Shown: piece after piece, positions 1-64,000 of the stretch
Layout of the letters: each line of letters opens with the position of its first letter
How positions within the stretch are numbered: the first letter of the stretch is position 1
Virus record (IMG/VR): IMGVR_UViG_3300034685_000230
Span: 25,472-89,471 of that record
DNA from: a virus
Length of the DNA: 64,000 nt
Direction: 5' to 3' (one strand)
Notes under the pieces: model-generated
What the model was told of the DNA's origin: nothing
The model's input: only the letters and a program-made list of their open reading frames with translations
The model's database searches: none
Translations under genes and position numbers: made by a program

Positions 1-30
1 AGAGATAACCGTGAACTGAGGTGCTGTGAG

Positions 31-267
31 ATGGATCTAAACGAGTTTATGAAGAAGTCCCTGAGTCTAGTTGACCCAGTCGACCTTGAGAGGGAGTTCA
101 GCGACACGGAGATGAAGTACGCTTCTAAGATCGCTAAAAAGGACATGGAGATAAGCGACTTAGACCGGAAGATAGCTAGCGTAAATAGAAGAACAAGCGA
201 CATAAAAGCAAACATTAACACGTTAAAAAGTAACTTAAAATTAATAAGCGACGCTTTAGAAGACTAA
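31..267 (+). CDS. small coiled-coil hypothetical protein (head module)
   Basis: 78-aa ORF with GAGG RBS, directly upstream of the scaffold gene. Confidence 0.6.
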   Translation: MDLNEFMKKSLSLVDPVDLEREFSDTEMKYASKIAKKDMEISDLDRKIASVNRRTSDIKANINTLKSNLKLISDALED

Positions 268-290
268 GTTGCGAAGGTGGGAAATCAAGC

Positions 291-1454
291 ATGCACATAG
301 ACAAGGACCTCGTACAGAAGGCTGTCGACGAAGCCTTTGAGAAGATCATAAAGGAAAACGAGAGTTACGACGACAGCGAGGTAATATACTCCGACGAGCC
401 TAAGCCGGAGTTGAAAGAGATGCCCGAAGAGGATAAAGTAGAGGAAGAGGAAAACGTAGAAGACAGGGTGGAGGAAGAGGTTGAGGAAGCCATCGGTGAA
501 AACTCAGACTTTAACTTTCTCGGCTTAGACATCAGTATTGAGAAGACCGAGAACGGTAAGTTCAACGTTAAGATAACGAAGGCCGACAAGGAGAAAGTTG
601 AGGTACTAGACGTGGCTGACCTTCCGAACATCCTCGGCTTGATAGAGGACTTCTTCAACGAGTTAGTCTTAGAAGACACAAAGAGCGGTGAGGGTGAGGA
701 AGACGAAGCGGAGAGTGACGAGGAGATCTCCGAGTTAAACGAGGAAGACGACTCCGACGAGGACGAGCCTGTTGAGCAAGAGTTTGAAGACGAGCTAACC
801 GAAGGCTACCGAGCTTCAGGCTACCACACCTCGCTAGCCTCACTGCGAAGAAAATATGGGAGTAGGGTAGAGGAGATTCTAGAGCACGGGTTGCTGGCTA
901 AGGAGTTAGCGCTGGAGATGGTTAAGGGTAACTTAGTTAAGGGCACAGTTAAGGAGCTAGTCGACACAGTCAGGGAGAAGGACGCTCTGATCGCCGCTAA
1001 GAAAACCGATCTGCGGAAGTCAAGCGTTAGGTACCTCTACGCGAAGAAGATGGAGAGTAGCCTGAAGAAAGCCAGCGCCGTGCTGGGGTCGGCGATCGTT
1101 GACTTGAGCAAGCAAGTAAACAGCAGGCGGGTGTCGCCTGAGTTGGCGCGGAAGGCTGTGAAGAGGTACAAGTCTATCATAGCCGCGATCGTCAACGCTA
1201 ACAGTCCTAAGACCGTACTGGCTGCTACCGCCGCGGTGGGTAAGGTACGAAACGCTGTTTTAGCAAATGTTAACAAAAGTAAAATTAAACCCGACAGGAG
1301 TAGGAGTGTTAACACTGAGTTTAGGCCGAGAAATGTACTGAACAGGACTGGAAAGACTGCCAACTCGACTCTACTCTCCGGTAGGCGATATGACGGAATC
1401 GACGAGATGAGCGCTGAGATCCTGCGGATTGCAGGCATCACTGGTAACAGTTAG
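291..1454 (+). CDS. prohead core/scaffold protein
   Basis: Very acidic N-half, basic helical C-half, C-terminal EILRIAGI resembling T4-like core proteins; lies immediately before the capsid gene. Confidence 0.7.
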   Translation: MHIDKDLVQKAVDEAFEKIIKENESYDDSEVIYSDEPKPELKEMPEEDKVEEEENVEDRVEEEVEEAIGENSDFNFLGLDISIEKTENGKFNVKITKADKEKVEVLDVADLPNILGLIEDFFNELVLEDTKSGEGEEDEAESDEEISELNEEDDSDEDEPVEQEFEDELTEGYRASGYHTSLASLRRKYGSRVEEILEHGLLAKELALEMVKGNLVKGTVKELVDTVREKDALIAAKKTDLRKSSVRYLYAKKMESSLKKASAVLGSAIVDLSKQVNSRRVSPELARKAVKRYKSIIAAIVNANSPKTVLAATAAVGKVRNAVLANVNKSKIKPDRSRSVNTEFRPRNVLNRTGKTANSTLLSGRRYDGIDEMSAEILRIAGITGNS

Positions 1455-1504
1455 CTTACCAACATTTTAAACTAAACTACATAAACAAGGAGTGTAACGC
1501 AACT

Positions 1505-4500
1505 ATGGACAGAAAAGACTACACGGCTCTCCTGTCAGAGAGAGTCTGGCCCAGGGTTGAGAGACAGCTTTTGGGTGGAATCGCTGACAGGGGGCTTCAG
1601 AGAAACTTGAAAACTGTTCTCGCTAACACGAGAAACGCGCTTTTGGCTGACACGTCAATGCAGAACATGGTATACCTCAGTGTGGGGTCATTTTAGCGAG
1701 AGCTAAAATAGCAAATCGGGTGAATTGCTGGGACTCTTTAGAGCCTCTAGTGCTACAGCGTAGTCGGTAACGACAAGCGCGAAAGCTCTAAAAAACTTAG
1801 AGGATTAGGGAATCAGCAGCCGAGCAGCCAGTACACTGGTTGAAGGTCCAGAGACTACCGGAGAGATGCTCTTAGTTCTTAAGAGCGAGTTCTCTTAATA
1901 ACCGGCTAGAGCGCCCGACCCTTAGTTATAAAGCTAAGGTGAAGATATAGTCCATCCCACAGCGAAAGCTGCGGACAAGATGCCCGAAAATTGTACTACC
2001 GTTAGTTAGACGTCTCAACGTAGGGACCGCTGTAGGGTAACCTACAGTTGCAAATTCGGTGAATTGCTGGGAGCCTTTAGAGCCCTCGGTGCTACAGCGT
2101 AGCTGGCAACGGCAGGCGCGAACGCTCTAAAAAACCGTAGGGATTAGGTAATCAGCAGCCAAGCTCCCGAAAGCGCAAGATAGTAGGGAGAAGGTTCAGA
2201 GACTAGAGGTTGAGCCAGCGCAGGCAATAACACCTCCTCGAGCGCCGAATAACTAAAGCAGTATAGCTTTAGTTAATGATATAGTCCACTCTAGGGTGAA
2301 AGCCTTAGGTAGAGTGCTTTCCAAAACTGATTGCGAATCAGATTATCTCGGTTCAGCCGCTCAACGGACCAACGGGTTATTAATCTAGCTCGTTTAAAAT
2401 CGGGTGAATTGCTGGGAGTTCCTAAAGCTCTTAGTACTACAGAGTAGCCGGAAACGGCAAGCTCGAAAGTTTGAAAAACTAAGAGATGCAACAATGGATA
2501 ACCAGCAGCCAAGCTCCTGAAGGTACATTAAGAGTATGGAGAAGGTTCAGAGACTAGAGGTTGAGCTAGTACAAGCAATAACACCTCCTAGAGCGCCCGA
2601 CAAGTATTGAGTACCTTGACAATTAAATAATACTATAGATTATATAATAATTAATATAAAAAATATTAATATATTATGGGACAGGTGCTGATCACACTTG
2701 ATAAATTTAACCCTCATTTATCTTACCATAATATATTCAATAAAAAGAGGGTTAATTATGATTCAATGTCCAATATGTAAAAAATATTTTAAGCATATTA
2801 ATAACATGCATTTAAAAAAACATAATTTAACTACTGAACAATTTAAATCATTATATCCTAATTATAATACATGTTCTAAAGAATTTAGTGAAAAACGATC
2901 GGCTGCTAATAAAATACAAATGTTAAAAATTCATAAAAAAAATCCAAAAGAAAGATATGTTAATGTTGGTATTGGTCGAAAAAAAGCTTGGGATAATTGT
3001 TCAGAAGAAAGACGAAAAGAGATAGGGTTAAAAGCTACTGAATGTTGGAGAAAATATGATTTAAATGAAGAAAATAAACGAAAAAAATATAAAAAAGTTT
3101 CTAAATCTCTTAAAAAATATTATAAAAATTTAGATCCAAAAGAAAAAGAAAAAATATTGAAAAATAGTTTATTTAAAATTAGAAAACATGGTGGAGCTAA
3201 AATAGAAACTAATATTAACGGAAAAATAATTAAATTTCGATCAATACCAGAAATTTGGATAGCAGAGTTTTTAGAACAAAGTGGTTTTAGTTGGGAATAT
3301 GAAACTTTAAAAATTGATTATTTAGACAAAAATAATAATATGCATATATATATTCCTGATTTTTATATAAAAGATTATAATTTAGTTTTAGAATTTAAAG
3401 GTAAAAATTTTCTTGAAGAAGATATTGAAATATATAAAAAATACTATACAGAAAAAGCCGGATTTAATTATATTTTATTAATGTATCAAGAAAAATATTT
3501 ATTATTAAAAGAATTAAAAAAGATTTTTAATCTATAGTATTATTTAATTATTAGGTACTCAATACTTGAAGATATAGTCCGTTCCGTAGTGAAAGCTACG
3601 GAGTAAAACGTGGATTCGGTTCCTTGACGCATTTGTTGAACACATTAATCCAGCTACTGGCAACGTAAACATCTACCCCTGGTCTCAGGGTGACAGCACG
3701 TACTCTACACCGCAGAATGATTTAACGGTTGAAATTTCAGCTGATGGTACTGACACAAACTATACTGGAGTACTAAAAGACAGCGATAATAATATACTGG
3801 TACCGTCGGAGGGAACGCTCTTTGTGGAGATTGAAAGTTCCTCCGGTACGTGGACGAAGATAGCCGAGGCTGACAGGAGTGGAGTGCTTCACTCTCTGAG
3901 TTCCGCCTATAAAGTTATAGGTGTCGTTGACCCTAAAACACAAGAGTTTGTCGTTAACGTTACAGACTCAGCCGGCACCGTAGTCGGAAAAGCGCTTCGC
4001 TTTGCCTTTAAGGAAGACATTCAGAAGAACATCCCGTTCGGCGACGGTAAGACCTACAACACGATGCGGTTTGAGATCACCAAGATCGCCGTCGAGGCTA
4101 AGACCCGTAAGCTGGGTGCCACGTACAGCTTCGAGCTCATGGAAGACTACAAGAACGAGTTCGGTGAGAACTTCGAGGACAAGATGGTCGACTACCTAAC
4201 CACGACTATTCTGACGGAGGTCGACAGTGAGGTAATCGACACGCTGTTCAGTAAGGCTACCGTAAGCGGTTCTTGGGACGCCACGATGCCGATGACGTGG
4301 ACTCGCGGTATCAACCAGTGGTACGAGACGGTGCTGCCGAAGATAAACAAGCTGAGCAACTACATCTACCAGGCAACCCACGTCTCCGGAGCAACGTTCC
4401 TGGTCTGCAGCCCCGTTACGGCTACCATCTTCCAGAGCCTGATGCAGTTCAGCGGTAACGGTACGCCGACCGACCAGATGAACGTCGGTACCGTCAACAT

Positions 4501-4747
4501 CGGTACGCTCAGCGGCGTGTACAAGGTGTTTACGTCGCCGCTCTGCCCCGACAACAAGGTTCTGCTTGGGTTTAAGGGAAGCAAGCCTGAGGACACCGGA
4601 GCGGTGTACGCTCCGTACGTTCCGGTACAGCTCCACCCAATCTACTACTCCGAAGGCATGCCCTCGGTCATGGCCAGGACCCGTTACTGGCTGGGTGTAC
4701 TGCGGCCCGACTACTACGGGGTACTCAACATCAACGGCACCATTTAG
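1505..4747 (+). CDS. major capsid protein (T4 gp23-like), join(1505..1677,1983..2015,2317..2377,3611..4747), 467 aa
   Basis: Spliced exons read ...NMVYL-PKIVLPLVRRL-FPKLIANQIISVQPLNGPTG-WIRFLD..., matching the gp23 VRR..PxLIA...VQPxxGPTG motif; C-terminal AKTRKL and YAPYVP motifs; 1404 nt in frame. Confidence 0.93.
1678..1982 (+). ncRNA. group I intron 1 in capsid gene (305 nt, no ORF)
   Basis: Exon ends in U; P1 acct|ca pairs with tggggt; core elements GAATTGCTGGGA, AATCAGCAGCC, CCAGAGACTA, GAAGATATAGTCC; terminal G at 1982. Confidence 0.92.
2016..2316 (+). ncRNA. group I intron 2 in capsid gene (301 nt, no ORF)
   Basis: P1 gtct|c pairs with gggac (U-G at the splice site); core GAATTGCTGGGA, AATCAGCAGCC, GTTCAGAGACTA, GATATAGTCC; terminal G at 2316. 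Confidence 0.92.
2378..3610 (+). mobile_element. group I intron 3 in capsid gene (1233 nt) carrying an endonuclease ORF in the P8 loop
   Basis: P1 acgggt|ta pairs with tagctcgt; same core motifs; 16-bp stem caagtattgagtacct...aggtactcaatacttg brackets the ORF; GAAGATATAGTCC; terminal G at 3610. Confidence 0.92.
2758..3537 (+). CDS. intron-encoded homing endonuclease (Zn finger, basic linker, PD-(D/E)xK domain)
   Basis: AT-rich; CPIC...HLKKH finger; C-terminal YIPDFY...LEFKG; ATG at 2758 after an AAGAGGG RBS. Confidence 0.8.
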   Translation: MIQCPICKKYFKHINNMHLKKHNLTTEQFKSLYPNYNTCSKEFSEKRSAANKIQMLKIHKKNPKERYVNVGIGRKKAWDNCSEERRKEIGLKATECWRKYDLNEENKRKKYKKVSKSLKKYYKNLDPKEKEKILKNSLFKIRKHGGAKIETNINGKIIKFRSIPEIWIAEFLEQSGFSWEYETLKIDYLDKNNNMHIYIPDFYIKDYNLVLEFKGKNFLEEDIEIYKKYYTEKAGFNYILLMYQEKYLLLKELKKIFNL

Positions 4748-4782
4748 TAAGATTAGTAAGTAGTAAGTAAGCAACACTAGAA

Positions 4783-4818
4783 AGAGGGGGAGACTACGTA
4801 GTCTTCCTCTCTTTTTTT
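4783..4818 (+). terminator. rho-independent terminator after capsid gene
   Basis: agagggggagact-acgt-agtcttcctctct stem followed by a T run. Confidence 0.8.
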
Positions 4819-4873
4819 ATGCACTAGTGTAAAAGATAAATTAAACATATAGATTAACTAATCATAATTCGTA

Positions 4874-5944
4874 GTGCTGGAAGGGATATGCAGCGTGAGA
4901 GATACTCAGTCTGGTTTAAACCTTATAAACTACATTCTTGCCGCTACGGCTAAGACTGAGTCAGGAGATATCTTAGACAAGCATAGGATTAAGCATACTC
5001 CGTTAACTAAGGATGAGTTGACGGAGTTGTTAAGAACTGACTACTCATCCGCTTATAAAAAGTTTTTAGAAAATAAAATTATGTTTCGCGGCGTTAACGA
5101 CAGTACAAGGTACTTTATCGGACGGTACGGCTTACTAAAACCTGGGCTTAGAGTTTCGCAGTACGCGCGGTACAACTTGTATACTAGGCTGTTCTCAGAC
5201 ATCCTGCCGTCGTGGAAAGGTTACCCGCCGAGAAACCGGTCGTTTATATGCTCAACCAGCACTAGCTACGCAGCGCAGTTCGCGTCTAGTGAGTCTGGTG
5301 GACCACCGACAATGGCTAACGTATACGCTGTTCTACCAAAAAACGGAGCGGTTATCGGAGTGTGTCCAGATGTAGACCTTTGGTGGTCGTTTGAAACTTT
5401 AGTAAAAAAAGGTTTAGGCTTAGAAGACTTTCAACACCTGTTACTGGGTGTTATTGAGTTTATCGGCATGCAGTTAGATGAAGTTACTTCTGCTAAGACG
5501 GGGGTAAAGAGTACCGAGTTTTCTAAGATATGGCTAGACCTAGACAAAGCCGCTAAGTACGAAAGCGCCGCTAGTATAGTTGCGGTGTTTAACACTTTGT
5601 CTGAAAAGCTTAAAATATACATTGACGATGTTCTTAAAGAGACTAAGAGAAAGTATCCGATTAAGAATGTATACAGCTTTGAGACATACACGGCTAATAT
5701 TGCCGAGGAGATGCTAGAGGAGATGAAAAGACGCGGTACTACCGACATTCTTGAAATTTTAGACGATATTTTTAACCCTAAGACAAACGGCATTAAGAAA
5801 GTAACTATAGAGCAGTACGGCGAGCGGTCGCATATAACTACTAAAACCGACACCAAACACAGCGGAAAGGAAGTCTGGACTGACTCCGAGTGTCTGTTTA
5901 TAAACAAGCGACACTTAAAGTTGTTAAAACAAATAGACTTATAA
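4874..5944 (+). CDS. putative ADP-ribosyltransferase-fold protein (possible virion-packaged effector)
   Basis: R-S-E style motifs MFRG, ICSTS and KEVW; assignment by motif only. Confidence 0.45.
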   Translation: MLEGICSVRDTQSGLNLINYILAATAKTESGDILDKHRIKHTPLTKDELTELLRTDYSSAYKKFLENKIMFRGVNDSTRYFIGRYGLLKPGLRVSQYARYNLYTRLFSDILPSWKGYPPRNRSFICSTSTSYAAQFASSESGGPPTMANVYAVLPKNGAVIGVCPDVDLWWSFETLVKKGLGLEDFQHLLLGVIEFIGMQLDEVTSAKTGVKSTEFSKIWLDLDKAAKYESAASIVAVFNTLSEKLKIYIDDVLKETKRKYPIKNVYSFETYTANIAEEMLEEMKRRGTTDILEILDDIFNPKTNGIKKVTIEQYGERSHITTKTDTKHSGKEVWTDSECLFINKRHLKLLKQIDL

Positions 5945-5947
5945 GGT

Positions 5948-7462
5948 GTGTATACTACGATGGACGGTAAAAACGTATTAGGCAACATTAACATATTACT
6001 AGCAAAACTTAAGCCCTCGCAGTACCGAAAGTACTGGAAGATATGGAACGAGCGCTTTAGGGCTAGGTACAGTGATGTTTTCGATAACAAGTACCGGATA
6101 TACTTAGACTACCCGGAAGACGCCGGTGAGTCAATAACTGACGCCAAGTCTGCCAAAAACATAAAGCGTATTAACATAATACTACACGACTGTCCGTACA
6201 CGAAAGACTATGTAGTAAGGGGTGCAAGCGACTACCTCGAGGGCTACGCTTACAAGAGTAACGGTTTAGAAAAAGTTAAGATCGGCAAGCTCTTAAGTAA
6301 AGCGCTAGACTACTTTAAGAAAGAAAATATACCGCCGGAGCTGTATGATTTCGACGAAGCACTTCGCGTGTTTAACACTAGGGCTAGCCTTAAGCAGTTG
6401 AGTAAACCGAAGCTAGTCTGTATATCAAGACACCCCTACGACATTGCCGGGATGAGTACCGACCGACGGTGGAAGTCTTGCATGCGCTTAGAGGACAAGG
6501 AGAAGTTTACCGCCGCCGGGCAGTACAGCGAGTACATTGAGAGTGATATTCGGGAGGGCACTCTTGTTGCCTACTTAATATACGCCGACGACAGAAACAT
6601 CAACGACCCACTAGCAAGAATCCTCATCAAGCCGTACATCAACGTCAACGACTCTTCAGACATTCTGCTCGTACCGGAGCCGACTATCTACTCGGACGAC
6701 TCACTGAACCCGGCCTCGTACCGTAAGTTTAGGGAAGTAGTAAACAACTGGCTCGAGTCATTCCAGGGAGAAAAGACCGGTACCTACATGTTTAACCCAG
6801 AGTTGTACCGCGACAAGAGTCCGGAAGCTGTGACTAAGGTAGGTAAGGATAAGGTAAAGAGAATAGAGGACAACATTACAGTCGACGGTAACAGCTGGAT
6901 CTCGTCAGTACGTGATATAGCGTCAATGTTCCCCTGGCTAGCGGAGGGAAAGTTTGAAAACCTACTAGTATACGTTGACAAGCACGAGCCTGACCGACTA
7001 GTCATAAGGCGCGGTACTTGGAAGAGCGGGGTTGTAGTCGACGCCGTTTTAGAAAAGGACGTCGTTGTCGAGGGTGGGATACTGTACAGCTGCGTCTTTC
7101 GTGGAGTCTTCAAGGACGGTGTGTTCTACATGGGATCATTCTACGGTACGTTTGAGAACGGAATCTGGCTAGACGGCGTTTTTAGCAACAGCGCGGTGTG
7201 GAGGGACGGAGTTTGGTACAGAGGGTACTTTGACGGGCGTCTAAGGAACGGTGCGGTTGACATCTTTCCAAAGACACTACTCAACCCCAACATCGTAAAG
7301 GAAATTATCTCTAACTGCAAGAGTGAGGAAGAGTTCGAGTCTAAGTACAAAAAGCGCGAGATAGAGTTCTTTAAAACAAGGGAAAACGTTGAGAGACACC
7401 TGAGGATCCTTAAGGCTTACGAGAGTAAAGTGAAAAAAGCGGTAAAAGACTACTGGCGTTAA
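5948..7462 (+). CDS. hypothetical large-phage protein with C-terminal GxW/F 5-residue repeats
   Basis: SRHPYDIAGMST..WKSCM motif; repeats GVFKD GVFYM GSFYG GIWLD GVWYR. Confidence 0.6.
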   Translation: MYTTMDGKNVLGNINILLAKLKPSQYRKYWKIWNERFRARYSDVFDNKYRIYLDYPEDAGESITDAKSAKNIKRINIILHDCPYTKDYVVRGASDYLEGYAYKSNGLEKVKIGKLLSKALDYFKKENIPPELYDFDEALRVFNTRASLKQLSKPKLVCISRHPYDIAGMSTDRRWKSCMRLEDKEKFTAAGQYSEYIESDIREGTLVAYLIYADDRNINDPLARILIKPYINVNDSSDILLVPEPTIYSDDSLNPASYRKFREVVNNWLESFQGEKTGTYMFNPELYRDKSPEAVTKVGKDKVKRIEDNITVDGNSWISSVRDIASMFPWLAEGKFENLLVYVDKHEPDRLVIRRGTWKSGVVVDAVLEKDVVVEGGILYSCVFRGVFKDGVFYMGSFYGTFENGIWLDGVFSNSAVWRDGVWYRGYFDGRLRNGAVDIFPKTLLNPNIVKEIISNCKSEEEFESKYKKREIEFFKTRENVERHLRILKAYESKVKKAVKDYWR

Positions 7463-7524
7463 GAGCTAAGCTTTGCAATTTCAAAATTAAAATAAGACTA
7501 GAAAATAAAAAGGGGAATGCTCGC

Positions 7525-7755
7525 ATGGTTAGCGTTAAGTTAGACGACGCGCTGTATCTAAAACCTAACCTTACCTTAAAGTTAGACGGTAAGTTTATAA
7601 TCATATTTAATGACGGAGTAGAGGTTAAGAGGGAAGAGTACGCCGACGCGACTGCAGCGACGAATAAGTTTAACGGCATTATTACGGCTATAAATACTGC
7701 GGTGTCACCGACTACATCAAACATGTTGTTTTTGGACTTAGACACTCTGCTATAA
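7525..7755 (+). CDS. hypothetical protein
   Basis: 76-aa ORF with AGGGG RBS. Confidence 0.6.
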   Translation: MVSVKLDDALYLKPNLTLKLDGKFIIIFNDGVEVKREEYADATAATNKFNGIITAINTAVSPTTSNMLFLDLDTLL

Positions 7756-7800
7756 ATTTCATGATAGACTTAATATATTACAAAAAGGTGGTATAAAGAC

Positions 7801-8712
7801 ATGTTTCAACCAGTTAACTTAGCGATAGACAGTAGCGGTAGACTCTTTGTCACCGACTTCGGTGACAACACGGTCAAGGTGTTTGACAATCCAAGTGACC
7901 TAGAGACACCCAGTATCGTGCTGACAGGGTTTAACTTCAACGAGAAGACCTTCTCTTTTCCAGACGTTGTCATAAAACCTAAAGTAACAGAAGAGATAGA
8001 AGGAGAGCCAGTAGTTACACAGCCTGAAACTCTGTTTGTTTCAGACCCGTTTAACCACGCTGTCAAGGTGTACAGCATCGGTGAAGACGGTCTAGAGTTG
8101 GTAGCTACCCTGGGTGGCTTCGGTTCGGGAGACGCACAGTTTAGCCAGCCGGGAGGGCTAGCCCTCAACGAGGACGGAACGGAGCTACATGTTGTCGACA
8201 CGATGAACCACAGGATCTCGGTGTGGTCAGCCGAAACGCCCTTTGCATACATTGCAAGCTACGGTGGCCCGGGTCACGGTGACGATAGCGGGTTGTACTA
8301 CCCGACGGACATACTACACGCTGGTGCCGGGGTTATGTACGTTGCCGACTGCGGGCACAACAGGGTAGTCAGCTTTAAGAACGACGGGACCGCGTCGATT
8401 CCCTACGTAGTCAAGAAGTTAGACGAGTACGTTGGGCACAGCTTGAGCCCAAGCGGAGTCTTGACTCTAACTACAAACACGTTTCCGGTAATCAGCTTGG
8501 TAGCTCACGGGACTAGTTTTTACCTGTCAGACCTATACGTTTCAAACATAGTTGAATTCGACAGTACTTGGGCACAAGACGGTACAGTTTTTCTTTCATA
8601 CGGTGACGGTACTGAAAAAGTTAAGTTTCCGAAGGGTATGCACGTAAGCGACGACACGCTGTATGTAGCGGATACGGCTTCAAGCGAAGTCGAAGCAATC
8701 TCACTAGTTTAG
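7801..8712 (+). CDS. NHL-repeat beta-propeller protein
   Basis: Repeats FQPVNLAIDSSGRLFVTD, FSQPGGLAL...VVDTMNHRI, YYPTDI...VADCGHNRV, FPKGMHV...YVADT. Confidence 0.85.
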   Translation: MFQPVNLAIDSSGRLFVTDFGDNTVKVFDNPSDLETPSIVLTGFNFNEKTFSFPDVVIKPKVTEEIEGEPVVTQPETLFVSDPFNHAVKVYSIGEDGLELVATLGGFGSGDAQFSQPGGLALNEDGTELHVVDTMNHRISVWSAETPFAYIASYGGPGHGDDSGLYYPTDILHAGAGVMYVADCGHNRVVSFKNDGTASIPYVVKKLDEYVGHSLSPSGVLTLTTNTFPVISLVAHGTSFYLSDLYVSNIVEFDSTWAQDGTVFLSYGDGTEKVKFPKGMHVSDDTLYVADTASSEVEAISLV

Positions 8713-8735
8713 CTTATTTTTATAAATACATAAGG

Positions 8736-8765
8736 GGAGAGGATTAAATCCTCTCCTTTTTTTTT
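8736..8765. terminator. terminator between convergent genes
   Basis: ggagaggat-taa-atcctctcc followed by a long T run. Confidence 0.8.
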
Positions 8766-8778
8766 ATGCTAACATACC

Positions 8779-9162
8779 TCAGTGGTAGTAGATCGGTGTG
8801 TTCGGGTAACTTACGATAACCCTATATAGTTTAATCTTCCCACCGTCTGGAAGCTCAGAAGCTTCTTCCGAAAGCTCTCCGCCGCAGTACTGCACGACTA
8901 CAGCCCTGTCTCCCACACTTAACTCTACAGTCTCACTACTACAGACTACACCGATGATACTAGCCAACCCCCTGTGCCTAACGTAGCTCTTGTATCCCGA
9001 CCGAACGTACATGTCCATAACGCTCTTAACGTTACCGCGGTCTAAGTTAAAGTAGTCCGTTATGTCGGCAACGTATACGTCGCAGGGAAAAGCGCTGTCC
9101 CTCAGCATGTCTAAGCTAAGCGTGTCGAGAATGTACTCTTCACTCATAAAAACCCCCCTCAC
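8779..9162 (-). CDS. DUF1874 / STIV B116 / AcrIII-1 ring-nuclease family homolog (likely start 9147)
   Basis: YILDTLSLDML, SYVRH, LSVGDRAVVVQY, LSE...LPDG pattern matches the DUF1874 layout (Y.xNAFS.xML, SxIGH, LxxGD..VxQ, RLxEG). Confidence 0.65.
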   Translation of the reverse strand: MRGVFMSEEYILDTLSLDMLRDSAFPCDVYVADITDYFNLDRGNVKSVMDMYVRSGYKSYVRHRGLASIIGVVCSSETVELSVGDRAVVVQYCGGELSEEASELPDGGKIKLYRVIVSYPNTPIYYH

Positions 9163-9623
9163 TGGATAATCTTAACCCTCCACCCCTTAGTCTCGGCATC
9201 GTACCACCAGAGTCTAACACTTCTTAAGTAGACTCGAAGCAAGCTGTAGCATATGCTACACGGGTGTGACGACAAAAGCCTGCGCGTTCCCCTTAAGACA
9301 ACTACGTCTGTGACACCGTCGGTTAACTCTTTTCTTAGCAGTTTGATCACGAGGTCTGCTTCGGCGTGAATTGACATGCACTTTAGATCGTGGTAAGTTT
9401 CCTTAAGAAAAGGATGTGTCTTCAGCTTGTTTTCACCGTACTCTACGAGTTTTGAACCGTCGAGAGCTACAGCTACGCAGCGAAGGCTTGAGTCAAAGCG
9501 TCGCGTGTTCTTTAAGTTGTGTTCTTTAGACATTGTGGCAATCTCGGGTAAGATAGAAGGGAGAGCTCCCTTAAATCTTTTCCCTACTTTAACGTAGCTT
9601 GAGTTTAACCCAACACTTTTCAT
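9159..9623 (-). CDS. zinc-dependent cytidine-deaminase-superfamily protein
   Basis: HAE and PCxxC motifs (SIHAEAD; SHPCSIC). Confidence 0.8.
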   Translation of the reverse strand: MKSVGLNSSYVKVGKRFKGALPSILPEIATMSKEHNLKNTRRFDSSLRCVAVALDGSKLVEYGENKLKTHPFLKETYHDLKCMSIHAEADLVIKLLRKELTDGVTDVVVLRGTRRLLSSHPCSICYSLLRVYLRSVRLWWYDAETKGWRVKIIQ

Positions 9624-9665
9624 ACCTTACTCCATCTCACTTTAACTCTATAAGTTAATTAAATT

Positions 9666-9848
9666 GTGAACTACCCCCACCTATAGAGGTGGTGGCTTCG
9701 TGGTCAATGCTCCCATCGGAGCAAGATTACCCACGCTCAAAGGGCTGTTCCTTCCCCAGCTTTACCAATTATACAGTATTAGGAAAGAATTGTCAAGCGA
9801 CATTCATCACCCACTTATAGAAGTGGGCGACTTCTGTCGTTAATTAGG
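9666..9848 (-). mobile_element. non-autonomous IS200/IS605 derivative: left end, promoter, TnpB omega-RNA-like right end, no ORF
   Basis: Two related subterminal hairpins (ccacct-atag-aggtgg and cccactt-atag-aagtggg); minus strand ends ...GGGGGTAGTTCAC; left boundary approximate. Confidence 0.8.
9768..9796 (-). promoter_or_regulatory. consensus sigma70 promoter inside the mini-element
   Basis: TTGACA-17 nt-TATAAT on the minus strand. Confidence 0.85.
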
Positions 9849-9966
9849 TTAAAATACTACGGTATTTTCTACGCCACTGCCTGTTAAATAAATAAGGGGA
9901 GTTTGTAGCTCCCCTTTGAGTTCATCCACTAACAGATGCAACTCCCTCCCTCGCAAAAACTGTTTC

Positions 9967-10479
9967 TTACCCCTGCAGCTGCTCTTGGCAGAACAGCTTT
10001 ATCATAACAAAGGAGTGTATGTAAGACCTAACTAGCTCCCCAATCTCTTCTAAGTTTGACAAAGACAATGGTAGCTTAAAACTAATTTCCCTACCGTCGG
10101 CTTCTGTAGAGTTAAACCAAAATGTTGCAAACTTAGGCTTTGATATATCTTTATCATCGGTAAAGTACGACAGAGTAACTTTCTTATTGTACTTTTCGCT
10201 GTTTCTATACAGCTCTACAATGCTAGCAACATTCTTAGACTTGATAAACTCTAGAATATTTAAGCAGTCTTGAAACGTTAGCGAGACAACTATTTGCGAA
10301 GCGTAGTCAAATATCTTAGTTCCCTTAGGTATCTGCCCGGGTTTAATACCGTCGGGTAGCTTACCAGGTGTGTACGACGGTGCCGCTACTAACGCTAAGT
10401 TACCAGCCTTGTTAATCTTAAACTGCAGCTTCGCGTACTTTGGAAACACCATTTCATGAACATCAACACTGTACTTCAA
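9967..10479 (-). CDS. hypothetical protein
   Basis: 170-aa ORF with GGAGG RBS. Confidence 0.6.
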   Translation of the reverse strand: MKYSVDVHEMVFPKYAKLQFKINKAGNLALVAAPSYTPGKLPDGIKPGQIPKGTKIFDYASQIVVSLTFQDCLNILEFIKSKNVASIVELYRNSEKYNKKVTLSYFTDDKDISKPKFATFWFNSTEADGREISFKLPLSLSNLEEIGELVRSYIHSFVMIKLFCQEQLQG

Positions 10480-10566
10480 ACCTTACTACCTCCCTTACGT
10501 TTTACGGAGTACTCTCCGGTGTTTTACTGCTATAGTTATAACTTTTAAAGCTTTAAAAACCTTACG

Positions 10567-11631
10567 TCACACTACATTATCGTATATCAGAATGTTCTTG
10601 TTCAAGCGACTCTTGTACACAGCTAGTACTCTTAAACCACGGTAACCGAGCTTCTTAGAGTTTCGGGAAGCGTCGTTTCTTATTAGAAAAGCTACGTCGT
10701 CGTGGTCGTCTACATCGTCTAGACTGGTGATCACTTTTGTTACAGGTATCTTAAACCAACCCTCATCGTCAACGCTAACGGTAGTGTCTAAGTCAAAACT
10801 CTTGACGACAACCGCACCGTTCGGTAGTATGTCACTACCGAACACAACGTCTCTCTTCTCCTCTTCGGTGGGTAAAAAAGCAACGTTCGGTTTTAAACGG
10901 TACACACCCTTGTCAGTCAGCTCGAGTTCTACTACACCCTTCTCTACAAGCTCGTCTACAACTCTTCTAGCCTTAGCCCCCATGTAGTCATCGGCGGACT
11001 CCCAAGTTTCAGCATTGTCCTTCTTAAGCGATACAGGGTAGTCTAAGTTTCCCTGCAGTACTAAGTCCGCCTTTCGCCTGTTCTTTGTATCCGTTCCGGT
11101 CAGAACGCAGTTTTTAACGCCAACACAGCTAAACGTTTTATTCTTACCGACAAACCTTACGTTAACGGGCCCGTTAGCACACAGCTCGTTTATCTTATCC
11201 GCTAGAATCTTTTCGTTTAACACCCCGGCGCTGTGTTCTTTGTTCGGTTTGGCGACAAGCCTTATGTTGTTGTCTAGCTTAACGTAGCCTACCGACGAGA
11301 CACCGCTCGGGGTGTCAATGTACACGCCGTCTAACTCGTCAGCTAGAAACTTTAGGAGCTTAACCCTGTTTTCATCGGTCTTTATATGAATTAACCTACT
11401 GTTCTTAACTACTACGCTCCCAACGTTTAAAGCTTTTAGTTTCTCCGCTACTTCAAGCACTTCTGGGTTAAAACTCTTCTCAGCTAGCAGTAAGTTTTTC
11501 ACCCTTTTAAACAACTCGTCTTTGTCTAACATGATGGGGGTGTGTGGTACCCTAGCTATAAAGCTACCACTCTTTTTCTTTTTCTTCTTACCCTTACTAA
11601 TGTCGTACTTTCGCTCTACCGGCTTAGCCAT
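10567..11631 (-). CDS. putative PD-(D/E)xK nuclease-fold protein
   Basis: RKADLVL...PVSLKK motif; ATG at 11631 with GGAGG RBS overlapping the upstream gene end. Confidence 0.5.
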   Translation of the reverse strand: MAKPVERKYDISKGKKKKKKSGSFIARVPHTPIMLDKDELFKRVKNLLLAEKSFNPEVLEVAEKLKALNVGSVVVKNSRLIHIKTDENRVKLLKFLADELDGVYIDTPSGVSSVGYVKLDNNIRLVAKPNKEHSAGVLNEKILADKINELCANGPVNVRFVGKNKTFSCVGVKNCVLTGTDTKNRRKADLVLQGNLDYPVSLKKDNAETWESADDYMGAKARRVVDELVEKGVVELELTDKGVYRLKPNVAFLPTEEEKRDVVFGSDILPNGAVVVKSFDLDTTVSVDDEGWFKIPVTKVITSLDDVDDHDDVAFLIRNDASRNSKKLGYRGLRVLAVYKSRLNKNILIYDNVV

Positions 11632-12535
11632 GAGACGCCTCTCCAGGGTTAACGTGCTGGGTAATTCTCTGGAGCATCTCGTCACTCAGTTCAAACTTAC
11701 CGTTGGTCTTCTCCAACTTAAACGCCGTGTCTCTAAACTTAGAGCGAAACGTACTTTCGTCGGTATTCTTACTAAACACAACCCAGAGCTCGTCTAGAGT
11801 GTTTAGTAGCCCCTGCCGGACAGCCCTGGGGATAGTGTTTAGGATCTTTCTGTGCACGTGTTCTAGATAGTCTTCGGGAACTACGCGGTCCCTAGTCTTG
11901 TTACGTATCTTAGCCAAGTCAATACTCGTGACTACCCAAACTAGGGCAACCCTGTAGCCTAAGTCTTTAAACAAGCGTGTGTTTAAAACTAGCTCTTCAA
12001 CGTTGTTACCGGTCGTGTCTATCACGAAGTTCTGAAGTTTCTTTCCCGAACTTCTTAGAAAACTGTCTAGCGCTTTGCTAAACAGATGTCTTTTCCAGCT
12101 AGTATATTTATGCAGCTCCTCCATGTCTCGAGGGTTCTTTGGGTCCGGCAGCCTACCGCCGTACGGTTCTAGAATCTGCTCCTTAACTCTCGGACTAGTC
12201 TCCGGGCTGTTGACTAGCTTTTCTAGCAGCTTAACGTACAGCATCTTTATGTTGTCGCTGTCTAACACCTTGGCGTCGATTAAAAGTTGGTTCCTAATAG
12301 TGTACGACTTGCCGGACCCCGGTCCACCGCACGTAAACACGGCCCAACCGCTTCTAGGGTACGGCTGGTTTCCAAACTTTACGGCTGAGTCTTCGACTAC
12401 ACCGACTAAGTTATACCTAGTGTTTTGCAGCGTCGCTTTAATTAAATCATGTAGTTTGTCTGGCACTGGTACGTACCTCCTACGTAGTGAAAAACTCTTC
12501 ATACAAAAATCTATGACTATACGGTAGTTCGTCAA
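11624..12535 (-). CDS. zeta-toxin-like P-loop kinase (true start probably about 12466)
   Basis: GGPGSGKS Walker A, FVIDTTG, RNKTRDRVVP. Confidence 0.7.
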   Translation of the reverse strand: MTNYRIVIDFCMKSFSLRRRYVPVPDKLHDLIKATLQNTRYNLVGVVEDSAVKFGNQPYPRSGWAVFTCGGPGSGKSYTIRNQLLIDAKVLDSDNIKMLYVKLLEKLVNSPETSPRVKEQILEPYGGRLPDPKNPRDMEELHKYTSWKRHLFSKALDSFLRSSGKKLQNFVIDTTGNNVEELVLNTRLFKDLGYRVALVWVVTSIDLAKIRNKTRDRVVPEDYLEHVHRKILNTIPRAVRQGLLNTLDELWVVFSKNTDESTFRSKFRDTAFKLEKTNGKFELSDEMLQRITQHVNPGEASHG

Positions 12536-13088
12536 ACATCTTTCTACACAATGTTTGAAACTCTTTTAAAGCTCTTGGACTAGTCCTAAGCCTGAAAATG
12601 TGGCGCAGTTCCCTAGCGTTTAGTGTCATGACTAGCTTTGTTGTGGTTGACTCTTGAATGTAATACTTTAAAACATCGTTCGGTATACCGCACCGCACCG
12701 CTTCCTCTAACTGCGACTGTAGTGTCTCGGAAGTTTCCTTAAGCTTACTCAAAGTCGCAGCTTTGTCACTATCCTGTAAAACCACCGCTTCGTCTTCTGA
12801 GAATACGTGCTCATTTCGCACGGTTTTACCCAGCGCCCACCTAGTAGACTGCACGCTTAGCGACACGTGTCTGTGGCGAGCTAGCTCTTGAAGCAGGGCT
12901 CTCGACACTCCCTCTATCACGAAGCTGTAGACAACATGCTCGACAACACTCTCGTGACCCATCGAGACTAGTTTTTTCAGAAACTCCGCCGCGTCGTAGC
13001 TGTCTATCTTACTCTCGGAGTTCGTGCAAGTTAGGGCAGCTTCTAGAGCCACCGTAACGGGCGTTAGATTTAACAAGCTAACTCTCAC
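12480..13088 (-). CDS. thyX: flavin-dependent thymidylate synthase
   Basis: GHESVVEH, ELARHRHVSLSVQSTR, NARELRH motifs. Confidence 0.93.
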   Translation of the reverse strand: MRVSLLNLTPVTVALEAALTCTNSESKIDSYDAAEFLKKLVSMGHESVVEHVVYSFVIEGVSRALLQELARHRHVSLSVQSTRWALGKTVRNEHVFSEDEAVVLQDSDKAATLSKLKETSETLQSQLEEAVRCGIPNDVLKYYIQESTTTKLVMTLNARELRHIFRLRTSPRALKEFQTLCRKMFDELPYSHRFLYEEFFTT

Positions 13089-13452
13089 TGCTTACCATTC
13101 CCTTTTCATTAATTATATCATATATTTCCTTATCTCTACTGTTTGTATCCGTGTAGTACGCCTCTACCTTCCTAGCGATGATTAAGCTCGCTAAGTCAGC
13201 GTACTTCAGCTTTATTAAACCTTCATCATCGCTTGACACCGTAGTATCACCGCTTAGTGGCTTCGTCTTATACATCACGTGCATGTACACGTAGTCCTTG
13301 TCTTCAGTTATAACGTCTGAAAACAATATCATCCCACCGACATATACCCTAATATTCTGGGTCTGGTCGGTAAAGTCTGACTTTACGATAAAGTACGTTG
13401 AGTTTCTATCCCGCTTAAACTTTAGCGCTGCTAGCAGCCTGTCGTAGTCCAC
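13078..13452 (-). CDS. hypothetical protein
   Basis: 124-aa ORF coupled to its neighbours. Confidence 0.6.
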   Translation of the reverse strand: MDYDRLLAALKFKRDRNSTYFIVKSDFTDQTQNIRVYVGGMILFSDVITEDKDYVYMHVMYKTKPLSGDTTVSSDDEGLIKLKYADLASLIIARKVEAYYTDTNSRDKEIYDIINEKGMVSSES

Positions 13453-13931
13453 TAGAAGTCAGACTCCCTTCTATCCTGGTAGTAGACGTTTAGTACTACG
13501 CTGTAGCAGACGTCCCTGTGCACGTCGGTGCTACCCAGCTGAAACTTGTAGTACCGGTCGTCGTAGGGAAGCTTAAGCTCAACGATGTCATCTTCCTTAG
13601 GGTGGTCGTCGAACTTCATGATTCCGTTTAGCGTAGTGTTTGTCTCTACCGAGTGTCCGTAAGCTTTGAGTACTTCGTTGAACCGGTTGTAGTCAACGTA
13701 AACGTGAGTGTTTACCGTGTGGTACAAGTCCTCGTCCGTATGGTACGTAGTAGGGGTGTCTTGATACATAGGGTCCAGGACGGGCTGAATCCCTACCCAT
13801 TTTCTAAGCCTGCACGGTATACCGTACAGTTCGATAATCTCGTCAGCGTAGTGCCTGAGTAGCGGCTTGTCGTCTAACTCGTGAAATATCTCGTTAAAGT
13901 TGATCTCTGCCAACCTACACCACCATTCCAA
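13452..13931 (-). CDS. possible neck/head-closure protein (gp14-like)
   Basis: LLRHYADEIIELYG...LDPMYQD resembles the gp14-like N-terminus; weak. Confidence 0.4.
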   Translation of the reverse strand: MEWWCRLAEINFNEIFHELDDKPLLRHYADEIIELYGIPCRLRKWVGIQPVLDPMYQDTPTTYHTDEDLYHTVNTHVYVDYNRFNEVLKAYGHSVETNTTLNGIMKFDDHPKEDDIVELKLPYDDRYYKFQLGSTDVHRDVCYSVVLNVYYQDRRESDF

Positions 13932-14484
13932 ACCAGTCAGTTTGCTTGTCTTTTCGCATCGCAGCTAGCGTGTGCTCAACAGTGTTAAAGTAAGTGTAGA
14001 CTCTCTTACCCCTATCGCTGTCGTAGCGCGAGAGCCAGTACAGCAAGGAACTCCTAGTGTCTACGTGTATAAACGACAGTTTACTACCGCTTTCAAGCTG
14101 GTTTAAACCGACGCAGTTAAAAACACCCGTTGCTTTTAGCAACACCTCACCGGCGTTTAACTTTCCGCATGTAGTAAAGTCAACGGCATCTCCGCTTGAG
14201 TGCAAGCTTGAGTTACACAGCTCAGTACTTCTACCGCACTCTAGACAGCGGTAAGCGCTTACGATCCTGACCGGAGTGTTACCAATGCCAGACCTAAGCT
14301 TTTCCAGTCTGTCAAGTAAGCTCGCGCTTACTACTACTCTCCCGCAGTGTCGGCACTTAAACTCACCGACTCTAAAGTGTGGGGACAGGTGCCTACCGCT
14401 ATAACGGTAACCGTCACTTACTCTAACGTATGGTGAGCGGTAAAGCCAGCTCCTACACTTTTCTACGACTGCTCTAAAAAAGGG
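13915..14484 (-). CDS. peptidase M15A (Zn D-Ala-D-Ala carboxypeptidase/endolysin-like); no canonical start codon of its own
   Basis: Frame is open well upstream of 14205: LSPHFRVGEFKCRHCG...LEKLR...IVSAYRC...SLHSSGDAVD...FIHVD. Confidence 0.8.
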   Translation of the reverse strand, partial: PFFRAVVEKCRSWLYRSPYVRVSDGYRYSGRHLSPHFRVGEFKCRHCGRVVVSASLLDRLEKLRSGIGNTPVRIVSAYRCLECGRSTELCNSSLHSSGDAVDFTTCGKLNAGEVLLKATGVFNCVGLNQLESGSKLSFIHVDTRSSLLYWLSRYDSDRGKRVYTYFNTVEHTLAAMRKDKQTDWFGMVV

Positions 14485-14957
14485 ACGTCTTTCTTACTCT
14501 CCTCCATGGAGAAGAGAATAACGTTACTCACGAACAGTGTCTTCATGTTGTCACTAAGTTCAACGATGTAAAACTTCTGTAGGTCGTCCTCACCTAAGTC
14601 AGCTACAAAGTCAACCGTTAGGAAGCCATTTATCGTGACGGCGTAGTCGTTGGGTGAGAAGTCTTCAACGTCTACAGCCCTACCGTCGGGCGTCATGATT
14701 TTTTGACCTGGGTATACTACAATATTATGATCTTGCAGGCCCATGCCTGACACCCTAATCAGCTTACCGACAGCGGCGTCTATCTCCTGCATATTTAGTA
14801 TATTCGAGGTTTCCTCACCGTTGGGCCTGAAACCCGCCACTCTGAAGTCTGAGTTGAGTAGTTCTTTCTTAAAACTGTCGTACACCGCGTAGGCTTGTAC
14901 GTTGCCGTGCGATGTGTACAGCTCGGAGTTTTCGTGTACAATGAACCTTTGAGTCAT
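14463..14957 (-). CDS. degenerate Hint (intein-like) domain protein
   Basis: Pattern VYPGQKIMTPDG...FSPNDYAVTING...FYIVEL...LFVSNVILFS follows Hint blocks B/F/G without the catalytic Cys/His/Asn. Confidence 0.5.
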   Translation of the reverse strand: MTQRFIVHENSELYTSHGNVQAYAVYDSFKKELLNSDFRVAGFRPNGEETSNILNMQEIDAAVGKLIRVSGMGLQDHNIVVYPGQKIMTPDGRAVDVEDFSPNDYAVTINGFLTVDFVADLGEDDLQKFYIVELSDNMKTLFVSNVILFSMEESKKDVPFLEQS

Positions 14958-14997
14958 TTCGTACTCTCCTTTAGCTTAACTACTTATAATATTAAGT

Positions 14998-17850
14998 TCA
15001 AAAATACTTAACTTTACTGCTTCTACTCTTAGACATAAACTTGTTAAACACACCGTTGCTCTTAGCGGTTACCTCAAACGGTAGCTGCCAGCCCAGTGCG
15101 TTGTAAAAAGACTCAACTGGCTTAATAATTAGTCTTTCCTTCATCTTATCGTAGTCAACGTCAAGCTTACCCTCGATTAGCTGCCAGTACTGGCTTCCGT
15201 CCGGTACGGACAGCACGTACTCCTTCCTTTGGTTTAACTCACTATCACTCCATTTCTTAACGTATATGTACTTAACTTTACCGGTCTTAATCTTGTCAGT
15301 CTTTTTCTTAGCAAAGTAGTCGTTCCACACCCTGGCTCCCCTTATGTGAACGGGGAGGTTCTTGACGTATGAGTCGACGTTGTTCACCGATATGGGGAGA
15401 GCTATATCCTTTAGCTGGTACTCGTTCCTTAACCTCTCGCACTCTCGCACAACTATAGAGTCTACTCTGTCCTTACCATCAAGCTTTAGTATACTTAGCA
15501 AAACATTTTCTAAAAACGGTTTTAGCGCCTTCGGCGTGCTAGACCGTCTTAGGGATATACCGACGGACTTTAGCTTGTCTACCGGTACACCCTCGCTGAA
15601 TATAATGTGTATGGCGTACGCTTTCTTCGCCACAAATATCCCCGTGTCGGCTAGCCACTCGTTCTTTATAGTCAAAAAATTATTAGACCTACTTACCCTA
15701 TACTTGTAGAATATGTCTCTACACACCGAGTATATAGACTCGTTGATGTAGTCTTGACACTCCTTAGAGACAGCGGATATCTTCTTCAAAACTTCAGGGT
15801 CCCTCTCCGTTGGGTTGTAGTCTACCACGCCCTCGAGAGTAAATATGATTGAGTCGGTGTCGTTCGTTATAACATAGTCTTTTTCCTGGCTGGCTTGTGT
15901 CTTACCGTTTAGAAACTTATTCAGGAGGTAAGAACACGTTCTTATCAAGAGCTGGCCCGTAGTTGTAATACCCTCCGATATGTCTAAGTTGTACAGCCTG
16001 AAGCCCTCGTTAGCCGTAGCCCCGTAGACCGAGTTGTTGATGATTTTAACAGCCGTTTGGTAGACGTTGTACATGTTGTAGAGACTCTCGTTTCCCCGCT
16101 CTAAGTTGGCTAACATAAGCTTCTTATACTTTTCTCTCGACTGCATTATGTCGTCGATAACCTTAGCGATAATAGCATCATCTTTACTCTGGTCGACTAT
16201 CAGCCCGTTTGGTAGTAGGCAAAAGTTGTTGTCTCTCAGCCATCTCTTAAGGACCCCTAAGTTCTCAAACTTGCTCGGAAAACCCTTGTCTGTGTACAAG
16301 TCGTAATACTCAACTTCCATGTCGATATACTCTCTCTCAACGGACTTTAAGTTTACAGTACTCTTACTCTCAATATCTTTAAGGAGCCTAACGTCGTACT
16401 GCAGGTACTTCGGTAGCAGCTCGTCTCTAACGTACTCTAGACTGTCGATATTTAGCGCTTTTGCTATAGTGTAAGCGACTAGCTGCTGGTAGCAGTCTAC
16501 CCTGCCGACCAATGTTTCGGTAGACAGTAAAAACGTTTTAACTATTGACGGGTATAGGGACTTAAAGTCTAGGTCAGACACCCACTTGAACAGTCCCTTA
16601 AGCGGTGGCTTTACGTACGCTCCTAAGTACTTATCCTTCGAAGTGTGCTTTGGTTTTGATGGAAGCACGTAGTTCCAGCCGCTCTCCTCCCTACGCCTAA
16701 CAGCCTCCATTAAGAGAAGGTTGTCTATAACTCGAGTCTCGTAAAATATGTCCTGAAAGTTAACCTTTGAGATGTTTCTTATCGTAACAGCTAAGTTTAT
16801 TATCTTCAGCTTGTCTTCCAGCATTGTTAGCAAGCGTACGTCTTGAACGTTGTACTTGCAAAACTTAGTAAAATCACTTAAGTACAAGTCGGACGGGTCA
16901 ACGTACTCTTCGTCACCCGCGCCGTTGATTAGCTTTGACTCGCCGAGTTCTTCCTCGGCGATGTACTTCAGCGCGTACGACGGTTTTTCGGTGTCGGTGT
17001 ACTTCTTGTACAGCGTTAGCATGTCTACAACGTCTATACCTGGGATAACGTTGTCCATGTCTAAGTCTTGGTTGTTTTCAAGCGCGTACCTAACCTTTGA
17101 GCTAACGTAGTCAAACGGGCTTAACACTCTAAGCCCGTCTACACCGATGTAGTCGACTACCTTCCTACAGATGTACGGAATGTCAAACTTAGAATTCCAA
17201 GCGGTTACAATGTCCGGGTAGTTCTTCTTAACAAACTGTATAAACGAAACGAGTAGCGCTTTGGGACTGTCAAAGAGGTATACCTCTACCTCACCGTACT
17301 CCCTTACTTCCTTCTCAACTTTCGCCTGCGCGACTGATCGCTTGTTAGCTTCGTCTCTAGTTAGCAAAAACCACGAGTAAAACTTACTCGTGTAGTTGTC
17401 GTATACCGTTACGGCGTTTATGTCGGCTAGGTTGTTCTTAAAGCTAGGCATGTTCCCGTCGGTGACGTAAGTCTCAATGTCTAGGTAGAATATTCTCGGG
17501 GATATAGTCGACGGAAACTCTACGTTGTAGAACGAGTCACACACAAACCTCTGCTCGGGTGACACGTCCGCTTCCCCGTGCGGTAGGTTGGATGACTTGT
17601 AGAGTTCGTACGCTTCCTTAGGGCTAACGTACACTTTTACTAATTCTTCACCCGTGTTTAAGTGCTTGTAGACAGTATCGTTGACACCGTACCTACGGTA
17701 TCTAGAAGACATAAAAATGTAGTGGTCGAAGGGAACTGAAGCGTAGTTAAGTCGGTGTGCCCCCCTCACCCTGTAGTACATGTCAATGCAGCGGTTCTTA
17801 CTGTTATACTTTATCTTAGTAGGTAAAAAATTAATCTTTCTATGCGTCAC
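14998..17850 (-). CDS. family B DNA polymerase (gp43-like)
   Basis: Exonuclease DIET and NSKFDIPY; polymerase DFKSLYPS, KIINNSVYG, NDTDS, KKAYA. Confidence 0.95.
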   Translation of the reverse strand: MTHRKINFLPTKIKYNSKNRCIDMYYRVRGAHRLNYASVPFDHYIFMSSRYRRYGVNDTVYKHLNTGEELVKVYVSPKEAYELYKSSNLPHGEADVSPEQRFVCDSFYNVEFPSTISPRIFYLDIETYVTDGNMPSFKNNLADINAVTVYDNYTSKFYSWFLLTRDEANKRSVAQAKVEKEVREYGEVEVYLFDSPKALLVSFIQFVKKNYPDIVTAWNSKFDIPYICRKVVDYIGVDGLRVLSPFDYVSSKVRYALENNQDLDMDNVIPGIDVVDMLTLYKKYTDTEKPSYALKYIAEEELGESKLINGAGDEEYVDPSDLYLSDFTKFCKYNVQDVRLLTMLEDKLKIINLAVTIRNISKVNFQDIFYETRVIDNLLLMEAVRRREESGWNYVLPSKPKHTSKDKYLGAYVKPPLKGLFKWVSDLDFKSLYPSIVKTFLLSTETLVGRVDCYQQLVAYTIAKALNIDSLEYVRDELLPKYLQYDVRLLKDIESKSTVNLKSVEREYIDMEVEYYDLYTDKGFPSKFENLGVLKRWLRDNNFCLLPNGLIVDQSKDDAIIAKVIDDIMQSREKYKKLMLANLERGNESLYNMYNVYQTAVKIINNSVYGATANEGFRLYNLDISEGITTTGQLLIRTCSYLLNKFLNGKTQASQEKDYVITNDTDSIIFTLEGVVDYNPTERDPEVLKKISAVSKECQDYINESIYSVCRDIFYKYRVSRSNNFLTIKNEWLADTGIFVAKKAYAIHIIFSEGVPVDKLKSVGISLRRSSTPKALKPFLENVLLSILKLDGKDRVDSIVVRECERLRNEYQLKDIALPISVNNVDSYVKNLPVHIRGARVWNDYFAKKKTDKIKTGKVKYIYVKKWSDSELNQRKEYVLSVPDGSQYWQLIEGKLDVDYDKMKERLIIKPVESFYNALGWQLPFEVTAKSNGVFNKFMSKSRSSKVKYF

Positions 17851-17905
17851 TTTAGCCAGCTGTTAACTTCTAACCCCCCTTCAAACTTGCTCTTCTCAAC
17901 ACTCA

Positions 17906-18700
17906 CTAAACTTCTAAAATTCTACTAAGACGACTGGCCTGCCACTCCTCCGCCTCACCCTTCGCTTTCTTAGCTACGGCTCGGGCATCTTCTATCTCTA
18001 CGCTATTATCCGCTAGCGTGTCAGCTAGAACCGTAGCGTACACGGCGTTTCTAGCCGCTCTGGCGGTAAGCTTCGCGGCACTCACCGCGCTACCGTCAGT
18101 TAGCGAGGCAAACATGTCGCTTAGAGCTATTAACCGGCTGTGGTGGGAGTCAACCTCGCGCGTACACATTGCCTTAGACTTAACCGACCGGCTGAAAATA
18201 TCATGCACCCACTGCCGGGTGTGGTCGTAGTTAATCTTGTGTACGTACGCTTTCCTACACGCAAACGCATTGGTTAGGAAGCGCGCCGCGTCTACCGCGC
18301 TGAACAGGTAAGCGTTGTCAGGGTACATTTTTTCGTACAGCGCAAGCACGTACTCCACACAGTCGGAGGCAAACTTTCGAGCCGCGTCCTCAGTCCAACC
18401 GGTGCATTCTCTCACAAGCCTACACTCTCGAGCAACGTACTCGTCACCGCAGTCAACCACCTCTTGACCAACCTCAGTTTTGAATATTCTAGGACCCAAC
18501 CGGTTTAGTAGCTGTCTAGTATCGGCAACGTGGTACCCGTTTGAACACCCCTTTAACTCTCCGTCGGCTAGACTCATCCACTCACCGGGAGTCCAGCTGC
18601 CGTTTCTGCTAAGCGTGGGTAGAGACCACTTAACCGTGTCGCCGTGACACGAGTACCCTGACTCGTTGAGTACCTTGTAGAGGTTAACTTTCCTTTCCAC
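17906..18700 (-). CDS. hypothetical phage protein
   Basis: 264-aa ORF with AGGAGG RBS and an upstream promoter. Confidence 0.65.
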   Translation of the reverse strand: MERKVNLYKVLNESGYSCHGDTVKWSLPTLSRNGSWTPGEWMSLADGELKGCSNGYHVADTRQLLNRLGPRIFKTEVGQEVVDCGDEYVARECRLVRECTGWTEDAARKFASDCVEYVLALYEKMYPDNAYLFSAVDAARFLTNAFACRKAYVHKINYDHTRQWVHDIFSRSVKSKAMCTREVDSHHSRLIALSDMFASLTDGSAVSAAKLTARAARNAVYATVLADTLADNSVEIEDARAVAKKAKGEAEEWQASRLSRILEV

Positions 18701-18787
18701 AGCATTTCCTCCTTTGTTTAATGAAAAATATTTTCTATTACTATAACACTTTGACTTTTTTTCTCTCCTATTTTATTACCTACACTT

Positions 18788-18816
18788 ATTATATCACATT
18801 TCTTTATAAAGTAAAC
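18788..18816 (-). promoter_or_regulatory. T4-early-like promoter
   Basis: GTTTAC-17-TATAAT with TG extension. Confidence 0.65.
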
Positions 18817-18905
18817 TAGCAATCAACACAAAATATACTTAACACGCTTACATGATATTTTTCTACTAGCTATTTATTCATTTTTTTATATACTGTACAC
18901 TACTA

Positions 18906-19199
18906 TTATAACTCCCTCATGTACAAGTCACCCACGAAGTCAAACTGAGTGCCGTACGGCCACTCGTCAGGATCGTCGTAGTCACTTTTTCTCTCCGTTA
19001 CCCTAAAGCTACTCTCCGCGACTACTACCGCTACAACAACGCCGCCCTCCGTAACCTCGTCTGGAATTCCGTCTGGGTCGTCTGAGTAGTCGTCAAGTAT
19101 GTTTTGAGCCATTCTCATCGCATCTTCCTTACTGTCGGCTAAGTACTTACAGTTGTTAAATTTATCGTAGACAATCCACCTAACTCTTTTGTCTTCCAT
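18906..19199 (-). CDS. hypothetical protein
   Basis: 97-aa ORF with AGGAG RBS. Confidence 0.65.
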   Translation of the reverse strand: MEDKRVRWIVYDKFNNCKYLADSKEDAMRMAQNILDDYSDDPDGIPDEVTEGGVVVAVVVAESSFRVTERKSDYDDPDEWPYGTQFDFVGDLYMREL

Positions 19200-19259
19200 C
19201 TTACTCTCCTTTTTACTTATAGTTAATATACACCAACAACTTATTATCTATGATCTTTT

Positions 19260-19419
19260 CATTCAGACTAAATGCTTGCAAAATATAAATTAATAATATA
19301 GAAATACTGAGTGTATCAGAGTACCTGTGGAACACAGGGAATTTACGCCTGTGGAGACTTCGGAAGTCTGTAGTCGCTGAAGCAGGAAGACTACAACTTT
19401 TAAGTTGTAGTTAGTTCAC
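19260..19419 (+). mobile_element. IS200/IS605 right-end remnant / TnpB omega-RNA-like scaffold
   Basis: GGAATTTACGCCTGTGGAG...GAAGCAGGAAG, terminal hairpin gactacaactt-tt-aagttgtagtt, ends TAGTTCAC; upstream codons RLNACKI resemble a decayed TnpB DxNAAxNI motif. Confidence 0.75.
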
Positions 19420-19439
19420 CAAAATCTCTTTATTTTTTC

Positions 19440-19691
19440 TTATCTTTCTTTTTTATTTCTTCTAACTTTGTATTCTTCATACTTAAGCTCTTTGATTACT
19501 TCCCACGTGGGTTCATCCTCGTTGTATACTTCGCACCACGTGTTAAAGATGTCCTTTAACAGGGCGCGACACTCTTGTTCAGAAAAATTGCCGGCTGAAC
19601 CAGCACTAACACAAACACTCATTATTTTGTCAAGTAGAAAATCTTTTTTTAAAACTAACTTTTTAAGTTCATCGACACTTAAATCCACCAT
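19440..19691 (-). CDS. hypothetical protein
   Basis: 83-aa ORF with AGGAGG RBS; has a decayed paralog at 20158-20383. Confidence 0.7.
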   Translation of the reverse strand: MVDLSVDELKKLVLKKDFLLDKIMSVCVSAGSAGNFSEQECRALLKDIFNTWCEVYNEDEPTWEVIKELKYEEYKVRRNKKER

Positions 19692-19745
19692 TACTTTATC
19701 CTCCTTTTACTTTGTATATATTTGAAACCTATTCCTAACTAAAAC

Positions 19746-20156
19746 CTAGTCTGTGAGTAATTTATCTTGGTTCTCCCTTACAGCCACTGCGGAGGCGTAG
19801 TCAGTCTCAAGCTGAGCGTAGTAATCAGCGTTAAAGCTAGTTATAAACTTGTATACTTCGATCTTACCCCTTTCCAAACCTTCCTGAATAATTCTAACAA
19901 ACTCTTTAATTGCTTCTACAATGTTACTTTGAGTGTCCTCCGAACAGGGAGTGTCAAACAAGACGCGAATTTTTACTTTTCTCTCTCCGGTTGGATGGTT
20001 TATTAGTATACCTGAATCATTCATTACAGAGTAGCTAAACATGCAATCAACGTCAATAGAACAGTCGTTAATGTCTTCTCGCTTTGAATTAACAAAGTCC
20101 CTAAACTCGCTTAGCTTCATGTGTATGAGTTCTTCACGCTTCGCTAAGTTAGTCAT
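19746..20156 (-). CDS. hypothetical protein
   Basis: 136-aa ORF with GAGG RBS. Confidence 0.65.
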   Translation of the reverse strand: MTNLAKREELIHMKLSEFRDFVNSKREDINDCSIDVDCMFSYSVMNDSGILINHPTGERKVKIRVLFDTPCSEDTQSNIVEAIKEFVRIIQEGLERGKIEVYKFITSFNADYYAQLETDYASAVAVRENQDKLLTD

Positions 20157-20157
20157 C

Positions 20158-20383
20158 TTACGCCTCTTCTTTTAATTTTCTAACTATTCTCCACACGGAG
20201 TCGTATTCTCTCTCTACTTCACACCACACCGCGTCAATGTCTTTTAATACAGCGCGACACTCATACTCAGGAAAACCGCTGCCAGTAGGACTAGCGTTTA
20301 ACGTGAACTGTTAGAATCTTATCTAACATGGAACCTAACTACAGTGTTACCTTTCTTAACTCCACAATATTCAAGTCAGACAC
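20158..20383 (-). pseudogene. decayed paralog of 19440..19691
   Basis: MSDLNIVELRKVTL*LGSMLDKILTVHV / ...FPEYECRAVLKDIDAVWCEV aligns with MVDLSVDELKKLVLKKDFLLDKIMSVCV...FSEQECRALLKDIFNTWCEV; in-frame stop and frameshifts. Confidence 0.8.
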
Positions 20384-20430
20384 TACACTACCTTTCTTCT
20401 TCTATTCTTCATTCCATTATTCACGTGTAT

Positions 20431-20460
20431 ATTATACCATACTGCTACTAAAAAGTAAAC
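20431..20460 (-). promoter_or_regulatory. T4-early-like promoter
   Basis: GTTTAC-18-TATAAT with TG extension. Confidence 0.65.
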
Positions 20461-20512
20461 AGGCCGACACTACAACGTGTGTCGACCTGTACAGTACTTA
20501 CTCAACAATCCT

Positions 20513-20737
20513 TTACGCGGTTTTAACTCGCTTTCTTCTATACCTTTCAGAACGGCTATTGGGTTTTAAATCAAACTGGCTACTCACCGGGGTTACCAAC
20601 AGCTGGTGATCCTCGGGGTCATACTTCATGAACACTACGTCACCGGGGTTGACCCTCAAGGATTTTAAAATACCCGGTGGTAGAATAATCCTATTCATCG
20701 AGTCAACCTTTGCCGTAGCTTCCATTAAAACGCCCAC
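20513..20737 (-). CDS. AbrB/MazE/SpoVT-type DNA-binding protein
   Basis: AKVDSMNRIILP...LRVNPGDVV motif. Confidence 0.8.
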   Translation of the reverse strand: MGVLMEATAKVDSMNRIILPPGILKSLRVNPGDVVFMKYDPEDHQLLVTPVSSQFDLKPNSRSERYRRKRVKTA

Positions 20738-20769
20738 CCCTCCACAGTTACTCGTGTGATAAATTATTT

Positions 20770-21090
20770 CTACTCACTAACAACTTCTACCTTTAACTTA
20801 CCCCCACTGTCTAACTCACCACTGCTATAATTTAAGTCATCCGTGTTTGAATTCTGTTCTAGCGCCGTAGACCTGTAGTAGTCTATTACTTTATTTATCT
20901 GTTCTTGAAACTCATCTTGGCTAATGTACTCCTTCTCTACTAGTAGCCTAGCCAACGCTTCTAACCTAACGACAACTTGAAACACCGACACCTCAGTCTC
21001 GCTAAGCTGTGACTCTAGCACTGCCACTTTCTTGCCCAGCTGTCCTACTCCCTTAGCTTGAGTCGAACCGTTCTTAGACCTACTTCCCAC
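20770..21090 (-). CDS. hypothetical protein
   Basis: 106-aa ORF with GGAGGG RBS. Confidence 0.6.
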   Translation of the reverse strand: MGSRSKNGSTQAKGVGQLGKKVAVLESQLSETEVSVFQVVVRLEALARLLVEKEYISQDEFQEQINKVIDYYRSTALEQNSNTDDLNYSSGELDSGGKLKVEVVSE

Positions 21091-21183
21091 ACTTATCCCT
21101 CCCTAAATTCTACACCACTCATATTGGACATAATGGACACTAACGGTAACTATAATGGACATAATGGACACCGCGCTACCTCA

Positions 21184-24100
21184 CTATATAGTGCACGTTG
21201 GGCACGAAGTACCAAAGTGCATAAACTCCTCGATAGACGGGCTCTCCTTAACCTCCTCACAGTCATCCTCTGCAAGCTTCCTGCTGTCGTACAGCGACAG
21301 GTAGTACTTGTTCAAGTCGGCGAGCATCTTGCTAGCCGCGTCTGGGATACTCTTAACAACGATCTCCTTTCCCCTTAAAGACTTGTAGAACCAAACCTCG
21401 GACCCAGCTATGTCGCTCAGCGTGCTGACTAAGTCCTCAATGTCTACTCCCGAGCGTAGGGCTAAGCTTATGACTCTACCCAGAGCCTCGGTTATGGACT
21501 TTAGGATACTCCCTGACTTACCTATCGAGATAAACGTTTCGAACATTCTCTTATCGTCGTCGAAGTTTGCCGTTATGTAGATTGAACCGTACGGGGAGCT
21601 ACACTTCGTGGTTACTCCCTGCACGAACTGCGGCCGCGGCCTGACCCTCCCCTTCTGACCCCCTGACTCATCCCTGTCTATCTTCTTAATCGGTTGCCCG
21701 CTACGCGAACCGTCCCTGTATATCGTGACTCCCTTGATACCGTTGTCGAAACAGTACTCGTAAATTTTTCTAACGTCATCGACGGTTGACTCACTCGGCA
21801 TGTTAACCGTCTTACTTATAGCGCTGTCGATGTACGGAGCGAAGACGGCAACCGCCCTAACGTGCTGCTCAGGCGTGATGTCGTGAGCCTTGACTAGCAA
21901 CCCCCTCGCCTTGTTCTCCTCGTTGTACAGCCGGTGGTAGTACGTTAGCTGCCGCCTCTCAGTGGGAGACACGACAACGTCTCTAGTCCACTCGTATGAA
22001 AAGTTAGGCTCGATTCCCGAGCTTGTGTTTAACAGTATCGATATCGTCCCGGTAGGTGCGATCGACAACCTTCTCGAGTTTCTCAAGCCACCCTTGCCCC
22101 TCTCAGTACTGAACACCGACTTAAACAACTCTAAGACAAGCTCGTCGCTTACAATGTAGCTTCGGTCGTTGTACACGCACGCCAGTGCGTTCTTAAAGGA
22201 CACGGGTAAGTCGGAGTTAGGGATAACTTCGCTTACTATACTGTCTATACTACTACTCGATATATCCGAGCCCCTCACAACCCTAGTTAGGTAGTTTCTC
22301 TCACCGCTCTCCTCGTCGAAGTGTGGGTAGGGTCCCTTCAACAAGGCTATGGCTGCGGATGCTATCAGGGAGTACTCGGCTAAAATTCTAGCAACACTCA
22401 GCGAGAACTCCTCGAACTCCCTCGAACCGTACTTAATCCCCATCATAATGCACGCGTCTGCCAACCCCATGATACCCAGTCCGACCGGGCGAATGTCCTT
22501 AGTATTCTTCTCTATCTTCTTCAGCGGGTAGTTTGTTACGTCAATAACTAAGTCTAGGTAGTACACCGACCGCAAGACCTGGTCCTTAAACTCCTTGTAG
22601 TTGAAGCTACGGTTCTCGTCTACGAACTCAGCTAGGTTGATCGACCCAAGGTTGCAGCTAGAGTCGTTAGGCAGCGGCTGCTCACCGCACTGCAGGCTGT
22701 TGACAAAGTACAGCTCCGAGTCGGTGCTGGTAGGTAGTACCGTGCAGATGTTGTGGTACTCGTCTACGGTACCGTTGTAGACCGTTTCCTTACCTATGTA
22801 GCTTATGCTTATAATCCTATTGTTGTAGTGCTGGGACGGTTTTCTCACCCTACCGTAGTCTTCCAACGGTAGCGGTTCCTCTAAAAGCTTAGCTTGTGCT
22901 TCACCCTTACTGTATTTACTAATTGATTCTTTTTTTTCTAATTGTTTATTTAGCTTAGCATTTAAATCTATACGACGTTTAGAAAATCGTTCTTGAATTT
23001 CTTTTCTTTTATCAGCTATTAGTTGTCTTCTTTCTTCACGTGTAGTACTACTGTTAGTTTTAAGAACGGCTAGTTTATGCCCACACTCCGAAGAACATGC
23101 GGAAATTTCTCTTCTATTAAAGGGAACGGTAAACTTTTTACCACAAACTTCACAGTATTTTTCTACGTAAATACTATTCTCGTTAATAAAACATTTTAAA
23201 TCAGTGTACTGCTGGCATACTTCTAACTTTTTAGCCAACCTGTCCTGTAAATACCTATCACGTAGATTACTTATTTCTCTTTTAATATTGTCAACCACTG
23301 TATTATTATCAATATTAGTATATTTTTGTCTAAGTTCTGAACTTTGATTAAAATTACTCTTAATGGCTTCTCTTGTTTTTTCCTGAATTTCTAACCTATT
23401 CAACTCCACATCATGTAAAATTTTGCTCCCTACCCACAAGCTGTCGCCTGCGCGCAGCTCTGAAACCTCCTTGTACTCACCGCTCTCCGTCTTAAACTTG
23501 TGGTCCCCGGTTGCTTTGATAACGGAGCCGTCAAACAGTTTGATTTCATAAACATCCTTATCGTAGCCGGTAACCCTCGGGTTTCGCATTGTCTTGACAA
23601 CGATATGGTTGTCGCTGTTCAAGCAGTATACCGGTACGTCCTTACCCTCCTCGGCTAGCTGCTTAAACGCTACGGCGTTTCTACCGTCGGCTGTCGCTAC
23701 TAGGGTGTCACCCGTCAAGCACGGGTTTGTAGCCTCAATACGATACCTCCCGTCACTCTTGAGCAAGTTGTCCCGGTTTGCCGTGTCGATAAAGAATAAC
23801 CCAGGGTCTCCGTTCTTATGCGCGTTTTGACAGATCTTGTCCCACAGATTTCTCGCCTTAACGGTCTTTACCACGCGGCCTGAAGCTGGAGACACTAGGT
23901 CGTACACGCCGTCGCTTCTCAAAGCCTCCATAAACTTGTCGTCCACGGCTACGGAGATGTTGAAGTAGTTTAGGTTACCGTCGCTTTCCTTACATGAGAC
24001 AAACTCCTCGATGTCCGGGTGGTGCACGTTAAGGATTCCCATCAGCGCCGCGCGCCTCTTTCCACCCTGAACTACACTCGAACCCATCGCGTTCCAGTTG

Positions 24101-24753
24101 TGCATGAAGGAGACCGGACCCGAAGCCCTGCCGCCGCAGCCGCCGGCTATCAGCGCTCCCTTCTCTCTCAAGTTTCCAAAGTTAGCACCGACCCCGCCGC
24201 CAAACTTTGAAATTATCGCAGCGTTCTTAACGCTGTCGAATATCCCCTCGATCGAGTCAGGAACCTCAATGGTAAAGCACGCGAACATCATCTGGTTCTT
24301 ACTGTAATTCTTAGAAATCTTTTCATACGTGTCTCTTATCTCTTCGTAATTCTCTCTAGCAAGTGTCTTGTAGAGGTACTTACTCAGCGCTTTGTTTGAG
24401 CTGATTCCAACGCCGGCCGAAAACAAAGTTGGGGAGTTAAACAAAAACCTGTGACTCATCATGTCGTTGTATATACTGTTCTCTATGTTTAGCACGTACT
24501 CTAAGTCCTCGTCAGGCATGCCTTCCCTGTACTCCCCGGCAGCGACAACCCTCGCGACTCTCCGGCACAGCTGGGAGTAGTTACTCTCCCTTTGCCCGTC
24601 GGGTAAGTCCATGAAATACCTTAGCTTCAAAACTTCCTGAGCGTTCTCGTCAACCTCTTTGTTCATGGTTACTAGCGGTGATGGCTGCGCAAACACCCTC
24701 TCCCTGTACAGCTTGCTTAAGGAAGCACTGTCCGTAGGCAACGTATACTTCAC
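21184..24753 (-). CDS. nrdJ: class II (B12-dependent) ribonucleotide reductase with intein
   Basis: FLFNSPTL, GGGVG, QGGKRRAALM, NP[intein]CGE, CNLGSINL, IAPTGTIS, SKTVN, YRDGSR; C-terminal TSCPD-like domain. Confidence 0.93.
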   Translation of the reverse strand: MKYTLPTDSASLSKLYRERVFAQPSPLVTMNKEVDENAQEVLKLRYFMDLPDGQRESNYSQLCRRVARVVAAGEYREGMPDEDLEYVLNIENSIYNDMMSHRFLFNSPTLFSAGVGISSNKALSKYLYKTLARENYEEIRDTYEKISKNYSKNQMMFACFTIEVPDSIEGIFDSVKNAAIISKFGGGVGANFGNLREKGALIAGGCGGRASGPVSFMHNWNAMGSSVVQGGKRRAALMGILNVHHPDIEEFVSCKESDGNLNYFNISVAVDDKFMEALRSDGVYDLVSPASGRVVKTVKARNLWDKICQNAHKNGDPGLFFIDTANRDNLLKSDGRYRIEATNPCLTGDTLVATADGRNAVAFKQLAEEGKDVPVYCLNSDNHIVVKTMRNPRVTGYDKDVYEIKLFDGSVIKATGDHKFKTESGEYKEVSELRAGDSLWVGSKILHDVELNRLEIQEKTREAIKSNFNQSSELRQKYTNIDNNTVVDNIKREISNLRDRYLQDRLAKKLEVCQQYTDLKCFINENSIYVEKYCEVCGKKFTVPFNRREISACSSECGHKLAVLKTNSSTTREERRQLIADKRKEIQERFSKRRIDLNAKLNKQLEKKESISKYSKGEAQAKLLEEPLPLEDYGRVRKPSQHYNNRIISISYIGKETVYNGTVDEYHNICTVLPTSTDSELYFVNSLQCGEQPLPNDSSCNLGSINLAEFVDENRSFNYKEFKDQVLRSVYYLDLVIDVTNYPLKKIEKNTKDIRPVGLGIMGLADACIMMGIKYGSREFEEFSLSVARILAEYSLIASAAIALLKGPYPHFDEESGERNYLTRVVRGSDISSSSIDSIVSEVIPNSDLPVSFKNALACVYNDRSYIVSDELVLELFKSVFSTERGKGGLRNSRRLSIAPTGTISILLNTSSGIEPNFSYEWTRDVVVSPTERRQLTYYHRLYNEENKARGLLVKAHDITPEQHVRAVAVFAPYIDSAISKTVNMPSESTVDDVRKIYEYCFDNGIKGVTIYRDGSRSGQPIKKIDRDESGGQKGRVRPRPQFVQGVTTKCSSPYGSIYITANFDDDKRMFETFISIGKSGSILKSITEALGRVISLALRSGVDIEDLVSTLSDIAGSEVWFYKSLRGKEIVVKSIPDAASKMLADLNKYYLSLYDSRKLAEDDCEEVKESPSIEEFMHFGTSCPTCTI
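22690..23721 (-). mobile_element. intein (344 aa) in the RNR active-site motif, Cys start and Gln end
   Basis: TNP|CLTGDTLV...ATGDHKF...VYNGTVDEYHN...FVNSLQ|CGEQPL. Confidence 0.92.
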
Positions 24754-24834
24754 TCCTTAAAAGTTTAATGTTTCAAGCGCTGTTAATTCTAAAATTAAAC
24801 TAAACCACACAAACCTACGATCGGAGTTGGTTAA

Positions 24835-25452
24835 GTGGTAACAGAGTTTAACTTTATCAAGAACCTTGAAAAAAACTACGACCTGCACCCGGTCGTCTGC
24901 TACTACTGCGGAAAACCCCTCCCCTTCAAAAAGTTTTACAAACAGCAAGATGTACCAAAAAAGTTTTGTAGTAAAAAATGTAAGAATTCCTACATTGAAG
25001 AAACACGCGATATCGTAGAAACAACCGAAGAGTTCTCCTCTCAAACCGAAAGAGCCATCTATACCTTCCTAACTATGCAGTACCCCAACTACATAGTAAG
25101 ACACAACTTGAGGGACGTGTACCCACCCTACGAGATAGACATGTGCGTTGAAACTAATAAATTTCCCATTTATCTAGAGTACAACGGGACGTTCCATCAG
25201 CCTAACTCTCGTAAGAAACAGCTAAATGACAAGATAAAAAAAGACGAACTCTGCGTTCGAAGACAGCTAAAGCTAGTTCGCTTGTGGAGCGAAATCGGAA
25301 TCTACTCTAGACCCTCTGTGTTTAATGAAGCTCTTAAAAAACTAAAGGAAGAAATTGATACACTCATTAAGAATAATATAAGCGGCGGTAAGTGTATAGA
25401 GATAGTTGTCGACAAGAATGAAGAGTTTCATAGATACACCGAAGAGTTTTAG
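24835..25452 (+). CDS. Zn finger plus Vsr/DUF559-like free-standing endonuclease
   Basis: CYYCG...FCSKKC; SQTE...YEIDM...LEYNGTFH...DKIK. Confidence 0.65.
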   Translation: MVTEFNFIKNLEKNYDLHPVVCYYCGKPLPFKKFYKQQDVPKKFCSKKCKNSYIEETRDIVETTEEFSSQTERAIYTFLTMQYPNYIVRHNLRDVYPPYEIDMCVETNKFPIYLEYNGTFHQPNSRKKQLNDKIKKDELCVRRQLKLVRLWSEIGIYSRPSVFNEALKKLKEEIDTLIKNNISGGKCIEIVVDKNEEFHRYTEEF

Positions 25453-25465
25453 AATTTAAGTTAAC

Positions 25466-25933
25466 TTAACCTACAGGTACACTATTCTTCTTAGCTTGCT
25501 CCTCTACATATTTCTTACCCTTTCGAATAGCTACTACTCCCCACCTCGCGTCCCTGTAGTCAATCCACCAGGACGCTCTGGTTTCCTTTAGTAGCTCTGT
25601 AAGACCCAGCCTTGCTAAAAATTCCTCCTGCGTAGACTTTTCTTCAGGGTTGAGTTTGTAAACTTCCAACTGCTTCTCTATTGCTTTTATCGCTTCCATC
25701 CTGATCTTAAGCGCCCAGTCGACTTGCTTTTTGCTCCCCGTTAGTTCGGGGAGTTTCATCTCCCTACTCTTTTCCTTAGCTTCCTCTAGTTCTTTCTCAC
25801 GCTTCTCGGCCTTACACCCGTCGCACAACCAGTAGTAGTGCTCCACCTTGTAGTTCCTATCCTTCATCTTACCGTACAGCTGTACTTCAAACTCTTTCCT
25901 ACACTCGCGGCACTCAACCTTTGTCCACGCCAT
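25466..25933 (-). CDS. hypothetical phage protein
   Basis: Zn-ribbon N-terminus; LPELTGSKKQVDWA motif. Confidence 0.7.
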   Translation of the reverse strand: MAWTKVECRECRKEFEVQLYGKMKDRNYKVEHYYWLCDGCKAEKREKELEEAKEKSREMKLPELTGSKKQVDWALKIRMEAIKAIEKQLEVYKLNPEEKSTQEEFLARLGLTELLKETRASWWIDYRDARWGVVAIRKGKKYVEEQAKKNSVPVG

Positions 25934-25981
25934 TCCAAATCTCCTCCATTCAGTTTATACACTACCATTTATTGCAACAGC

Positions 25982-26866
25982 TTACTCGTAATTCCTTATC
26001 ACTACTTCATCAACTTCCCTGTACTTTCCATAGGCTAAATTAATTGATCTTCTAGCTCGAACCATGGTAATGTTGTAAGCTGAGTACTGTTCCCTTATAA
26101 AATCCGTCGCAGAGTTTGAGAGCATAAACTTAATCCCTCTTTTGTTTAAATTATCACAAGACTCACGTAACCTTACCTGATCATCTCGAGTAAACCCACC
26201 CGTTGAGTACCCCGTGAAGTAGGACGCGTTCGAACCACGGTCGTACGGCGGGTCAAGGTAGACAAACGTGTCTTTAGGTAGTAACTCTAGAACTTCTGCA
26301 AAATCAGTGGAGGTTAAGTAAATCACCGCTTTGTTAAAGTAAGTACTCACCGCGCGCAGTGCGGGAGCGTTTACAATGTTAGGGTTACGGTAGTTAGCAA
26401 AGGAAGCGTTAAACTCACCGGCGCTGTTAACCCTGTACAAACCGTTGTAGCAGGTCTTGTTGAGGTAAATCATGCGGGCAGCTCTTTGCACGTCTGATAG
26501 AGTAGAGTACCTCACTTTATCCCTATCCCAATCTCTGACAGAATAAAAACAATCAGCATCGTTCTTAAACTCTTGCAAAACTTTAATTAGAGATTCTACG
26601 TCTTCTTTTATAACCTTGTACGCGTTGATTAAATCAGCGTTTATATCGTTAACATACGCTACACTAGGCTGTAAGGCAAAAAGCAGCGCCCCACCGCCGA
26701 CAAACGGCTCACAGTATGTAGTAACACGCTGCGGAAGAAGGGGTGTTAGAGTGTTTAACAACCGCTGCTTACCACCAAGCCACTTTAAAACGGGAGCGAC
26801 TAACTTACTTTTATCCGCTGCAACCTTCTTCTCCATAATTGTATACTTCACACGGTTAATTAACAA
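25982..26866 (-). CDS. dam: Dam-family DNA adenine methyltransferase
   Basis: KWLGGK, EPFVGGGA, NKTCYNGLYRVN, YLDPPY, MLSNS. Confidence 0.9.
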   Translation of the reverse strand: MLINRVKYTIMEKKVAADKSKLVAPVLKWLGGKQRLLNTLTPLLPQRVTTYCEPFVGGGALLFALQPSVAYVNDINADLINAYKVIKEDVESLIKVLQEFKNDADCFYSVRDWDRDKVRYSTLSDVQRAARMIYLNKTCYNGLYRVNSAGEFNASFANYRNPNIVNAPALRAVSTYFNKAVIYLTSTDFAEVLELLPKDTFVYLDPPYDRGSNASYFTGYSTGGFTRDDQVRLRESCDNLNKRGIKFMLSNSATDFIREQYSAYNITMVRARRSINLAYGKYREVDEVVIRNYE

Positions 26867-27012
26867 TATTATTAATATAGCTAGTTACTATCTGTGTACA
26901 CGTACACCTAACATAAAACTGTATCACTTTAAGCCAAAACACCGCCAAGCGTACGCGGTAGAGTAAGTATCCTTTCGTTAACACGTGTATTTCCCCTCTC
27001 TACCAGTTAGAC

Positions 27013-27663
27013 TCAGTCTATAATGTAGAGAACATTCATAAACAAGTCAGTTACGTTGTCTAAATCCACACCGCTATCTAACGTGTCTCTAACGCTCAGA
27101 ATAGGAAAGTATAACAGCATAGCGTTCTTAACGGTGTTTCCAGCCGTTAGTCGAGACACACCCGCTAGGGATCCATATACGTCCCCCGCTTCAACGTTAC
27201 CTACCGTTTTAACTAGTGTAGAAATTGTTTGTACGCTCGGCAACCAGTTGTTAGACTTACTGTTAGTGTTAGAAGGTTTAAGCGTGTCAGTAATTCTATC
27301 TGCAGCCTTGTCAGTCAACTGCAGGTACAAGCTGTCGCCAAAGTCGTTGTCTAACAGCCTGTAGAAGTAAGCGTGAACCTCTCCGACACCAGCTAGTACC
27401 TCATACTTATGCGTGTACACACCTACCCGGTGCATTGAACTGCCAACCAGAGTTAACTCACTGTAGTCATTTCTATGTAAAGCCGCGTACGCTATATATG
27501 TAGTAAACTCTCTTACATTTTTAATGTAATACTGAACGTTTGGCTCACTCTTACTGAATACATAGCCGGTGTTGTCACCCTGGTCTACGTACGCGACACC
27601 GGCGTACGCTACGCCTGTAAACACTAGTAAAAAACACGCTAGCAGTATGAAAAATTTTTTCAT
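27013..27663 (-). CDS. exported protein, paralog of 27743..28189
   Basis: Signal peptide MKKFFILL...AYA; shared VDxGxNxGY...YYIK...KYE(V/I)L motif. Confidence 0.7.
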   Translation of the reverse strand: MKKFFILLACFLLVFTGVAYAGVAYVDQGDNTGYVFSKSEPNVQYYIKNVREFTTYIAYAALHRNDYSELTLVGSSMHRVGVYTHKYEVLAGVGEVHAYFYRLLDNDFGDSLYLQLTDKAADRITDTLKPSNTNSKSNNWLPSVQTISTLVKTVGNVEAGDVYGSLAGVSRLTAGNTVKNAMLLYFPILSVRDTLDSGVDLDNVTDLFMNVLYIID

Positions 27664-27710
27664 AACTCTTACCTCCCCTTCGAACACTGAGCTAACCCAC
27701 ACCTACTAGA

Positions 27711-27740
27711 ATTATAACACACACCGCTGCGAGTGTACAC
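27711..27740 (-). promoter_or_regulatory. early-type promoter
   Basis: GTGTAC-18-TATAAT with TG. Confidence 0.55.
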
Positions 27741-27742
27741 CG

Positions 27743-28189
27743 TTAGAATTCAATCATTTCGGTAAACCCGTCTTCAGGAACCTCGGGTAGGCCGTGCTCC
27801 TCTATGTAGTCCTCAATAATCTTAATGTCGTTCGCGGACAGTACCATGTCTTGCTCAAACAAGTATCCGTCACCCATAGGGCGGTAAAGCTGTATGACAA
27901 CCAACCCCTCACCGCACAAAATCTCGTACTTATACAAGTGTTTTCCTATATAATACGCCTGGTCTGTTACGTAAATAAAGTGATCATGCTCATTTCTAAG
28001 CGCTACTGCATACACAACATATACATAAAATTTATACAAGTCTTTAATGTAATACCTAGCGTTTGGATTATCCTCGTCGTATAAGTAGCCGAAGTTGTTT
28101 CCCTCGTCTACTAGTGCAAGGTCGGCAAACACCGGCGTTGCAAACGCTACTAACAACAAGCAAATTACGAGAGTCAGTACTTTTTTCAT
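27743..28189 (-). CDS. exported protein, paralog of 27013..27663
   Basis: Signal peptide MKKVLTL...VFA. Confidence 0.7.
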   Translation of the reverse strand: MKKVLTLVICLLLVAFATPVFADLALVDEGNNFGYLYDEDNPNARYYIKDLYKFYVYVVYAVALRNEHDHFIYVTDQAYYIGKHLYKYEILCGEGLVVIQLYRPMGDGYLFEQDMVLSANDIKIIEDYIEEHGLPEVPEDGFTEMIEF

Positions 28190-28225
28190 ACCTATCTCCT
28201 CCTATAATCAATTTAAGTTTATTTA

Positions 28226-28255
28226 ATTATAATACACTGTATGTAATTTGTAAAC
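28226..28255 (-). promoter_or_regulatory. T4-early-like promoter
   Basis: GTTTAC-18-TATAAT. Confidence 0.6.
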
Positions 28256-28260
28256 TAGTA

Positions 28261-29859
28261 CTATTCAATACTCAAGTCCGGCCTGAACACCGTATAGTCT
28301 ATCTCGTCAACCAGCTCGCTTACGTAATTTAGGTCAAAAAAGCGAGCGCTGTCAAACTTAGACACGCTCCTGACCCACTTGTTGTACAGCAGCAGCTCGT
28401 GTAGGTACTCTCCGGCACAGCTTGACTCAACGCCGAACTCCGCGTTCAACACCGGTAGTAGTTCACGCAGGTAAATGCTTCCAGTTCTAAAGTACTCGCT
28501 AGTCACTAACTCAGCGGTGCGAAGGTTTCTCTCTAAGTCCCACTCGGGTAAGTAAGACATCACTAAAAGCTTTCTGTACTGGTCATGAAACTGCTGGCCG
28601 TAGCGCTCCAGTACGTAGGCTAAGTTGGCTTTTATTTTCGCGTCAGCCTCAGTAACTAGCCTGTTATAGTAACCTAAATCACTTTTTGGAAAGGCGTACT
28701 TACTGCACAGCGCTACCTCGTCCTCTACAAACCTTCCCAGTATTAGAGCCTGGTAGTCTACGCCGACCCTTATCTCAACGTCCTCTAACTCAGAGTCTAC
28801 CAACCGGTTAAACTCACTCTCTAAGTCCGTGTAGCAATCCTCAACGGGAGACTCCCTCAGCCACGTAGCGATACCGACCTCGTGCTGACCAAACCTACCG
28901 GCTCTACCGGTGAGTTGGTGAAACTCCGAGGGTCTTAGGTACCCGATACCAGGTTTGTAGACTTGCGCTATCACCGCGTACTTTGCCGGTAAGTTTACCC
29001 CCAGCGCTAGGGAGTCCGTACCGATAACGGTGTCGACAAAGCCGTTTCTGTACAAGTACTCGATAAACATTTTTTCCTTAGGCAGTAGCTTACCGTGGTA
29101 CTTTGAAACACCGATCTCCCACTCTGGGAAAAAGTTAACACGGTACTCCGACGCTAAGTCGGATATCTTTCTTATCTTCTTGTCGGAAATTCTTTTCCTA
29201 CACCCGTAAAGCTCGTTAATCAGAGTTCTAATAGCCTTACGCGAAAAGCAAAAGACTAAGGCGTCCCTAACCTTACTCAGCTTAACGCCCCTTCGGTTGA
29301 CCTCCAGCGGTACTAGCCTCTCCTTCGAAGTTGCTAGGCAAAACTTCCTGTCGGTTAGACCCTCAACGTACTTCTTAATCTCCGCCGGCTTGCTGCACGT
29401 AGCTGACATTAAGAGCATGTCGGTCTTTCTACTGGTGTTTGTGATGGACTCAGTGTAGCAGCGGGCCCTGTCCTCGTTGTTGAATATGTAGTGAAACTCG
29501 TCAATGACTACGTACGACGGGACCTTGTAGTAGTGCTGGTAGTAGATTTCCTGCGTCATGCAGAGAACCTTAGCCCTTGGGTTCCACTTAACGTCACCGG
29601 TGATTAACCCAACGTCCAACCCTTCCTTCTTCAACTCTCTGTACCGTTCGTTAGACAGAGCCTTGATCGGTGCGGTAAAGATTATCTTTCGAAAGTCATC
29701 GCTCAGAATGTTCGCCCAGGTATACGCGATCAATGTCTTGCCCGAATTCGTGGGCATCACCACGAGGGCGTTCTTATTCTTTACTCGGTCAATGATTCTT
29801 CTCTGAAACTCGGTGGGCTTAAGCTCGTTGCCGATTAGGTTTTTCATAGAAGACCGCAC
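28261..29859 (-). CDS. Ski2-like SF2 DExH helicase
   Basis: PTNSGKT, PIKALSN, DEFH, MSAT, GVNLPA, QLTGRAGR. Confidence 0.9.
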   Translation of the reverse strand: MRSSMKNLIGNELKPTEFQRRIIDRVKNKNALVVMPTNSGKTLIAYTWANILSDDFRKIIFTAPIKALSNERYRELKKEGLDVGLITGDVKWNPRAKVLCMTQEIYYQHYYKVPSYVVIDEFHYIFNNEDRARCYTESITNTSRKTDMLLMSATCSKPAEIKKYVEGLTDRKFCLATSKERLVPLEVNRRGVKLSKVRDALVFCFSRKAIRTLINELYGCRKRISDKKIRKISDLASEYRVNFFPEWEIGVSKYHGKLLPKEKMFIEYLYRNGFVDTVIGTDSLALGVNLPAKYAVIAQVYKPGIGYLRPSEFHQLTGRAGRFGQHEVGIATWLRESPVEDCYTDLESEFNRLVDSELEDVEIRVGVDYQALILGRFVEDEVALCSKYAFPKSDLGYYNRLVTEADAKIKANLAYVLERYGQQFHDQYRKLLVMSYLPEWDLERNLRTAELVTSEYFRTGSIYLRELLPVLNAEFGVESSCAGEYLHELLLYNKWVRSVSKFDSARFFDLNYVSELVDEIDYTVFRPDLSIE

Positions 29860-29902
29860 TTTCTAAGTTGGTTTGCTTTATATTGACTAACTGTAAGTTA
29901 AC

Positions 29903-31702
29903 CTAACTCACGGACTCAACTCGAGACGTTTTGTCTTTCTTTACCACTAGAATGTGCTTAACGTTTGTAGCGCTGTCTATATCCTCGATAGGTAGCGGGA
30001 TGTGTGATATTACGAAAAGGTCTACCCGGTGCCTCCTCTGCACGTCGAGCAGGGCCTCGGTCACAGCCTTTATACCTGGGTAGTCTAGGGAGTCAAACAC
30101 CTCGTCCAGTATAAGAAACTTAGGCATGTTCGGGTTTAAGTGGGCGGTAAACTCATACAGGGAGAGCATCATAGCGATGTCAATCCTCTTTCTCTCCCCC
30201 GAACTCATCTGCCAGTAATTAGTCTCAAAGTTGTCCTTGTACAGAAGAATGTCTATCTGCCCGTCGTCGTCTATCTCAATCTTACTGAGGATCTCGTTGT
30301 TGTAGAGCTTTGAAATGTAGTAGTCAAAGATGTCACTCAGTATGTTGATGTACTTTCTAATGATAGCGCTGCGGAGTAGGGACTTGGGCGCGAAGAGGTT
30401 GTACCAGTAGTCTAGGTTCTGCTTCCAGTTGCTTCGAATACCGATAGCCCTACCGATAGCCTCTAGCTTTTTCTCGTACTTATTCTTGTCGACACCGCTG
30501 TCGCTACTACTCTCTAGCTCTTCAATCTCCTTCCTTACCTTTTTAATCTCTGCCTGAACGTTATTTACACTCTGTTCGTTTAGAACCTTGTCGTTGTTAA
30601 TCTTATTCAGCTGTTCCCTCAACTCACTCTTACTCTTAGCTACCTCAGTCTTTTTCTTACTAACGCTTTCTACTTCTTTCAAAATTTCTTCTAGCTTGAC
30701 TGAAAGCTTACTCAACTCATCCTTGTACTGCTCGCTTATCCTTTCAGTGTGGTTCCTGGGTACGTACTGCTTGCACGTCGGGCACTCGATGTCAACTAGC
30801 GAGTCTATCTTCTTTAATTCCTTCTCAAGCTTGTCCATACTCTTTCTTACGTAGCTAGCGTTGCTCTGGCAGTCTAGCAAGCGCTTGTCTAGATCCTCTA
30901 TCTCTTTGTCAAGAGTCTTTATACTTGTCTCTAGCCACTCGGTGTCTTCAAACTCTACGCACTTTAGGTCGTCTAACTTACTAGTTAACTCTAGCAGTCT
31001 AGACTCTAAGTAACTCTTGTACTTACCCTTGTTTTCATCCACTATGTTTATAATCTCTTCGATATTCTTATAGCTGTAGGTTAACCTGTCTAGATACTTT
31101 TCGTTTAAGTTTTTAAAGTCCTTAACCTTGTTGTAGTAGTCGTCTATTATGTTTAGATCTATTATGTTCTTAAAAAAGTCTAAACGCTGCCCGTAGTTCA
31201 TAGACAAGAGGTTAACGTTGTCCCTGTAATACACTATGACCTGGGAAAACACCTCGGGTAAAATGTTCACAAACAGCTTGATGTCCTTGTCGGACAGCCT
31301 CTTCGTCCTCTTTGTCTTTTCCTCACCGTCGATTAAGACACTCACGGAGCTAGACCCGTCGTACTGCTTGATCCTAGTTATGACAAGGTTCTTCGGACCG
31401 TCGTCCGTATTGATTAAGTACTCTACCTCGTTAAACATGTCCTGCGCACCGTACTTAACCATGTCGTTAAGCCGTACCTTCTGCTTTGTCCCCCTCAAGC
31501 CCTTACCGTATATGTTGTAGGTTACGGACTCGCCTATGAGGGCGGACTTACCGCTGCCGTTGCTAGCATCCTCACTGTCGCTGTCGTAGTTAACACCGCT
31601 AATGATATACAGGACCGGGTCGTCGCTGACACTCCGCACTAAGTCTAAGTCAACACTACTAAACGACAGAAAGTTTCTAAGCCTTATACTCTTAATGCGC
31701 AT
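29903..31702 (-). CDS. Rad50/SbcC (gp46-like) ATPase
   Basis: NGSGKS, central CPTC hook in a coiled coil, MSSGE, LDEVFD, ISH. Confidence 0.92.
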   Translation of the reverse strand: MRIKSIRLRNFLSFSSVDLDLVRSVSDDPVLYIISGVNYDSDSEDASNGSGKSALIGESVTYNIYGKGLRGTKQKVRLNDMVKYGAQDMFNEVEYLINTDDGPKNLVITRIKQYDGSSSVSVLIDGEEKTKRTKRLSDKDIKLFVNILPEVFSQVIVYYRDNVNLLSMNYGQRLDFFKNIIDLNIIDDYYNKVKDFKNLNEKYLDRLTYSYKNIEEIINIVDENKGKYKSYLESRLLELTSKLDDLKCVEFEDTEWLETSIKTLDKEIEDLDKRLLDCQSNASYVRKSMDKLEKELKKIDSLVDIECPTCKQYVPRNHTERISEQYKDELSKLSVKLEEILKEVESVSKKKTEVAKSKSELREQLNKINNDKVLNEQSVNNVQAEIKKVRKEIEELESSSDSGVDKNKYEKKLEAIGRAIGIRSNWKQNLDYWYNLFAPKSLLRSAIIRKYINILSDIFDYYISKLYNNEILSKIEIDDDGQIDILLYKDNFETNYWQMSSGERKRIDIAMMLSLYEFTAHLNPNMPKFLILDEVFDSLDYPGIKAVTEALLDVQRRHRVDLFVISHIPLPIEDIDSATNVKHILVVKKDKTSRVESVS

Positions 31703-31712
31703 CGAGTCACCC

Positions 31713-31919
31713 TTACTCTACCGGGGGTACCGGTGGGTTCTCTTTCGAACTCGCCTGCTCCTTAAACGTATGCTCTAGATACCGAGCCCAGCTGTCGATC
31801 GCTATTACTAGTGAGATACCCTCTAGAGTTTGCTTGTTAATCACCCAAACTGCTAGATTAACAAGCTTGATTGCTAGAGACAACCTCAGTTCCGAAAAAA
31901 AATTCTTCACGCTTCTCAC
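31713..31919 (-). CDS. hypothetical protein
   Basis: 68-aa ORF overlapping the upstream stop. Confidence 0.5.
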   Translation of the reverse strand: MRSVKNFFSELRLSLAIKLVNLAVWVINKQTLEGISLVIAIDSWARYLEHTFKEQASSKENPPVPPVE

Positions 31920-33043
31920 CGTCTCTTAACGTACTCAATGATCTTAACCGCATCGTCCCTACCGGTAGGCGGTTTCTTAAACTGAAGGGCGTAGTCAACC
32001 AGCTTGTCGTCAGTCAGCAGGTTGTTGGCTAGGAGTTCCTCAAACTCGCTTATCGCGTTTAGAGACGCTTGGCTAAACTCCTCGGACGCCGTAGACTTAA
32101 CAAACTTAACGGACTTGAAGAACTCCCTTAGCTTTGAAACCTTTCGCATGTCCCTAACGCTACTGTACTTGTACAGTATCTTAGTCCTACTCAGCTTTTC
32201 CAACTCGCTGTTCTTACAGTAGTCCCTTAAGTCTTCAAACTTGCTGTAGACTTTGTATATGTACGTGTGTGGGTTGTCGATATACTTCATTGCTTCAGGC
32301 TTGTCAAAGTCAAGCACGTGTAGCCCCTTAGACTCGCCTGTATTTCGAAAGTCAACGTTTCTACTGGACCCAATGTACACCGCTTTTCTTCCGTCTACCA
32401 CGTACTCAGCAGGGTCATGCACGTGTCCGAGTAGTACTAAGTCATACTTATACTTTCTCACTAACTCTTCGGTAGTTGGAACGTTCGGGAGACTCTCTCT
32501 CCAACCGCCGTACGCGTGCTGCGTTTCGAGTAGGTTAAAGTGCCCCATCAGGATCCTCTTAGTCCCGGCGCTAAACTTTCGGTCGGCCTCGTCTAGATAG
32601 GGGTATACGTCCGTGCTGTACGGGATAAAGGCAACCTCCACCCCGTCCTGAATCTTGACAACTTTTGGGGAGTCAAAGACAACTACGTTTGGGTAGTGGG
32701 CGAACGGGGCGAGTAGGGACGCCCTTACCCTTACGTCTCTGTCACCGACCCTTACCACTGAGACTTTGTTGTCAACGTCGTCGTGGTTTCCGACTATGAG
32801 CAGAACGGTAGTATCCAGCGCTATCTCAGCTATGAGCTTTGAGATAATGCTCATCACGGAGGACGTGATTGAGTTGGGTGAGTTGAATACGTCGCCGAAG
32901 AATATCGTGTAGTCAGGTTTCTCCCTGTAGATACTGCTTCTTATGAGGTCAAACAGCTGAAACACTTCGCGAAACGAGTCGCTGTCGGTGATCGAAGTCT
33001 TAGCGTTGTCAATGTGCATGTCCCCCACCAGAATGGCCCTCAT
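31916..33043 (-). CDS. Mre11/SbcD (gp47-like) nuclease
   Basis: GDMH, GDVF, GNHD, GHVH metallophosphoesterase motifs. Confidence 0.92.
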   Translation of the reverse strand: MRAILVGDMHIDNAKTSITDSDSFREVFQLFDLIRSSIYREKPDYTIFFGDVFNSPNSITSSVMSIISKLIAEIALDTTVLLIVGNHDDVDNKVSVVRVGDRDVRVRASLLAPFAHYPNVVVFDSPKVVKIQDGVEVAFIPYSTDVYPYLDEADRKFSAGTKRILMGHFNLLETQHAYGGWRESLPNVPTTEELVRKYKYDLVLLGHVHDPAEYVVDGRKAVYIGSSRNVDFRNTGESKGLHVLDFDKPEAMKYIDNPHTYIYKVYSKFEDLRDYCKNSELEKLSRTKILYKYSSVRDMRKVSKLREFFKSVKFVKSTASEEFSQASLNAISEFEELLANNLLTDDKLVDYALQFKKPPTGRDDAVKIIEYVKRR

Positions 33044-34155
33044 GACACCACCCTTCGCTTGCTTAATAGTTTTACTGCCTCGTTTATTTTGTGTGAAAAA
33101 TACACTAAAACTGCGGCAGATTTAGCATTTTTTCGCAGTATTTGTGTGTATTCTAAGTCGTTCCCCTTGTACATGTCTAAGTGAAGGAGTTTGTAGAGTT
33201 CTCTTTGGTCGTACTTGAGCTTTCTCTCGAAAGTTTCCCTCTCTATAGTAGAGTTTACCCTGTATACGAACGGGTTTTCTAAGTTTGACAAGTCAATGAC
33301 TGACTGGTTGCTCTGAATCAACCTTTTGTTACCGCTGTCTGACAAGACAGTCTTAAAGTTTTCTAGCAGTCTCTTATCCCTACTACTCAGCCCGTCGGCG
33401 TAGTTGCCTAAGATACTAGAAACACTCTTCTCTAGCTCACCAACGCTGCTAACAGTAGCTTTATCCCCGTACACGCTGTCGATAACGTTAAACACTCTAG
33501 AGACCTTCTTCCATCCCCAATTGTACAGCCCGCTTACACTGTCACTCTTGTCACCGACTATAGACTTCGCTAAGGCGTAGTTACGGTGGCTGAAGCAAGC
33601 GTCAAGCTTGTACTTGCTACACCAGTTGTCGACCGTAACTTCCCCCTTGTACCAGTCAAAAATGGTAGTATCCTCGCCCAGCAGCTGCACAAAGTCTGAG
33701 TCACTCGACGCTACGATAAACCTTGCCTTGTCGTCTAGTCTTCTTAGGTACCTGGTTAAAACGTAAACAATCAGATCCGCTTCCGTATTCTTTACGTCGA
33801 TGAACGGAAACGGCAGAGTGTACACGACTTTCTTAAGGTACTCAACGTAACTCTTTTCTTTCTCCTCGTTGGTTAAACTCTTAAACCTCTTGCTACCACT
33901 CTTATAACCGCTTAGAATCGCCGTAGCTCTCCTGTTGTACCCGTTGTCGGAGCAGATATATATTAAGTTTGGCTTAAGCTCACTTACCAAGTCAGTTATC
34001 CTGTTTATCAAGCTAACAGTTAAACCGGTGACTAACTCCGCCTCGTCTAGACTAGAGATGTCTCGCGAGTACGTGTAGCGCTTTACAAGGTTAAGCCAGT
34101 CGACTATAAGGTACTTCACCCTACTCTCCTTCTTAGAAAACACAAGGGTAGACAC
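33040..34155 (-). CDS. 5'-3' exonuclease / T4 RNase H-like
   Basis: LIVD, YK, EADL, SSDSDFVQL, VGDKSD motifs. Confidence 0.85.
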   Translation of the reverse strand: MSTLVFSKKESRVKYLIVDWLNLVKRYTYSRDISSLDEAELVTGLTVSLINRITDLVSELKPNLIYICSDNGYNRRATAILSGYKSGSKRFKSLTNEEKEKSYVEYLKKVVYTLPFPFIDVKNTEADLIVYVLTRYLRRLDDKARFIVASSDSDFVQLLGEDTTIFDWYKGEVTVDNWCSKYKLDACFSHRNYALAKSIVGDKSDSVSGLYNWGWKKVSRVFNVIDSVYGDKATVSSVGELEKSVSSILGNYADGLSSRDKRLLENFKTVLSDSGNKRLIQSNQSVIDLSNLENPFVYRVNSTIERETFERKLKYDQRELYKLLHLDMYKGNDLEYTQILRKNAKSAAVLVYFSHKINEAVKLLSKRRVVS

Positions 34156-34196
34156 TTCACCTACCCTTATGTTTCCTGAAACTTGTGTCAGCTAAA

Positions 34197-34976
34197 CTAG
34201 TCTCTTCTAGCCGTTACCGCTAGGGTAACTACGGACTTGTCATCCTTTAGTGTAACTCCGATCAGTAGGTCACTCACCAGCATGCTTAAGCTACTGTCGC
34301 TCCTACACTTTGTAATCTTGTTTAAAACTTTAACTAAGTTAGTGTCATACTTACCGCTAAAGCCGGGGTCAACTTCTACGTCAAACGTGTACTGAAACTC
34401 ATTACCCAAGACATCCTTACCCAGCGCCGTAAGCTTACCGCTCTTTTCCCTAAACTCTAGAGCGTCTAAGTCTGACAAGACTGACACCATGTCGACTAGT
34501 TCCTTTAACTGCGGCAGTTCTGGGCTAAAGACCGTAAACTTTGAGTCCCTGATGTCGTTCTCACTCTTAGCTAACTCGTACAGCTCTTCACCGGTGTGTG
34601 GAAACTCAAACACGTCACCCTCGCTTATCATGAGTAGCGCCATGTCTAGCTTCTTACTCGGCCCCTTGGCGGAAATTTTATTCTTTGTTACCGTTAGCTC
34701 CTCAAAACCGGAGTTCAGCACGCTGTTGATCAGAGCTTTGTTGAGCGGTAGCCTTACCACTAAGCCGGAGTTGTCCTCAATATCTTCGAAATCACTGACT
34801 ACTACCTTTCCGGAAAACACCGTGTCGCCGTTAATGTCGATAGTCTCGATAGCTACCGCGCTCTCCCCATCCTTCTTGACAAACTTTACCGGTACACTTG
34901 AAAAGGTATCTGGACACAGCGCTAGTAAGTATTTTAGGCTCTCAACATCACTGGGTTTAAGTACTACTTTACTCAT
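34197..34976 (-). CDS. probable sliding clamp (gp45/PCNA-like)
   Basis: 259-aa acidic beta-rich protein near the clamp loader; no strong motif. Confidence 0.55.
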   Translation of the reverse strand: MSKVVLKPSDVESLKYLLALCPDTFSSVPVKFVKKDGESAVAIETIDINGDTVFSGKVVVSDFEDIEDNSGLVVRLPLNKALINSVLNSGFEELTVTKNKISAKGPSKKLDMALLMISEGDVFEFPHTGEELYELAKSENDIRDSKFTVFSPELPQLKELVDMVSVLSDLDALEFREKSGKLTALGKDVLGNEFQYTFDVEVDPGFSGKYDTNLVKVLNKITKCRSDSSLSMLVSDLLIGVTLKDDKSVVTLAVTARRD

Positions 34977-35059
34977 CGCAAAACCTTCCTTTCACTGTTA
35001 GTTGTCAGTTTACAAACTTCTGTTAATTCCCTACTAACTTCCTGCCTACTCTTCCGCAC

Positions 35060-36133
35060 TCAAACAACGTCAAACATTGCGTTAAAAAACACGTTGTTGT
35101 ACAGCTCGCACACGTCACTCTCTACGTTAAACTTTGACGCTAAGTAGACAAACGCCTGCGCTATCTCTAAGTAAGCTGGTATAACGTGACTGTGCATTGT
35201 AACCTCCGCGTTACAGTCTGTATTAAGTAACTTATACACAGAGTTAATTAACGCTACTATTTCTCGGCGTGACTCTGTGTATACACTAGTAAAAAACGTA
35301 GCGATACCGTCGCTGACAGCCTGCGCGTTCTCAACTAACTCAGCGTGGTCCTTCAGCAACAGCCGTTTCCAACTAACACCGTTGCTAAGCAAGTTGTCGA
35401 TTAAACCGTAGTCTCTCTCGTAGAAGTGCGCGCTCCCGATGTGTACCAGCATGTCGCTGTACTGCGCACCCAGCACCCTAGCCAGAAGCTGCCCTACTAT
35501 GTCCCACCAGGGAATGTCAAAGGTTAAGCCCTTAACCGCGTCCGAAGACCTGATGTGTACTAAGTTGTACAGCCTTCCGTCCCTTATCAAAAAGTGCTGG
35601 GTTTGGGTGCACGTAAAATCCCTAACACCGTCTTCGTATATGTTCGGCAGGGTGTACTGGATGATAGCTTGCCTGCTGTGTGGGTCCCGGTTAAGCGTTC
35701 TAACAACGTACGAGAACGGGCTGTCTGGATATGACCTTAACAGGTTGTACTTGTATATCGGAATCTCAGTCACGGGCTTGTAGAAAACGTGGTAACCGTA
35801 GTTTGAGTTGACCTTGTTTTCGTGTAGCTTGACTTCGTGCGGTGGGTAGCGGCGCTCACTTTTAGGGTTTCTTAGACTATCCCACATTCTCCCGAAGCGC
35901 GCGATGTAGTCCGGCTGTAGGTAGCCGGACATGTACCACATAAACTCCGCGCGTAGGTACCTTCCCTCGGGAGTAGTGCTGTCGGCGGTGTTTCGAAACT
36001 TGGAGTTGACTATAGTCTCACTGTTCGTCACCCTTAAGTCCTTAAACAAAAGTTCGGTTACTTCCTGCCCTCTCGGGCTAGACTTAAACCCACTAGTCTT
36101 AATGTCGCTAACTAAGTCTACATACGTGTTCAC
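35060..36133 (-). CDS. thymidylate-synthase-fold enzyme resembling dCMP hydroxymethylase (T4 gp42-like)
   Basis: NSNYG, SRQA, DFTCT..HFLIRD, RSSD..GLTFD (Asp at the base-specificity position), SAHFYE. Confidence 0.75.
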   Translation of the reverse strand: MNTYVDLVSDIKTSGFKSSPRGQEVTELLFKDLRVTNSETIVNSKFRNTADSTTPEGRYLRAEFMWYMSGYLQPDYIARFGRMWDSLRNPKSERRYPPHEVKLHENKVNSNYGYHVFYKPVTEIPIYKYNLLRSYPDSPFSYVVRTLNRDPHSRQAIIQYTLPNIYEDGVRDFTCTQTQHFLIRDGRLYNLVHIRSSDAVKGLTFDIPWWDIVGQLLARVLGAQYSDMLVHIGSAHFYERDYGLIDNLLSNGVSWKRLLLKDHAELVENAQAVSDGIATFFTSVYTESRREIVALINSVYKLLNTDCNAEVTMHSHVIPAYLEIAQAFVYLASKFNVESDVCELYNNVFFNAMFDVV

Positions 36134-36151
36134 CGGAATACCTCCCTTCTA

Positions 36152-37126
36152 CTACCCGTTACTCTCGCTGATTAACTCCTTTAGTGTAACAACGCAGCTT
36201 AGAAACACGAGGTCCCTGTCGACCACGACTCTAGACTTGTAGGCGTGGTCGGCTATGACGATGATAGCGTCGGGTATGTCGTAGTTCTCGACAAAGTAGT
36301 CCTTCAGCGACGTGTATATGTTTTCGTCAAAAATGATCCTCTTAGTTAACTTTGCTATGTCCTTAATACTACTAGCTTTGGTAAATATTTGGTCAAAGAG
36401 CTTGCGGTAAGACTCTAGAATACCGTCCCTCAGTACGGCTTCGCTTAGCTTCCCGTGTATAGTGTGTAGTTTCTGCGACTCGTTGATAATCTTTCGCAAG
36501 TCAGAGTTGTACTTCTTAATCACGCTTACAACGTACTCCTCGGTGTAGCTAACTCCCTCGCTGTCGAGTATCTCAACCAACCGCTTGGCGGCGTCGACCG
36601 GTTCAACGTGGGTTTCAAACTCTACACACCGGCTTCGAATCGCGTCGCTAATCCTGTTAACGGCGTTGCACGTGAGTATAAACCTGCAGTACTTGCTGGA
36701 AGTCTCCATCAGCTCTCGCAGCGAGTCCTGAGCCGTGTAGTTCAAGCCGTCCGCCTCGTTTAAGACAACAACCTTAAGGGTGTTTCCCCAAGCGGACGAC
36801 GTAGCAAAGGCCATCACCTTGTCGCGGATAGTGTCGATACCGCGCTCCTCAGACGCGTTAATGACTAACTTAGAGCACTTAACGTTGCTTAGGATAACGC
36901 TGACAATCGAGTTCTTACCCGTCCCCGGCTTACCGTAGAGCAGTAGGTTGGGGATGTCTTGCTTTCTAATCGACTCGGTTAGAAACTTCTTAACGTCGCT
37001 GCTAGCAGCCAGTTCCTCAACCTTAGTCGGCCGGTACTTCTCGGTCCACAGCGAATGAACCCTCTCCACTAAGGCACGAACACCCTCACCGATACTTTTG
37101 TCACTCAATCCTACATCCTCCAACAC
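36152..37126 (-). CDS. clamp loader AAA+ subunit (RFC small/gp44-like)
   Basis: WTEKYRP, GKPGTGK, NASEERGID, AIRSRC. Confidence 0.92.
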   Translation of the reverse strand: MLEDVGLSDKSIGEGVRALVERVHSLWTEKYRPTKVEELAASSDVKKFLTESIRKQDIPNLLLYGKPGTGKNSIVSVILSNVKCSKLVINASEERGIDTIRDKVMAFATSSAWGNTLKVVVLNEADGLNYTAQDSLRELMETSSKYCRFILTCNAVNRISDAIRSRCVEFETHVEPVDAAKRLVEILDSEGVSYTEEYVVSVIKKYNSDLRKIINESQKLHTIHGKLSEAVLRDGILESYRKLFDQIFTKASSIKDIAKLTKRIIFDENIYTSLKDYFVENYDIPDAIIVIADHAYKSRVVVDRDLVFLSCVVTLKELISESNG

Positions 37127-37361
37127 TGTAATTAGCTACCGCTTTGTAGAAGCTTGACTAGTTAGTTGTATTATAACTCGCTTCGGTGATGTTGTACATA
37201 GCTTTGCTTCAAAGAATAGCAACCACTGCTATGTTAGCTAAATACACTCTAACTATAGAGATACTTTTATGGTGAAAAAAACGCTGTATTTGTAACTATT
37301 TAATATATATTACTCTAGAGCAATATTATTTTTAAAAACTACGCTAGTTATAATTATTTAT

Positions 37362-37430
37362 TGGCTCAAAAACATCTAGATGTTTTTGAGCCAGTCAAAG
37401 AATTGCTAGCATGCTAGCAATTCTTTGACT
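37362..37430. repeat. abutting perfect palindromes (32 bp + 38 bp)
   Basis: tggctcaaaaacatct|agatgtttttgagcca and agtcaaagaattgctagca|tgctagcaattctttgact. Confidence 0.95.
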
Positions 37431-37555
37431 CTAACTGTTAGCAACAATTACTACGTAGCAGTGCTGATTGATTTAATTAACAGTACTGTTTATTATATTT
37501 TTTATTAGCAATGCTATAACTAAATATCTTAGCTATAGTTTTTAATATCAATCAG

Positions 37556-37610
37556 TGTAACATAAACATGTTTATGTTACAATCGAAGAATTGCTAAGCA
37601 ATTCTTCGAT
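37556..37610. repeat. second pair of abutting palindromes (26 bp + 29 bp)
   Basis: tgtaacataaaca|tgtttatgttaca and atcgaagaattgct-a-agcaattcttcgat. Confidence 0.95.
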
Positions 37611-38289
37611 ACAACTACAAGTATTTACACTGTATAGTTAACATGTTATCTAAGTTCTAGAATCAATAAATTACCAGTTCTTTATATTGCAATGATTAGT
37701 AATATTTTTAATATTTATTTATAAATATTTTTATTATTATTTATACATAGCTAAGCTAGAGTGCTAAACGCCTACAGTTAAACTAAGCACTAAGGCACTA
37801 AACAACATCTACTAACACATGCTACTAGTGTATTAGCCTTTATTATAATTACGCTACTTTTCGAATCTAGATTCTAGCTGTACTACTCCGCGGAGCGCTC
37901 CGCTGCTCGAGCTTAGTTAACTAAACACTGTACGTTAAAAATTTAAAAACATGTTTGAATTCTTCTAACTACTCACCGCCTTACTTAAATAAAGGCTTTC
38001 TACACTTACACTGTATGTAGAGTACTCTCACTGTCTAATTATAACTTACTACATCTCTAAGAAAAACGGCTAGTTTTCAAAAAGCCCTGCATAAATAGCA
38101 CCCGTTGCTACTAATTTTTTTGAGAATTGGAGTCGTCTTGGTGTGTGCAGGGTTTTACTAGTGTCGATAGTTAACTTACTGTAGTTTTAAGAAAGTAATT
38201 GGCTTTCGAAGAAGTACTGTATAAATAGCACTAGTTGCTATAAATGCATTTTAAAAAAACAACATTAAAAACCGTGTGTTAGCTAGCAG

Positions 38290-38418
38290 TTGTACTTTTC
38301 CTACTGCGTGTGATATAATCTCCGTAGAGAGAGTGAATTCGCTTAAAACTAACCGGCAGTAGAGTTTTACACCGTGCTCAAGACTACTGTTTACATTTAA
38401 CGACTACTGTGGTATAAT
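38290..38418 (+). promoter_or_regulatory. two tandem early-type promoters upstream of the sigma-like gene
   Basis: TTGTAC-18-TATAAT (38290-38319) and GTTTAC-18-TATAAT (38389-38418), both with TG. Confidence 0.65.
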
Positions 38419-38451
38419 AAAACAAACGCGTTAGAAAAACGGGGTGACAGT

Positions 38452-39396
38452 ATGTCTAAATCTAAGCCGCTTACAAGAGAGTACTTTTCCGAAAAAGACA
38501 TGACTAAGTATGTTAGAGAATACCAGTTAAGAAAAGACGGAGAGTCGTTTAAAAAGATTAAGCCTAGTATTCTAAAGCTTATCAACGGAATGATCAACAA
38601 GCAGTTTAGCTACAACTATCACATTCAAAACAACCGGGGTGACGTTGAGGCTGAGTGTTTTATTGAGATACTGAGAGCGCTAGACAGGTACGACCCGGAG
38701 AAGGGTCGCCTGTTTGCGTACCTAAACAGGGTTGCGAAGAATACTATGATGAAGTACTACAAGCATTCGAGAAGGGTAAGGGATCGGGAGAAAACCTACA
38801 CCGACGTAGTTGGAAACTTCGACGAGAGTAACACTAGCGGCGACGACGCTGCGATGTCTTCGGGTATGAAGTGGGCGAACTTGTACGTAGATGATACGTA
38901 TGATCTAAATAGTAAGCTAAGACTAAACCCCTCCTGCAGCAGTGCTACCCTTGGAGTAGACGACACGATTAACATAATCTACAACTACCTGAGTAGCGTA
39001 AGAGACGCTGTAGCGTACTTCGTTAACAATAAGAATGCCGTTGACGACTTAATTAAGGATATCAATCTTTCAACCGATGTAGACTTTAACTTTACCAACA
39101 GCTACAGCGGTGTTATACTCTCTGAAAAGATGTTTTATACTATGCTTATAAACAGACTCTACGAGTTTATAAACACCGTTGTCTTGTACATTGAGAGTAA
39201 GTATAGAGACTACATTCGTAAAGACGACAGCAGCGTTGCGTACGACGGTAGGTGGTCTCGCCGAGCCGTAGGTTACGTAAGAAAGATAGTTAAGACAAAG
39301 TTAAAGAACGACAGTCTAACTCGCTACTACAAGGCTGACGATCTAGTAAACTTTATCAAGTACTTGGTCAAAAAGAGGTACGGATACGGTGAGTAA
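38452..39396 (+). CDS. RNA polymerase sigma-factor-like protein (possible late sigma)
   Basis: Region-2-like DVEAECFIEILRALDRYDPEKGRLFAYLNRVAKN. Confidence 0.7.
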   Translation: MSKSKPLTREYFSEKDMTKYVREYQLRKDGESFKKIKPSILKLINGMINKQFSYNYHIQNNRGDVEAECFIEILRALDRYDPEKGRLFAYLNRVAKNTMMKYYKHSRRVRDREKTYTDVVGNFDESNTSGDDAAMSSGMKWANLYVDDTYDLNSKLRLNPSCSSATLGVDDTINIIYNYLSSVRDAVAYFVNNKNAVDDLIKDINLSTDVDFNFTNSYSGVILSEKMFYTMLINRLYEFINTVVLYIESKYRDYIRKDDSSVAYDGRWSRRAVGYVRKIVKTKLKNDSLTRYYKADDLVNFIKYLVKKRYGYGE

Positions 39397-40030
39397 GCTT
39401 ACGCTACTACCCGACAGGCTAAACAAGGACAAGGCGCGCTTGCTCCTGCTAGCGAGAGTCACGGAAGCGTACAACAGAATCCTGTACAAGTACACTAAGT
39501 CTAACAGAGGGAAGATTGCTGTCCCAAGAACTAACACGATTGAGATTCCTAGAAAGTACGCTACGATTAACGAATACGTTAACTCTAAGCCCGCGTGGCG
39601 GCAGATTCTAAACTTTTTAAGAGAAACCGACGGTGTAAACATTGAAGAGTACCTCAACGTGATGTTTCGAAACTGGAGAGACATAGCGATACACGCTAAC
39701 ATGCCTAACCAAGAGACCCCGCTTAGCAGCGTAATATTCTCCACAAAAGTAGCCCCGCTGTTTTACAAGTATAGGGAGAGGGAAAAGCTGGCCGAAGAGT
39801 TGAACAAGCACCTTCCTAACAAGAAGTCCGAGGACTTTTACAGGCTTACACCGTCGCTGCAGTCAAACGTTAGCAGTTTATTTAGACTCAAGAAGCTTAA
39901 CCCTGACATTTCGTACTATGAGATAGTAGACATTTTTAAGGGTGAGTTTGAGGATGTCTTTGTCAGTAAAGTCAAGGAGTTGGACGAGTCGGAGATTACG
40001 TTAGAAAAATTAATGAGTATGTTTAAGTAG
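39389..40030 (+). CDS. hypothetical protein
   Basis: 213-aa ORF between the sigma-like gene and the helicase. Confidence 0.65.
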   Translation: MSKLTLLPDRLNKDKARLLLLARVTEAYNRILYKYTKSNRGKIAVPRTNTIEIPRKYATINEYVNSKPAWRQILNFLRETDGVNIEEYLNVMFRNWRDIAIHANMPNQETPLSSVIFSTKVAPLFYKYREREKLAEELNKHLPNKKSEDFYRLTPSLQSNVSSLFRLKKLNPDISYYEIVDIFKGEFEDVFVSKVKELDESEITLEKLMSMFK

Positions 40031-40043
40031 GAAGGGTGAAGTC

Positions 40044-41411
40044 ATGGCTAACATAAGTGGCTGGAACCCAGATACTTTTTCATTCTCTCCTGAGTTTCAG
40101 AAGCAGATCATTGCGGCAATGATTCAGGAGCCGAAGATATTTGAGAGGTTAGGTATCTTAACCGATTATAGAAGTTTTGACTTACAAGAATACTCCGAGA
40201 TATTTAAGGGTATCCAAGACTTCTACGAAGAGTACCGCGGCATGCCGACGAAGGAAGCGCTGAAGGACTTACTGTCGACTAGGTACCACTCCGAAACACT
40301 CGACGAAACACTAAACGAGATATTCAACCACAAGAGAATCGCAACGTCGACTCTAGAGTACATTGAAGACAACATAAGGAACTTTATCAGCTGCCAAGCC
40401 CTTAAGAGGGCTGTGTGTGAGTCGATCGACGACTTGGGTGACCCTAAGAAGCACCCGAACGTTAAGGACAGGATAGAAAAGGCTCTGACGATAGGAGCTT
40501 CCCTAGACGACTTCGGTATCGACGCTTACAATGACGAGGAGATACTAAACCGGTGGCAGCGGAGGAAGGACAAGCGGGAGATTCCAAGGATTTCTACCGG
40601 TTGGGAGAAGTTTGACCAGATTTTCGGTGGGTTCGGCATCGGGGAGGTGTTTACCTTTACGGGACCCGCCCACAGCGGGAAGTCAATGTACCTCATCAAC
40701 GTCGGGGCTAACGTCTTGCTACAGAAGAAGAACGTGCTACACATCTCACTGGAGATGTCTCAAGAGATTACGGCCCAGCGGTATGACATGAGGCTACTAG
40801 GGTTGACTAAGGATGAGCTAAACTCTAAGAAAGCCGTAGAGAGGCTTAAGGAGATACTAAGTAACCACTTAGGAAGACTAATCATCAAGCGGTACCCGTC
40901 GGACACGGTAACTGCCGTCGACGTCGCGACGTTTATAAAGAGGCTCGAGATGGTCAAGGACTTTGTTCCGGACATAGTTATAATCGACTACGCTGACATC
41001 ATGCGGTCTACACACCACTACAGTGACAGGAGGTTTGAGTTAGACGCTATCTACAACCAAGTTAGAAATCTAGGCATTGAGTTTAAGGTACCCATAGTTA
41101 CGGCGACACAGCTAAACAGGGACTCTTTAGAAAGATTAGAAGCAGGAAAAATATTGACCGAGGCTAATATCGCCGAATCATATTCCATCGCGAGAGTTAT
41201 CGACTGTGGAATTACTATAAATTCCACCCCCGCTGACATCCGGCAACATGTTTCCACTATTTATGTGTTTAAAAATCGTGACGGTGAGAGTGGCGAAACT
41301 TTTCGCATGTACGTTGATTTTAGCAGAGCTCTTGTACGTGAATGGGGACCGTCTCCTGACATCACAAATCAAATGAAAAAAGGAAAACAAAAAAATCATC
41401 AAAAAATATAA
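40044..41411 (+). CDS. dnaB: replicative DnaB-like helicase (gp41-like)
   Basis: GPAHSGKS, SLEM, IIDYAD, TATQLNR, KNRDG. Confidence 0.92.
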   Translation: MANISGWNPDTFSFSPEFQKQIIAAMIQEPKIFERLGILTDYRSFDLQEYSEIFKGIQDFYEEYRGMPTKEALKDLLSTRYHSETLDETLNEIFNHKRIATSTLEYIEDNIRNFISCQALKRAVCESIDDLGDPKKHPNVKDRIEKALTIGASLDDFGIDAYNDEEILNRWQRRKDKREIPRISTGWEKFDQIFGGFGIGEVFTFTGPAHSGKSMYLINVGANVLLQKKNVLHISLEMSQEITAQRYDMRLLGLTKDELNSKKAVERLKEILSNHLGRLIIKRYPSDTVTAVDVATFIKRLEMVKDFVPDIVIIDYADIMRSTHHYSDRRFELDAIYNQVRNLGIEFKVPIVTATQLNRDSLERLEAGKILTEANIAESYSIARVIDCGITINSTPADIRQHVSTIYVFKNRDGESGETFRMYVDFSRALVREWGPSPDITNQMKKGKQKNHQKI

Positions 41412-41452
41412 CTTAATTATATATATACTATATAATACTATATATAATTAAG
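41412..41452. promoter_or_regulatory. 14-bp inverted repeat overlapping the RBS of the MerR-like gene
   Basis: cttaattatatata-N13-tatatataattaag; TATAAT in the loop; right arm runs into AGGAG. Confidence 0.6.
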
Positions 41453-41465
41453 GAGAATAATTATA

Positions 41466-41648
41466 ATGGAAATATTAAAACCAAAAGAAGTTTCAGTTAT
41501 GTTAAATGTAGCTGTAAGTACTTTACAGTATTGGGACAGGATTGGTAAGTTAAAAGCTTTTCGTACGGTTAATAACAGAAGATATTATACAAAAGAACAA
41601 ATTGACGAATTTAAAAGATTTTATTATGGTGTTGATCGCGATGAATAA
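41466..41648 (+). CDS. stand-alone MerR-type HTH (IS607 TnpA N-terminus-like)
   Basis: KPKEVSVMLNVAVSTLQYWDRIGKLKAFRTVNNRRYYT. Confidence 0.8.
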   Translation: MEILKPKEVSVMLNVAVSTLQYWDRIGKLKAFRTVNNRRYYTKEQIDEFKRFYYGVDRDE

Positions 41649-42834
41649 AGAATCATACCGCTGTGATTTTTGTGGTAAGTCTTTTGCTATAAAAGATAAT
41701 TTATATCGTCATTTGTCAAAAAATAAAGACTGCTATGATTTCTACTACCACGATAAAGTGGAAAATATAGATTATGTGACATGTAGAATATGTGGTAAAA
41801 GACTAAGTCGCATATTTGAACAGCACCTTAAAACGCACGGTATGACAACTGAAGAGTATAGGTTGCTTTTTCCTGACGCTGTGCTAACGGCGCAGGAAAC
41901 TAAAGATAAGCGAAAGCAAACTAATTTAGAAAGATACGGCGTTGAAAACCCTTTTGTGGTGAAAGAGATTAAAGAAAAAGTGAAACAAACATTTTTAGAA
42001 AGATACAATGTTGAACACCCAATGCAAATAAAAGAAGTAAGAGATAAATTTAAACAGACATGCTTAGAAAGGTACAGCGTTGAAAACCCAGCGCGATCTG
42101 AAGAAATAAAAAATAGAATTAAACAGACATGTTTAGAAAGATACGGCGTTGACTCTCATTTTAAATCACAAGAAGTGAGGGATAAAATTAAGCAAACATT
42201 TCTAGACAGGTACGGCGTTAAGAATCCACTGCAAATAAAAGAAGTACGAAATAAAATTAGACAAACAAATTTAGAAAAATACGGGGTAGAGTATCCACTA
42301 CTTTCAGAAGAAATTCAAGATAAAATAAAGCAAACCAATTTAGAAAGATACGGAGTAAAATATATATCACAAGTAAAAGAAATACAAAATAAAATTAGAA
42401 ACACAATGCTGCAAAAATATGGTGTATACTATAATTCCATGCCATGTTTTTCATTAAACTCACAGGAATTATTCACTTCTATAGAATTAATATTATCAGA
42501 CATGTATCCAGATTTAGAATGCTTCTATGCTACTAATAAAGAAATAGAGTTGGGTGGAAAATTAGTTACAAATGAATATCAAGTATTAGTTGAATCTGTT
42601 TCAGATAATAAAAAAGTTAGATTTTTAGACTTTTATATACCAGCACTAAAGAAGTGGATTGAATTCGATGAGAGTTATCATGATAATATTGATCAATTAA
42701 ATGATGATAAAATAAGAGAACAAGAAATAAAAGCAGTGATTCCTGGTATTGAATTGTTACGAATTAAAGAAGAAGATTATTTAAACAACAAGGGTCATAC
42801 GGTTGAAAAGTGTATTGACTTTATTTTAAGTTAA
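41641..42834 (+). CDS. free-standing homing endonuclease (Zn fingers, about 8 QTxLERYGV repeats, Vsr/EDxHD-like nuclease)
   Basis: AT-rich; about 25-aa repeats; FLDFYI...IEFDESYHD...DKIRE...LLRIKE. Confidence 0.8.
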   Translation: MNKESYRCDFCGKSFAIKDNLYRHLSKNKDCYDFYYHDKVENIDYVTCRICGKRLSRIFEQHLKTHGMTTEEYRLLFPDAVLTAQETKDKRKQTNLERYGVENPFVVKEIKEKVKQTFLERYNVEHPMQIKEVRDKFKQTCLERYSVENPARSEEIKNRIKQTCLERYGVDSHFKSQEVRDKIKQTFLDRYGVKNPLQIKEVRNKIRQTNLEKYGVEYPLLSEEIQDKIKQTNLERYGVKYISQVKEIQNKIRNTMLQKYGVYYNSMPCFSLNSQELFTSIELILSDMYPDLECFYATNKEIELGGKLVTNEYQVLVESVSDNKKVRFLDFYIPALKKWIEFDESYHDNIDQLNDDKIREQEIKAVIPGIELLRIKEEDYLNNKGHTVEKCIDFILS

Positions 42835-42835
42835 A

Positions 42836-42919
42836 ATGTATGTTGACTTTAGCCGTGCTTTAGTTGGAGAGTGGTCAGGTATTGGGTCAAACGATATTAA
42901 AAAGATTGTTAAGAAATAG
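42836..42919 (+). pseudogene. second, stranded copy of the helicase C-terminus
   Basis: Encodes MYVDFSRALVGEWSGIGSNDIKKIVKK*, versus MYVDFSRALVREWGP... at 41307. Confidence 0.9.
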
Positions 42920-42939
42920 TTTATAACTGAGAATTCTCA

Positions 42940-42969
42940 GTTTACAAGCATGCTTAATTGTGGTATAAT
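42940..42969 (+). promoter_or_regulatory. T4-early-like promoter
   Basis: GTTTAC-18-TATAAT with TG. Confidence 0.65.
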
Positions 42970-43011
42970 AGTAGTGTTAATAGGTAAGTATATTAAGAGG
43001 GAGGTTAACAC

Positions 43012-43371
43012 GTGGCTAAGAAGAGTGGTATTGACGAGATCTTAAAGGCTAGCGAGGCTAAGAAGAAAAAGGCAAGTGCCGGTAAAGTTAAGGTAGTGGT
43101 AGAAAAGTGGCGGTTAAAAGGGGAAAAGAGTGTTGACAAAACGTTTACCGAGGACCCGCTGTTCTTTGAAACTGACACTGTAGTGTTTAGACTAAAACAG
43201 GGTGGCGGATACAAGGACATCGTGAGGAAGTATCCCGATGTCATGAAGTTTAACAAGGCTAAGGTTGGGTCTAAAACCAAAGTAGCTACAGGCGAGTGGA
43301 CAAGGATAGTCGACGTGGTAACCAGCGAGAGAGACTTAGTCTTTGTTATCGAACCGTTAGAAACAAACTAG
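43012..43371 (+). CDS. hypothetical basic protein
   Basis: 119-aa ORF with GGAGG RBS. Confidence 0.65.
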   Translation: MAKKSGIDEILKASEAKKKKASAGKVKVVVEKWRLKGEKSVDKTFTEDPLFFETDTVVFRLKQGGGYKDIVRKYPDVMKFNKAKVGSKTKVATGEWTRIVDVVTSERDLVFVIEPLETN

Positions 43372-43411
43372 TTTTTTTATATACAAATTTAAGCAGAAAG
43401 GATCTGGTACG

Positions 43412-43801
43412 GTGAATATTAAGCCGGGGGATTTAATTTTTTTAGTTAAAGATGAAACCTCGATGCGCTGCGAGCACTTGGTGAGGGTTGAGGAGTATGA
43501 TTGTACGAGTAACATTGTTAAGTCTAGCAAGGTGTACACCGTGCACAAAATGCTACTGCAGGACGGGTCGATGAACTACGTTTTGGCTCCCGGGTTTTTT
43601 ATCATCTCAAACAAAGTTGAAGATAAAAGTTTAACATCGAACTCTAATGTTCACTGGATCAACTTGAACAACTTTGACGTTGTAGGTCCGGTAACGGACG
43701 ACGACATTGTAAAGGCTTTTAAAGAGCAGGAGAGTAGTATTGTAATTCCAGACACGCGCACCACGAAGGGGATTTTAGGAAAAGATGTACAAAGTTTTTA
43801 A
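43412..43801 (+). CDS. hypothetical protein
   Basis: 129-aa ORF in the operon. Confidence 0.6.
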   Translation: MNIKPGDLIFLVKDETSMRCEHLVRVEEYDCTSNIVKSSKVYTVHKMLLQDGSMNYVLAPGFFIISNKVEDKSLTSNSNVHWINLNNFDVVGPVTDDDIVKAFKEQESSIVIPDTRTTKGILGKDVQSF

Positions 43802-44339
43802 GGTCGAGCCGTTTGTAGTAAACACCGCTGGTTATAATATTCGAGACGTTAAGTTAGTTAACTATAATAATTTTACAGATAAGGAGTTAAAATGGTATAC
43901 TACCTTTTTGGAAATTGCCAGAATTATGGGAAACAACAGCCACTGTGTTTCACACAAGGTAGGCGCTGTTTTAGTAAAAAATAATAGAATAATTTCTACC
44001 GGTATCAACGGAACACCACCTGGCTGTGTAAACTGCGACGAGGTTTTCGACCCTAGTAACTTTGACAGGGAGGACCACCACAAGTGGTCTGAGTTAAACG
44101 AGCTCCACGCTGAGATCAACATGCTAGCCATCGCAGCGAGGGAAGGGATTTCTACGAAAGACAGCGTAGTGTACACTACTATATCACCCTGCGTACACTG
44201 TGCGAAGGCTTTGGTAGCCGCGGGAGTTCAAACCGTTGTGTTTAGCGAGTTGTACGATCTAGACATTGAGGGCTTACTACTAATACTGCTGAGTGGTGTT
44301 AGTGTATTTCTAATTAAGGAGGATGACGCGAGTGCCTAA
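43785..44339 (+). CDS. dCMP deaminase
   Basis: KVGAV, GINGTP, LHAEIN, SPCVHC. Confidence 0.9.
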   Translation: MYKVFKVEPFVVNTAGYNIRDVKLVNYNNFTDKELKWYTTFLEIARIMGNNSHCVSHKVGAVLVKNNRIISTGINGTPPGCVNCDEVFDPSNFDREDHHKWSELNELHAEINMLAIAAREGISTKDSVVYTTISPCVHCAKALVAAGVQTVVFSELYDLDIEGLLLILLSGVSVFLIKEDDASA

Positions 44340-45123
44340 GAAAGAACTGGACTTGAGTTTTCTAAACCAGGGTTCAGAGGAGATTGAGTTACCGTCAAGG
44401 GGTGTTCTGTACAACAGTAGGGAGATTAAGAACGGTAAGGTTCACGTAAGGCCGTGGCTAACGTCGGAGGAAAAGTTAATCGACAAGTTTAGCAAGGGAA
44501 ACTTCTACAACATACTAAAGCGCTTAGTTCAGAACGTTTTAGAGGAGAAGTTTCCCGTCGAGGAGTTTACAATCGGGGACTTTTTTTACCTCCTCTACTG
44601 GATCCGGGGGTTGAGCTACGGGTCAACGTACAAGACGGAGACTGACTGCCCGAACTGTGGGGCTCGGGTAAAGCCGTTGGTTGACCTTGCTAAGTATGAG
44701 GTTACTTACTTACCCGACTGCGTAGAACCAATGTCTCTAGTGTTACCCAAGAGCCAGGTTGAGGTTAAGTTTAGGCTGACTAGGCTGAAGGACTTGATAG
44801 AAGCGACTGAGAAGTCACACTCAGAAACGCTAAAGTACGGGTCCTCCATAAGCCCGGACATCTACAAGCTAGCGCGCTGCGTGGTTGAGATGACTCTACC
44901 CAACGAAGACAAAACGGTGCTGACGCAGGACGAGGACTTCGGAACGATGCTTAACATGGTCTGGCCGAAGCTTCCAGCTATCGACATTCTAGCCCTGAGG
45001 GAGGAGATGGCTAAGTACGACCACGGGTACGTAAAGAGTAGTGCCGTTAAGTGCCCCGTGTGCGAGGATTACTTCGAGCAGGCGGCGGTACTCTCATTTG
45101 ACTTTTTTCGCCCGAGCAGTTGA
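44323..45123 (+). CDS. baseplate hub/tail assembly chaperone (gp26-like)
   Basis: ELPSRG, RP..EEK, IRGLSYG, two CxxC motifs, ends DFFRP. Confidence 0.75.
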   Translation: MTRVPKKELDLSFLNQGSEEIELPSRGVLYNSREIKNGKVHVRPWLTSEEKLIDKFSKGNFYNILKRLVQNVLEEKFPVEEFTIGDFFYLLYWIRGLSYGSTYKTETDCPNCGARVKPLVDLAKYEVTYLPDCVEPMSLVLPKSQVEVKFRLTRLKDLIEATEKSHSETLKYGSSISPDIYKLARCVVEMTLPNEDKTVLTQDEDFGTMLNMVWPKLPAIDILALREEMAKYDHGYVKSSAVKCPVCEDYFEQAAVLSFDFFRPSS

Positions 45124-45349
45124 AGACCCGCAGTTGGTTGTTGACTTTCTATCCGTATACCGGGACCCAGAGCTTGACATTGAGAGGGAGTTAGTCCAGC
45201 TAGTTCACTACGGGGATCTAACCTACTACGACGTTAACATGATGACCTTCAAAGTAAGAAGGTTCTGGTTAGAGGAGATTCAGAGAATAATTCAAGAAAA
45301 GCTAAAGGCTAGCTCTGAGGCGAGCATGCGTGGAATGGGAATGTTTTGA
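45100..45349 (+). CDS. small tail-assembly protein (gp51-like), possibly expressed by frameshift
   Basis: ELVQLVHYGDLTYYDVNMM...RRFWL; start uncertain. Confidence 0.6.
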
Positions 45350-45477
45350 CCTTTTCCCATTCCACTTTTCACGTCTAGCAAACTAAAATTAATTCCAAGT
45401 TGTTAACTTGACTACTAGCAGTGGGTAACACTCCTAACAGTAGTGTTAGTTTAAACTCGAGCGTAGGGTGATTAGTT

Positions 45478-48090
45478 ATGCCTGAAAGTAACGAAGTACT
45501 CTTAGACTTAATATCCCAAAGCATTAGGATAGAGAGACCAAGCTTAACCGAGGAACGCTCTAGAGCTCTAGCCTCCGAAGTAAAGAGCGTCTTTGAGTCT
45601 CTAAACGGAGGCATCATGCAGCTAGAGGACGCTACTCAAAGCATAGTGTCTCTGTGCTTAAGCTTACTCAGTAAGACTAAAGACTTGACCGAGAGTAGCG
45701 GCGTGTTAGTATCCTCCTATGATTTAATCATAGAAAAGATAGACAGCATAGTGGCTAGAATTAACACCGCGGTGAGAGAAAGCGACGCTTTACTTAGGCA
45801 AAGCCTTAAGTTTCAAAGCATAGTTGAGCAAAACCTAAGCTACACTGTAGCGCTACCGACTAAATTAGTCAAGAGCATGGAGAGTGCGCTTGAGAAGACA
45901 AACACGCTTACAGTTAGCTCTGTTACTCAGAGCGTAGTAAAAGTTGTGGGTAGGATTGTAAACTCATTTAGATCTATTAAAGATTTTATAAATGACCCGT
46001 TTAGGGTTATAGGAGACGCATTTAGTAAAAAGATTGAGGAGCAGAGTATTTTAACTCTTAACAGAAGCGGTGCGTTTAGCGAAAGAGATAAAAAGCAGGG
46101 TGTCTTAATTCCTAGAGATAGTAAAGATAGTAGAGAGTTAAACTTTTTAAACGTTAGAAAAAACGACACTACCGATAAAAAGTCTATAGCTAGCGTTGTG
46201 AGTGGTCAAGCTAACAGTAATCTTCTTAACGAGAGAGCGTTGGCAGGTATTACAAACATTCCGCTCAGCGAGCAAGTAGTACTTAATAAAACTACCCCGG
46301 GTGTTGCCGTTAGGTGGCTGGCGAGACGGTTGGAGAGAAGCGGTTTAATGACTAGCGGTGTTGAAGAAGCTAAGGGTGGCATTGTGTCTAATATAAAGGA
46401 TAAGCTATTAGAAGGATTGGGATTAGCTAGCGGAATGCACTTAGGTAGAACATTACTTCCTAAACTGGTATCGATGTTATTTAACCCTTGGGTATTGGGA
46501 GCAGCGGCTGCAACTTTAGGTGGAGTTTTACTTTGGAAGTTTCGAAAGCCCATCGGTGACTTTCTAGGCGGTGTTAAAGACACCGCTGGTAAGTTATTTG
46601 AAAACATAAAGACTGACGTTAGCGCTAAGTTTGATAAGATAAAGGACTCTTTTGTCAGAGGCTGGGAGAGTAGTATAGAGAGCCTTAAGGTTGGGTGGGG
46701 GTGGGTTACCGATAAGTGGGAGAGTGTGCGGGGTGTGTGGTCGGACGCCGTAGACTCCGTTAGAAGCTTTTGGGACAGCGTTGCTGAGAAAGCGTCTAGC
46801 GTATACGATAGAACCATCTCGCCACTCCTGAAGAATATTGACGATTTGTTTGGCGGAGTGTTTTCCGGAGTAATAGGGGAGGTTAAAAAGTTAAAACCCT
46901 TCTTAGACAACTTTAGCAGCTGGCTGGGTAGCTTTAGAGACAGTGTGCTAGACTTTGTTACAACACCCGGTAAGAAGTTTATAGACTGGCTTAAGAGCGT
47001 TAAGGACGCCGCAGTTCCTCCGAAAGAAGTTGGGCGTAGCGGGGTGCTGGGTTACCCAGTAGGGAGAGACGCGAGGGAAAGAATAGACAGAAACAACGTT
47101 AAGCCTGAAGAAAAGAATATCAAGGTGGACGTCGATCTAAACTCTATGCTTAAGCGTCAAGAGTTTGACGTTACCAAGTCAAACTTGAGTCGAGTTGTGG
47201 ACGAGGGAGCGGTTTTAAAGACTACCTACGACGTGATAAAGAGGGTTGAAGCCGGTGATCGGTACGACGCCGTTAATCTAAACGACGCCGGCGCCGTTTC
47301 GCTGGGAGTGCTGCAGTGGCGCGCTGACCGAGCCCGGGATTACCTAAAGAGACTGGCTGAGGTAGACCCTAAGCTGTTTAGGGCTACGATGGGGGACAGA
47401 GTTTTTGCTGACTTGAAGCGTAAAGATTGGAGTGCTAGAGCGTTTTCTACGGAAGAGAGCCAGGGTTTTGCTAAATTATTAGAAGACCCAAGGATGAGGA
47501 CTGAAACAGACAAGCTAGCCGTGCAAGACATTTCGAAGTACTTTAGACAAGCTAGAGAATTGGGTATACAAAATTACAAAAGCTTATCCCTTGCCGCTAG
47601 TATGATTAACCAGTATGGTTTTACTGGTTTTAAGAATTTACTAGAGAGTAGACTACAGACAACTGACTTTGAGGAAATAGCTAAGACAATAAGGGAAGAC
47701 GCGAGGTTTCCGTACAGAACTAGAAGGTTAGAAGAGATAGAGCTGCTTGACAGCATGTACAGAGACTTTAAAATTCTAAAGGAAGACGTGTCACGCACTA
47801 TAAACATCCCTCAAACTCTAGAGTCCTACCAGCAGTCGGTTAACTCCCTAGTAACCAGTGAGATTAAGACAGGGTTGAAAGCCGTTTCAGACAGTTTTGC
47901 AAAGTCTATCAGCGAGCTTAAGGCCGAGGTGAAGGAAGCCAAGGGTAGGGGTGACGACCGGGGTATGGTAGACTCTCCCCCAGCACAGGTTGACCGAAGC
48001 TACGTAAACAACATACCAAGGTACATCATGGAGATGATATTCGGTCTCAACATCGGTGGGGAAGACAAGAAGCTTGGGGGTATATTCTGA
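45478..48090 (+). CDS. tape-measure-like protein with C-terminal lysozyme-like domain
   Basis: Helical W/F-periodic repeats, a hydrophobic segment, E..D.YDAVNLND.GAVSLGVLQW. Confidence 0.75.
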   Translation: MPESNEVLLDLISQSIRIERPSLTEERSRALASEVKSVFESLNGGIMQLEDATQSIVSLCLSLLSKTKDLTESSGVLVSSYDLIIEKIDSIVARINTAVRESDALLRQSLKFQSIVEQNLSYTVALPTKLVKSMESALEKTNTLTVSSVTQSVVKVVGRIVNSFRSIKDFINDPFRVIGDAFSKKIEEQSILTLNRSGAFSERDKKQGVLIPRDSKDSRELNFLNVRKNDTTDKKSIASVVSGQANSNLLNERALAGITNIPLSEQVVLNKTTPGVAVRWLARRLERSGLMTSGVEEAKGGIVSNIKDKLLEGLGLASGMHLGRTLLPKLVSMLFNPWVLGAAAATLGGVLLWKFRKPIGDFLGGVKDTAGKLFENIKTDVSAKFDKIKDSFVRGWESSIESLKVGWGWVTDKWESVRGVWSDAVDSVRSFWDSVAEKASSVYDRTISPLLKNIDDLFGGVFSGVIGEVKKLKPFLDNFSSWLGSFRDSVLDFVTTPGKKFIDWLKSVKDAAVPPKEVGRSGVLGYPVGRDARERIDRNNVKPEEKNIKVDVDLNSMLKRQEFDVTKSNLSRVVDEGAVLKTTYDVIKRVEAGDRYDAVNLNDAGAVSLGVLQWRADRARDYLKRLAEVDPKLFRATMGDRVFADLKRKDWSARAFSTEESQGFAKLLEDPRMRTETDKLAVQDISKYFRQARELGIQNYKSLSLAASMINQYGFTGFKNLLESRLQTTDFEEIAKTIREDARFPYRTRRLEEIELLDSMYRDFKILKEDVSRTINIPQTLESYQQSVNSLVTSEIKTGLKAVSDSFAKSISELKAEVKEAKGRGDDRGMVDSPPAQVDRSYVNNIPRYIMEMIFGLNIGGEDKKLGGIF

Positions 48091-50006
48091 TGGAAATTTT
48101 TGATAATTTTAAAGAATATTTTCGTAGTGATACAAAGAGTATGGGGTCTGTCTTACTCCAAAAAATGGACTTCTTTAATCTATACGGCTTACCTGAGTAC
48201 AAGCCGTCGCAGGACAACAGTGAGGACAACTACTTGGGATTTATACCCATTGTTATAAGAAGCGCCTCTTTCTACGGTGAGGAAGTAGGGGAAAAAACGT
48301 CCATTGACTCCGACGAGGAAGAAAATAAGAGTATCAACATAAAGCTACCGTGGCTACCCTCCGAGATAGCCGACAGCGTTTCAGTTTCCTACTCGAGAAG
48401 GGGGAATACCGGGGTTCAGTGGCCTGAAGTTTTGTCAAAAACGGCGGCGATGCTGAGTGTAGACTTAGCCAACATCGCTCTCGCTGAGTATAACTCGCAA
48501 AACTTGAGTAAAACCCTTGACTTAGAGTTTATCCTACCGATAAACAGAACACTCCTAACCGCCGGCGGTACTCACTACATGCCGAAAAGGTCGGAGGCCG
48601 AGCTTACAGGTGATACACTCCCCTACAGGGAGGAAAACATTGAAGTTAAGGATTTTATGAAAAACGTTAGAATTTACCTTGGCGCGCTTCAGGGACTAGT
48701 GTACCCCAGATCCTTTGGTTTCCGGTACCCACCGCTGCTGGCGGTGAAGTTAGGTGGTTTGTACAGGGGTTTTAAGGGGTTTCTGAGAGAGGTAAGCATC
48801 CGCACGAGCGAGGAAATGCTGGACTTAGGAAACGAGATGTTTCCGATGATCATCCGCGGTAGCTTACGGTTTATAAACGTTTTCATGTACTCCTGGAGTG
48901 ACACACCCTATAAAAAACTGCAGGCGTTTGTACTGTCTAACAACCCGCAGATTCTGTTCGGTATGGACTACAAGGACGAGGAACTGGTAACAAGCGTGTA
49001 TGCCGGAGAAAACCGACCGGTGAGTTTTCCAGAAATTATTAGTAGTGCAGGCACTCGACCGGTAGACGCCGGTGACCAAACTCTAACACTTATTCAAAGG
49101 ACAAGCGACAGGTACGAGAACTTTAACTACACTAGCGCTGACTACACTAACCTAGACAGAGCGTACCAAAACATGAAAAACTTTGACTACAGCCGAGACT
49201 TTAACACGCTAAACTTTAACCCAGAGGCCGTGCAGCAGATCAACACTGACTTTAGTAGCGTAATGAGTAGCGTAAGCAACGATCAGTTTAACTTTCTAGA
49301 CATAGGCAGTGATAACGAGTCCTTGCTACTGTCGGAAAAAATTCAAAACGCTATAGGTTCAGTGCAGGATGTGTCAGACTACGCTAGTTTACTAACTAAC
49401 ATTAGGGAGAGGGACCTGTTTAGTTCGCTGTCAGCCTTGTCTAGGATAGTTAGGTCTTCAAACTCCGCTTTAGCAGAGCCGGTGCAGAGTGTCATTGACT
49501 TGTACTGGCCAGCGGTTAACATACTGTCTACGATAGACTCCGGCATAAGTTTAAGTAACGTTACTGACTTTTACAGTAACATCTTAGCGCTAGTCAGTGT
49601 TTTAGAGAACTCTACGCTAGTAACTAAGAAAGATTTAGACGAGGCAACATATACTAACAGCCTGTATGTAGAAAAGAGTTCAAACACGCTGAGTGATATA
49701 AACAAAAGTTTAAACAGTAGTGTTACCTACTACGGGGATCTAGCACCCGTAACAACACTGTACTTTTCCAACCTACTGTTGTTAGAAACGGAGATATTAA
49801 AAAGCATGAATAACCTAAAGAATGTCAACCAACTAATGTATGAGAGGTCGCACGACCTTAAGAGTAGGGGTACCCTGTCTGAGGGGGAAGTTGCTAAGTA
49901 CAAGCGAGTCTACGACCAAGCGAAAAAGATAGACACCGCGGTGGCGAGTAACATTAACGAGTTGCTGCGTGTAAACTTAAGCTTGTTTGAAGAGGTACTA
50001 AGCTAA
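48090..50006 (+). CDS. tail tube initiator / baseplate protein
   Basis: Position; LVYP...PPLLAVKLG motif typical of contractile-system tube-like proteins. Confidence 0.55.
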   Translation: MEIFDNFKEYFRSDTKSMGSVLLQKMDFFNLYGLPEYKPSQDNSEDNYLGFIPIVIRSASFYGEEVGEKTSIDSDEEENKSINIKLPWLPSEIADSVSVSYSRRGNTGVQWPEVLSKTAAMLSVDLANIALAEYNSQNLSKTLDLEFILPINRTLLTAGGTHYMPKRSEAELTGDTLPYREENIEVKDFMKNVRIYLGALQGLVYPRSFGFRYPPLLAVKLGGLYRGFKGFLREVSIRTSEEMLDLGNEMFPMIIRGSLRFINVFMYSWSDTPYKKLQAFVLSNNPQILFGMDYKDEELVTSVYAGENRPVSFPEIISSAGTRPVDAGDQTLTLIQRTSDRYENFNYTSADYTNLDRAYQNMKNFDYSRDFNTLNFNPEAVQQINTDFSSVMSSVSNDQFNFLDIGSDNESLLLSEKIQNAIGSVQDVSDYASLLTNIRERDLFSSLSALSRIVRSSNSALAEPVQSVIDLYWPAVNILSTIDSGISLSNVTDFYSNILALVSVLENSTLVTKKDLDEATYTNSLYVEKSSNTLSDINKSLNSSVTYYGDLAPVTTLYFSNLLLLETEILKSMNNLKNVNQLMYERSHDLKSRGTLSEGEVAKYKRVYDQAKKIDTAVASNINELLRVNLSLFEEVLS

Positions 50007-50392
50007 TGGCGGACTACAGCCAGAGGTTGGAGATTTTAAACCTAAACTACGGGAGAAAGATTTACCCATCCGCCACCGACAGCAGGCACCACATGGCCGT
50101 GAATTCAGAGTTGTACAAGTTTGAGGGTATCGGTGTGCTGCCTTTGTTTTTAAGAAACTTTGCCGGCAGTGTTCCCGAGTACGTGAGCGGAGAGTACGCG
50201 CATAGGGTAAGGGAGGGTGAGGTTAACCGCTTAGACTTGATTTCTTGGAAGTACTACAGGACTCCTGAGCTTTTCTGGGTAATAATGGCGGTTAACGATA
50301 TCGTAAATCCATTTGACGTTGCGGAAGGTACTATCTTAAGAATTATACCTAAGTCTTACGTTGAATACTACTTAATCCGGTACTACAAGTAG
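50006..50392 (+). CDS. LysM-like baseplate wedge protein (gp53-like)
   Basis: RLDLISWKYYRTPELFWVIMAVNDI...GTILRI. Confidence 0.8.
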   Translation: MADYSQRLEILNLNYGRKIYPSATDSRHHMAVNSELYKFEGIGVLPLFLRNFAGSVPEYVSGEYAHRVREGEVNRLDLISWKYYRTPELFWVIMAVNDIVNPFDVAEGTILRIIPKSYVEYYLIRYYK

Positions 50393-50408
50393 GAAGTGGT
50401 GTCTAGCG

Positions 50409-51863
50409 GTGTTTAACACAGTAGAGTATTTTGACTACTTTATAACTAAGGCCAACCTGTCGTGGTACAGTCACAACCCGACTGTGGTTAAGAGCTTCTC
50501 CTACCACTTGTCTCAGTATACCCCGTCTGTATACGCTGAAATCCTACTGATGATTAACGAAGACTATTTTGAAGACTTTAAAAACATTGAGAATTTTCCG
50601 ATTAAGGACAGGACCGTTGAGGTTTGGTTTGAGGACGAGCTGTACAGCCTAAGGCACAACGGTAAGTTTTTCTCCGGACCGTTTAAGTTCTGCGTAGTTA
50701 ACTACGAGGTTACAAAGTTTAGCGTAACGGAGATGGACATTGAGTACAGCGATATTAACGCCGGCAAGCTGATCAGTCTAAAGTGTGTCGACCCTATCTT
50801 TTACACAATGCAGCTGAGTGAGAAGTTTGAGTCGTACGGTAAGACCACCGTGTCTAACATTGTGAGTAAGATAGTAGTAAGAAACGGTGGGAGAGTAAGC
50901 AAGATAGTACCGACCGACTACAGCTACAACTGGCTACAGGCACAGCTAACTGATTACGAGATGATTAGGTCGATGCTACCCTACGCTAGGTCGACTAGCG
51001 GGGAGCTACTCTACAACTTCTTTATGTTCAACGGTGAGGCGTACTTTGCCCCGATTACGCAGAGCTTAAAAACCCCGTACGTTGTAAACTTAGACATGAT
51101 TAAAAACTCTAAGGAATTGGTCAACATCACTAACTTTAAGAGTTTGATAGAGAAGTACGGTAGTAGGGACAGCTTGGTGCACCTTGACCGGGGCTACAGT
51201 AGCTTTAAGGGCTTCAAGCCGGACTCAATGTCTAAACAGAGTTACATTGGGTTGAGAAAACCCGAAGACGAAAAGTTCGGTGGTCTCGGTGGACTCGGTG
51301 GTTTGGGTAGTTTAGTAGGAGGCTTTAGCGGTGCGAGTCTAATCAGTGAGAGTCTGATCAGCAACAACCCACTGCTTAACCCCGTTCCGAGCTACACTGA
51401 CATTGTACAAGACTACAGCAACGTTAAGGACTTTAAGTTGGAAGTGCCGAGTTTAACCCCTGAGCAGGAGGGGATTCTAAATCCGGCGCTAAGAGTTTCC
51501 GACAAAAGACAGCACAGGGGGTTAGCCTCCCAGTACATCACCGGTAGTATTGACGAAGAGGAGTTACAGGAGATTTACATCTCTAACCTAAGGCACAGGG
51601 TGCATACCTTTGGAAAACTAGTAGACACCTTTATAGAGGTTATACCTGAGTTGACTCCGCTAAGCTGCATCGAGATCGTAAGCTTGGAGGGTGATAAGCT
51701 TAAGGATCTAAACGGCTTGTACTACATAGCTTCCGTAACCTACAACTACGGGATGACTAACACGCACCCATACCAACCGTACATGCGTGTAGTACTGTGC
51801 TCCGAGCTTGACTCAAAGGGTATGGAGAACCCAGAGGGAGAGGCAATGTTCTATGTCTTCTAG
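50409..51863 (+). CDS. baseplate hub protein (gp27-like)
   Basis: Position before the spike gene; Q..TDYE, NGLYYIASV. Confidence 0.6.
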   Translation: MFNTVEYFDYFITKANLSWYSHNPTVVKSFSYHLSQYTPSVYAEILLMINEDYFEDFKNIENFPIKDRTVEVWFEDELYSLRHNGKFFSGPFKFCVVNYEVTKFSVTEMDIEYSDINAGKLISLKCVDPIFYTMQLSEKFESYGKTTVSNIVSKIVVRNGGRVSKIVPTDYSYNWLQAQLTDYEMIRSMLPYARSTSGELLYNFFMFNGEAYFAPITQSLKTPYVVNLDMIKNSKELVNITNFKSLIEKYGSRDSLVHLDRGYSSFKGFKPDSMSKQSYIGLRKPEDEKFGGLGGLGGLGSLVGGFSGASLISESLISNNPLLNPVPSYTDIVQDYSNVKDFKLEVPSLTPEQEGILNPALRVSDKRQHRGLASQYITGSIDEEELQEIYISNLRHRVHTFGKLVDTFIEVIPELTPLSCIEIVSLEGDKLKDLNGLYYIASVTYNYGMTNTHPYQPYMRVVLCSELDSKGMENPEGEAMFYVF

Positions 51864-53016
51864 ACTTACAGGTGTGTATATAGGCTTAGTGGTAGACAAC
51901 GATGATCCGAAAAAACTCGGTAGGTTAAAAGTGTCCGTACCGAGTGTGTACGGAAACATTAAGACGGAAGACCTACCGTGGTCAGAACCGTGCTTTCCGT
52001 ACGGTCACACCGACAAGGGGATATTTTTTATCCCCGAGTTGAACTCCCTCGTGTCAGTCATGTTCGTAAACGGAAGTCCCTACAAACCGCTGTGGCTAGG
52101 CTCAATCTTTAGGGAGAATGAAAACGTTGTACCCTCGGAGGCTAAGGACGTTTACCCGAGTAGAAAGATAATAAAGACAAACACCGGGTACCTGATGTTT
52201 GACGACGACTCGCAGTACATTGAGCTTAAGCACCGGTGTGGGTCCAGGATAAGCCTCTCGAGCGACGGTGACGTTACAATTCACGCGGCGCACGACGTTG
52301 TTATCTTGGCAGACCACCAGATCATGATGGACTTGACAAGCAAGGAGCGGGTAGTACCCTTAAAGTACATCAAGCTGCAGGCGGAGCTAGACTTTATGTC
52401 GGCGAGTGAAAGGGCTAGCTACGCGGCGGAGTTGGAAGAGTACAACGTAAGGGTCAACACTAACTGCGGCGACCAGTCCAACGTCGTGTACCAGCGGAGT
52501 TCAACGGGTGGGCCGAGTTTAGGAAACAAGTGCAAGTCTCAGAGCGTTTCCCCGATCAGGCAGTGGGGTGCGACCCAGCGTCAAGCTAGTAGTAGCATGA
52601 AGCAGTACTACAAGCAGAGTATTACGACTCTAAAGAAACATAGAAAGGGTAGTATAGACTACAGGTTTAGCGCTGAGTTCGCTTCTAGAATAGAGGCGGC
52701 TTTGGACGAAATGCAGCAGATTGAGCCGGCTTTGTACGATAAGTTTCAGTTTACCGACGGTTTTCGGGAGGAAAACAGGTACGGGGCGTCCGACTCTATG
52801 CACAAGTACGGCGCGGCCTTTGACTTTAACTACAGCTCTTACGACTGCAACGAGAGGGAGAAAGTGTACTACATATTCGCTAAACACGGTATAGCTTGCC
52901 CCTTAGACACGTGGAACGGTCAGGATGAGGGAATGCACATGGAGCCGGCGGCGTCGCGCTACAACGGAGTCTACAGAGCGATAGTAGTAGAGGAAAGTGA
53001 AACACTACCCGGCTAG
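51853..53016 (+). CDS. baseplate spike (gp5/VgrG OB-fold) with C-terminal M15-type peptidase
   Basis: VVDNDDPKKLGRLKV..P, PEL.S.V.V.F.NG.P; TDGFR...SMHKYGAAFD...HME. Confidence 0.85.
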   Translation: MSSRLTGVYIGLVVDNDDPKKLGRLKVSVPSVYGNIKTEDLPWSEPCFPYGHTDKGIFFIPELNSLVSVMFVNGSPYKPLWLGSIFRENENVVPSEAKDVYPSRKIIKTNTGYLMFDDDSQYIELKHRCGSRISLSSDGDVTIHAAHDVVILADHQIMMDLTSKERVVPLKYIKLQAELDFMSASERASYAAELEEYNVRVNTNCGDQSNVVYQRSSTGGPSLGNKCKSQSVSPIRQWGATQRQASSSMKQYYKQSITTLKKHRKGSIDYRFSAEFASRIEAALDEMQQIEPALYDKFQFTDGFREENRYGASDSMHKYGAAFDFNYSSYDCNEREKVYYIFAKHGIACPLDTWNGQDEGMHMEPAASRYNGVYRAIVVEESETLPG

Positions 53017-53081
53017 CGGTGACTTACTCGCTGCGACGGTGCTTTTTAGTAAATAAAATTAATCCCAAGGTGATGAGCTAA

Positions 53082-53504
53082 GTGTCATACACGTACGAGT
53101 ACACGTACCCTAAGAACAGGGAGGCGGCCGGCTACAGCGGGCCGGTGCCTTTACTTATTGAGACTGAAACTTACGCTCCAGGTATAATGGAGGTAAACGA
53201 CCACCGTAACTTAATCCGCGCCTCCCTGCAGAGAATACTGGGGACCTCTAGAGGCGAGAGGGTCATGCAGCCGGAGTTTGGCCACAGCCTCAAGCGGATA
53301 CTGTTTGAGCCTTTAGACGAGATTATAATTGAAGATCTAAAGAGGGAAATATACAGCATTGTTAGCACTCAGGAACCTAGAATTGAGGTAAGAGACGTGT
53401 ACTTTGACTTAGACTACGACAACCACACTATCGCGATCGCGGTGTCTTTCTACTACAGGAGAAGTGGGGTTGAAGACTACTTTAACTTTTACATTAGGGG
53501 CTAA
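53082..53504 (+). CDS. baseplate wedge gp25-like
   Basis: ILGTSRGERVMQPEFG...EPR. Confidence 0.9.
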   Translation: MSYTYEYTYPKNREAAGYSGPVPLLIETETYAPGIMEVNDHRNLIRASLQRILGTSRGERVMQPEFGHSLKRILFEPLDEIIIEDLKREIYSIVSTQEPRIEVRDVYFDLDYDNHTIAIAVSFYYRRSGVEDYFNFYIRG

Positions 53505-53519
53505 GGGGTATGTATAGTA

Positions 53520-55868
53520 ATGAATAATTTGAACTTGATAGACATTGAAAGACTACCGGTTGACTTTGAGGAAATTGTAGAGCTACTTAAGAACAGGGTG
53601 CAGTCTAGACTACCCAACAGGTGGACAGACTTTTTAGCTAGTAACTTTGGTGTTGAGTTGTTGGAAGCTTTCGCTTACGAAGCAACGCTTATGAACTACT
53701 ACTTAAACATGAGTGTCAACGAGTGTTTCTTACCAACGGCTAAGACTAAGACGGGAGTCTACTCTCTAGCAAAAACGATAGGGTACAACCCTAGTCCCCC
53801 GAGTCAGTCGGTCGTAATGTTAAGGTTTTACCTGGACAGCCCTTACCCTAAGAATATAATCATTCCTAAGTACACTACCGCCGTGTCAAAGAGCGGAGTA
53901 CCGTTCTACACTACTGAGAACAAGGTGCTGTACAGCGGGGAGACTAGTGTCAACGTTAGGGCAAAGTCCGGAACTCTAGTAGAGGAGTCTCTAATCTCTA
54001 CGGGCGAGCCGCGGAGGAGGTACAGGCTAAGGCAGTTTCCTGTCAACTCCGTAGAAACGCTGACCGTTAACGATGAGTTATACACCCAAGTAGACTTTAT
54101 CGACACTCTAGGGCAAAACAGTTACTTCACGGTTGACTACGACGACGAGTTTAACGCGTACGTATCATTCGGTGACGGAAACTACGGTATAAACCCAGCT
54201 AAAAACTTGATTATTAACGTACTGTACACTGTGGGGGCGAACTTAGACCACAACGTTATGCCCTTTCAGATTACTACGATAAACAACTTTATCTTTGACG
54301 CTGATAACAACATTGTACCGAACATCAAAGTAGTAAACGACCAGGGTGCCGTCGGGGCTTCAGACAGCGAGTCTATAAGTGAGGTAAAGAGAAACGCGCC
54401 GAGTATATACAGGACTCAGGGTAGGTGTGTAACGCGACAGGACTTTGAAGACGTAACTCTCATGATCCCGGGAGTAGAGAAAGTTTCAGTCATCGACAAC
54501 TCTATGATGGAAGAGATAGGGATATTCGGCGTTAAGGTGTGTGTAATTCCAAAGAATCAGAAGTACCCAACCGAGGCGTTTAAGAGTTACGTTAGAGACT
54601 ACTTGGAGGATAAAAAAATTGTATCTACCCAAGTAGACGTTATAGATCCTACGTTTATACCCTACGACGTTAGCATAAGTGTGGGTATCAACCCAAGCGT
54701 GTCCTCGTCGGTTGTTTCAAACAAAATACGTGAGGTTGTCGGTGGTTACCTAAGCTACCGAAACCGTGATTTTGGGGAAGAGGTTTCAAGGCAGGAGCTG
54801 TACAGGTTGATTTCAGGCATTTCGGAAATTAACACTATTCACAACTTAGCGGTCAGTGAGAACCGCTCGATATACGTAACGGAGGTACCCTCTCCAGATA
54901 GAGTAAGGTTTGTTGACGATATAAACATGCTAAAACCCGGCGCCGTGGTTAACATACTGAGCTTAGACAAAGAGCTGGTCCTAACTACAAAAATTACGAG
55001 TATCAACGAAGAGTTGAGCGAGGCTACTATCGAGGACGCAGTTACGGCAGACATGAACGTAGGGTACGGTAGCTTGATATACCCAGAGTTGGAAACGAGC
55101 GTAGCTCACGCGTACGGGGAGAAGGAGATCTCCTTCAAGGTAAGTTACCTAACGGGTGGGCAGCAGATTGACTACACGCTGATGAACTTTTCTAACACTA
55201 CCGTCTACTTCAGCGACCTACCGAACAGGTACTATAAGGTGTTGTTTAAGATTAGCAATAAGTTATACTTGAGCGAGCCCGTTGACCGGGATATCCCCGC
55301 TGGTACAAAGATAGTCATCGTTAGTAAGAAGTACGTTCCAACGCTTAAGGCGAGCGTTTCAAGGGGTTCAAACACGCTCCTCTTCACCGACTATCCGAGG
55401 TTTTCTAAGGGTACTGAGTTAGTTAAAAATGCTATGATCTCCTTTGTCTCCGACACCGTAGCGATGGTAAAGAGTGGATCGACTGTAGACTACATGGGGA
55501 CAGCCGTAGACTTAAACTATTTGGTTAGGGTAACTCAAGTTTACGTTGACAAGAGTAGAGTTTTTGAGGAGAATTTAGACTACAGGCTAGTAAACGACGG
55601 GAAGGTTATAGAGTGGACGTCAGTGGGAAGGTCAAAGATAACACCCAACACAAAGTTTTACGTTGACATTGTTAGGAAAGTCGTTAACGTTTCCGACACC
55701 GATCTTGTCTACTACGTTAAACACGTAGACAAGAAAAAAGCTATAATTACACCGACAACGGCTGTTAGCATGGATGAGCTAACAACGTTTGACTACACGA
55801 CTGAGACTTACATTCTACTACCCAACGAGATTGCTGACGTGGGTAACGTTAGCATTACCGTCGTGTAA
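53520..55868 (+). CDS. baseplate wedge gp6/J-like
   Basis: DFEEI, WTDF, LAKTIGY, FGDG, ES..E..RNAP, RCVT..DF. Confidence 0.88.
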   Translation: MNNLNLIDIERLPVDFEEIVELLKNRVQSRLPNRWTDFLASNFGVELLEAFAYEATLMNYYLNMSVNECFLPTAKTKTGVYSLAKTIGYNPSPPSQSVVMLRFYLDSPYPKNIIIPKYTTAVSKSGVPFYTTENKVLYSGETSVNVRAKSGTLVEESLISTGEPRRRYRLRQFPVNSVETLTVNDELYTQVDFIDTLGQNSYFTVDYDDEFNAYVSFGDGNYGINPAKNLIINVLYTVGANLDHNVMPFQITTINNFIFDADNNIVPNIKVVNDQGAVGASDSESISEVKRNAPSIYRTQGRCVTRQDFEDVTLMIPGVEKVSVIDNSMMEEIGIFGVKVCVIPKNQKYPTEAFKSYVRDYLEDKKIVSTQVDVIDPTFIPYDVSISVGINPSVSSSVVSNKIREVVGGYLSYRNRDFGEEVSRQELYRLISGISEINTIHNLAVSENRSIYVTEVPSPDRVRFVDDINMLKPGAVVNILSLDKELVLTTKITSINEELSEATIEDAVTADMNVGYGSLIYPELETSVAHAYGEKEISFKVSYLTGGQQIDYTLMNFSNTTVYFSDLPNRYYKVLFKISNKLYLSEPVDRDIPAGTKIVIVSKKYVPTLKASVSRGSNTLLFTDYPRFSKGTELVKNAMISFVSDTVAMVKSGSTVDYMGTAVDLNYLVRVTQVYVDKSRVFEENLDYRLVNDGKVIEWTSVGRSKITPNTKFYVDIVRKVVNVSDTDLVYYVKHVDKKKAIITPTTAVSMDELTTFDYTTETYILLPNEIADVGNVSITVV

Positions 55869-55877
55869 TAGGGAGCT

Positions 55878-57119
55878 GTGCCGATGGCGTTTCTATACTC
55901 CGTACTACCGGAGTACACTAAAAACAGTGACGTTTTAACAGACAGTAACGCTCGGGGTAGGGTAAAGTCTCTAGAAGAGTTTCTAAACACGGTCGACGAG
56001 GAAATATTCGACGTTGTAGCGGACTCGGTGAGAGAGATACTGTCGTTTGGGTCCGTCTACGAGATAAGTGACGAGTACCTACCGTACTTAGCCTACTTGC
56101 TAGGCTACAAGTGGAACTACAGCTTAGACTTAAGCATACAGAGAAACCTGCTGGCTAACATACTAAGGTTGTACAAGAGAAAGGGAACTAAGTTTTCGTT
56201 TAACTTTAGCTTGTACAACCTGGACCCGTCAATATCTTTGTACGAGCCGTATAAAGACATTTTTATACTGAATAAGTCTGGTTTTGACGAGTTTGACTAC
56301 GAGAGCTACCCTAGCTTTACTCTGAAAGCGCCGGTGCGTGCAGCTACCGTAGGGAGTATAGAACTAAGTGGGATACAGGTAGTAGACGGCGTAAGGGTTA
56401 AGAGCGGAGACAGAGTGTTAGTTAAAAACCAGAGTGACCCTACGGAAAACGGCGTGTACACCGCCGGGGAGAGTAGCTGGGTTAGGTCGGAAGACGCTGA
56501 CGCGGAGTCGGAGTTGCTGTACTCCCTGTACTACGTAGAAGAGGGGTTAGTCAACAAGAACAAGGGGTGGGTCTGCACAGGTGCGGATTTAACTAGCGGT
56601 GTAGTCTTTGAGAGGCTTAAGTTTAAGGGAGTGAAAAAATACCACCTGTCTAGTAGGAATTACTACTCTTGGGGGATCCTAGTATTAAGCCTGAGTAGCT
56701 TATACCCCGAAACCTACGACCTACTAGCAATGGTTAAGCCGGCGGGTTGGAAGGCAATAGTTGAGCTACAGCACAAGCTGTACTACAGCTGGCACTATAA
56801 AGTGGAGGGTACCGCGAGAAGCAGCTACATTAGTACTGTAAACTTGGCAGGTATAAGTCCCGAAATAGACAAAGATTACTACAGCAGCTTTGTAAATTCT
56901 ATTCACTACTACGATCTAAGAACGCTGTACAGTATAACGTTTGCGGGTAGCACGTTTAGTCTGGGTGGTAGCTACCACAGCAGCTTGCTTAACGGTACAA
57001 CGCTAAACGACATAGGGTTTTACAACCTGTACTACGAAACCGAGAGCAGCAGCTACACTTTGCTAAGGTACCCAGCGCAGTATTTGTACCACTCTAACAC
57101 CCAGCCTAGCTGGTGGTAG
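55878..57119 (+). CDS. baseplate/tail protein (gp7/P2 I-like)
   Basis: YLPYLAYLLG, YKRKGT, KPAG; inserted GDRVLVKNQ..ENGVY module. Confidence 0.75.
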   Translation: MPMAFLYSVLPEYTKNSDVLTDSNARGRVKSLEEFLNTVDEEIFDVVADSVREILSFGSVYEISDEYLPYLAYLLGYKWNYSLDLSIQRNLLANILRLYKRKGTKFSFNFSLYNLDPSISLYEPYKDIFILNKSGFDEFDYESYPSFTLKAPVRAATVGSIELSGIQVVDGVRVKSGDRVLVKNQSDPTENGVYTAGESSWVRSEDADAESELLYSLYYVEEGLVNKNKGWVCTGADLTSGVVFERLKFKGVKKYHLSSRNYYSWGILVLSLSSLYPETYDLLAMVKPAGWKAIVELQHKLYYSWHYKVEGTARSSYISTVNLAGISPEIDKDYYSSFVNSIHYYDLRTLYSITFAGSTFSLGGSYHSSLLNGTTLNDIGFYNLYYETESSSYTLLRYPAQYLYHSNTQPSWW

Positions 57120-57174
57120 AGTTATAAAAGTATTTTTTTGTATTTTTTAATTTGAAATTAATCATATAACAATC

Positions 57175-57807
57175 TTGGGGGAGTACTTAATGGTTGCAAA
57201 CATATCCCCCGCAGTATCTCCGTATATTGCGAGGACGAAAAAGGCTATCGAATTTTTCGAGGCGAACGAAGACAAGACTCAACAGACTGGGCTAATGGTG
57301 TGTATCGCCGGCGGACCGGGAGACGAGACAGACTGGCCTAGCGGACCCCCGCTACCGACGCTGGACACGACTCAGCTGACTTACGTGAAGGGTTTTAAGA
57401 GATACAACGAGATGTACTTTGTTGTACCGAGTACGTACGGAACCTTAAACATAGGCAACATTAGCTGGCTGAAGGTAGACTTGATAGACCCGCCGGACCC
57501 AAGCGTGTGGATGTCTAGGTACCTAAACGTGATAAACCAGCAGTCTCGGTGGCTGTTTGTCAGCGCGCTGCTGGGTGCGGGTGAGGCGGACACCGCGGCC
57601 TACAAGCAGGTAGGGTTGTACAGCAGCCTTAAAGTACTCGGTGACTACAACAAGGACTTCTTTACGCCGGCTGAGATTTCAAAAACGGGAACTGACGTTT
57701 CAAACTATAAGTACGACGGGATACTGGAGCTGTACCAGAATAAGGAAAACTTAGTGTCTAGGTCAAGCGACTTGATAGACTACTTCGCTTGGGTCTTAGA
57801 ATTCTAA
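57175..57807 (+). CDS. baseplate protein (gp8-like)
   Basis: Position; YKQVGL...WVLEF C-terminus. Confidence 0.55.
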   Translation: MGEYLMVANISPAVSPYIARTKKAIEFFEANEDKTQQTGLMVCIAGGPGDETDWPSGPPLPTLDTTQLTYVKGFKRYNEMYFVVPSTYGTLNIGNISWLKVDLIDPPDPSVWMSRYLNVINQQSRWLFVSALLGAGEADTAAYKQVGLYSSLKVLGDYNKDFFTPAEISKTGTDVSNYKYDGILELYQNKENLVSRSSDLIDYFAWVLEF

Positions 57808-57822
57808 AGGGTGGTTGTGTGA

Positions 57823-60800
57823 ATGCCTATACCGGTTAAAAACTTGAACACGGCTCCGTATTACGACACCACGGAGCAGGAGTTAGCGAAGGGTTACTCT
57901 AAGTACCTAGCCGTTGAGGGTCAAGTCTTACAGAACAGGGAGCTCAACGTTGCCCAGGGGTTGATTCTAGGCAACGTTAAAAGAATAACGGACCTAATGA
58001 TAGACGACGGGTCAGTCGTTTCCGGGTGCAACTTTGTAAACAACAAGGAGAAGAAGATCTGCATTCTAGAGTCCGGAGAGGTGTACTTCAACGGTTTGCT
58101 AGTTAAGGTACCGTACACCGAGTGGTCGTACGCGTCGGTACCCTTAGGGATGGTCTACGTGTGCTTGGAAGTTTTACCGTACGTGTACACTGAGAGTGAC
58201 GACCCGTCGCTGTACGACCCGGCCGAAAACATAGAGAACTCCGGAGTTAGGGGCGGGCACAGGCTAAAGTACGAGGCAACCCCGCTGATTAAGACCGTAG
58301 CGGAGTTTGAGGCTGACGCTGAGTCGAACAGAAACATAATCGCTATAATTAAGCTAAGGGATAGGGACACGTTTGGTCCGATCAAGCCTACACCCATCTT
58401 CGGTAAGATTTACAAGCAGATGGCCGAGCGTACGTACGACGCGTCGGGGGACTTTATAGCGCGGGGTCTCAAAGTTAGTGCTCAAGTAAGCGACTACCCG
58501 GAGTACAAGTACAAGTTGGAGGTGTCGGAGGGGCGAGCGTACGTAAAGGGATTTAACTACACTTACAACAAGCCACAGTATTTTTTAGAGGACTTAGCTT
58601 TAGTCGTACGCTCCAACGAAGACTTACCGGAGACTAAGAGTTTTATCACCGGCGTAAGGTCTTACACGCTGAATAGAAAGTATATTAAGGCTGTCACAGA
58701 CGTTAACTCGTTTATTAAGATTTCCAACATTGACATGACCGGGTTCTCGCACAACGTTCTGACCGCACTCGCTGCCGAGCCGTACAAGATGGCGATTAGT
58801 AGAGTAGCGATAGCAAGCGTTGTAGTCAATGGTTACAGTACCGCTGACTACACGTTTAACCCTGCGACAAACATCATAGTATGGAACATTTCGTCACCAC
58901 CCTCTTCATACACCGTAAACGCGGACGTAAACGCGGACTTAGTGGAGAACGAAGACTACTACATAACAAAGAGTGAAGACACTAGTATTATAAACTTTAA
59001 GACTACAAACATGGTAAGGGACGACACGCAAACGTTCTCAGTAACGTACAGCTGGTTCTTGTCCCGCTACGACTTAGTTTACATTAAGGAAGACGGTTAT
59101 ATCGCCGTAAAAACTGGGATCCCAAATGAGTTAGAGTTAATCAAGCAGCCTAACGTTCCAGTCGGTACCCTACCCTTAGCGTACGTAAGAGTTGAGCCTG
59201 GTATATCACCCGAAAAGTTTGTCGTTGAAAGCTTTAACATATACAGCGTTCCGACAATCCAACTGCAGACGATGAAGAGAAAGATAAGCGACTTTGAGTA
59301 CAACTTTGCGATGACTGAGTTAGAGCAGATCGCACAGAGTAAGCACACGGAGTCGGACGATCTGTACAAGTTAAAGAACATATTCGCAGACGGGGTAACG
59401 GGGTACGGTAGGCTAGACTTAGACAACAGGCAGTTCGACGCGACCGTTGATGTTTTTAGGTCTGAAGTTAGGCTACCCATGATCATTGACCAAGTAAACG
59501 CTAGCGACGTTAGCTTTAGGAACGCGGATGGGACGGTTACCGCGGAGGAAATTCTACACCTTGACATAAGCTCGCATAAAGTAGCCGACTTTCAGCCGTA
59601 CATTACTCACAACATTGACATAGCCCCGTTCTACTACAAGGGACTGGTGCCTAAAATTACATGCGACCCTAAGAAGCTAAAGCACATAGAGGACTCTGTG
59701 ACTGACAAAGTTATATGGCTACCGAATAGAGTTATATACTCTAGTAGAACGGTTAACCGTTGGTCTACTACGACTGGTTCTCAGGCTGGAACTCGAACAG
59801 TTACAACATCGGTTAAGGAGTCAACGATTGTCGGTGAAGAGATCGTTGAGACTAAAAAGCAAGAGATAGACTTAGTCCCGCAGCCGTATATAAAGGCGGG
59901 TTCTATTTTAAAAGTAACCGGGGATGATTTTCCACCCGATACTGAAATAAGACTGTACTTAGATGAAAAAGTTATAACTCCGGAGTTTAGTGACCCAGAG
60001 CACAGTGACGCTACGGACGTGAGTTTAGACACGCTGGAGTATACTACTGAAACGAGTTTTTGGAAAACTTCTACGTGGAAGTGGGGAAAGCAGTGGTGGA
60101 ACGGTAAGTGGTACTGGAGATTCTGGCCACCCAGCTACGGTGACAAGGGAGTGTCACTATACTACGACGAGTCTGACGGCAACTGGTACTGGGAGAAGAG
60201 TGGTTTCGGTACTCTGATAGACGGAAGCGGTAAACTGACTGACGTTCCAGACTGGGTAAAGTGGTTAAGGAGATCTCCGTGGTGGACTTATTACTACAAC
60301 CAGCTAGCTGAGGGTGCATACAAAGAAATATTTAACTATATAAATACTAGGGAAGCGTTAACGCAGTTTGAATACGCTACCGGTTTTGAGGAGTCTAACG
60401 TTACTGTAGTTACTGACTGGAACGGACATTTTGCCGTAGAGATTAAGATTCCTGAAAACACACCGGTTGGAAAACATACCGTCGTTGCAGAGAGTGTGTT
60501 TCCTGAAAAGCTTAACCCTGATAGGTATTTTAACGCTTTTGACGAGTTTACTGGAGAGTCATACATACGACACTGGGTAAACGAGATATACATGAGGAAG
60601 GTAGAGAGAATAGAGGAGACTATTTATGTAGAGAGAATTACTACGGTACCACCACCGCGACCAGCCCGCCCAGTATGGTTCGAAACGGGTGGTAACGGTG
60701 GGTCTGACCCGGTTGCGCAGTCATTTTCCTTCAGCGATGATTTATTCTTAACTGGGATTGACGTTTACTTCTCCCACGTGTCGGTTGACCCAACCGCTAG

Positions 60801-61536
60801 AGCTTGGTTTAACATTAGAGAGACACTTAACGGGTACCCATCTGACCAAGTTATCTACCGCAAGGATATTAGTATCAGTGATATTAACACCCCTACTACT
60901 ACAAACCCATTTCCCGCTACGCACATAGCCTTTGACTACCCGGTGTACTGCGCGGCTGGAAAAGAATACGCGTTTACTATAGGGTGCAACGTAGACGGTT
61001 TTCGAATATTCTACGCGAAAATGGGTAACCGCGACTTGGTTACGAACGAACCTGTAGTCTACCAACCGCACTCGAGCGGGGTTATGTTTGTGTCTTCAAA
61101 CAACCGTACTTGGACCCCGGTACAAGATTCCGACATCGCTTACACGCTGTACAGGGCGGACTTTGACACTAGCGGTAAAACCTACTACGTGTACTTTGTC
61201 AACGAGAGCTGTGACAACACGGCAAACAACTTTAAGATATTAAACGTATCGATAGGCGACGTTGTCTTGGAAAACACCGACGTACTGTACGAGTACACTA
61301 TAACCGCTACAGCACCCGCAGCCTTTGACCCCGAGAGTGAGAAGTGGCAGGAGTTAAACATTGAGGAGATGTACGAGGTACCTACGTCTGACACGATGAA
61401 GCTGTACCTTAAGGTAACGCTGTCTAGCAGTGACTCAAAGGTTACCCCGGTTGTCAACACTAGCACGCTCGACGCTTTCTTTGCTAAGTACAAGACAGCG
61501 GGCTCGTACATTCTAGTTCCACTAAACATAGAATAG
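57823..61536 (+). CDS. large baseplate/tail structural protein (DUF4815-like)
   Basis: NTAPYYD, LQNRELN..Q, AERTYDASGDF, G.AYVKG, DPVAQSF, SSN.RTWT. Confidence 0.8.
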   Translation: MPIPVKNLNTAPYYDTTEQELAKGYSKYLAVEGQVLQNRELNVAQGLILGNVKRITDLMIDDGSVVSGCNFVNNKEKKICILESGEVYFNGLLVKVPYTEWSYASVPLGMVYVCLEVLPYVYTESDDPSLYDPAENIENSGVRGGHRLKYEATPLIKTVAEFEADAESNRNIIAIIKLRDRDTFGPIKPTPIFGKIYKQMAERTYDASGDFIARGLKVSAQVSDYPEYKYKLEVSEGRAYVKGFNYTYNKPQYFLEDLALVVRSNEDLPETKSFITGVRSYTLNRKYIKAVTDVNSFIKISNIDMTGFSHNVLTALAAEPYKMAISRVAIASVVVNGYSTADYTFNPATNIIVWNISSPPSSYTVNADVNADLVENEDYYITKSEDTSIINFKTTNMVRDDTQTFSVTYSWFLSRYDLVYIKEDGYIAVKTGIPNELELIKQPNVPVGTLPLAYVRVEPGISPEKFVVESFNIYSVPTIQLQTMKRKISDFEYNFAMTELEQIAQSKHTESDDLYKLKNIFADGVTGYGRLDLDNRQFDATVDVFRSEVRLPMIIDQVNASDVSFRNADGTVTAEEILHLDISSHKVADFQPYITHNIDIAPFYYKGLVPKITCDPKKLKHIEDSVTDKVIWLPNRVIYSSRTVNRWSTTTGSQAGTRTVTTSVKESTIVGEEIVETKKQEIDLVPQPYIKAGSILKVTGDDFPPDTEIRLYLDEKVITPEFSDPEHSDATDVSLDTLEYTTETSFWKTSTWKWGKQWWNGKWYWRFWPPSYGDKGVSLYYDESDGNWYWEKSGFGTLIDGSGKLTDVPDWVKWLRRSPWWTYYYNQLAEGAYKEIFNYINTREALTQFEYATGFEESNVTVVTDWNGHFAVEIKIPENTPVGKHTVVAESVFPEKLNPDRYFNAFDEFTGESYIRHWVNEIYMRKVERIEETIYVERITTVPPPRPARPVWFETGGNGGSDPVAQSFSFSDDLFLTGIDVYFSHVSVDPTARAWFNIRETLNGYPSDQVIYRKDISISDINTPTTTNPFPATHIAFDYPVYCAAGKEYAFTIGCNVDGFRIFYAKMGNRDLVTNEPVVYQPHSSGVMFVSSNNRTWTPVQDSDIAYTLYRADFDTSGKTYYVYFVNESCDNTANNFKILNVSIGDVVLENTDVLYEYTITATAPAAFDPESEKWQELNIEEMYEVPTSDTMKLYLKVTLSSSDSKVTPVVNTSTLDAFFAKYKTAGSYILVPLNIE

Positions 61537-61545
61537 GGTGATAGT

Positions 61546-63408
61546 ATGGCCTTTAACATTTTCTTTAAGAAGGGACGCTTGATTTGGGACGAGTACGTTC
61601 CGTCGATTCTAAGGAGCGACTCACTGACACCGAGTGTTAGCTTCGACAAGGGTTACTCTTGGATGAGTTTAGCTACTCAGGCTGCGAGCCTAAGGGAGGG
61701 TAGCGTTGTACACGGGGGGAATATAAAGGATCTAGGCAACGGTTTTAAGCAGGTAGACCTTAGCTTCACCTTCACACCGACGGCGGTACCCATGATAGCC
61801 GGCTACAGCCTAGAGCCGGACTCTACGTATGGATTAAACCCTGGAACGTACTACTTTGCCGCTGGGTGCATAAACTACGACACTCCGTGCATGAACATTT
61901 CAAATGGCGACAACTACTACGCAACCGGGCAGTTTTCAGTACCTGTATCAAAGTTAGTTAGGGTAGATATAGGAGCAAAGTCGAGAGTTAACCTATTTAT
62001 AAACTACCCGAAGTATACTCGAGGGTTGTGTGTATACTACGGTCAGCTAAGCGGTAGCACGGTAAGCCTCAAGTTATATCACGTTACTAACTTAGTCCAA
62101 CTGTTAGATAGTAGTATTACTGCTGAGTCTACCGAAACTATAGTTTTAAAGAATACCTACCCGTTTCCCGACAACGGGGTTGTAAAGATTGAGAGTGAGT
62201 ATATTAAGTACACTACGTGCAGCTGGAACGGAACAAGATGGCAGCTTACGGGGTTAACCCGCGGTTTATATAGTACTACTCCAGCAAACCACACCAACCC
62301 GTCGGGTGAAAATATACCGGTATATCTAGCAATGTATGAAAACGGTGGGTTATACGGAGAGATACCTGACAGAGTTTACGCTAGACCCCCTTTAGACTCA
62401 CGTTTAGTACAGTACTTAAACTTTGATACTACAGCACCTATAGACTTAGTAAATAGTGCGCGAGTAATTATTAAAGTAGGTGAAGTAAACTACTCTTCCT
62501 CGTGGACTATGCTGAGCAACAGCTTAAGACTGTCGGGTAAGGGGTACTTAAACTCGAACTGCAACTTAACTACTAGCGTAGTCGACGAGGGGTCCGTTCA
62601 CTTCTACATCTCCTTCGAGTCTTTCGTAGAGGGTGAGACTAGCGACCCGTACATCTTCGGGACAGCCGACGGTTCCGGACTGTGGATGAGGATCAGTAGG
62701 ATTACCAACAAGCCGTACTTCGGTGTCGGTAGCGTAACCGTAGTCGGTTCGGAGGACTTTAGAGTCCCCAGTCTGTCTAAGAACAGCTACGACAGGATAG
62801 GTTTAGCATGGAGAGTAAACAGTAAGGGCAACATGGTGTTTGACTTTACGGTAAACGGTTACTCGTTTATAACGGAATCAACACTGATTCCAAAGTTTAG
62901 CTCTAACAAAACAAACCGGTTTAACCCTGGAACACTCTTGATCGGTGGTATCTCACTTAGCCCTAATACGTCGTTCAACGGTTACATCGATGACTGGCGG
63001 ATATACAACTCAGCACTGACTCTAGATGAGTTTAACGCCATACACACCTACTTAATGTCAAAGCCTAACGTGTACTGTGGGAAGGTAACGGTAGACACTA
63101 ACTATAAAGACTTGTCCGGTTACAACGTTAATTTAGGGGACTACGAGCCATTGATTGACACGACTATTATTATAACCGTAGACGGGGGTAACAACTTCGG
63201 CGTGTACTACGACGACTGGCTCATGGAGAAACTACTGACGGACCCTACAATCTACTCTGGGGAAAGGATATCCTACCCGATTGAGTCAGACTCGATTCAA
63301 GTTAGGTTTGACATGCACGGGTACGACGTGTCCAACGAGTCTAGCGGGTACTACTCGCCGGTGCTAAAGAACATTTCCCTAATAATATCAGAGGAAAGCT
63401 TAGGTTAA
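61546..63408 (+). CDS. virion protein with LamG/ConA-like domain
   Basis: FNGYIDDWRIYNSALT motif. Confidence 0.7.
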   Translation: MAFNIFFKKGRLIWDEYVPSILRSDSLTPSVSFDKGYSWMSLATQAASLREGSVVHGGNIKDLGNGFKQVDLSFTFTPTAVPMIAGYSLEPDSTYGLNPGTYYFAAGCINYDTPCMNISNGDNYYATGQFSVPVSKLVRVDIGAKSRVNLFINYPKYTRGLCVYYGQLSGSTVSLKLYHVTNLVQLLDSSITAESTETIVLKNTYPFPDNGVVKIESEYIKYTTCSWNGTRWQLTGLTRGLYSTTPANHTNPSGENIPVYLAMYENGGLYGEIPDRVYARPPLDSRLVQYLNFDTTAPIDLVNSARVIIKVGEVNYSSSWTMLSNSLRLSGKGYLNSNCNLTTSVVDEGSVHFYISFESFVEGETSDPYIFGTADGSGLWMRISRITNKPYFGVGSVTVVGSEDFRVPSLSKNSYDRIGLAWRVNSKGNMVFDFTVNGYSFITESTLIPKFSSNKTNRFNPGTLLIGGISLSPNTSFNGYIDDWRIYNSALTLDEFNAIHTYLMSKPNVYCGKVTVDTNYKDLSGYNVNLGDYEPLIDTTIIITVDGGNNFGVYYDDWLMEKLLTDPTIYSGERISYPIESDSIQVRFDMHGYDVSNESSGYYSPVLKNISLIISEESLG

Positions 63409-63413
63409 CGACT

Positions 63414-63572
63414 ATGAAGAAGGTTAAGGATCTCAACACGGGAGTCATTAAGTACATTCCAGACGAGAGTGACATGACACTGCTCAAGCTGAGCAGCGAG
63501 CTTAAAAAAGTTAGTAAGAAGGTTAGAGAGTTAGAGGATAGAATTAACAGGCTAGAAGGTAGTGATACTTAG
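63414..63572 (+). CDS. small coiled-coil protein (52 aa, not in ORF track)
   Basis: MKKVKDLNTG...RELEDRINRLEGSDT*, coupled to the next gene. Confidence 0.55.
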   Translation: MKKVKDLNTGVIKYIPDESDMTLLKLSSELKKVSKKVRELEDRINRLEGSDT

Positions 63573-64000
63573 TGTCCCAGCAGATTAAGATTCTTAGGAA
63601 CCTCTCGGTACCAAACGTAGTAACGGACTTGGAGAACGTCCTAACGGATATATGCAACATCATCGAGCTTAAGCTGAACGACGCGGACCTTCTCGCGATG
63701 ACCGTCTCTGGGTCTCCCGATAGGAAGTGGCGCAGCATCAACGACATGGACGACGTTGACGCGGGTGACGCGGTAGACGGGGATGTTCTGCAGTGGAACG
63801 AGTCTACGAAGCAGTGGGAAGACGGTAGCTTAACTCTTGATGATTTAGATGATGTTGATACAAGCGGTGTAGAAGACGGGGATGTTCTGCAGTGGAACGA
63901 GTCTACGAAGCAGTGGGAAGACGGTAGCTTAACTCTTGATGATTTAGATGATGTTGATACAAGCGGTGTAGAAGACGGGGATGTTCTGCAGTGGAACGAG
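63572..64000 (+). CDS. tail-fibre-like protein, truncated by window end
   Basis: GTG start, open to the end of the window; LDDLDDVD...DGDVLQWN...W repeats. Confidence 0.7.
   Translation, partial: MSQQIKILRNLSVPNVVTDLENVLTDICNIIELKLNDADLLAMTVSGSPDRKWRSINDMDDVDAGDAVDGDVLQWNESTKQWEDGSLTLDDLDDVDTSGVEDGDVLQWNESTKQWEDGSLTLDDLDDVDTSGVEDGDVLQWNE
63776..64000 (+). repeat. exact 99-bp in-frame tandem repeat (at least 2.3 copies)
   Basis: Units begin at 63776, 63875 and 63974. Confidence 0.95.

Follow-up and report, generated by a model that had tools for sequence, protein, structure and literature searches.

A Gp23-type phage major capsid gene interrupted by three related group I introns with the marks of mobile elements

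How can a phage make its head protein from a gene of which gene callers see only a 307-aa fragment, and do the elements that interrupt this gene serve the phage or themselves? We studied these questions in a window of 64,000 nt, comprising positions 25,472 to 89,471 of the IMG/VR record IMGVR_UViG_3300034685_000230, which derives from an uncultivated phage (89,471 bp, rated 100% complete). Positions 1505-4747 of the window hold a Gp23-type major capsid gene on the plus strand, split into four exons by three homologous group I introns. Joining 1505-1677, 1983-2015, 2317-2377 and 3611-4747 gives 1404 nt with an open frame of 467 codons. The initial annotation had proposed these four exons and three introns, with an uninterrupted 467-aa product, and had predicted that automated annotation would yield only the 307-aa fragment; every coordinate proved correct, the joined frame is open and the fragment is indeed the gene-calling product here (P0005). 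We consider it very probable that this is a single Gp23-type capsid gene into whose most conserved part, near the N-terminus, three related, selfish mobile group I introns have inserted.

The capsid gene lies directly downstream of a gene for a scaffold-like acidic protein, and a Shine-Dalgarno-like AAGGAG, read from the sequence, stands at 1487-1492, 12 nt upstream of its start codon. Exon 1 (1505-1677) comprises the first 57 codons and 2 nt of the next, has U as its last nucleotide and matches uninterrupted homologues, including P0007 and P0008, at their N-termini. It is followed by intron 1 (1678-1982, 305 nt, without ORF) at the site that we call S1, by the 33-nt micro-exon 2 (1983-2015), which codes for L-PKIVLPLVRR-L, by intron 2 (2016-2316, 301 nt, without ORF) at S2 and by the 61-nt micro-exon 3 (2317-2377), which codes for FPKLIANQIISVQPLNGPTG. 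Intron 3 (2378-3610, 1233 nt) occupies S3 and bears an endonuclease ORF in its P8 loop, so that three introns are packed into 94 nt of exon. Exon 4 (3611-4747) supplies the remaining 378 codons and the stop. Downstream of the gene, a hairpin with a 17-bp stem (−23.5 kcal/mol) and a T-run at 4779-4823, absent from the list of our consensus scan, is likely to be the intrinsic terminator of the capsid transcript. In-frame stops occur 17 nt into intron 1 (1694-1696), 23 nt into intron 2 and 4 nt into intron 3, and unspliced RNA therefore cannot yield capsid protein.

The identity of the product was established from profile and pairwise comparisons. Exon 4 matches Pfam Gp23 (PF07068) with 167.6 bits (E 7e-49, curated cut-off 24.4 bits) over profile positions 55-347, and also phrog_138, the major head protein; uninterrupted homologues match the same Pfam profile with 200-209 bits over positions 6-347. 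Micro-exon 3 alone matches profile positions 16-36 (E 3e-4) and lines up with the T4-type capsid motif VRRxxPxLIAxxIxGVQPMxGPTG. The motif VRRxxPxLIAxxIxxVQPxxGPTG becomes contiguous with the protein body only once exons 2, 3 and 4 are joined, as expected from the earlier proposals that this is a gp23-type gene and that the junctions rebuild a conserved gp23 motif. The spliced 467-aa protein aligns without gaps to uninterrupted homologues of 462-471 aa, scores 114-117 bits against T4-type capsid proteins compared with 95-100 bits for exon 4 alone, and aligns to the capsid proteins of Slopekvirus and P-TIM68 from residue 61 on. The initial annotation had named a worse match for the spliced product than for the fragments as a refutation, and the comparison with exon 4 came out the other way. 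The gap-free alignment also shows that the gene contains no core-less mini-introns. Removal of the introns from five relatives likewise gave clean frames of 463-471 codons. As no other Gp23-family gene was found in the 89,471-bp record, the gene product is, as judged from these matches, the only Gp23-type major capsid protein of this phage. When the DNA of 1400-4800 was searched against phage records no related capsid locus was found, and the search returned only short matches of 70-80% identity to intron cores from Staphylococcus, Bacillus and Brochothrix phages.

The three inserts are group I introns by their agreement with the Rfam covariance model RF00028, for which the gathering score is 50 bits. 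Intron 1 scored 76.0 bits (1668-1974) and intron 2 scored 90.1 bits (2004-2308), with intron E-values from 1e-17 to 1e-22. Intron 3, searched in E-value mode, was matched in two pieces of 49.1 bits (2368-2657) and 28.9 bits (3506-3601), and falls just under the cut-off because the P8 insert splits the match. Once this 947-nt insert is taken out, intron 3 is 92-93% identical to the ORF-less S3 introns of relatives L004 and L006, which themselves score 93 and 86 bits. No other group I intron was found in the 89-kb record. The three introns are homologous to one another, as their alignment indicates: the cores had been described as near-identical, which holds for the P3/P4 and P7 segments but not for the introns as a whole, whose pairwise identity is 66-71%.

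The splice sites follow the pattern of this class. Each 5′ exon ends in a U that is paired to a G in the predicted P1 helix, and the introns end in ...GATG, ...AGTG and ...AACG where they abut exons 2, 3 and 4, so that all three have the terminal G, and the predicted U-G helix, proposed by the initial annotation. In the window and its relatives together, a P1 with the U·G pair was predicted in 12 of 12 introns, and the terminal G is present in all relatives. Exon and guide change together in P1, both at S1 (ACCU/GGGU versus AUCU/GGAU) and at S3 (AACGGGU/GCUCGUU versus UGCGGGU/GCUCGCA), where the 7-bp helix of intron 3 varies in a compensatory manner across orthologues. Among seven S3 introns the core, P1 and terminal G are all kept with compensatory changes. 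An alignment of six ORF-less introns gave 68 consensus pairs, 33 of which survive two-sided changes, with a covariation term of −12.2 kcal/mol.

Evidence for splicing came from metatranscriptomes, in the form of assembled contigs, not raw reads, from a strain 90-99% like the window; in such contigs a minor intron-less DNA allele can go unnoticed. In run X19, one 1346-nt contig joins 1677>1983, 2015>2317 and 2373>3610. DNA from the sample of X19 (run X11) assembled into a contig that covers 1337-2260 continuously, shares its nine exon-1 variants with the RNA contig and keeps intron 1, and intron 2 as far as 2260. In RNA run X7 we found the spliced form (1677>1983) together with a form that crosses the boundary of exon 1 and intron 1; one X7 contig keeps intron 2 while intron 1 is gone, which indicates that unspliced intermediates exist. 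These data support excision of introns 1 and 2, exactly at the predicted junctions, in environmental RNA of a near-relative strain from an anaerobic digester. The intron-3 joint of X19 bears a synonymous ACT GGG variant, and the same variant is present in intron-less DNA (X5 and relative L020). Because this joint is also found as intron-less DNA, the RNA contig is no proof of intron 3 splicing, and it probably reflects an intron-less allele. Of the three RNA junctions anticipated by the initial annotation, those of introns 1 and 2 were thus recovered in environmental contigs, whereas that of intron 3 also exists in DNA. Contigs of four runs that we placed on the window left uncovered 2631-3114 and most of 3115-3598, within the endonuclease cassette, and we drew no inference from this. 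Inteins, frameshifting and recoding were dropped as accounts of the locus given that the inserts carry early in-frame stops and fit the group I model, and that RNA contigs lack them.

We then characterized the insert of intron 3. Alignment with ORF-less S3 introns and base composition outlined an AT-rich cassette of 947 nt in the P8 loop (2614-3560), with ~20% G+C compared with 45-53% in the exons. The cassette starts with a promoter-like TTGACA-N16-GATTAT (2616-2643; 10/12 matches in a consensus scan), a motif conserved in the ORF-bearing S1 and S3 introns of relatives L013-L015. The cassette carries an ORF for a candidate homing endonuclease of 259 aa (2758-3537), with AAAGAGGG upstream as ribosome-binding site, in which an N-terminal C2H2 zinc finger precedes a T7-endonuclease-I-like PD-(D/E)xK domain. 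Against Pfam Phage_endo_I (PF05367) the protein scored 26.3 bits (E 6e-6), below the curated cut-off of 29.1 bits; PF05367 is listed for it in the precomputed table of the sequence collection, and the profile of its family matches PDB 1m0d with an E-value of 4e-6. Residues E165, D201, E212 and K214 show no variation among five paralogues and align to E20, D55, E65 and K67 of T7 endonuclease I (1m0d, 2pfj). These comparisons point to an endonuclease-I-like protein that is not a proven member of PF05367. The ORF is intact and has all the catalytic residues. A word-based search for homologues returned three proteins, and tblastn against phage records was more productive. Each of the three sites holds a paralogue of this endonuclease in some relative, invariably in the P8 loop, and the copy in L013 is decaying.

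The occupancy of the three sites varies widely. The window and 18 relatives present seven occupancy patterns, and relatives with an N-terminal protein 80-100% identical to that of the window have zero, one or two introns in varying combinations. Relatives L014 and L015 have two introns each; ORF-bearing S3 introns recur in L013-L015, on contigs of up to 179 kb, and in L015 the orthologous intron at S2 contains an ORF. Of the records fetched, this was the only one seen to combine all three introns. In DNA run X5, one allele lacks intron 1 and has intron 2, and another lacks intron 3. Intron 1 and its counterpart at S1 in L020 share 97.7% identity, and the core of intron 3 is 92-93% identical to that of L006, compared with 67-80% for the exons. 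Exon DNA identity to L020 is a mosaic: it is 94% for exon 1, falls to 85% over the micro-exons, reaches 96% between codons 90 and 130 and is 75-78% thereafter; this is a hint of co-conversion, in a sequence too short for a claim. Relatives have versions of introns 1 and 2 that bear paralogous endonucleases, and the copies in the window are the ORF-less ones. A single endonuclease that would move the three introns together is not supported as a general rule, since the sites are filled independently and each has a paralogue of its own in some relative. The polymorphism is also compatible with an incidental influence of the introns on how strongly the gene is expressed.

Since the sites are polymorphic and each has an endonuclease paralogue of its own, we interpret the elements as selfish mobile introns rather than as a gate that responds to timing or GTP. 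The capsid gene would be transcribed as one pre-mRNA of ~3.3 kb in which each intron would fold into a ribozyme core, presumably able to splice without protein help. Free guanosine would attack after the exon-terminal U, itself paired to G in P1, the intron-terminal G would set the 3′ splice site, and the exons would be ligated; three such reactions, that of intron 3 included, would restore the 467-codon frame. The most likely role of the intron 3 endonuclease, as predicted from its domains and from the distribution of its paralogues, would be to cut intron-less alleles during co-infection, upon which repair would copy the intron in, and intron 3 would spread into such alleles by homing.

Other explanations have to be weighed against selfish mobility. 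It is unlikely that the cluster of sibling introns sets the amount or timing of the head protein, or acts in competition between co-infecting relatives. Since the yield would be the product of three efficiencies, and siblings 33 and 61 nt apart could cross-react with exon skipping as a result, such a cluster might regulate; nothing that we found points there. A related proposal is that of a regulatory gate, raised in the initial annotation as one that responds to timing or GTP: co-option of the introns would restrict capsid protein to transcripts from which all three have been spliced, and assembly would be tied to infection time, GTP or translation state. The early stops, which make the removal of all three introns obligatory and the yield dependent on each of them, and the intermediate seen in X7 RNA would both fit such a gate. 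Furthermore, Sandegren and Sjoberg in 2007 are said to have found that the splicing of T4 introns depends on translation and host growth state. We nevertheless regard the gate as quite unlikely, and infer that the introns have no regulatory role. The relatives with zero to two introns and an N-terminus 80-100% identical to that of the window tell us that no intron is required, a search with Rfam revealed no riboswitch or other ligand-sensing RNA in the window, and the homing endonuclease genes within the elements are of foreign composition. Moreover, group I introns bind their guanosine cofactor at micromolar levels, far below the concentration of cellular GTP, which makes GTP sensing unlikely.

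A partly dead gene, in which intron 3 or the three-intron allele splices too poorly and the phage is defective or dependent on a helper, is very unlikely in our assessment. It could accommodate RNA data in which the intron 3 joint is matched by intron-less DNA, the score of intron 3 slightly below the Rfam cut-off owing to its insert, and the restriction of the three-intron set to this record among those fetched. Against it, the exons are all intact and under clear protein constraint, the core, P1 and terminal G of intron 3 are conserved with compensation at S3, the endonuclease ORF retains its catalytic residues, ORF-bearing S3 introns recur in three relatives, and the record is rated complete. 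Finally, it is extremely improbable that introns from different co-existing strains were stitched into one contig during assembly: strains with different intron combinations do share samples, and micro-exons shorter than the typical assembly word size plus read length could permit path switching, but four DNA runs of one study (X1-X4, possibly the source of the window itself) contain 83-100% of the words sampled from 1400-4800, the X11 DNA contig, from an unrelated study, runs from exon 1 through intron 1 and exon 2 into intron 2 without interruption, and L014 and L015 independently have two introns each.

The practical meaning of a selfishly interrupted capsid gene lies in annotation. Gene callers give only a 307-aa fragment of the sole capsid protein of this phage, and approximately one third of related database entries are likewise truncated. 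As a consequence, phage classification based on capsid proteins and PCR surveys over the VQP(L/M) motif miss such genes or mis-size them. The locus is also a natural system for the study of intron mobility, in which three related introns at neighbouring sites assort independently among wild phages, and two of the three have paired DNA and RNA evidence for splicing from an anaerobic digester. It does not change what is known of group I introns, and it lends no support to a regulatory role.

The rarity of capsid-gene introns implied by the initial annotation was overstated, since such introns had already been published; a multi-intron phage capsid gene is already known in other phages and the present case is a good example. 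A comparable number of introns in one gene is found in orf142 of Staphylococcus phage Twort, for which Landthaler and Shub in 1999 reportedly described three group I introns and exon skipping; both the gene and the host differ from ours, and exon skipping was not seen in our case. A cultured counterpart of the endonuclease is in Bacillus phage SP-15 (NC_031245, SP15_032 to SP15_034), whose gp23-like capsid gene is annotated as a joined CDS with an insert between its parts. The endonuclease of that insert has the same architecture of zinc finger plus Phage_endo_I (27% identical along its full length, E 1e-20), and the group I model gives 38 bits for the 5′ portion of the insert. Nevertheless, SP-15 has a single insert, located about two thirds along the gene and not in the N-terminal motif.

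In mycobacteriophage LittleE, an intron in the gene for the major capsid subunit was shown to be spliced by RT-PCR and by N-terminal sequencing over the junction (Pope et al., 2013, PMC3706429). That intron is single and measures 819 bp, has a LAGLIDADG-like ORF on the opposite strand and is of tentative class (PMC3706429). LittleE and our phage have in common the 5′ exon-final U and the intron-final G, although the LittleE capsid gene is of the HK97 type of siphoviruses. In the Jug jumbo gut phages, essential late genes, terL among them, contain numerous group I introns, whose splicing was validated by metatranscriptome junction reads, and PD-(D/E)xK-type enzymes are among their intron-associated nucleases (PMC12880540). 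Their genomes of 360-402 kb contain ~18 introns each (PMC12880540), whereas our 89-kb phage has only three, all in one gene. A parallel in intron number within a capsid gene is that of the Zeta-group crAss-like phages, whose metagenome-assembled genomes have a fragmented major capsid gene with three group I-type introns, recognised through encoded protein domains and without RNA evidence (Yutin et al., 2021, PMC7886860; PMC10136315). These phages belong to another lineage and their capsid protein is not of the Pfam Gp23 family, whereas in the gene described here the three introns are siblings within 94 nt of exon and two of them have RNA support.

Joining the exons at 1505-1677, 1983-2015, 2317-2377 and 3611-4747 gave a 1404-nt open frame of 467 codons, with micro-exons of 33 and 61 nt. 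Uninterrupted database homologues of 462-471 aa aligned with the spliced product without gaps over all three junctions, and the database capsid protein P0008 was practically identical to it across the first 100 residues. While exon 4 alone matched the Pfam Gp23 profile (PF07068; E 7e-49) only at positions 55-347, the full-length homologues covered positions 6-347 with 200-209 bits; micro-exon 3 alone matched positions 16-36. The alignment with annotated T4-type capsid proteins (from a Slopekvirus and cyanophage P-TIM68) began at residue 61, within micro-exon 2, and placed LVRRLFPKLIANQIISVQPLNGPTGWIRFL opposite MVRRAIPNLIAFDICGVQPMTGPTGQVFAL. The spliced product scored 114-117 bits against these proteins, compared with 95-100 bits for exon 4 alone; the outcome named beforehand as refuting the proposal, a poorer gp23 alignment for the joined protein than for its fragments, did not occur. 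No second Gp23-family gene was found in the 89,471-bp record. The initial annotation was right in its structural reading, a capsid gene split by three group I introns whose exons rejoin to 467 codons, and in stating that gene calling gives only a 307-aa fragment, which is the database protein P0005.

The record (IMG/VR, rated 100% complete; the window spans its bases 25472-89471) was scanned with the Rfam group I intron covariance model, which has a gathering score of 50 bits. The scan bore out the three introns, with matches at 1668-1974 for intron 1 (1678-1982; 76.0 bits), at 2004-2308 for intron 2 (2016-2316; 90.1 bits) and, for intron 3 (2378-3610), two parts separated by an inserted ORF (5' part, 2368-2657, 49.1 bits; 3' part, 3506-3601, 28.9 bits); no others were present in the whole record. 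Without its 947-nt insert (2614-3560), intron 3 was 92-93% identical to introns of 285 nt that lack an ORF and sit at this codon in the related loci L004 and L006; these score 93 and 86 bits. Their cores had been described as near-identical; over the introns as a whole, pairwise identity is only 66-71%, making them siblings rather than near-identical copies.

U is the last base of every 5' exon and G the last base of every intron. Minimum-energy folding of the splice-site regions predicted, for 12 of 12 introns from the window and its relatives, a P1 helix in which the U at the splice site faces a G. The guide tracks changes in the exon, both at site 1 (ACCU/GGGU versus AUCU/GGAU) and at site 3 (AACGGGU/GCUCGUU versus UGCGGGU/GCUCGCA or AUGGGU/GCUCAU). 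A consensus structure computed from six introns lacking an ORF has 68 pairs, 33 of which stay paired despite changes on both sides; an extra helix sits between the P7 and P3 strands. Together with the closest DNA matches, which come from Staphylococcus, Bacillus and Brochothrix phages, this helix suggests what we take to be the phage-typical IA subgroup. Phage records H26-H47 (phages of the same three genera and 'bajarodcaudo virus 2') contain stretches 70-80% identical to the intron cores. Often these fall in gaps without annotation or in 'hypothetical proteins', suggesting introns that went unannotated in these records. In-frame stops lie 17, 23 and 4 nt inside introns 1, 2 and 3, respectively, so unspliced RNA would yield only short peptides.

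Evidence from environmental RNA and DNA consisted solely of assembled contigs, from strains 90-99% like the window. In an anaerobic-digester metatranscriptome (run X19), one 1346-nt contig comprised 1522-1677, 1983-2015, 2317-2373 and 3610 onward, without all three inserts and with breaks at the predicted positions. A 924-nt contig from DNA of the same sample (run X11) ran unbroken over 1337-2260, taking in exons 1 and 2, intron 1 between them and the larger part of intron 2, and had nine exon-1 variants in common with the RNA contig. Intron-2 pieces were also present in X19 as separate contigs at higher depth. In a run from a different study (X7), one contig kept intron 2, with intron 1 and the insert of intron 3 both absent, and a second crossed the exon-1/intron-1 boundary. 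Together, these results argue well, if not conclusively, for natural splicing of introns 1 and 2. The joint of intron 3 does not demonstrate splicing: it reads synonymous ACT GGG instead of ACG GGT, and the same joined sequence exists in DNA (run X5 and locus L020). Most likely, it comes from an allele in which intron 3 was never present.

The P8 loop of intron 3 holds an ORF of 259 aa (2758-3537), preceded by AAAGAGGG, with a G+C content of 20% versus 45-53% in the exons. Its product carries an N-terminal C-x2-C ... H-x3-H zinc finger (a weak ROS/MucR match) and a C-terminal domain resembling T7 endonuclease I (Pfam 26.3 bits, under the 29.1 cut-off). A profile of five paralogues matched PDB chain 1m0d with an E-value of 4e-6, and E165, D201, E212 and K214 were invariant and aligned with its E20, D55, E65 and K67. 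Paralogues 25-30% identical to this ORF are encoded at site 1 of locus L014 (290 aa) and site 2 of L015 (308 aa); at all three sites the ORF is placed in P8. Since ORF-bearing introns at each site encode paralogues, each lineage would have, or have had, its own endonuclease. In locus L013 (4765-6000) the site-3 ORF is broken in two (141 and 137 aa), apparently a homing endonuclease gene in decay. We infer homing by the candidate endonuclease, in the usual succession of invasion, decay of the ORF and loss. A promoter-like TTGACA-N16-GATTAT lies at 2616-2643, just within the P8 loop, with the start of the endonuclease ~115 nt further on. Introns of relatives that carry an ORF at site 1 or site 3 (L013, L014, L015) have the motif CTTGACAAYTRAATA in the corresponding position, although their ORFs are only 25-60% identical. 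The element could drive the endonuclease gene itself, or it could mark where a mobile ORF cassette has a conserved end.

Exon mapping covered 18 related loci (L004-L021). No site was occupied in L005, L008-L012, L016-L019 and L021; site 3 alone was occupied in L004, L006, L007 and L013, site 1 alone in L020, sites 1 and 3 in L014, and sites 2 and 3 in L015. Only the window had all three. In DNA run X5, one allele had intron 2 but not intron 1, and another lacked intron 3. With the introns taken out, all interrupted relatives gave clean frames of 463-471 codons. Some database entries are truncated, beginning within exon 3 or at exon 4, suggesting that occupied sites 2 and 3 may be common in this capsid family. 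Between the window and L006 the intron-3 core is 93% identical and the exons 67-80%, a difference that would fit horizontal spread, to which structural constraint may contribute. DNA identity with L020 (5430-6436) is mosaic (exon 1, 94%; micro-exons, 85%; codons 90-130, 96%; then 75-78%) and hints at possible recombination around the intron sites. Immediately before site 3 (2366-2377 in the window), intron-3 alleles have NNG GGT, which lengthens P1, and ACT or ACC GGT is the usual sequence where the intron is absent; the L020-type site has GGG, without the U required for splicing, and L005 has no intron and a site-3 exon sequence identical to that of intron-bearing exons. Co-conversion may account for these flank differences, as may resistance to the endonuclease.

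Directly 3' of the capsid stop codon, a hairpin with a 17-bp stem (-23.5 kcal/mol) leads into a T-run (4779-4823) and is probably the terminator of the capsid transcript; it was not among the listings of a consensus terminator scan. The gene directly upstream (291-1454) encodes a very acidic 387-aa protein with no Pfam or PHROG match, and its position ahead of the capsid gene suggests a scaffolding protein.

The proposal that the introns act as a timing or GTP-sensitive gate on assembly was not supported, given that nearly the same protein is encoded by relatives that lack some or all of them. The Rfam scan found no sensing RNA in the window, and micromolar guanosine is enough for binding by group I introns, far under cellular GTP. 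A side effect on capsid yield is possible. The best explanation is that the three group I introns are selfish, mobile elements established within an essential gene, in its most conserved part, where conserved sequence would supply stable targets to the endonucleases and exact splicing would make the insertions harmless.

Three introns in one gene are reportedly present in phage Twort. Introns in phage capsid genes are already published: mycobacteriophage LittleE has one, with splicing shown by RT-PCR and protein sequencing (PMC3706429), and Zeta-group crAss-like phages carry three group I-type inserts in the gene, which is split into five pieces (PMC7886860; PMC10136315). Jug phages have many introns in their late genes, confirmed by metatranscriptomes (PMC12880540). 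In the cultured Bacillus phage SP-15 (NC_031245, 25479-27996), RefSeq joins the gp23-like capsid CDS around an endonuclease with the same zinc-finger and endonuclease-I architecture as the intron-3 protein (27% identity, E 1e-20). The 5' part of this insert scores 38 bits against the group I model, but its insertion site differs from all three described here. Particular to the present gene, of the Gp23 type, are three sibling introns inside 94 nt of exon, an endonuclease paralogue for each site, the independent assortment of the sites among wild phages, and support from DNA and RNA of the same sample for the splicing of two introns.

Follow-up and report, generated by a model that had tools for sequence, protein, structure and literature searches.

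Can a transposon remnant that encodes no protein act as a gene for a guide RNA? The question is raised by a short segment of a phage intergenic region lying in a window of 64,000 nucleotides, which corresponds to bases 25472-89471 of an 89,471-bp IMG/VR virus record rated as complete by CheckV. A previous sequence-only reading had described this segment as an IS605-type mini-element of about 185 bp, devoid of open reading frames and equipped with matching hairpins and a perfect promoter. According to our analysis, the mini-element is present, lacks a protein gene and measures 183 bp, with the following organization (window coordinates):

9666 to 9848, minus strand: whole non-autonomous IS200/IS605 element (PATE), 183 bp, assigned by identity to its parent at both ends
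9849 to 9853, minus strand: TTTAA target or transposon-adjacent motif, directly 5' of the left end, read from the sequence
9768 to 9848, minus strand: left end, 81 nt, identical to that of viral contig L024; the hairpin recognised by TnpA lies within it at 9810-9827
9768 to 9771, minus strand: deletion junction with TAAT microhomology, placed at the overlap of the 5' and 3' identity runs

The subterminal hairpins of the left end (CCCACTT-CTAT-AAGTGGG, 9810-9827) and of the right end (9673-9696) have a 17-nt core in common with 88% identity, and terminal inverted repeats are absent. Folded as single-stranded DNA, the left-end hairpin reaches -10.3 kcal/mol (z = -5.3), and the z value of the right-end hairpin is -3.1. 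The right end reads ...GTAGTTCAC, with its terminus at 9666. No meaningful open reading frame is found in the 183 bp, where the only frames, of 43 and 47 amino acids, both lie on the opposite strand. The element occurs once in the phage genome. An 8-bp repeat, GTTAATTA, was considered as a target-site duplication and ruled out, since one of its copies belongs to the left end itself, where it is conserved as CCTAATTAAC in L013, L024, L039 and L143, while the other belongs to the flank.

A tnpB-bearing element sharing these ends, whose existence the sequence-only reading had presumed, was found in two places. The full-length parent is a 1,690-bp element in the viral contig L024 (L024:5676-7365), in which TTTAA is followed by a left end with the same promoter, tnpA, tnpB, a non-coding tail and the right end; the same parent, with an identical right end, also occurs in the Tissierellaceae MAG L075. 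The parent tnpA (L024:5776-6189) encodes 137 amino acids (Y1_Tnp, E = 5.7e-46) and tnpB (L024:6192-7262) encodes 356 amino acids in which the OrfB_IS605, TNB and HTH domains are all found, and the TnpB is a close homologue of ISDra2 TnpB (structures 8bf8/8ex9/8h1j, E = 6e-95). The mini-element consists of 81 nt from the start and 106 nt from the end of the parent, both 100% identical to L024 and overlapping by the 4 nt TAAT, so that left end and right end account for all 183 bp; the 5' identity run becomes 86 nt when TTTAA is included. This resemblance is far above chance, because both halves are 100% identical to a tnpA-tnpB element and because a 20-mer of its scaffold recurs at many loci. 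Judged by its sequence, the unit can be classed with certainty as a PATE, an internal-deletion derivative of an ISDra2-like IS200/IS605 element in which a microhomology deletion took out tnpA and tnpB exactly. The junction TAAT is both the end of the left-end -10 box and part of the parent tnpB stop region ATGTAAT (ATG-TAA-T), and the promoter of the mini-element is therefore the parent's own tnpA-tnpB promoter. The stretch between the promoter and the right end had been taken for sequence resembling the 3' part of tnpB; it is instead not coding and represents the part of the parent past the tnpB stop, with the junction in the TAAT of that stop.

The promoter itself lies across the junction:

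9768 to 9796, minus strand: sigma-70 consensus promoter, with -35 TTGACA at 9791-9796, a 17-nt spacer and -10 TATAAT at 9768-9773, matching the consensus at 12/12 positions

The perfect promoter reported earlier is thus present as described, and in L024 and L131 tnpA is preceded by an identical sequence. Transcription is expected to start at 9761/9762, 6-7 nt past the -10 box and 4-5 nt before stem 1 of the guide-RNA scaffold described below, which places the predicted start 96-97 nt upstream of the right end, close to the earlier estimate of about 95 nt. It is the deletion that brings the parent's left-end promoter to about 5 nt upstream of the scaffold. No convincing -35 of an internal omegaRNA promoter was seen by eye in the full-length copies. 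An independent lineage, L018/L033, carries TTGATA-17-TATAAT at an equal distance from stem 1. A promoter matching at least 9 of 12 positions between the left-end hairpin and stem 1 is found in only 12 of 31 distinct mini-elements, and self-promotion is therefore a trait of some lineages, neither general nor clearly selected.

What this promoter would transcribe is a structured RNA with these predicted parts:

9666 to 9757, minus strand: 92-nt omegaRNA core scaffold, assigned by covariation and by mapping onto the ISDra2 core
9754 to 9757 with 9741 to 9744, minus strand: stem 1
9747 to 9750 with 9668 to 9671, minus strand: pseudoknot of GAAC, in the loop of stem 1, with GUUC at -6 to -3
9731 to 9735 with 9699 to 9703, minus strand: stem 2
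9718 to 9723 with 9708 to 9713, minus strand: stem 3, in which all 6 pairs covary
9673 to 9696, minus strand: stem 4, identical with the right-end hairpin

When 24 full-length copies were aligned, the sequence past the tnpB stop was found to fold into conserved helices; in these copies the scaffold begins around the stop codon and ends at TAGTTCAC, and the mini-element keeps this part intact. Across 75 distinct core sequences, 98.9% of cells are paired in the proposed structure, versus 35-55% with slid partners, and 168 cells show double changes; the observed covariation score was reached by 0 of 500 shuffles. Compensatory double changes affect each of the six stem 3 pairs, as well as a single pair in stem 4. 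The GAAC/GUUC pseudoknot is pairable in 99.7% of cells and almost invariant (two single changes that preserve a wobble pair, one break); since its pairs hardly vary, covariation cannot prove it, and its position agrees with the ISDra2 structure (PMC10097598). A long-range pairing proposed by RNAalifold, between the last 6 nt and a stretch of tnpB coding sequence, was rejected because the partner is missing from all mini-elements; it is replaced here by the local pseudoknot, which fits the ISDra2 structure. A covariance model built from our own family alignment, the kind of check suggested for the omegaRNA, gave the scaffold a score of 118 bits. An Rfam scan of 9000-10500 returned no family inside the element at E values up to 10. 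Since the 92 nt matches the layout of the ISDra2 core minus stem 3b, in a mapping that relies on positions published in PMC10097598 and not on a direct omegaRNA sequence alignment, the retained segment is, by this mapping and by covariation, the complete TnpB omegaRNA core and nothing more.

The family to which the mini-element belongs is widespread. The scaffold 20-mer was located at 37 viral and 77 bacterial loci, the latter including three Caloramator genomes with many copies each, digester Tissierellia MAGs, Thermotalea and Fervidobacterium. Thermophilic Clostridia and Tissierellia, and also other phage contigs, are rich in full-length copies. Among cultured phages, blastn yielded partial matches only: the left end adjoins tnpA/OrfB in Clostridium phage c-st, and the right end directly follows TnpB in Fusobacterium phage phiKSUM. 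The TTTAA noted just outside the left end (9853..9849) is a family trait: of 28 distinct insertion sites, 26 have it at this position and 2 have ATTAA. The exact junction of the mini-element was found in two metagenome contigs, namely, L142, whose variant is 92.7% identical, and L143, whose copy is 100% identical over 188 bp, has other flanks and again sits at a TTTAA site. From this identical copy at a different TTTAA site it follows that the 183-bp unit has transposed. Mini-elements of the family range from 152 to 224 bp and are in many cases independent, with at least 8 junction (deletion) classes, and all of them retain at least 96 nt of the right-end side, that is, the entire RNA core, which also holds for those found by patterns of the right-end hairpin only or of the left end only. 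The bias toward core retention is modest: by a rough estimate, it would arise by chance with a probability of about 0.1 for 8 events.

Several variants of the family organization were encountered along the way. A same-family mini-element at L016:~1-430 (IMGVR_UViG_3300010327_000840) carries as cargo a tRNA-Thr(TGT) gene, identified by ARAGORN at L016:122-197; on one side of it lie the left-end promoter and a short remnant of the tnpB 3' part, on the other the omegaRNA scaffold. In Rhodothermus phage RM378 (L002:3007-3103; NC_004735 ~128214-128310), a copy of the right-end scaffold, without a left end, lies directly past the stop of a sigma-factor gene and is annotated as the 27-amino-acid hypothetical protein Rm378p143. 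The Enterococcus phages EF1/EF5 (L003:~2490-3060) harbor, within an unannotated gap, a protein-less element of about 560 bp with the same left end preceded by TTTAA, a TAGTTCAC right end and a longer, different interior. At L134:~1230-1476 the right-end scaffold is joined directly to the 3' end of an ORF with a GIY-YIG-like C terminus (...KYYIKKFN), and this fusion may be a recombinant of two mobile elements. In L011, L028:5686-5803 and L035, the left end is present but the scaffold breaks off after its first ~35 nt (through GAGCGTGGGTAAT), the rest being replaced by a ribosome-binding site and an unrelated ORF, an arrangement that may represent a cargo-carrying or rearranged variant.

In the phage, the mini-element is bordered by the following features:

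9646 to 9665, minus strand: predicted guide, the 20-nt 3' flank of the right end, AAUUUAAUUAACUUAUAGAG, assigned by position only
9159 to 9623, minus strand: downstream phage ORF, 154 amino acids, no family match, into which the promoter of the element would read
9894 to 9916, minus strand: hairpin resembling a terminator, belonging to the upstream gene and also kept in the related phages L123, L124 and L125

In IS605 TnpB systems the guide is taken from the DNA directly past the right end (PMC10055086, PMC10097598), and the flank-derived guide quoted in the sequence-only reading, AATTTAATTAACTTATAGAG, stands at 9665..9646 as quoted. The hairpin at 9894-9916 would insulate the element from upstream transcription.

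We consider it the best explanation, with a probability of roughly 0.6, that the element is a trans-mobilised PATE making an omegaRNA whose guide targets the element's own empty site and which acts only with a TnpB from another element. The deletion between two TAAT tetranucleotides removed tnpA and tnpB and fused the left-end promoter to the tail past the tnpB stop, which carries the omegaRNA scaffold, and the resulting unit has inserted 3' of a TTTAA in the phage intergenic region. A transcript starting near 9761/9762 would comprise a scaffold of about 96 nt and then the flank-derived guide AAUUUAAUUAACUUAUAGAG, and would presumably continue into the next phage gene. Cognate TnpB would be supplied by a full-length copy in the host chromosome or in a co-infecting phage, its presence in the same cell being an assumption, and the omegaRNA would direct it against the element-free allele, in which TTTAA is joined to the guide sequence. 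TnpA acting in trans would move the element. Meers et al. 2023 (PMC10055086) described PATEs as often encoding omegaRNAs that need TnpB in trans and proposed the same role for them, and the idea of a trans-acting PATE with its omegaRNA is thus already in the literature; the present element is a clean and compact example of it, not a new system. Homing of this kind would correspond to the "transposon non-restorative homing" between co-infecting phages discussed in a 2026 review (PMC13565253).

The element-free allele that such homing would attack was sought among relatives and in databases, as had been suggested, and none was found. For both flanking genes, relatives reach only 54-80% identity, with diverged intergenic regions; exact-pattern scans of IMG/VR gave no match to either the predicted empty site or the right flank, and the DNA run X1 contained no joint across the element. 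Altogether, 14 probable-DNA runs contain half or more of the words sampled from this stretch, and six RNA runs contain small parts of it. In RNA contigs from two studies, cover is heavy over 9666-9775 and almost absent from the unique flanks; because a DNA run displays the same repeat excess, and the family is a high-copy repeat, this cover reflects the whole family and not this locus. The ratio of scaffold to left-end depth is about 8-fold higher in RNA than in DNA contigs, which, coming from different samples, is at most a hint, and the metatranscriptome data, consisting of contigs, cannot show RNA starts, ends or levels.

The alternative that fares best is compatible with this explanation and places the emphasis on the genes downstream. 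The element would be an exapted mobile promoter whose sigma-70 promoter drives the genes at 9623..9159 and beyond, the omegaRNA part serving as a structured 5' leader; we regard this as possible, though somewhat short of an even chance. The layout of the locus is suggestive, in that the element sits between the upstream terminator (9916..9894) and the ribosome-binding site and ATG (9623) of the next gene, with no terminator after its right end, and in that its promoter is the sole good sigma-70-like match on the minus strand in 9000-10600. Moreover, a native TTTACA-16/17-TATAAT promoter (11/12) occupies the same position in the related phages L123 and L125, while the reconstructed empty site of the window reaches only 8/12 (TTAACA-17-TACCGT), its -35 being homologous to that of the relatives and its -10 degraded. 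However, consensus scans are no proof of function, as the phage might rely on a sigma factor or promoter type of its own; the promoter homology is loose, the flanking protein of the relatives being only 54-80% identical; and the identical copy at an unrelated site indicates that the promoter-scaffold unit spreads as a transposon and not because of this gene. A 127-amino-acid ORF of the operon downstream of the element (window 8779-9162, minus strand) has no match in Pfam (E up to 0.1) or PHROGs (E up to 0.001). The arrangement shows the potential of such elements to bring strong promoters into phage intergenic regions.

Another alternative, which we judge rather unlikely, is that the element is an inert hitch-hiker, a recent neutral insertion of a non-autonomous element from an IS-rich host, in which any RNA made would be inconsequential and no cognate TnpB would be met. 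Neither TnpA nor TnpB was detected in the phage by six-frame Pfam searches or by tblastn with the parent proteins, the element is single-copy, and hosts such as Caloramator, with dozens of copies, make insertions into phage DNA expected. The related phages L120 (~1500-1800) and L121 (1-110) carry a different IS605-type TnpB element, with the right end ...GGGAGAGGTTCAAT, in the same terminator-promoter intergenic region, which for this reason looks like a hot spot for the transposon family. The 19 of 31 mini-elements that have no promoter also fit a neutral view. On the other hand, the 100% identity to the parent and to the second copy indicates recent activity in a community that also holds full-length, TnpB-coding copies, including some in phage contigs, and the complete RNA core is kept in every mini-element. 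In heterologous assays, moreover, TnpB is reportedly active with an omegaRNA from a separate transcription unit (work of Karvelis et al. from 2021).

The same phage contains three further modules resembling a right end or omegaRNA, at 19322-19419 of the window (plus strand) and, in the genome record G000, at ~9143-9210 (minus strand) and 62-126 (plus strand; L144:62-126). These modules terminate in TAGTTCAC or TAGTTGAC and have no adjacent TnpB, and no left end was spotted near the one module checked. The family-built model matches the modules at window 19322-19419 (E = 1.5e-4) and at L144:62-126 (E = 4.6e-5), and the one near G000 9210 resembles the 19.4-kb module, with compensatory differences in the hairpin. 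It is conceivable, albeit improbable, that a few omegaRNA modules without a protein gene form a set in this phage and borrow the host's abundant TnpB as a nuclease, each of them so homing into, or excluding, element-free co-infecting phages. By the same speculative reckoning, the set would consist of the self-promoted element at 9666-9848 and the modules at window 19322-19419, genome 62-126 and genome ~9210. If this were true, the modules would be homing elements consisting of RNA only, a guide-RNA equivalent of the free-standing homing endonuclease genes. The suggestion that the phage-made scaffold is a decoy or sponge soaking up host TnpB for self-protection found no support beyond a strong promoter and a TnpB-binding type of scaffold in a genome without TnpB, and is very improbable, since the guides of host TnpB are set by host insertion flanks, so that a match to the phage is not to be expected, the element is a transposon copy that has undergone no modification, is also present elsewhere and hence has nothing phage-specific about it, and no precedent was found in the literature.

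Returning to the trans-mobilised PATE with a self-targeting omegaRNA, its points of interest are the exact and minimal promoter-scaffold fusion, the phage location and the further protein-less scaffold-like modules in the same phage. The element would represent a minimal natural guide-RNA gene, composed of a consensus promoter, a 96-nt scaffold with the content of an engineered trimmed ISDra2 omegaRNA and a flank-derived guide, in a unit that still transposes. It marks the smallest RNA core kept in nature by this TnpB clade and gives TTTAA as the target motif for an ISDra2-like TnpB from thermophilic anaerobes. It also provides a concrete test case for two questions, namely, whether PATE-borne omegaRNAs act in trans and whether TnpB homing takes place between co-infecting phages. 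The existing picture of IS605 biology is left unchanged by it.

Among known systems, the closest are the PATEs described for ISGst of Geobacillus stearothermophilus (Meers et al. 2023, PMC10055086) and for the IStron ends of Clostridioides difficile (10.1101/2023.11.20.567912), which likewise consist of the left and right ends of an autonomous element, have no ORF and are mobilised in trans. The present copy differs in residing in a phage genome and in a deletion exact to the tnpB stop, which sets the native promoter about 5 nt from stem 1 and thereby makes a minimal self-promoted omegaRNA gene. Compared with MITEs, it is similarly a short, non-coding, trans-mobilised IS deletion derivative able to donate promoters, but it has neither terminal inverted repeats nor a target-site duplication, relying instead on subterminal hairpins and single-strand "peel-and-paste" transposition. 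Free-standing phage homing endonuclease genes (marker exclusion; PMC13565253, Table 1) resemble it in that the element-free allele of a co-infecting phage is predicted to be cut, with gene conversion to follow; in contrast, the mini-element is the RNA specificity module only, and its nuclease would be borrowed. The ISDra2 omegaRNA core of Deinococcus radiodurans (PMC10097598) comprises stem 1, whose loop carries a pseudoknot strand, a pseudoknot at -5 to -3 together with -6G and -2A, stem 2, stem 3a with its 3' strand at -48 to -42, the dispensable 22-nt stem 3b, and stem 4. The mini-element has the same order of stem 1 with the pseudoknot strand in its loop, pseudoknot and stems 2, 3 and 4; it reads G-U-U-C-A where ISDra2 has G-U-N-C-A at -6 to -2, and the 3' strand of its stem 3 lies at -48 to -43, at the same distance from the end. 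It departs from ISDra2 in its target motif (TTTAA versus TTGAT), in encoding no protein in cis and in a scaffold of 92 nt versus 116 nt, a length near that left when the 22 nt of stem 3b are subtracted; stem 3b is absent from it and stem 1 is shorter, and for these last reasons its scaffold is a natural analogue of the engineered Trim2 RNA.

Follow-up and report, generated by a model that had tools for sequence, protein, structure and literature searches.

The 3′ end of a DnaB-like replicative helicase gene of a bacteriophage appears, from comparison with its relatives, to have been replaced by a cassette that brings a foreign gene-end copy together with genes for a MerR-type HTH protein and a nuclease, with the resident gene end left stranded downstream. 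The cassette lies in the window, that is, the whole stretch of 64,000 nucleotides analyzed here (IMG/VR virus record IMGVR_UViG_3300034685_000230), and it is probably a homing-endonuclease element of the gene-end-replacing ("mORF-like") type. The original prediction had proposed a mobile nuclease unit that entered the helicase gene without an intron or intein, supplied a functional C-terminus, and stranded the resident end. The core of this proposal is upheld, notably by two observations: the remnant of a related locus (L083) is identical to the native tail of a cassette-free relative (L004), and the upstream tail of the window is foreign to its backbone. The comparison set comprises 30 related metagenomic loci.

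Organization of the Locus

The helicase ORF occupies positions 40044-41411 of the + strand (455 aa), and its product ends in ...FRMYVDFSRALVREWGPSPDITNQMKKGKQKNHQKI. On its 3′ side follow, in order, an AT-rich spacer (41412-41465), a 60-aa MerR/HTH_17 ORF (41466-41648), and the nuclease ORF, whose ATG at 41641 overlaps the MerR stop and whose own stop codon is 42832-42834. A 27-codon ORF (42836-42919), which reads MYVDFSRALVGEWSGIGSNDIKKIVKK up to its stop, starts one base past the nuclease stop. The features are as follows:

40044 to 41120, + strand: helicase body, resident backbone (DnaB-like replicative helicase, residues 1 to ~359; Pfam DnaB_C, 3.6e-23)
41121 to 41303, + strand: helicase segment foreign to the backbone, the putative co-converted tract left of the cassette (bin identities to relatives)
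41304 to 41411, + strand: replacement tail, codons 421-455 and stop; predicted left end of the mobile unit and functional helicase C-terminus (96-100% identical to the tails of L001, L003, and L083)
41412 to 41465, + strand: cassette control region (14-bp inverted repeat, TATAAT, AAGGAG ribosome-binding site)
41466 to 41648, + strand: MerR-type HTH gene, 60 aa, HTH only (Pfam MerR_1, 2e-11; HTH_17, 5.7e-9)
41641 to 42834, + strand: putative homing endonuclease gene, 397 aa (Pfam DUF7487, 5.7e-45; PHROGs; AlphaFold2 models)
42833 to 42919, + strand: stranded resident helicase end, probably a non-functional remnant (38/41 nt identical to the L002/L026 tails)
42920 to 43011, + strand: native intergenic spacer, including a promoter-like site for the following gene (95% identity to L026 from 42959 on)
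43012 to 43371, + strand: next resident gene, 119 aa, of unknown function (right flank in all relatives)

The duplication of the helicase end around the endonuclease gene was recovered by tblastn within the window, in which the 27-codon copy matches the helicase end with an E-value of 7.7e-6. In the remnant, codon 421 overlaps the nuclease stop and is followed by codons 422-448 and a stop. The two gene-end copies are identical at 29/39 nt and carry one non-synonymous difference (CGT/GGA, Arg to Gly), besides the six synonymous ones which had been listed correctly (tac/tat, gat/gac, aga/cgt, ctt/tta, gta/gtt, and gaa/gag). The DNA between the copies is AT-rich, as had also been noticed, with the GC content falling from ~0.45 to 0.23-0.33 over 41300-42900. 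The duplication is not an assembly artefact, since the same layout recurs in the independent metagenome contig L083 and the junctions are covered by contigs from other runs. Farther downstream, the promoter-like site at 42941-42969 consists of TTTACA, 17 nt, and TATAAT, with an upstream TG; the 119-aa gene that follows lies directly 3′ of the helicase gene in the cassette-free loci L001, L004-L007, and L010.

With the inserted C-terminus, which continues the reading frame, the helicase is full-length: its 455 aa fall within the range of 28 homologues (432-470 aa), and it keeps the conserved ...MYVDFSRALVREW motif. A megablast search of the region against GenBank phages gave no match; the best helicases of isolated phages are ~33% identical (SP-10 and relatives), and that of SPO1 is ~28% identical.

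Insertion Point and Origin of the Two Gene Ends

The insertion point is marked most sharply by a near-isogenic pair of loci, L009 with the cassette and L010 without it. The two differ at 2 positions in the first 1259 nt of the helicase gene and at 1/700 nt upstream of it, and continuous divergence starts at nt 1260, the third base of codon 420, just before the replacement tail. At the other end, the remnant starts right at the nuclease stop in both the window and L083 (AGTTAA followed by AATGTATGT), though the two remnants differ. The L083 remnant equals the native tail of L004 at 116/116 nt (204/205 aligned nt when the spacer is included), whereas the functional tail of L083 is identical to L004 at only 42/63 nt. 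The same base-exact junction is found on three different backbones, and the same nuclease family always lies between the copies. By these comparisons, the cassette, which brings a replacement tail of its own, is placed between codons 420 and 421 of the helicase gene; the element does not lie between intact, unaltered genes.

Further contigs bear on the junction. In contigs X6 and X7, which come from two other studies, position 41284 of the window is followed directly by 42831, with 1546 nt absent, and the junction reads through as ...NRDGEAGEIFK-MYVD; they carry a cassette-free allele with a remnant-type end. Over 42835-42936, a stretch covering remnant and spacer, contig X5 is 97% identical, and the GGA (Gly) codon of the window is AGA (Arg) in it. 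A complete cassette-free contig with the full 27 codons of the window remnant was not recovered, and exact-pattern scans of IMG/VR for the junction of nuclease stop and remnant and for the unique middle of the remnant gave no match.

Mosaic Flanks

The identity of the helicase gene to its relatives was computed in 60-nt bins. Up to ~41120, the window is 87-100% identical to L002 at the nucleotide level (mostly 95-97%), and the helicase body is 84-100% identical to L026 where the L026 contig covers it; the identity to L001, L003, and L004 is only 70-85%. Over 41121..41303, the identity to L002/L026 falls to 54-67%, and other relatives become the closest ones: 41124-41183 is 98% identical to L003/L008 and 41184-41300 is 91-100% identical to L001. 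Downstream of 42959, the high identity to L026 is found again. The window is thus a mosaic, in which ~290 nt left of the cassette are foreign to the backbone. Co-conversion of the left flank would have covered tracts of varying length: ~290 nt in the window, ~30 nt in L083, and no more than 5 nt in L009. Co-converted flanks and presence/absence variation among close relatives occur here together, as in Seg/Mob-type nucleases.

The original prediction had also regarded the upstream tail as recoded and cleavage-resistant. This part is not supported: 6/12 conserved codons differ synonymously, a share that does not exceed the ordinary divergence of the two phage lineages concerned (60%, over 333 conserved codons), and such differences show the foreign origin of the tail rather than selected recoding.

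Stages of the Element among Relatives

Within one clade, the related loci document a whole cycle, from naive through invaded and decayed to lost. L004 and L005 are naive, L083 is intact, and L082 has a decayed remnant. In L003 and L026, only 30-41 nuclease codons are left and the remnant is deleted, whereas L001 has no cassette and retains the foreign tail type. The L001 tail is probably the footprint of a lost cassette, although it could be native to some lineage. The remnant is seen in three cassette loci only (window, L083, and L082), the others ending at contig ends or carrying deletions. A second lineage of the cassette is carried by L002, L026, and L082, and the start of its functional tail is like that of the window remnant; because of this likeness, the history of the remnant is ambiguous between a native end and the tail of an earlier cassette. 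A MerR-based scan yielded no additional loci.

Cassette-free relatives had been expected to end in the remnant-type sequence, and an end of the upstream type had been named as evidence to the contrary. The expectation holds in part. L004 ends exactly in the remnant of L083, and in cassette-free contigs of two runs the helicase body continues into sequence resembling the window remnant. On the other hand, the cassette-free L001 ends in the upstream tail type; it is not counted as a refutation, since its structure is exactly as expected from recombinational loss between the two tail copies.

The Nuclease

In AlphaFold2 models, the nuclease (397 aa) has a pair of Zn fingers, a DUF7487 array of eight helical repeats of 23 aa each, and a Vsr-like domain at its C-terminus. 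The match to Pfam DUF7487 scores 154.4 bits, against a cut-off of 27, and the matching PHROGs 3339 and 12131 are labelled "homing endonuclease". In a sequence search against the PDB, C2H2 zinc fingers alone were matched, and the nuclease domain needed fold comparison. The model of the C-terminal domain (pLDDT 86) gave VIA-align Z scores of 10.3 to 3hrl, 9.7 to 3r3p (I-Bth0305I), and 9.4 to 1cw0 (Vsr), and it is superposed on I-Bth0305I with an rmsd of 2.5 Å over 92 residues. Foldseek assigned a probability of 0.97-0.98 to 3r3p and PvuRts1I, with E-values of only 0.02-0.06. The domain is predicted to have a Vsr/I-Bth0305I-like fold, so that the architecture is less unfamiliar than it had seemed at first reading of the window. 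D330 and E341, putative catalytic residues, do not vary among the homologues compared (13-23), in which the segment LDFYIP...WIEFDESYHD is conserved as well. A Foldseek match of the full-length model to apicomplexan mitoribosomal helical-repeat/RAP proteins was discarded as unusable (E 0.02, rmsd >24 Å).

The number of DUF7487 repeats at the same insertion site varies, with 8 in the window, ~12 in L083, and at least 17 in L085. A nuclease relative with 57% identity adjoins a ribonucleotide reductase gene in another phage. No flank duplication is present at six more distant DUF7487 loci (L084, L086, L087, L090, L093, and L094), nor at three further ones for which only short flanks are available, so that the tail-swap does not characterize the family as a whole. 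DUF7487 was not mentioned in the literature searched, whose limited coverage makes such absence weak evidence.

The MerR-Type HTH Gene and the Control Region

In the control region, a 14-bp inverted repeat (41414-41427/41441-41454) flanks the TATAAT box, and its right arm enters the AAGGAG ribosome-binding site. The repeat is retained at 8/8 cassette loci; the two lineages of the cassette differ in it by a paired T/A to C/G change. The 60-aa protein covers positions 3-50 of the 69 of MerR_1, i.e., the winged HTH alone, and the coiled-coil dimerisation/effector domain of MerR regulators is absent. In PHROGs, it matches transposases and excisionases in their N-terminal HTH, and it is better described as a MerR/excisionase-type HTH protein. 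The gene is found in every cassette copy and evolves with a dN/dS of 0.08-0.17, the value for the nuclease being 0.05-0.21; by these ratios, both cassette genes are under purifying selection. The overlap of MerR stop and nuclease start is likewise present in all cassette copies, and a programmed frameshift fusing the two proteins was rejected on account of this conserved two-ORF arrangement.

Proposed Mechanism and Alternative Explanations

The mobile unit extends from codon 421 to the nuclease stop (~41304-42832) and contains the foreign copy of the last 35 helicase codons, the control region, the MerR-type HTH gene, and the nuclease gene. The tail of the element completes the helicase, and the resident tail (42833-42919) would be left downstream, untranslated or useless. 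During co-infection, the nuclease would cut cassette-free helicase alleles at or near the conserved site coding for ...(R/K)MYVDFS..., and cassette-bearing alleles would escape cutting. The break would be repaired from the cassette-bearing genome, the helicase body serving as the left homology arm and the remnant with the downstream spacer as the right one, and the repair would copy the whole unit along with a variable stretch of the left flank. Later, nuclease and remnant may decay or be deleted (L003, L026, and L082), or the cassette may be lost by recombination between the two tail copies (L001). The MerR-type protein would presumably have a role in this process. The presence of the conserved MYVDFS coding motif in the functional tail weighs against the explanation, as it raises the problem of self-cutting.

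Near the junction, the only consistent difference between naive and cassette-bearing alleles is codon 421 (CGN vs AGR/AAA) together with the TGG-GGACCG segment; codon 421 is CGN in 9/9 alleles examined which bear the cassette or, in the case of L001, formerly bore it. As an immunity determinant, codon 421 or the segment after TGG was rejected, being too confounded by descent. A bolder version of the mechanism, in which the DUF7487 array is a modular DNA-reading solenoid setting the specificity and the tail of the element (CGN at 421, TGG-GGACCG) is a selected immunity allele, is rather doubtful. If true, the element would be a self-contained "tail-swap" gene drive for essential phage genes, and >7000 natural relatives would offer a readable repeat code.

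Another origin may be considered, namely an ordinary intergenic free-standing homing endonuclease. The duplication would then be an incidental by-product of a single illegitimate insertion, and the copy belonging to the element would be the downstream one rather than the upstream tail, and would have no part in its spread. Such a reading could appeal to the comparison with L004/L005, in which the left homology break can also be placed 9 nt past the helicase stop, to the remnant-less derivatives L003 and L026, and to the more distant DUF7487 loci without flank duplication. It is nevertheless unlikely: in L083 the downstream copy is the native end of the clade and the upstream one is foreign, as is the upstream tail of the window; L009 and L010 break at codon 420/421 and not past the stop; and the copies without a remnant have also lost the nuclease. 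The dense mosaic of the helicase 3′ end, with patches from at least three lineages, could also suggest that the displaced end is a scar of patchwork recombination between related phages, in which homology-facilitated illegitimate recombination joined a foreign helicase end and its neighbouring genes to the backbone, the nuclease being a mere passenger. This appears quite improbable, given the base-exact junction on three backbones with the same nuclease family between the copies, the purifying selection on both cassette genes, and a pattern of presence/absence and decay that fits the classic homing-endonuclease cycle.

Finally, the unit might be what is left of an IS607-like or integrase-type element, or else a defence nuclease under MerR control, and might have entered the gene 3′ end by site-specific recombination, analogous to islands that bring a replacement gene end. 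The 60-aa HTH indeed resembles the N-terminal HTH of IS607-type transposases and excisionases (phrog_6620, 1e-7), but the unit encodes no recombinase domain and is not flanked by short repeats resembling attachment sites, and co-conversion tracts of variable length are what break repair typically leaves, unlike site-specific recombination. This origin is highly unlikely, and the gene-end-replacing homing element is the preferred explanation.

Significance and Comparison with Known Systems

Homing endonucleases enter essential phage genes via introns, inteins, or gene splitting, and gene-end replacement would be a further route. The natural evidence is unusually complete, including near-isogenic genomes that have or lack the cassette, an exactly located insertion point, and examples of all stages. 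The element would explain the helicase 3′ end as a recombination hot spot in this phage group, and the locus supports a mobile-nuclease role, already annotated in PHROGs, for the very large DUF7487 family, whose function is given as unknown in Pfam. It also carries a warning for annotation, as short "orphan" ORFs 3′ of nuclease genes can be displaced gene ends.

The T4-type free-standing nucleases with intronless homing (SegF, SegG, and MobE; also the MobA-gene 60 cassette) share with this element a free-standing nuclease gene beside an essential replication gene, flanking markers that are co-converted, presence/absence variation between close relatives, and mosaic flanks. Unlike this element, they occupy intergenic positions or divide a gene into two functional parts, and we know of no T4-type nuclease described with a substitute gene end and a dead duplicate. 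No phage description of the gene-end-replacing layout was found in the literature, in a search of limited coverage in which absence carries little weight.

Vsr-like homing endonucleases are similar in catalytic fold, phage setting, DNA-metabolism gene targets, and the hairpin or inverted repeat 5′ of the endonuclease start. I-Bth0305I, a Vsr-like/EDxHD homing endonuclease, resides in the recA group I intron of Bacillus phage 0305phi8-36 (PDB 3R3P), and "fractured genes" carry Vsr-like free-standing endonucleases (PMC2677866). Those systems keep the host gene via a self-splicing intron or a split intein, whereas this element replaces the gene end, and its N-terminal DNA-binding part (Zn fingers and 23-aa repeat array) is unlike theirs.

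The closest parallel, already drawn in the original prediction and found to be apt, is with fungal mitochondria. There, mORFs form gene hybrids with C-terminal duplication in Allomyces macrogynus atp6, Glomus sp. atp6, atp9, cox2, and nad3, Rhizopus atp9, and Mortierella cox2 (PMC3630166), and partial atp6/cob C-terminal duplications flank endonuclease ORFs (PMC6279837). The evidence for mORFs rests on the same test of native versus inserted identity, and the same pattern is documented for them (PMC3630166). The order of gene body, inserted foreign C-terminus, endonuclease ORF, and native C-terminus is shared: the nuclease ORF lies between the two C-termini in the window and L083 and, in decayed form, in L082. 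Shared as well is the absence of any intron or intein, together with a native copy near-identical to element-free relatives and a divergent inserted copy, the downstream copy being native and the upstream one foreign in both L083 and the window. The differences concern the host, here a bacteriophage, the target, a replicative helicase, and the nuclease, which is Vsr-like with DUF7487 repeats instead of LAGLIDADG or GIY-YIG and, rather than forming an in-phase fusion with the host gene, is encoded separately, with a control region of its own and a partner gene of the MerR type. With these differences, the element is the phage counterpart of the fungal mitochondrial mORF gene hybrids.

Layout of the Locus

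The IMG/VR virus record (89.5 kb) that contains the window encodes a phage replication module composed of a sigma-like factor, a 213-aa protein, a DnaB-like helicase, a 119-aa protein, a 129-aa protein, and dCMP deaminase. The helicase end is duplicated on either side of a nuclease cassette, as originally noted, and the same arrangement is found in L083, a second locus with an intact cassette.

Features of the cassette locus (window coordinates)
40044-41411, DnaB-like helicase, 455 aa, Pfam DnaB_C 3.6e-23, C-terminus ...MYVDFSRALVREWGPSPDITNQMKKGKQKNHQKI then stop
41412-41465, AT-rich spacer of 54 nt between the helicase stop and the MerR/HTH_17 gene
41466-41648, MerR/HTH_17 gene, 60 aa
41641-42834, nuclease gene, 397 aa, its start overlapping the MerR stop
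42836-42919, second helicase end (remnant), 1 base past the nuclease stop, MYVDFSRALVGEWSGIGSNDIKKIVKK then stop

GC content goes down to 0.23-0.33 over the insert. The first 13 codons of the two helicase ends carry the six synonymous differences originally listed and also one nonsynonymous difference, with an identity of 29/39 nt. The ATG of the remnant is the native Met422 codon and gives no sign of a new gene. The best promoter-like site of the region (TTTACA, 17 nt, TATAAT, with TG upstream) lies at 42941-42969, in the native spacer 3′ of the remnant, and the gene downstream of the insertion probably retains this predicted promoter of its own despite the cassette.

Insertion Point and Mosaic Flanks

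Three independent sequence comparisons agree in placing the insertion between helicase codons 420 and 421, directly after the stretch matched by DnaB_C (residues 183-419). Over the first 1259 helicase bases, the cassette-bearing L009 and the cassette-free L010 show 2 differences, and over 700 bases upstream they show 1; their divergence becomes continuous at base 1260, which is the third position of codon 420. The L083 remnant, which begins at the nuclease stop, equals the native end of the cassette-free L004 exactly over 116 nt; remnant and spacer together match it at 204/205 aligned nt, as against 42/63 nt for the functional tail of L083. In runs from other studies, one of a biogas fermenter and one of an anaerobic digester, contigs connect window 41284 to 42831, with 17 differing letters between, and remain in frame (...NRDGEAGEIFK-MYVD); they represent a cassette-free allele ending in the remnant type of the window. 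A landfill-metagenome contig is 97% identical to window 42835-42936 and has AGA (Arg) where the window remnant has GGA (Gly); most homologues carry Arg or Lys there, and the Gly fits decay of a stranded copy. Since both cassette junctions map to one point of the naive gene, the mobile unit extends from codon 421 through the tail stop and comprises also the control region, the MerR gene, and the nuclease gene.

The sequence to the left of this point is mosaic. Up to ~41120, most of the window helicase shows 95-97% DNA identity to L002 and L026, loci of a second cassette lineage; 41124-41183 is 98% identical to L003/L008, and 41184-41411 is 91-100% identical to the cassette-free L001. Identity to L002/L026 is only 54-70% over the switched part (~41120 to 41411) and, 3′ of 42959, is again 95% to L026. 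These switches indicate that the cassette and ~290 nt to its left derive from another lineage. A left foreign tract of ~30 nt is present in L083, L082, and L003; that of L009 does not exceed 5 nt, and in no case is the tract negative. A mosaic of this kind is what would be expected from homing.

The mosaic zone also contains a hypervariable helicase stretch (41184-41250, NSTPADIRQHVS in the window), in which indels occur and several unrelated versions are found among phages that are otherwise nearly identical. In L085 (12-143), L002-type sequence just 5′ of codon 421 is followed by an L009-type tail; by comparison with L009 and L002, this locus is a further recombinant, with its exchange no more than 40 nt from the insertion point.

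Cassette-Bearing and Cassette-Free Relatives

Searches based on the helicase and on the nuclease yielded 30 informative loci, all of which (30/30) have the gene order helicase, 119-aa gene. In cassette-free loci (L001, L004-L007, L010, and more distant ones), 16-190 nt separate these two genes. One cassette lineage, with MerR proteins 83-100% identical to that of the window, includes the window, L083, L003, L009, and L085; another, ~70% identical, includes L002, L026, and L082. The independent metagenome contig L083 has the full layout, its second helicase end directly at the nuclease stop. In L082 the remnant is shortened and contains stop codons, and in L003 and L026 the MerR gene is kept, the nuclease is cut to 30-41 codons, and the remnant is gone; L026 has no equivalent of window 41767-42958. 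L001-type and L004-type contigs are abundant in runs in which cassette-bearing forms are likewise present, and the window's own source sample contains an L009-type tail. Cassette donors and recipients therefore coexist.

A cassette-free relative with the upstream type of tail, which formally speaks against the original prediction, is present as L001. Its end starts with the 5′ half of that tail, which is foreign, continues with the 3′ half, which both copies share in this clade, and then enters the native spacer. An L083-like genome has ~60 nt in common between its two copies of the tail, and recombination between these copies would be expected to give exactly this structure. The upstream tail type could instead be native to some lineage. 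From its sequence we read L001 as secondary loss of the cassette, with the foreign tail left as a footprint.

Junctions and relatives uphold the core of the original interpretation, a mobile cassette with a replacement tail; the proposal that this tail is recoded and cleavage resistant is not supported. Over the duplicated stretch 6/12 codons differ synonymously, which is not above the 60% background measured on 333 conserved codons when the window's backbone is compared with the lineage to which the upstream tail belongs. The synonymous differences mark the tail as foreign and do not demonstrate selection for resistance to cutting. No clean immunity signature was found in the alleles around the junction. 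Among the 24 loci compared, codon 421 (41304-41306) is CGN (Arg) in 9/9 alleles whose tail is of the cassette type and AGA, AGG, or AAA in 14/15 naive alleles; no other position adjoining the insertion point distinguishes the two types. One cassette lineage also reads TGG-GGACCG; in naive alleles this TGG precedes TCN, ACN, or AGY. Both patterns may simply have been inherited with the element.

Control Region and Nuclease

A 14-bp inverted repeat, CTTAATTATATATA / TATATATAATTAAG, flanks TATAAT in the spacer (41412-41465), and its right arm extends into the ribosome-binding site (AAGGAG) of the MerR gene. It occupies the same place in L083, L003, L009, L085, L082, L002, and L026, and in the second lineage a paired change preserves its symmetry (CTTAACTA / TAGTTAAG). 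The repeat may serve as an operator bound by the HTH protein, or it may form a hairpin masking the ribosome-binding site. Across cassette copies, dN/dS is 0.08-0.17 for the HTH protein and 0.05-0.21 for the nuclease domain, indicating purifying selection on both.

The 397-aa protein has two fingers, one C2H2 and one ROS/MucR-like. It matches DUF7487 strongly (5.7e-45) and, in its C-terminal part, gives weak matches to PvuRts1I-like and MTES_1575 nuclease domains. It falls in two PHROGs families labelled "homing endonuclease," and its family is very large (>7000 proteins matched at E ≤ 0.001). The last 136 residues were modelled with AlphaFold2 (pLDDT 86), and the predicted nuclease domain aligns with three structures of the Vsr type: 3hrl, a DUF559-type endonuclease (Z 10.3); 3r3p, the catalytic domain of I-Bth0305I, a homing endonuclease (Z 9.7, rmsd 2.5 Å across 92 residues); and 1cw0, Vsr itself (Z 9.4). 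Foldseek concurs with a probability of 0.97-0.98, though its E-values are weak. D330 and E341, within the segment LDFYIP...WIEFDESYHD, are invariant. In the full-length model, eight 23-residue helical repeats separate the fingers from the nuclease domain.

The number of 23-aa DUF7487 repeats varies at one insertion site, with 8 in the window (41641-42834), ~12 in L083 (595-2061), and at least 17 in L085 (411-1955). The best, weak matches to the full-length fold are apicomplexan mitoribosomal proteins with helical repeats plus a RAP domain; the RAP domain of FASTKD4 aligns with the nuclease domain at Z 9.0. A 57% identical nuclease in L084 (125-1363) carries other fingers at its N-terminus and is accompanied by neither a MerR gene nor a duplicated flank. 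It adjoins the start of a ribonucleotide-reductase-like gene (2126-2749, assigned from reading the ORF alone), with a 213-aa ORF on the opposite strand between them (1373-2014, minus strand). A 50-aa stretch at window 2761-2910, 36% identical to the second zinc-finger module of the nuclease (tblastn), may belong to another mobile nuclease with the same module.

Comparison with Known Systems

The structure of the element and its family membership make it quite probable that it spreads by cutting, repair, and copying. In fungal mitochondria, mORF gene hybrids are described for atp6 in Allomyces and for atp6, atp9, cox2, and nad3 in Glomus (PMC3630166), and endonuclease ORFs are flanked by C-terminal atp6/cob duplications (PMC6279837). 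A limited literature search found no phage description of a gene-end-replacing endonuclease layout. The mORF hybrids (PMC3630166) have the same structure as the window element and the same pattern of identity, the native copy being close to element-free relatives and the inserted copy divergent. Unlike them, the window element resides in a phage, targets a replicative helicase, encodes a Vsr-like nuclease with DUF7487 repeats, and is organised as an operon of its own, in which the second gene is for a MerR-type HTH protein.
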